From Catajapyx aquilonaris (taxonomy: Eukaryota), in assembly GCA_000934665.2 (NCBI GenBank), contig JYFJ02000329.1, positions 124,001 through 144,956 of the forward strand: 20,956 bases of DNA, read 5' to 3'. Under the pieces are notes generated by a model that was not told the origin of the DNA, did not search any database, and saw only the letters and a list, made by a program, of their open reading frames with translations. Every line of letters starts with the position of its first letter. Within the stretch, counting starts at the first letter, position 1. Below are positions 1 through 20,956 of the stretch, piece by piece. A program made the translations under genes and the position numbers.

Positions 1-660
1 GATCGTTTGGGAAGCTATTATTATAGAATGAACAGAGACTGACAAAATGAACTGTTCCAACCGGTTCCTAGGCTAAACAATTCGTAAATGCTATGAGGAC
101 TCCAGCAGGACTCCATCGCATATACTGGACTCCATGTATATATTCGTTTAGATTTGTAGGCTACACATGTACAGTAGCGTACAATAACACATGGAAACTT
201 CCCAGGAATAATTCGCAACGCAATAATATCCTGGAATATTATCTTTACGATCAAATTACATAGCACTCTCCTACGTGCATGACTTATTACAGTCAAGAAG
301 ATGCTGTATACTTATTCAATCCTGAATTGCCCAATTTGGATGTAAAAATTGAGGTCCCACGCATCCCACGAGACTATTATAGGCTATGTTGAAGCTGTTT
401 ATTGTAGCGCAATCCATGTCGTCATTTTCCTCGTACTGTACAGTACCTTCAGTTATCCTACAATTCTGCAATGAGTAATTTGCGTAGCCTTACAAAGGAC
501 GATCCTCCTCTGCAGACATTCATTGGCCTGATAGATAGACTACTGCGCTGAGTAGCCTATACCTATTGTGTACAAAATTAATGTGTAAACAATAAGGTAA
601 AGGGGATGAAGATAAGCTGGTTGGAAATACGTAGCCTATATTATTATTATCTCCACCTTT

Positions 661-933
661 GACCGAAGCAGTTTGGAGTAGGGGTCTAGGGGATATGGTG
701 TCCGACTGCTAATCGGGAGGTCCTGGGATCAAATCCCGGGGCCGGCAACTCTGACCGTGGTTTTCTGTGGTTTCCCACGGTCCTTCCCGGAAAATTCCGG
801 AGTTGTTTCCGTAATTAATAGGCCACAGCCGCTTCCTTCTATCCCTATCCTATCCCAAAGAGCGCAGTAAAATGAAAGCAAAGAGTTCCAGGCAAATCAA
901 ACTTCCCCCCCCCCCCCCCCAAAGAGCCGCCGN
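661..933 (+). mobile_element. tRNA-derived SINE, copy 1 (apparently internally deleted relative to copy 2)
   Basis: The tRNA-like head has an A-box-like TGGAGTAGGGG, an anticodon-arm-like CGACTGCTAATCG and a B-box-like GGGATCAAATCCC. The body GTGGTTTTCTGTGGTTTCCC...AGGCCACAGCCGCTTCCTT aligns with the reverse complement of 2108-2285. A direct repeat flanks it: ATTATTATCTCCACCTTT (643-660) and ATTATAATCTCCACCTTT (934-951), 17/18 identical, consistent with a target-site duplication. An N at 933 makes the 3' end uncertain. Confidence 0.85.
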
Positions 934-1761
934 ATTATAATCTCCACCTTTAATATTCAGAAGAACAGTGGTCAGTGCACTACTGACTAACATATTCTGG
1001 AGTCGGGGGGGGGGGGACAAAGACGCGGTCACGCAACCTGGTGTCCTTGGTAGTTATTAGTATGCTAATATGAGCGAATCTGGCCTGCTCCAAGGTTTTT
1101 GTACAAACAGACAATTTTGTAAGGAGCAGCAGGTGTACTTCAGTACTACGGCGGCCAAGGGATGGAATAGGTGGCATCTAACAGCAATATGTGCAGATCT
1201 CTGGTGAGGTTTCTTTTAACTTTATAGCTTATTAACAGCTGGTATGCTGAATGCCCGAAACATATCTACACCAAAGCCGTATTTCGCAAATATAATACGT
1301 CGCGTCGTTGCGGAGGTAAGTTCTACAGCGAAGCGTAGTTCGTATAGTAGCCTATCGTAGTTGTACAAGTGAAACACACGCAGGCCAAAACCCCAGTTTC
1401 AAGATAATCGAAGGCAAAGATTTGACCTTGCACTTGTCTACGTAGGCCTACGACATGCTAATTGGTACAGAAAATCTGGACTTCTTGGCTCATTTTGAAT
1501 CTTGAGGATCACAGCATGGACTTCACTAGACGACATCGACAGCAGGAAAAATTCTACTCTGCGGTAGCCTACCGGTATATTATTCAAAACAGCCAAAGTA
1601 GGACTTAAGTTAGTGGATTATTTAACTTTGCCGATGATAATAATTATATATTCCAAATATTGCTACTGAAACGTTCTATTTGTTTTACAGTTCACCCCGA
1701 TGGCAAAATTGGCAAAAAATGAATGCTACACACCATCATTTAGGTTATCATTATATAATGT

Positions 1762-2285
1762 TATTTATATTACATCTTTTTTATTTCAGTGCTACTTCGT
1801 GCTGGAGCCATCATTGGCTCCCTTGGGGGGGGGGGGGGTGGATTACCACCATTTTTCTTACGAATTTTCTTTTCAATTTTTCTCTCCGGTGCAGGGATCA
1901 GGATAGGGATTTGTGAGGAGGGTGGAGGGGACACTGGTGCAAGTGCGCTGTCTTAATGTTGGGGGTCGTGTGCAGTCCCCCAGGGGGTCAGGTTGCAAGA
2001 CAACCCCCTAGGTGCGGGTCAGAAACCCCTCACCGACACCGCCCCTCCCCATAATGGATGGGTCAAGGCATAGATTAAGTAAGATCTTCTTAATCTATGG
2101 GTCAAGGATAGGAAAGGAAGGCACGGCTGTGGCCTATTATTTACGGAAGCAACCCCGGCATTTTCCTGGGGGGACCGTGGGAAACCACAGAAAACCACAG
2201 TCAGGATCGCCGGCCCCGGGACTCGAACCCAGGACCTCCCTATTAGCAGTCGAACACCTTATGCACTCTACCAAACTACTTCGGT
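1762..2285 (-). mobile_element. tRNA-derived SINE, copy 2 (longer; 3' boundary approximate)
   Basis: The minus strand reads ACCGAAGTAGTTTGGTAGAGTGCATAAGGTGTTCGACTGCTAATAGGGAGGTCCTGGGTTCGAGTCCCGGGGCCGGC, with a good B box (GGTTCGAGTCC), followed by the same body as copy 1. Homology is clear for 2108-2285. It resumes more weakly at ATCCCTATCCT(G)ATCCC...poly-C-AA(G)GGAGCC (about 1816-1911) and is followed by an A-rich tail. Confidence 0.75.
2061..2107. repeat. 31-bp near-perfect palindrome flanked by an exact 8-bp direct repeat (putative DNA-transposon excision footprint)
   Basis: GGTCAAGG (2061-2068) + CATAGATTAAG-T-AAGATCTT-CTTAATCTATG (2069-2099) + GGTCAAGG (2100-2107). Confidence 0.8.
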
Positions 2286-3030
2286 TTATCAGTAGGCCTA
2301 TATATAATGTCCTAGATATTTTAAAAAAACGATAGATTACTATCCATTCGGATGTAGGTTTCGTACTTCGTAGGAAGAATTAATTTATCATCGTTGATCT
2401 TGGAAGTCGTAGACTATAGTGTAGCCACTGTTAATAATATTTTAGTTTTATCATTTAAATACCTATGTAAATGTAATGTCCGTCTATTTCGCAGCAAATT
2501 CCCATACATATTAGCTAACGAATACACAATACTCAATTAACGTAGTTTAGGTTGTATTTTTGAGTGTTGGTGTCGTGAACACATCTTATTTTGTATTGGG
2601 TAGTTCTAGCAAGAAATATGGCTTTGGAATACAAGTATGTGAGGGACAAATAGTTATTCAAAATGAGACACTCAAAGAAAATTTGATACCACAATAATAT
2701 TATGATTTCAAGTTACATAGCAGGCAGTAATTTTCAATTTCAATCATAAATACCGTTTGTTCGTGTAATGGAATCCATAAGCTATTATTTCTAATGAAAA
2801 AAACACATTTTATCTAGGTTTCGGCGTCAGGAGACAGATAGAGCGGCGGAGATGGACAGAAGTGCATATTAACATTGTTATTTTTAAGTATCTAAGGTGT
2901 TTATTTTAGTTAATCTCGACTGATCTCGATATAAATTTTGAATATGCCTATAGAGTGATGAATTTTACAACGACGTTTCCTTTTCTATACATTACGCATT
3001 CTTTCACATTTCCAGGACCAAGGAGCTACC

Positions 3031-4820
3031 ATGACTTCCGGAGTTTTCGCTTTACCCCTGCCGGTACAAAAATACATAGGAACATCAATGTTGATGTTTC
3101 TCATTGCAAGTTTAGTGCAGGTGGCATTTAACGTTATCGTATGGTCAACGGTCCTTCTACCATTACTCCTCATCTCTCTTCCTGTCTGGGTTACTAGTCG
3201 ATTTTTGGTGTGGTTGAGTTATGGGAATGAACGAAAGCAAGCGACTGGGATAGAAGCTGCTTTCCTACACGAGGAAGATGCGAGCAAGTCCATTGTGAGT
3301 GTGTTCATGGTACTGGCTGGAGAAAATGGACCGGACATGGACAACGATTACAACGAGAGACTAGTCCGTGCCAGAAAGAAATATACCTACCTCGCTTTTT
3401 TGTCATGTCCAGAAATGATTGACAATTATTTCTTCTGGAGAAAGAAGAATGATGTCAATATCAATGACCACTTCCATGTGATGGAAGGCTTAGATCTGAA
3501 GAGGACTTACACTATGAAGGAAGCACTGGATCTGTACGGAGAGGGACAAGCCAACGCGCCCTTTGCGAAGGACAAACCTATGTGGGAAATTCTGTACATT
3601 CCGAAAGTAACACTGGATGAAGGTGATATGGACGAGGCGGATCAAAAGTGCTGCCTCATTCTCAGAGCCCACCACAGCCTATTGGATGGAATATCTTTGG
3701 CCAAATTTATGAATGAGTAGGACTTCACTTTATCCATTAATTTAATACACGTCCAAAAGTTGACTAATATTAATGAACACATTGCATTAGAAGAGCACCA
3801 TATAGTGCCATGTTTCTAAGCACTGATTACAAAATGTTAAACAGAAACTCAATATAATAGTTTTTTCCACTATTTCCATAAACAATGTATTTTGAAAATC
3901 TTCCAGGTTCATGCTTGACAGCGCCATTGATTACAACCCAATTCCGCCTTTACCGCATGTTCCACCATGGCAGATGTTTCTTCTGCAAGCATGCTCCATT
4001 ATCAACATGCCATGGGCCACAACTCCAATGATGCTGAGACGTCTTTGGAATTCCAGTCGCCTTCCTGCCCTGAAAGGACGCAAGATCATCCACACAACAT
4101 CTTTAGACATCGAGGCGGTCCGTTTCATCAAAGATAAAGCAGGATGCTATTTTTCCGAGGTCATCATTGCGTCAGTGGGGGCCTCTTTGCAAGAGTTTTT
4201 TAGTCAGAAAAAATTCAGCCCCAAAGTCATAAGGAGCTTACTGTCGTTGGCATTTCCTTCTGACGACGAGAGTATCATCACAAACAACTTCTCCCTTGTG
4301 ACTATCCCTTTCTCAGGAGAACACATGGATCCTCTTCAGAGGCTCAGGGACACTCAAAAGATGGTGGAGAAAATGAAGCAGTCGTTAGATGTGTTTACTT
4401 TCTACTGGTTTTTGAGGATTTTTGGATACTTGCTGCCTTCGACATTTTTTAGGAGAATGATCCTTTACCTGGATGCCTTCGCAGTAGTGACCTACGTCCC
4501 AGGGAGAGGACCGGTTCTGTATCACAGAGGAAACAAAATTGTTGACTTCAACTTCATTGCGCAACATCGAGATCGGACTGGTGAGTTGAGCTTGATGTAT
4601 TGAGTAATTTATAGTGCCAGATTCTTAAATTAAGCTTTGATCTCTTTCAGGAATAACCATTACAAGTCTAACATATCTACAAAGATTGAAAGTGTCGTTT
4701 TGCGTGGATGAAGGACTGCTAACGGACAAGATAGAAGTAGAAAAGATGGCCAATGCATTTTACAAAAACACTATGGATTTGGCCAACCAGTTAGGATACC
4801 AGAAGTTGGGAAAGCGATAA
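3031..4820 (+). CDS. WS/DGAT-type O-acyltransferase, paralog 1 (509 aa; exons 3031-3716, 3907-4580, 4651-4820)
   Basis: Catalytic motif HHSLLDG preceded by PMW, a hydrophobic N-terminal segment, and C-terminal motifs KAGCYFSEV, TNNFSLV, DPLQRL and TYVPGR. GT-AG introns 3717-3906 (phase 2) and 4581-4650 (phase 1) give a continuous frame to TAA at 4818-4820. Intron positions match the other two paralogs. A splice-acceptor-like TTCCAG ending at 3015 suggests an upstream 5'UTR exon. Confidence 0.9.
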
Positions 4821-5471
4821 ATTACAATACAATCAAGAAGGCCACATTTGTTCCAAGAAAAGCTGCTAGGGTAATAATAAATAATGGTGTCCGTAAGGAC
4901 GGCGACAGTCTGAAGTCCCACTTCCCGCATACCCATTCATTCACCCATAATTATAATATGTTCGTTTTGCAGGTGACGTATTGTCAGACAGCAGGAGTCA
5001 CGAAAGGTCAGCAGCAATGTGACGACATCGGAGAAGATGTTCAACAATTATATGAATGTAAAGGCTGTTATTAAACATCCTCATTCGCACTTTTTTCACT
5101 TTTCATAACTCCCGTTATTTCCTTTCGTAGTTTAAAAATACAGTGCGCACAGTCCTACGAACAGGTGCCTTTTTAATAAAATTCACAAAACAGCGTAGTT
5201 GAAAGTGTTTTCGTTTGAGAAGCCTCTGATAGAACACATTCAAACATGGCGCCAGATCCATAATGATGTGAGTTTATTATTTCACATGAAATACTGATTT
5301 CTTCTGCACGATCAAATGCTTGTTCAATAACGCAATCATGCAATCACCTCCAAAGCATTACACGATTGAAAGGATTGCATGCTCTGATCACTCATATTGA
5401 TCCAATACATACAGAGCGCTGGCGCATTGCGAGACTTGCCGCTATACGTCAGCTGATTGTAACTTCGGACG

Positions 5472-7119
5472 ATGCCACCCGGTGATCCCCGTACCAGTAC
5501 GGTACCCACATTTATTACATCGTCAGTATGGCCATGGATGGTGGCCCGTGCGACTGTGCAGTGCCTTACAAACGTACTCATCTGGCTGGTGGCATTGCTG
5601 CCCACACTGGCCATTTCCCTGCCTTTCTGGGCCTACTCACGATTCGTGGCATGGATTAGCTTCGGAAATACGCGACCTCAGCTCAGGGGTATCGAAACCG
5701 GGTTCCTGTTGGAAGAAGACACCAGCAGGTCGTGTGCGGCGGTCTTTGTGGTTGTCTCCGGTGCTCATGACGTCAGCATGGTGCAGGTGTTGGATTCAAA
5801 GTTCAAGAAGGCTAAACGCGAGTTTCCACAACTACGATTCACGGTGTATCCGGAAGCAGCGGGGAATTACTATTACTGGAAGGAGAAAGAGGACTGGGAT
5901 TTTTATGATCACTGGCACTTGCTCGACGGGATTGATCCGGATGTGACCTACTCCAATTCTCGAGTGATGGAAATATGGGGAGAGAAGAGAGCCAATTCTC
6001 AGTTCCAGGCTGGGAAACCGATGTGGGATTTGTATTTCGTGCCCAAGTTTCGGTTTGACGAGGACAACGACACTGTAGACAAGAGTTGCTACATTTTGAG
6101 CTTCCATCATAGTTTGTGGGACGGCATTTCCATGGGAAAATTTTTGAATAGGTATGTCATGTACTTTATAAAAACTGTCAGTGAAGTATCAATATATTGT
6201 CGTTTCAGATGCCTGAACGATACACCAGTCAGCTATAATCCCATCTTAAAACCGGAACCGCTACCAGCATGGACCAGACTCTTTTTGAACGCAGCTTCCA
6301 TCTTCAATCTTCCTTGGATCAGCATTCCTATGATGACTAGAAGACTGTGGAATGACAAGTACCTCCGTCCCCTAACCGGTCGCAAGATCGTTTGCAGTTG
6401 CAAACCCTTGGACATCAACACTGTACGGTTTATCAAGAGAAAGGCTGGTTGCTTATTCTCTGAAGTCATCATAGCGTCAGTGGCAGGGGCGTTGCAAGAA
6501 TTAAATCAAAAGGCAGGATACGGCAAAAATGGTGACATCCGCAGCGTGATATCAGTGGCTTTTCCCTCCGAAGAGGACAATATCAGTGGCAACAACTTTT
6601 CATTAGTGACAATGATATTATCTGGACAGAAACTTGGTCCGATCCAGCGCATTCGAGACACACAAAGCGCAGTGCAAAGAGTGAGAGAGTCGACGGATAT
6701 GTTCACATTTTACTGGTTCTTGAAAATATTTGGGTTTTTGGTACCGGACTTCTTGTTTCGCCATATGGTGACCAAAGTAGACGCATTTGCAGTCATTAGC
6801 TACGTGCCTGGACGTGGAGAACAATACTGGATTGGCGGTAGGCAAGTCACAGACATACACTTCACTGCTCAGAATCGCGATAAAACAGGTTGGTGGTTAT
6901 TCTGCAACATTTATTTGTAGTACGTTGTCGTCTTATTTATTTTATCTACTTTCAGGGGTGACCGTGACGGCTACCAGCCTCATAGACAAAGTGAGAATTA
7001 ATTTCCAAGTCGACGAAGCTCTGGTTGGTCGGAGTGACTTGCTATCAACAGTGATGGATATTGTTAACGCTACAATACTAGAACTAGCCGCAGAGTTTGG
7101 TATATACAACAACAATTAA
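5472..7119 (+). CDS. WS/DGAT-type O-acyltransferase, paralog 2 (507 aa; exons 5472-6151, 6209-6888, 6956-7119)
   Basis: Motifs HHSLWDG, PMW, KAGCLFSEV, SGNNFSLV and SYVPGR. Introns 6152-6208 (57 nt) and 6889-6955 (67 nt) sit at the same positions and phases as in paralogs 1 and 3. The last exon (GVTVTATSLIDKVRINFQVDE...) is homologous to theirs. Confidence 0.9.
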
Positions 7120-7756
7120 AGTAAAACGTCTTAGAACCTCACACACTCTTAAATGGCTAACTTGTAAGTGAATAATTTCTAGGAAAGTGAATCATCGTGT
7201 TGAAATATTTCTACTGTTCATACTTGCATTTTTACGACTTCCAGCAGATATAACATTTTCATGTTTGTCTTTCGGGTGACACTGATGGTTGTGAACTGAA
7301 ACTTGGCCTTATCTAGAGCAATGAAAAATAAAGAATTGAACATTGCAAAATTTTATTTGATTCAATTATCTCGATTTGTGGAATGTCCACTGGTGTGAGG
7401 TATTTTAGCACGGACAACCGAGGATGTCGTTTTAATATCACAACAACATTGTGTGATACTGAACCTACACCAAATATTATTTGTACTGTAATAATGCCTC
7501 TCATGCGTGCAACAGCTGCTCCATTTCACACTAATTAGCTGCCTGCTGCCTTCCCTTTCTGACTGTCATTGTGGTTACTAAGGCCTGATTCGGTAGCATT
7601 ATTTTCAGGATTATTTGTTTGATTCAGCAAACAATATGGACTGTTGCTAACATCCACCGTCAACTTGGCATTGTCTGAAAGTTATGTTTTGATGAGGGTA
7701 GCTCTGCCTGAGCTGAGAAATTTTAATCGATTTTAGAAGAAACGTGTAAGTGCAGC

Positions 7757-9806
7757 ATGGACACCGCTGACCAACATTTTCTGTGTCTTGAGTACTCCAT
7801 CACAAAATGGGAGGTAATTCCATTAATATATCAATCTTTGGTTATGATCCATTAGGTTTCGACTTCTCTGAACGTATAGCCTCACCACTTCTTCCCTTAT
7901 ATTGTTTAATACTAATTGCTGTCCACTATGAATCAATTTATTAAGAACGAGGGAAGACCCAGACTGAGGAATACTTTCAGGGAGTGTTTTCAAGGATTCA
8001 ATACTGATAACATGTCATGGGGACATGGGGTAACAATGGGGTAGTTTATACAACACCAAGGAAACTGGACTCAAGTCACTATTTGGTTTCTGTTATAACA
8101 CATCATATTGCCAAATAGATTACTATTCATCTGGTTTTACGTCAGTTCTCTTGACGAATGAATAGGGAATGAATCAGAACCGGGTCCATTTTTCTCACTG
8201 CACCTGTACTGCTTATATACATGTGATGATATTTTCATTTGGGTATTTGTCAAATGTCCTTCAATTGGTTTTTTTATGTGTCCAGGATCACAAGTCCACA
8301 ATGTTCTCGGCTTTCCGGGTATGGACCTCAGGCAAAAAGCGCGACCTCGACCTTTGCAGGAGAACTCTGACCACGTTCAATACTTCTAACAGCTACTGCC
8401 TCGCCTTAATAACCGTTCTCCACAAGATCCTTGCGAACCTTGCAAACAAGATTCCTTCTTACTACACGATCATCGGTATGCTCGGATCGGAAAGAGAAAT
8501 GGCCGATCACAACATGCCTAGAACTCCTGCGCCACAGGTATGAAAGGGTTACTAAAGGATCTTACTGGGCACTGGCATTACCAGAATATTGTTGAGGGCT
8601 ATTGCTGCCATTGCGAAGTCAATTTCCACGCCTCTACCAAGTTGTCTTTTCCTGATGAGTATCAAATTCGAACAAATCATCCGCCATTAATTTTTGGACT
8701 GAATAAGCGTAAAACCCCTCTTGTTTTCACCCCATTCCCATTGATGCTGCGAAGGTGTCAAATTACAGGCCTGTTGTTAACGGTGTCAACCGACGAGTAA
8801 TACCGCCACTGCATTCTGTATATGTGCAGGATCTCGACGAATTTATCGACGAGCCGGACGAACCGATGATCAAGGTGCACGCAGGTCTCCAGGAACTTCT
8901 GTCCAACATGATGACGCTGAGCGAGAAGGTGCACTTCGTGATGACCACCCTTCACAACACCCTGTCCGAGGCTAAGGAAGGATACGAAAGGGACCTGAAG
9001 AAGCGCATCAAGGAAAGGCTGGAAGTTCAGCTGGAGCGATGCTCGAAAGACGTGGGGAACCGGAGGAAAGACGAGTACGCCAAGGAACACATGGACATAT
9101 ACATGCGTCGATGGCAAAAGCAGATAGAGGACGACTGGAACGTGGTATGCATACATGTCGAGTAAGGTTCTGCTAGTGTTAGTGACCCTGGTTATATGGT
9201 GTCCTGGCAGGAGCTGGACCTGCGCATGACCACGGTCAGGACTATGACCGAAGAGCAGTGGAACCAGGCCGTGGACCAGATCCTGTCCGGCAAGACAACG
9301 AGCATCCCGGAGCGGATCCTCCTGACCAACAAAGCCTCAGGTCTGGCCATTCTGCAAAGGCAGGAGAGGGTGGCCTGGCTGACCAGGGGTCGGATCTGGG
9401 CCGGGTACGACGACTTCCAGGTCAGGTACGAGCAAAGGATGTCCAGGGAGCTCAGGAAGGTAGAGAGGGCGATCAGGAGCTTCGCAGTCGCTTACGAGAA
9501 GGGATGCAGGGTGCCCGTGGGCCTGAAGATGACCCCGGAGCTGGAACATGTGAGAATGAGCTTCGTGACATTGGAGCATTCACATGGTGACGAGCGACAG
9601 TCGTCACCATGATTTTATTCCAATAACTTGTTGGTTACGACACTACCCTAATATTTCATCGCAAATTGTAGGTTTTGTGTGACTTGGCCGCGGCTGAAGA
9701 AGAGGACGAGCATGTGGAGGAGACGTCTCTCTGGCCTGCTGAGGAGCAGAACCAACAGCAGGATAATGGTGAGGTGGAAACCATGGAAGTGTCATCAGAA
9801 GAGTAA
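7757..9806 (+). CDS. Uncharacterised 365-aa protein, probably helical/coiled-coil with an acidic C-terminus (exons 7757-7813, 8286-8537, 8830-9144, 9211-9549, 9672-9806)
   Basis: Four GT-AG introns, all phase 0 (GAG|GTAATT...TCCAG|GAT, CAG|GTATGA...TGCAG|GAT, GTG|GTATGC...GGCAG|GAG, CAT|GTGAGA...TGTAG|GTT), join a stop-free frame MDTADQHFLCLEYSITKWE-DHKSTMFSAF...PAPQ-DLDEFIDE...DWNV-ELDLRM...ELEH-VLCDLAAAEEED...SSEE*. Exons 3-4 show strong GC3 codon bias that starts and stops at the predicted splice sites. Exons 1-2 are less certain. Confidence 0.7.
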
Positions 9807-11461
9807 AAAGAGCAGGATGAAAACCTCGACGAACAACTCATGCGTCATCCACGTTGCTGGCTACAAAAGGAGATTTACGAACTCAGAGGGCAGACGCCCT
9901 AAAATTATTGAGTGTCTGAGAATAAGCCACGTAAATTATTACCAATTAATTAAAATTTTGGCATATACAATACATTTTAAGTGATTTAGTTGGACCACAC
10001 TGCACTATCTATACAGTAGTGATGTGCAAAATAATCCGAATTGTAAAAACATTTTTCAGGACATCACAACATGTTGCAAAGCCAAAGCCAGTGGACTTAT
10101 GCAAATTATTTTGTTGCGTACTATACATACCCTCCGGTCCCAGGTCCGAGACAAATACTGTATATGCTCTTACTCAAGTAAACAGATACCGGTACCAACG
10201 AAAATGGAAATATGGCTGTGAAACCAGATTTTGACAGCTGAGGATATACCTGATCATGCAGCGTTGGCTGGGCTTTGGTTCAGGTTCAATTTCCGGTAGG
10301 CCTACACATTATTATTTAATTCTACCGTACAGTACAAGAGTAATCTGCACATACTGCAGCTTAGCCTAACACATATCATGATAATATATTTTTAGTCGCC
10401 TTCGCACTATAGGTCCCTGTTTACTTGACACTGAATAAGTTGAGGAATAGAGCCTAAATTTCATGACACTACGTCTGGAGTCTTTCTAATTATAATTATT
10501 AGGGCCTATACCCTCTGTGGAATATATCTTTACCTAATATACAATATATAGTAGTCATAGAAATCCTGTAATGTCGGACCGCCCACCTGGCTTTTCATTA
10601 TAATTAATAATTAATTTCGCGTTGTATACTTCTTATACATTAAATATTTGAAATAATACTAATAGTGTCATCTATAATTTTGGACTGCTGGGTCATTTGC
10701 GGATCATGATTGTAATTCAGAGGTTCAAAAAATCTGCAATTATACAAAACAAAGTTATACAAAACAATAATGAGTGCACGCGTTTTTAAGCACCACCCAC
10801 TCTAATTGTTGTGGAGTAAAAAGGTAAGCCATATCTTCACATCCTACAATTCCCACGACATGCGAGATCAAATGAAACACGGCACTCACTGTTTAGAAAA
10901 GAACTGTTTGGATGTCATCGAACCCCTGTGAACAGTAGTGGGAATCATTATTACTCAATGTGTACAGTATATACTGTGTACTACCTCCCAACCCTGACCA
11001 TACTCAAACCATTTCCCATCGAAAGTTCTTGGCTCCATTGCCAATTATGGCAAGGAAATATGCGCAAAGGAGACTGGTCTTCTTCACCATTATACAGGGT
11101 CAATCCGTAATTACAAACATTTTTTGGGCAATGCTTCACGTCCAAATGAAATATGTTACGGTGACTTGTCTACACCTGACATGGATAGTGGACTTCATAT
11201 GTATACTGCACATTCATAAAGTATACTGTAGGCCTACTATACATAGTATAGTTATTAGTAGTGCAAGTCCACTTATACTATGATCTGATTTTCAGTGAAA
11301 GTGGTGTTTTCCAGACATCATTTCATAAGTTGAAACAATCCGAATAAGTACTGTTCAGGTAGGACAATATTATTGTCACAGTATTGCACGTTCCAAAACC
11401 CTTATACCATTGCCATCATCATAATAAAGCAAAAAAAAAAGGAACACATACCACGGAGGTT

Positions 11462-13329
11462 ATGGTTACTGGAGCAAATCGTAATGATCGAGCACCAGCA
11501 ACGATATCACACCGCAGTGGGAACAGAACACTCGCTCCGAAAGCAATGTTAAGTGATACCATGCTGTGGTGCTTATTCTGGGTGGCAATAGTGATACTCA
11601 ACCTGTTAGGATGGGTCGTGGTGCTGGCTCCTGCTCTCCTGATCTTCTTACCATTTTGGGGCATCTGTCGCTTGCGAGTTTGGATCAGGTATGGCAAACA
11701 TAGGAGACAGTTCACAGGCATCGAATCTGCGTTCATACACGAGGAAGAAACGAGCAGGTCAACTGTGGCTGTGTTCTCGGTGCTGACGGGTGAGCATGAC
11801 CCGGATGTGGTGCATCGCTATGACCGAAAGTTGATGGTGGCCAAGAAGGAGTATCCGGATCTTGCTTTTCTGTCATGCCCGGAAAGGATCCACAGCTATT
11901 ACTACTGGAAAGAGAAACAGGAATTCAAGTTCGCGGATCACTGGATTTTGCTCGATGGTGTGAATCCGGATAGGCTGTACTCAGAGACCGAGATTTTTGA
12001 ACTGTATGGCGATCGGACTCATAACTCACCTTTTCCGGATGGGTTGCCAATGTGGCAGGTGTATTATGTGCCTAGGTTTGTGTTTGATCACGAGGTTGGG
12101 AAGCCGGATGCGGTGGAAAAAAGTTGCTACATCCTGAGGGCCCATCACAGCATTTGCGATGGGATATCTATGGGAAAGTTTATGAACAGGTAAGCACAAT
12201 TTTGGAATGGTCAGTCACAATTAACTGATTATGATAGAGTTTAAATATCTTGTAACATCCCTTGCAATTTTTTTTTCTGGGAGGCCATGACTTTTCTAGC
12301 AGAAACCGACATGGTTGGTTGGCTGTAACTTTTTCTTGGCCACTTTTGCACGATTCACTTTTTCAAACAAAAATAATGAGCTCAGCAGCTGAAAAACGCA
12401 CTTTTTTGTTGTTCCATTTTCAGATTTATGTTGGATAATACATTTGACTACAACCCGATTCCACCTCTGCCGTACATTCCGCCGTGGAAGATGTTTCTTC
12501 TCCATGCAGCAGCCATCTACAACATCCCATGGGTCACATCCCCGATGCTTTTCAGACGACTGTGGAACTGGACTCGTCTTCCTCCGCTCAACGGACGGAA
12601 GATAATCTGCACCTTGTCAGTGGACATCGAAATGGTTCGTTTCATTAAGAGAAAGGCCGGTTGTTACTTCTCAGAGGTGATCGTGTCGTCGGTTGGGGCC
12701 ACTCTGCAAGATTTCTTCAGCAAGCAAGCATTTTGTCCCGGTGTCATCAGAAGTGTCCTGACCCTAGCCTTTCCCTCCAACGACGACGCCATAATCACCA
12801 ACAACTTTGCCCTCGTCACCATCCCGTTCTCTGGTAAGAATCTGGATCCTCTTCAGCGCTTGAGGGACACGCAGAAAATGGTCCAGAAGATGAAGAAGTC
12901 CATCGACGTCCTCAGCTTCTACTGGTTCTTGAAAATCATGGGCTATCTGTTGCCATCTGCCGTTTATGGGAGGATGATTCGCTTCCTGGACGCCTTTGCC
13001 GTGGTCAGTTACGTTCCTGGTCGAGGTCCGGTTCTTTACCATCAAGGAAGAGCGGTTGCCGATGGACACTTCATCGCGCAGCATCGAGATAGGACTGGTT
13101 AGTGAAAGGAATTTGTTGCGTCTGACTTCGTCATTATTATTGTCTCCTTTCAGGGATCACAATAACGGCGATCACTTATCTCAATGTCATCAGGATCAAC
13201 TTTTTGGTGGATGGAGGACTTGTGAAAGGAAGGGAAGATGTGCAAAGGATGGCAGACGTTTTTCAGGAGAAGACACTGCAGCTGGCCAAAATGTTGGGGT
13301 ACGACGAAGAGAAGGACAAAAAAGTATAG
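11462..13329 (+). CDS. WS/DGAT-type O-acyltransferase, paralog 3 (about 525 aa; exons 11462-12189, 12424-13097, 13154-13329; start codon uncertain)
   Basis: Motifs HHSICDG, PMW, KAGCYFSEV, TNNFALV, DPLQRL and SYVPGR. Introns 12190-12423 and 13098-13153 are at the conserved positions, and the stop TAG is at 13327-13329. The first in-frame ATG is 11462, but later ATGs (MLSDTMLW) are possible starts. Confidence 0.88.
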
Positions 13330-13963
13330 AACCTGCCTTCATATGGTTTGACGCACTTCTCATGTGCCTGCAATGAGGCTTCAAGTAGTCCTATGCAACG
13401 AATATATATTAGTTAGCAGTGTCTATTTGAATATTGCATTAGACATAATTATTATGCTGCTATTTTTTGTAGCTTTTGGCACTTGCTCAGTTGCTTCCGA
13501 TATTGTATAATATGCGATTCTTCGGGTTGCTTATCAGTCAGTATTTCACGCATGGCAATGACTAAGTTGATAATGCACATTTGGTAAAGCTTAATTCATA
13601 TTCACGGCAAAACTACACTGGAAGATTTTATTAGACTTTTACAAATTAGTAGTTTACACATTAACCATTTTAGTGTGCTTTTACAATATAGGCTAGGGTA
13701 TCATCACCAACATAATAAATTACAAAATGTGTTGCACGCCTCTATCAATAGCAAATAAATATGAATTAAATTTTCCCTGTCTGATGTCCTACAGAAGAGT
13801 AAAATAGTTAGTCCATCCAGTATTCTTTGAAGCTTAAGGCAATATAACTCCCTAATTGCGGCACATGAACAAGTAAAATTTGTTGAGCGCCTTAGCATCG
13901 ATTTTAAAAACAACTGCTAGATTAGGCATGCGGTACTCTTCAGTCTGTAGTATATAGTGCATC

Positions 13964-14045
13964 CTGACCTATGTTTGTATCATTAGTCAGGACTAATGAT
14001 ACAAACAGAGGTCAGACTGTATCAGCAGGACTGCTGGTACAGTCT
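13964..14045. repeat. Two abutting inverted repeats (25-bp arms and 15-bp arms, each with a 2-nt loop and 1 mismatch)
   Basis: CTGACCTATGTTTGTATCATTAGTC-AG-GACTAATGATACAAACAGAGGTCAG (13964-14015) and AGACTGTATCAGCAG-GA-CTGCTGGTACAGTCT (14014-14045). Confidence 0.9.
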
Positions 14046-14486
14046 TAACTATATAAACAACGTCTAGGCATAGAAAATGATTACGCCTAAGGCCTAACTC
14101 CATGTACGATTTTTGTAACGCCCCTGCTTATTGACTTGTATATCTTGCAAATAAAATACGTAGACTACTATGCGGGGTAATATCAAGACAATGGAGAGCA
14201 ATCAACTGGTATTAGTCTAAATTATATCAAAACTGAGAAGATTAATATCTATCACACAGATTGTAAAACCTCTCGAACAACACATCACTAAGCTTTTTGC
14301 TGAAAAAAATATTGCACCCATTGCATTACGGCAGACCATGCAAATCACCTGTTTTCTGCAATGCCTCAAATATCCTATGACTCCAGGTATATCTTATGCA
14401 GCGGTCTTTCAGATGCGTACGAATATGAACTCCATTAGAGTCCATTCCAACGATTCGGTATAGGCATTGTAAGCATGATTAGAGAT

Positions 14487-14647
14487 ATTACATCATTTTG
14501 CCCTTGACCAAGCCCTTGAGCGCTCAGCCAACTTGACAAGATAGCAGGAACTAAAATCAGGGCACAGTACAGCTGGCTTGCGAGTAGACCTCAGGACATA
14601 TAATATTTCCTACAGCGCGGTACCTAATTCAGTAGGTGTGACTCAAA
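14487..14647 (+). promoter_or_regulatory. Upstream block conserved between the two P450 paralogs (putative proximal promoter/5'UTR), copy A
   Basis: ATTACATCATTTTGCCCTTGACCAAGCCCTTG...CCAACTTGACAAGATAGC...AGTACAGCTGGCT aligns with 18027-18163. Similarity stops upstream of this point. Confidence 0.55.
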
Positions 14648-17022
14648 ATGTTGTGGGTTATCGTGTACGGCTTTGTTGCGGCGGTGGTCGGGATCATCTC
14701 TCTGGTTGCAACGTTGGTGATTTGGAACATTAAGAGATGGGAAAGTGCAGGATTTGATGCAATACCCCCTTCAGTCACCTGGAAAAGCTACTTGAGACAA
14801 TTCCTGGTAACGAAATGCAATGGCGACGCAGATCTGGATATGTACAATTACTTAGTGCGTGCCGGTGCCAAGTGCGGAGGAGCAGTCGAAATGATGGGTT
14901 CCAATTTGTGGATTGTGGATCCGGACATGATGAGAAGCGTCTACGTCAAGAATTTCGATCACTTTGTGGACAGACCGGTATTTGAAATGGGAGGACAGGG
15001 CAGTTACATTAACCAGGCATTATCAAACCTTGTTGGGCAGCAGTGGAAGGACGTGAGGAACGTAATGTCTCCGACATTCACCTCTGGGAAAATCAAGCTG
15101 ATTTTCCAGTCCATGCCCAAATGCTGCCAGAAGCTGACAGATTTCTTCGAAAAAAAAGCTGAAACAGGAGAATCTGTGGATATGAAGGATGCCTTTGGGA
15201 GACTGGTGATGGACGTGGTGGCGATCACTTCCTTTGGGATCGACTGCGACTCCTTCAAAGATCCGGATGCGCCCTTTCCAAGGATGGCTAATAAGATGTT
15301 TAATCCAGGTGTCCTCAGATTCCTAGTCTCTATGGGCGTTATTGCTGCTCCGCGTTTTGTGAATTTCCTGCGTATGCTGCGTGTCCCTTTACCTGACTCG
15401 GACGATGTCGACCATTACTTTGCATCCGTGGTCAAAGATGCGATTGAACATCGCGAAAAGAGTGGGGTGAAAGGAAGGGACTTTCTGCAGTTGCTGATGG
15501 ACGCCAGGAAAGGAGAGTTGGACGATCTTGAGTCGGACAATTTAATCGGATACAACCCAAGTTCTGACCAGATCGACACAGAAAAACGCAAGGCCCTCTC
15601 CAAAGCAGGTATGCATATGTCACATTTTGTTATTATGTTAACATTCACTGAAGCAGATGCGGTGTAATTCCTTTTTGCAGTGCTGACGGAGCCTCTTCTG
15701 ATAGCTCAATGCGTATTACTTCTCATCGCTGGTTACGACACGACAGCTAATACATTGTCATTTGCTGCCTACGAGATGGCTGTCAACCCAGACATCCAGG
15801 AGAAATTGTATAAGGAGGTGAAGAAGGCAGCAGACAAACACGATGGGAAATTGACTTATGATGACGTCATGAGCATGGAGCTCTTGGACAAAATTATCCA
15901 TGGTGAGACACAGGCTTAATTATTTTTGCTTAACTATTAGTATTGTTAGTGTAGTAGTAGCCTAGTAGTAGTACAGTAGTAGCCTAGTAAATGTATTATA
16001 CGTGCAATGTGATTACGTTGTCATATTAATTTATACGTAAGTTCTCCATAATTTGAACATTTTTTTCGTTAACGTTTACAATATCTTTGAAAGGAAAATG
16101 CTTGCTACCTAAGAGTATTCCTAAACAGTGCTGTAGAACGCATGCCATTTCGTATTATTGGTAAATTGGAAGGAGGCAGTAATATTTTATTTTTGCTGGT
16201 GGCCTCTTATTACTGACGTGTGCCGTTAGAAATTATTGCTTTCAAATTATGCATGTCGGGTTGACCGAGAAGGCTATTGTTGCAGCAGATAAACTGCGTT
16301 TTATCTTAAGCACTGACACAAGCCAGTCTCATCCTGTCTGTAAATCTCACATTTTGCAGCCATTAAAAGCACACCATATCATTACACGAGGTATTTCGTA
16401 ATGTTTACCTGATATTTTTGCACTCGGGCTATACTCCTAGACCTCAGCAGGCATGAGCCTCACTAAATATTAACGCTTGCTAAGAAATTGTTCTAAAATT
16501 ATTTCAGAAACACTACGTCTTCACACTATTGCAACTAGAGTTGCCAGGGCCTGCACCAAAGATTTGCAGGTGCCCGGGACAAATGTTACCATTAAAAAGG
16601 GGACGACAGTGATGTTTCCTGCTTTCGCTGTACATCGCGACGAGCGTTATTTCCCCAATCCGACGAAGTTTGATCCTGAGAGATTCAGCTCTGAAGAGAA
16701 GGGAAAAAGGTCCCCATACGTTTATCAACCTTTTGGACATGGACCTAGAAATTGCATAGGTATGACAAGATTGCCATTATTATCTGTGTGCCAGAGTACC
16801 TATTACTCACAATCAGTGCAGGTTCTCTAATGCTGGTCCTTGTTTCCCTGAACAGGAATGCGTTTCGCACTGATGGAAGTCAAAACAATATTGGCTTACA
16901 CGATCCTCAACTTCCGTCTTCATCCTACAAAAAAGACAACAATTCCGATGAAATATGCCTTAATTGCCATTCTGCTAAGGGCCAGAGAGGGAGTGTGGCT
17001 GAGGCTTGAAAAAAGAAAATGA
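14648..17022 (+). CDS. Cytochrome P450, CYP3 clan (CYP6/CYP9-like), paralog A (533 aa; exons 14648-15608, 15681-15902, 16508-16759, 16856-17022)
   Basis: N-terminal membrane anchor, KNFDHFVDR, WKDVR...SPTFTSGKIK (C-helix region typical of the CYP3 clan), I-helix AGYDTT, ETLR, FDPERF and heme motif FGHGPRNCIG-MRFA. Three phase-1 GT-AG introns give an intact frame to TGA at 17020-17022. Confidence 0.95.
15947..15990. repeat. Imperfect (GTA)n microsatellite in P450-A intron 2
   Basis: GTAGTAGTAGCCTAGTAGTAGTACAGTAGTAGCCTAGTAA, with two TAGCCTA interruptions. Confidence 0.7.
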
Positions 17023-18026
17023 CTTGAACGATAAAATCAGTTATAAAAGTTCTTGGCAAATAGGATTCTTTGCACAAAATGTTTAAAATCAACCATTTTA
17101 AAATGGTCGTTCACAATTATGTTTGCTTCATATATAGGTACCGGTACTTCACAGTATCTCATTTCAATGAATTACCGCATAGAAATTATTGCATGTATTC
17201 CTCTTCAAAATGATACTATATGCAAGGAGGTTTAAATGGTGCGATTAAATCTTCAGTGTAGGCGTAATTTCCAAAACTAACCAATAAATTATATAAAATG
17301 ACTGCAAGGACATAGTCACCAAGACGTGGAAATACAGCGTGCAGAGTTAGTCAATTCCCATTTATGAACTGGACTATACACTCATAACTCCTCGACCATG
17401 CCATTTTTTTCATAACAGCTTTGTTGGTGAGACGAAGAATATTAAGCACTGGAAATAAAACATTAGACTGATTAGTGAACTGATGTTATATTACACTATG
17501 CATGAAAATTGCGTCAATTTATCACAAAACGTACAATGTGCCCTTTCCGTTAAGTTTTTTTTGTTGTCATAACGGTGCATAGCACTATTAGTGCAATATT
17601 TTCGGCCTTCTATCAATCTAGAAAGTACTAAGTTAATATCCTAACAATTGCCATGGCGCAGTATCATATTCTCCATTATCACATTATGTTCCAGATTTTA
17701 CCGTACTGGAAAGTGTCACAAGAGGATGGAGATAATATTTTTAGTGCTCTTCACACAGCCAAACGGTTGTAGTGCACCTCACGTCTTGCGCTCAACAATG
17801 ATGCCATTATGTCTAGAAGTATGTAGACTCTTTGTCTTCTCAGAGTGACGGCACAACAGATGAAGAGTAAATTAGGACCTGTGAAGCATTGCATAAGGTC
17901 ACGTGGGCTGTGCAGACCTTGGGTAACGTCACCCTTTTAATTTCCAGATGCCTATCAGCTCTATACCTACAGGTACAGTACGTTCCATCGACTGCGGAGT
18001 CATTGTGTACGTAATGTTTGTATACC

Positions 18027-18163
18027 ATTACATCATTTTGTCCTTGACCAAGTCCTTGTCAGCTCCTCCAACTTCACCAGATAGCCGAAACTAAAGGCAG
18101 AGTACAGCTGGCTCGGGAGCAGAACATCTTGCTACAGCAGTGCAATAATAGAAGTTAAGCAAA
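18027..18163 (+). promoter_or_regulatory. Upstream block conserved between the two P450 paralogs, copy B
   Basis: ATTACATCATTTTGTCCTTGACCAAGTCCTTG...CCAACTTCACCAGATAGC...AGTACAGCTGGCT aligns with 14487-14647. Confidence 0.55.
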
Positions 18164-20690
18164 ATGTTGTGGGTTATCGGGTACCTCTTTGTGGCGGCAG
18201 TGCTCGGGATCATCTTTCTGTTTACAGCGGTGGTAATCTGGAACACTCAGGGATGGAAAAGTGCAGGATTTCCCGTAACACCCCCTTCTTTCCTCGTGAA
18301 AATTTACCTGAAACAATTCCTGGTAACGAAATCCAACTGGGATGCAGATCTGGATATTTACAATTACTTTGTGAGTACCGGTGCCAAGTGCGGAGGAGCC
18401 GTCGAAATGATGGGTTCCAATTTGTGGATTGTGGATCCGGACATGATGAGAAGCATCTACATTAAGGATTTCGATCACTTTGTGGACAGACCTGTATTTG
18501 AAATAGGCGGAAAGGAAAATTACATTAACCAGGCATTATCCAACCTTCTTGGGCAGCAGTGGAAGGACGTGAGGAACGTAATGTCTCCGACATTCACCTC
18601 TGGAAAAATCAAACTGATTTTCCAGTCTATGCCCAAATGCTGCCAGAAGCTGACAGATTTCTTTGAGAAAAGGGCTGAAATGAGAGAATCTGTGGATATG
18701 AAGGATGCCTTTGGGAGGATTGTCATGGACGTGGTGGCGGTTTCTTCCTTTGGGATCGAATGCGACTCCTTCAAACATCCGGATGCGCCTTTTCCACGGA
18801 TGGCTAATAAGATGCTGAATCCAGGTCTCCTCGGATTCGCACTACAAATGGCTTCCTTTACTGCGCCCCGTTTTGTGAACTTATTGCGTATGCTGCGTGT
18901 CCCTTTACCTGAATCAAACGAGGTCAACGACTACTTTGCATCAGTGGTAAAAGATGCGATTGAACATCGCGAAAAAAGTGGGGTCAAAGGAAGGGACTTT
19001 CTGCAGTTATTGATGGACGCCAGGAAAGGAGAGTTGGACGATCTTGAGTCGGACAATCTAATCGGGTACAATCCCAGTTCCGAGCAGGTCGCTGCAGAAA
19101 AACGCAAGGCCCTTTCCAAAGCAGGTATAATTATTATATAAACGTACAAATAATTATTATATTATTGTATTAAATTATTGTATATACTCGTACATTAGTA
19201 AGTTACATATCAACTTATTGTTATACTGTCTTTTATACTATATTATAATATCTATTCATTATATTACTATCTATTGTACTATCTTTTCATGCGCTGTAGC
19301 AGATGCCGCGTAATTTCTTTTTGCAGTGTTGACAGAGCATCTTCTGATAGCTCAATGCATATTACTTTTGGTCGCTGGTTATGAAACGACAGCTAACACA
19401 TTGTCATTTGCTGCCTACGAGATGGCTCTCAACCCGGACATCCAGGAGAAGTTGCATGAGGAGGTGAAGGAAGCAGCGGACAAACACGATGGCCAATTGA
19501 CATATGATGACGTTATGAACATGGAGCTATTGGACAAAATTATCAATGGTGAGACACAGGTTTAAGCGTAAGAATAATTGGTAGGTCTATTATTATTAAT
19601 GATACATTTGACTTCAGGTATAACAGCCTTTAAGGGATCGATGAAATCAGTGCCCTGTAACCGAGATATCTTTTTCCAAATCGCCACTTTCGCAACGAAG
19701 TTTTCTCCCTGCCATTTGCTATAATGCATCCTTTTGCACTACTGCAACCAAGTAATACAACTACCGATGTGAAACAAGGTTCAAAATGTGCGAGGATTTA
19801 TGGGAATTGAGCATATAGGCCTAATATAATATGGATAAGTGCTCCATGATTTCAACGATTTTCGTAAGAGGTTGCAATGTTTTCCTAGCGATATTGTTAC
19901 CAGAGCTCTCCTAAACAATGCTGCAGAACGTACGTATGTTGCATTTGTTGTCAATTGTAATGGTACATAATGTTATTTGATGCTGGAACATTGTTACTGA
20001 CTCATGATGGTACGGTCGGTAGTAATTATTACTGATTACGGTAGTGTCAGATAGACCTACAAAGCTGTAGCCTATGAACGATTCTTTCACTTTCTGTCAC
20101 AAGTCAGTCTGATCCTTTCTGTCAACGTGAGTGGCAAGAGGTTCCGCAAATACTTATAACTCCTGATAAGAGACTCTCTTATTTCAGAAACACTACGTCT
20201 ACACAATCCTGCAACGAAGGTCGGCAGGACCTGCACCAAAGATTATCAGGTTCCCGGGACAAATGCCACCATTAAAAAGGGGATGACAGTGATGTTTCCT
20301 GCTTTCGCTATACATCGCGACGAGCGTTATTTCCCCAATCCGATGAAGTTTGATCCTGAGAGATTCAGCTCTGAAGAGAAGGCAAAGAGGTCCCCATACG
20401 TTTATCAACCTTTTGGACATGGACCTAGAAATTGCATAGGTATGACAATAATTCCATTATAGTTTATGTGCCAGCATATCTATAGTGAGTGTGGGTTGCT
20501 AATGGTAGTATTGCTTTCCTGAACAGGAATGCGTTTTGCCTTGATGCAAGCCAAAACAATCCTGGCTTACACCATCCTCAACTTCCGCCTTAATCCTACA
20601 GAGAAGACAACGATTCCAATAAAATACGCCTTATCTTTTGCGCTAAAGGCTAAAGGGGGGATATGGCTGCGACTTGAAAAGAGAAAATGA
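18164..20690 (+). CDS. Cytochrome P450, CYP3 clan, paralog B (532 aa; exons 18164-19124, 19327-19548, 20188-20439, 20527-20690)
   Basis: Exon sizes 961/222/252/164 nt versus 961/222/252/167 nt in paralog A. Motifs WKDVR, AGYETT, ETLR, FDPERF and FGHGPRNCIG-MRFA are intact. Stop TGA at 20688-20690. Confidence 0.95.
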
Positions 20691-20718
20691 TTGGAGCCGT
20701 GGTACCAGTTATAGTCTA

Positions 20719-20956
20719 CTAGCAGCGGTACCCGTTCTTCGCACGGGAAAAAAAGAGCGTGGATAATTACACCGAAATCTTCTTAGATCTCAAGCAATAT
20801 TAAATGCAAAACTGCTCATTCCCTTGCATATGTAGGCATTGGAAGGGTGTAAAAATTCCGGTTTGTTTGCGTAATAAAGAGCCACGCAACTATGGCTATG
20901 TGGTGATCAGAATACAAAAAGGTGGGACAGATGGAGAGAGAAACAAAGAGGAAAAA
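20719..20956 (-). mobile_element. Helitron-like element 3' terminus (extent into the window end uncertain)
   Basis: The minus strand reads CCCGTGCGAAGAACGGG-TACCGCTG-CTAG|T: a GC-rich hairpin (20731-20747) ending 12 nt before the element end, a terminal CTAG (20719-20722), then T. This is the canonical Helitron 3' signature. Confidence 0.65.

Follow-up and report, generated by a model that had tools for sequence, protein, structure and literature searches.

The locus that we analyzed in Catajapyx aquilonaris is probably best explained as two independent tandem arrays, one of WS/DGAT-type acyltransferases and one of cytochrome P450s, that abut by chance, with an unrelated orphan gene lodged in the first. 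Six apparently intact spliced genes lie at positions 3031-20690 on the + strand of the window, the whole 20,956-nucleotide stretch of DNA that was examined. They are arranged head to tail in the order WSD1, WSD2, orphan, WSD3, CYPa and CYPb, are separated by intergenic gaps of 651, 1181, 1655, 1318 and 1141 nt, and together span 17,660 nt, which confirms the initial annotation of six intact, co-oriented genes in under 18 kb. The gene models are predictions from the sequence in which every intron is of the GT..AG type and internal stop codons are absent. A poly(A) signal (AATAAA or ATTAAA) is found 56-385 nt past the stop codon of each gene, as with the AATAAA at 4876 behind WSD1. Because each stop codon is followed by its own signal, the six genes appear to be separate transcription units. 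A Pfam search of the 50 other ORFs of 55 aa or longer, taken from both strands of the window, gave no further domain, so the six genes make up the full recognizable content of the interval. The GC content of the surrounding non-coding DNA is 0.37, and the GC3 of the five enzyme genes is 0.51-0.58.

The first array consists of three genes with three exons each: WSD1 (3031..4820; exons 3031-3716, 3907-4580 and 4651-4820; 509 aa), WSD2 (5472..7119; exons 5472-6151, 6209-6888 and 6956-7119; 507 aa) and WSD3 (11462..13329; exons 11462-12189, 12424-13097 and 13154-13329). The start of WSD3 is ambiguous, with the ATG at 11546 as an alternative. All three translations keep the HHxxxDG motif at the end of exon 1, as AHHSLLDG, FHHSLWDG and AHHSICDG, respectively. 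The Pfam domain WS_DGAT_C (PF06974) was significant in WSD1, WSD2 and WSD3, with E values of 3.3e-10, 4.7e-09 and 2.1e-10 and scores of 40.6, 36.9 and 41.3 bits against a gathering cut-off of 20.7. The catalytic domain WS_DGAT_cat (PF03007) gave only a weak match, in WSD1 exon 1 (E 0.0032, 17.7 bits against a cut-off of 23.6), and no match in WSD2 or WSD3 at E ≤0.01. At least one of these two domains is present in all of the 20 top library matches of the WSD proteins.

To compare this family with solved structures, we used a profile composed of the three WSD sequences and their nearest relatives. The profile matched AtfA/WSD1 of Acinetobacter baylyi (7nxg) with an E value of 5e-23, positions 123-428 of the profile aligning to 65-393 of the chain, and the Marinobacter WS/DGAT (6chj) with an E value of 1.6e-19; these matches span both domains of the bacterial enzymes. 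A single WSD sequence from the window matched no solved structure at E ≤1. In the alignment, the HHAMVDG of AtfA coincides with the HHxxxDG of the WSD proteins, its SNVPGP lines up with their C-terminal (S/T)YVPGRGP stretch, and a PxW-type motif is also aligned. The same two enzymes were the best structural matches of an AF2 model of the WSD2 reading frame (window 5472-6920), which is of moderate quality (pLDDT 67.9), contains 19 intron-encoded residues and is missing the last exon. The top three Foldseek matches of this model were 6chj_B, 6chj_A and 7nxg (E 2e-10 to 3e-9, TM 0.47-0.59), followed by NRPS condensation domains. As modeled, WSD2 has a two-lobed fold of the condensation/CAT type whose nearest solved relatives are the WS/DGAT structures.

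Hydrophobic segments, defined as Kyte-Doolittle 19-mers scoring at least 1.6, are located within the first 63 residues of WSD1, where they form a hydrophobic hairpin, within the first 55 residues of WSD2, which has an additional segment at 89-107, and in the corresponding part of WSD3. Compared with the bacterial WS/DGAT enzymes, the WSD proteins carry an extra hydrophobic hairpin of about 40-50 residues at the N terminus, and they are encoded by animal genes of three exons. On the evidence of their sequences, the three genes are intact, very divergent, membrane-anchored animal members of the WS/DGAT acyltransferase family.

In this locus, it is the WS/DGAT genes that are more unusual. No full-length protein in a library of 1.8 billion proteins is more than 27% identical to their products, and in the tree the three form a group on a long separate stem of 1.22 substitutions per site, with WSD3 as the sister of WSD1. 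Annotated invertebrate homologs belong to the same family and the same large clade, and share merely 17-27% identity with the WSD proteins. They include proteins of Orchesella cincta (named ‘O-acyltransferase WSD1’), Orchesella dallaii, Allacma fusca, Penaeus monodon (‘tgs1’), Procambarus clarkii, Meganyctiphanes norvegica, Oratosquilla oratoria, Darwinula stevensoni and Owenia fusiformis. A hydrophobic N-terminal segment upstream of HHxxxDG is present in 50 of 69 proteins of this clade and in 7 of 51 proteins of the other clade. Our literature search turned up no publication on what any animal WS/DGAT member does.

The second array consists of two genes with four exons each, CYPa (14648..17022; exons 14648-15608, 15681-15902, 16508-16759 and 16856-17022; 533 aa) and CYPb (18164..20690; exons 18164-19124, 19327-19548, 20188-20439 and 20527-20690; 532 aa). 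The Pfam p450 domain matched all eight exon ORFs at E ≤0.01, with the best value down to 2e-34, and seven of them reached the gathering score; the last exon of CYPb scored 21.1 bits against 22.8. The proteins have a hydrophobic segment at residues 1-30, AGYDTT or AGYETT in the I-helix (AGxxTT), ETLRL (ExxR), PERF and the heme-thiolate signature FGHGPRNCIG (FxxGxRxCxG). This combination of microsomal anchor and motifs is common to vertebrate CYP3A4 and to the arthropod CYP6 and CYP9 families, and would be expected in the mite ketolase CYP384A1 as a member of the same clan. All 14 PDB matches of exon 1 at E ≤1e-5 were CYP3A4, 3A5 or 3A7 (best E about 1e-25), and the family-named proteins among its 36 library matches, insect and springtail proteins included, were all CYP6 or CYP9, although exon 1 was at most 34% identical to any match found. 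In a tree built without a CYP2, CYP4 or mitochondrial-clan outgroup, the two proteins group with thrips proteins named ‘CYP9e2’ with an SH-aLRT support of 88. Judged by these relationships, CYPa and CYPb are CYP3-clan (CYP9-like) P450s. The initial annotation had described WS/DGAT enzymes with HHxxxDG and CYP3-clan P450s, each family locally duplicated and each with N-terminal hydrophobic anchors; the family assignments and the duplications were correct, and the anchors are present in all five enzymes.

The orphan gene (8301..9806) is located inside the WS/DGAT array, where it splits WSD1 and WSD2 from WSD3, and is unrelated to either enzyme family. It has four predicted exons (8301-8537, 8830-9144, 9211-9549 and 9672-9806) that encode an acidic protein of 341 aa with a net charge of -13 and an acidic tail, for which no usable match was found in Pfam, the PDB or the Atlas. 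Its GC3 is 0.74 overall and 0.62, 0.76, 0.86 and 0.58 in exons 1-4; the values of 0.76-0.86 in exons 2 and 3, compared with the GC of the non-coding surroundings, represent a strong coding signal. The 5′ exon and the start of the orphan are uncertain, and in-frame ATGs also occur at 8169 and 8226.

The relative ages of the duplications can be read directly from the paralogs. The WSD pairs are 44-55% identical and their synonymous differences are saturated (pS 0.77-0.79). CYPb is a tandem duplicate of CYPa with 82% protein identity, a dS of 0.31 and a dN/dS of 0.30, and three blocks of 83-88% nucleotide identity (14487-15612 / 18027-19128, 15631-15919 / 19277-19565 and 16499-17045 / 20179-20713) show that the two genes can still be aligned across their introns and some 160 nt upstream. 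The saturation of the WSD genes, compared with the low dS and the alignable introns and upstream regions of the P450 genes, indicates that the two arrays arose at very different times, and the P450 pair is an ordinary young CYP3-clan duplication.

Neither the upstream regions nor the neighbors of distant relatives connected the two families. Comparison of the upstream regions of both families revealed no clear common motif; a single 8-mer was in common, and CYPa and CYPb, whose promoters are homologous, account for two of its four occurrences. A metagenome scan recovered eight loci with distant WSD homologs, three of which look eukaryotic and have 5 kb or more of flanking sequence, and none of these three contigs had an intact P450 neighbor. 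A tblastn search with CYPa and CYPb detected a P450 in one contig only (L005), where a CYP3A4-like sequence is the sole recognizable neighbor of the WSD homolog. This P450 is apparently broken, with an in-frame TAG and a frameshift, and it is on a very long branch that is not sister to the P450s of the window, to which it is non-orthologous. The initial annotation had proposed that the P450s hydroxylate a lipid that the WS/DGAT enzymes then esterify, with chance adjacency of two tandem arrays as the alternative. The duplication ages, the interruption by the orphan, the upstream motifs and the neighbors of distant homologs are four indirect tests that lent the pathway link no support, although none of them is able to refute it, and chance adjacency is the better-supported reading.

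With the differing GC3 of the orphan and the separate poly(A) signals added to the unequal ages and the lack of a clear common upstream motif, we infer that the adjacency of the two arrays has no pathway meaning. The older array of three would then consist of O-acyltransferases that work as AtfA/WSD1 does, with the second of the two His in HHxxxDG serving as general base on the acceptor hydroxyl. The activated hydroxyl would attack a fatty acyl-CoA thioester to form a neutral ester, such as a wax ester, a triacylglycerol or another lipid ester, at a predicted site in the ER or lipid-droplet membrane. The WSD paralogs probably now differ from one another in the acceptors or acyl groups that they prefer. 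The younger array of two would consist of microsomal monooxygenases with a heme-thiolate center at the Cys of FGHGPRNCIG that would receive electrons from P450 reductase. CYP9-like and other CYP3-clan P450s usually oxidize xenobiotics and lipophilic small molecules, and tandem duplication is common in their expansion.

Several features count against two independent arrays and would instead fit a true animal metabolic gene cluster, in which CYPa and CYPb would oxygenate a lipophile (a long-chain lipid, terpenoid, sterol or carotenoid) and WS/DGAT enzymes would transfer a fatty acyl group from CoA to the hydroxyl thus formed, giving an ester for storage, the cuticle, pigmentation or defense. Five adjacent genes of two non-homologous, duplicated families lie within 17.7 kb in a compact and completely co-oriented arrangement, and all of the enzymes are anchored; since both families are predicted to reside in the ER membrane, they could meet the same lipophilic substrates. 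Their chemistry would be complementary, because a P450 could supply the hydroxyl that a WS/DGAT enzyme needs, and unequal duplication ages are compatible with later functional recruitment. Furthermore, L005 provides a second, independent WSD/P450 adjacency, which would be uncommon by chance if P450s make up about 1% of genes or fewer, an estimate that does not come from the Catajapyx genome. However, the P450 of L005 is apparently broken and non-orthologous, and few genes of arthropod-like genomes are as numerous or as widely scattered in tandem copies as those of the CYP3 clan, so occasional adjacencies of this kind are expected across many windows.

An animal precedent for such a ‘bundle’ is the sponge oroidin (oro) locus, which, in the excerpts of PMC12833800, contains two CYPs and an acyltransferase. 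The oro bundle resembles the window in having P450 and acyltransferase genes near each other with unrelated genes interspersed. The excerpts also describe it as syntenic across six producing species and biochemically supported, which sets it apart from the window, and the oro acyltransferase belongs to a family different from WS/DGAT. A CYP3-clan carotenoid ketolase is described for mites in excerpts of three sources (CYP384A1; PMC12135272; bioRxiv 10.64898/2026.05.13.724795; PMC10608541). Weighed against the large age gap, the orphan inside the WSD array, the lack of a clear common upstream motif and the three contigs with no intact P450 neighbor, a genuine cluster seems unlikely to us.

It is also improbable, in our judgment, that some of the six models are non-functional, either as unexpressed or decaying copies or, in the case of the orphan, as a mis-predicted ORF, which would make the group smaller. 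All six models are predictions from the DNA sequence, no search found a homolog of the orphan, whose 5′ exon is uncertain, and the WSD3 start has an alternative. On the other hand, the five enzyme genes keep open frames with canonical splice sites at conserved positions and phases, all catalytic motifs are kept despite the saturated synonymous divergence among the WSD genes, the dN/dS of the P450 pair is 0.30, and orphan exons 2 and 3 have their high GC3.

We attach little probability to a co-regulated detoxification island under common inducible control, in which phase-I oxidation of dietary or xenobiotic lipophiles by the P450s would be followed by fatty-acid conjugation of the alcohols by WS/DGAT as an inactivating or sequestering step, with no dedicated pathway. 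The CYP9-like clade is of the detoxification type and the pair is recently duplicated under moderate constraint, but no common regulatory motif was found upstream, and the WSD paralogs are old and conserved, unlike fast-turnover detoxification blooms. Fatty-acyl conjugation is known to detoxify ingested ecdysteroids in moths, where, in the excerpted source (PMC7296158), the enzyme belongs to the MBOAT-type sterol O-acyltransferases and not to the WS/DGAT family. It is just as doubtful that, by analogy with CYP384A1, the locus is a genuine cluster in which the CYP9-like P450s would oxygenate, for example, a dietary carotenoid to a hydroxy- or keto-carotenoid that the WS/DGAT enzymes would then esterify; the searched literature, as excerpted or listed by title and opening of the abstract, names no animal xanthophyll (astaxanthin)-esterifying enzyme.

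If the adjacency were functional after all, the locus would join a very short list of animal gene clusters that pair an oxidase with an acyltransferase and would provide the first assigned role for the animal branch of the WS/DGAT family; a carotenoid-ester cluster would put a name to an animal enzyme that esterifies xanthophyll (astaxanthin) or a similar lipid. For now the practical value is more modest: the three WS/DGAT genes are candidate invertebrate synthases of wax esters, pigment esters or other lipid esters.

Gene models were assembled from stop-to-stop ORFs on the + strand together with junction sequences. The DNA of the window is eukaryotic and contains introns, and six genes are predicted, all on the + strand, with GT..AG introns throughout and no internal stops, which bears out the six co-oriented genes proposed in the initial annotation. 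Three of them are predicted acyltransferase genes of the WS/DGAT family: WSD1 (exons 3031-3716, 3907-4580 and 4651-4820; 509 aa), WSD2 (5472-6151, 6209-6888 and 6956-7119; 507 aa) and WSD3 (11462-12189, 12424-13097 and 13154-13329; 525 aa when translation begins at 11462, with an ATG at 11546 as the alternative start). Between WSD2 and WSD3 lies a four-exon orphan gene (8301-8537, 8830-9144, 9211-9549 and 9672-9806; 341 aa, with an uncertain first exon), and downstream of WSD3 are the predicted P450 genes CYPa (14648-15608, 15681-15902, 16508-16759 and 16856-17022; 533 aa) and CYPb (18164-19124, 19327-19548, 20188-20439 and 20527-20690; 532 aa). The six genes span 17,660 nt with intergenic gaps of 651-1655 nt, and AATAAA or ATTAAA occurs 56-385 nt past the stop of every gene (6/6). 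Among the 50 remaining ORFs of 55 aa or more on the two strands, Pfam searches returned no domains, and neither Rfam nor tRNA scans matched anything in the window. Upstream of the cluster we observed a short interspersed repeat as inverted copies (662-851 and 2105-2285, 83% identical over 190 nt), in which neither a tRNA (ARAGORN) nor a known RNA family (Rfam) was detected. The window contains a single N, at 933, outside the cluster.

All three WSD genes have the WS/DGAT C-terminal domain (Pfam, E 2e-10 to 5e-9) and retain HHxxxDG, while the N-terminal catalytic-domain model matched weakly and in WSD1 only (17.7 bits; cut-off, 23.6). A single-sequence comparison of WSD2 with the PDB gave no match at E ≤1, and word-indexed homolog searches with the 482-aa WSD2 frame and with WSD2 exon 1, the latter poorly sized for full-length relatives, returned nothing. 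A profile built from a 19-row alignment of the window WSD sequences and their nearest library relatives matched Acinetobacter AtfA (7nxg) at E 5e-23, spanning both domains, and the Marinobacter WS/DGAT (6chj) at E 1.6e-19. For the WSD2 reading frame, an AF2 model containing 19 residues translated from intron sequence, and without the last exon, had a pLDDT of 67.9; its top Foldseek matches were again 6chj and 7nxg, with NRPS condensation domains ranking behind. Because the C-terminal domain, the motif, the profile matches and the structural matches agree, the assignment of the predicted WSD products as very divergent members of the WS/DGAT family is secure, and the original call of HHxxxDG-bearing WS/DGAT enzymes stands. 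Both introns are common to the three genes in position and phase, intron 1 being in phase 2 immediately past the HHxxxDG region and intron 2 in phase 1.

The extent of this divergence is evident from a complete HMMER search of 1.84 billion representative proteins, which yielded 337 matches at E ≤0.001. The sole match better than 1e-30 was a 166-aa fragment with 41% identity; among those listed, no other match with a length of 300 aa or more exceeded 31% identity in its matched stretches, and none of those aligned as a single stretch over most of the query exceeded 27%. Organism names were available for 10 of the 30 matches looked up by cluster, and all 10 were animals: nine pancrustaceans (springtails, shrimp, krill, crayfish, mantis shrimp and ostracod) and one annelid. 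In a FastTree tree of 143 matches of at least 300 aa and the three window sequences (seven shorter matches, including the 41% fragment, were left out), WSD1, WSD2 and WSD3 formed a separate clade on a long stem, with WSD1 sister to WSD3, and the group adjoining the trio includes two springtail proteins. Of the 69 motif-bearing members of the clade that contains the animal proteins, 50 have a hydrophobic N-terminal segment upstream of HHxxxDG, whereas in the other clade the count is 7 of 51; the predicted membrane anchor, which had already been proposed for the WSDs, therefore characterizes the animal-type branch.

The assignment of the two P450s to the CYP3 clan was likewise confirmed. Seven of the eight CYP exon ORFs pass the Pfam p450 gathering score, with exon 4 of CYPb slightly short of it (21.1 vs 22.8 bits), and the P450 signature motifs are intact in both genes. 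All 14 solved-structure matches at E ≤1e-5 were CYP3A4, 3A5 or 3A7, and among the 36 library matches the proteins with a family name were without exception called CYP6 or CYP9 (25-37% identity). When the C-terminal 215 residues were placed in a small tree (17 of the 36 matches, those of at least 440 aa, with CYPa, CYPb and a metagenomic P450 described below), CYPa and CYPb clustered with thrips proteins named "CYP9e2" (SH-aLRT 88). The two products share 82% protein identity, with a dS of 0.31 and a dN/dS of 0.30, and the flanks and intron edges of the genes can still be aligned at 83-88% identity. By these measures the two genes form a tandem pair of recent origin. The stretches of about 140-160 nt before their start codons (14487-14647 and 18027-18163) are 85% identical and probably mark a shared core promoter or 5' UTR that was copied in the duplication. 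Overall, the protein matches indicate a protostome-type invertebrate lacking close relatives in the libraries; neither a four-exon CYP3-clan gene nor a WS/DGAT family in which every named relative is an invertebrate suggests a fish.

The orphan gene differs from its neighbors in composition. Its GC3 is 0.76 in exon 2 and 0.86 in exon 3 (8830-9549), compared with 0.51-0.58 for the enzyme genes (0.42-0.63 per exon) and a GC content of 0.37 in the surrounding non-coding DNA. The high GC3 and the good splice sites both speak for a genuine + strand gene; the bias could stem from high expression, from biased gene conversion or from a foreign origin. A Pfam match to nSTAND3 (E 0.043 in a search to E 5) was at chance level and was rejected. 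Comparison of the orphan with PDB sequences gave no match under E 0.58, exons 2 and 3 had no usable match in the Atlas protein library, and the single-sequence AF2 fold of exon 3 was unusable (pLDDT 44). The Pfam, PDB-sequence and Atlas searches revealed nothing resembling this gene and no tie to lipid metabolism.

The proximity of the two enzyme families could mean that the P450s hydroxylate a lipid and that the WS/DGAT enzymes then esterify the new hydroxyl. This pathway gained no support from indirect tests within the window. A search for RNA runs covering 11384-20690 listed none, a result that says nothing about expression in either direction. The WSD paralogs are only 44-55% identical and their synonymous differences are saturated, whereas the dS of the CYP pair is low; the arrays therefore did not arise together. 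Furthermore, the orphan, with its differing codon usage, splits the WSD array. When the 400 nt preceding each start codon were compared across families, a single 8-mer, AATGATGT, was common to the upstream regions of both, compared with a mean of 0.03 cross-family 8-mers per shuffled set (maximum 1). However, two of its four occurrences are in the homologous promoters of CYPa and CYPb, a homology that the shuffles do not model, and we therefore gave it no weight.

The initial annotation also raised conserved linkage of WS/DGAT and CYP genes, which we looked for around homologs in metagenome contigs. A scan with the three WSD exon-2 sequences matched 190 pattern stretches, none of which encodes a relative. 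A second scan, with a homolog group about 25% identical to the window WSDs as query, gave eight loci, of which two were bacterial-looking (GC 0.755) and three were eukaryote-like and flanked by 5 kb or more of sequence. P450 neighbors were sought in these three by tblastn with CYPa and CYPb and by Pfam on 56 ORFs, and were present in one contig alone, L005. Here a CYP3A4-like P450 (1831-3256, minus strand), whose best solved relatives are CYP3A4, lies head to head with the WS/DGAT homolog (5163-6338, plus strand). The apparent starts are about 1.9 kb apart counting a putative N-terminal P450 ORF (2999-3256), or about 2.8 kb if measured from the last confirmed P450 exon. The reading frame of this P450 is interrupted by an in-frame TAG (2229-2231) and shifted near 2103-2133, both in its last third, so that it is probably a pseudogene or the result of an assembly error. 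In the tree it lies apart from CYPa and CYPb, on a branch 2.6 substitutions per site long. Reassignment of the stop codon was rejected because the WSD frames of L001, L002 and L005 are uninterrupted when read with the standard code. Conserved linkage was consequently not borne out in these three distant-homolog contigs: none has an intact P450 neighbor, and one has a non-orthologous P450 that is probably dead. Since that P450 is the sole recognizable neighbor gene in about 25 kb of flank, the L005 adjacency is nevertheless mildly suggestive of a link between the two families. In two eukaryote-like contigs of GC 0.36-0.37, the homologs (L001, 641-2242; L002, 6267-8111) are single uninterrupted ORFs, in contrast to WSD1-3 with their two introns at identical positions. 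L002-L006 bear one metagenome prefix, so at least five WS/DGAT paralogs or variants are present in that sample.

The literature provides partial precedents. The sponge oroidin locus is described, in the available text, as a P450-plus-acyltransferase gene "bundle" (PMC12833800), and the pairing is therefore rare in animals and not unknown. According to the accessible portions of three reports, CYP3-clan P450s are carotenoid ketolases in spider mites and candidates for this role in shrimp; those portions name no enzyme that esterifies astaxanthin (PMC12135272; bioRxiv 10.64898/2026.05.13.724795; PMC10608541). Titles and abstract openings on crustacean astaxanthin esters and acyltransferases likewise gave no pointer to such an enzyme in animals, and no paper on animal WS/DGAT enzymes was found in the open-access library that was searched. 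Ecdysteroid acylation is not favored as a role for the WSDs; the available text on moths assigns 22-O-acylation to an MBOAT-type sterol O-acyltransferase (PMC7296158).

Taken together, the successive hydroxylation and esterification of a lipid by these enzymes is improbable, though it retains an appreciable minority chance. Loose co-regulation of the WSD and CYP genes is less probable still. Most likely, an old, divergent animal-type WS/DGAT array and a young CYP9-like duplication lie side by side in Catajapyx aquilonaris by genomic accident.
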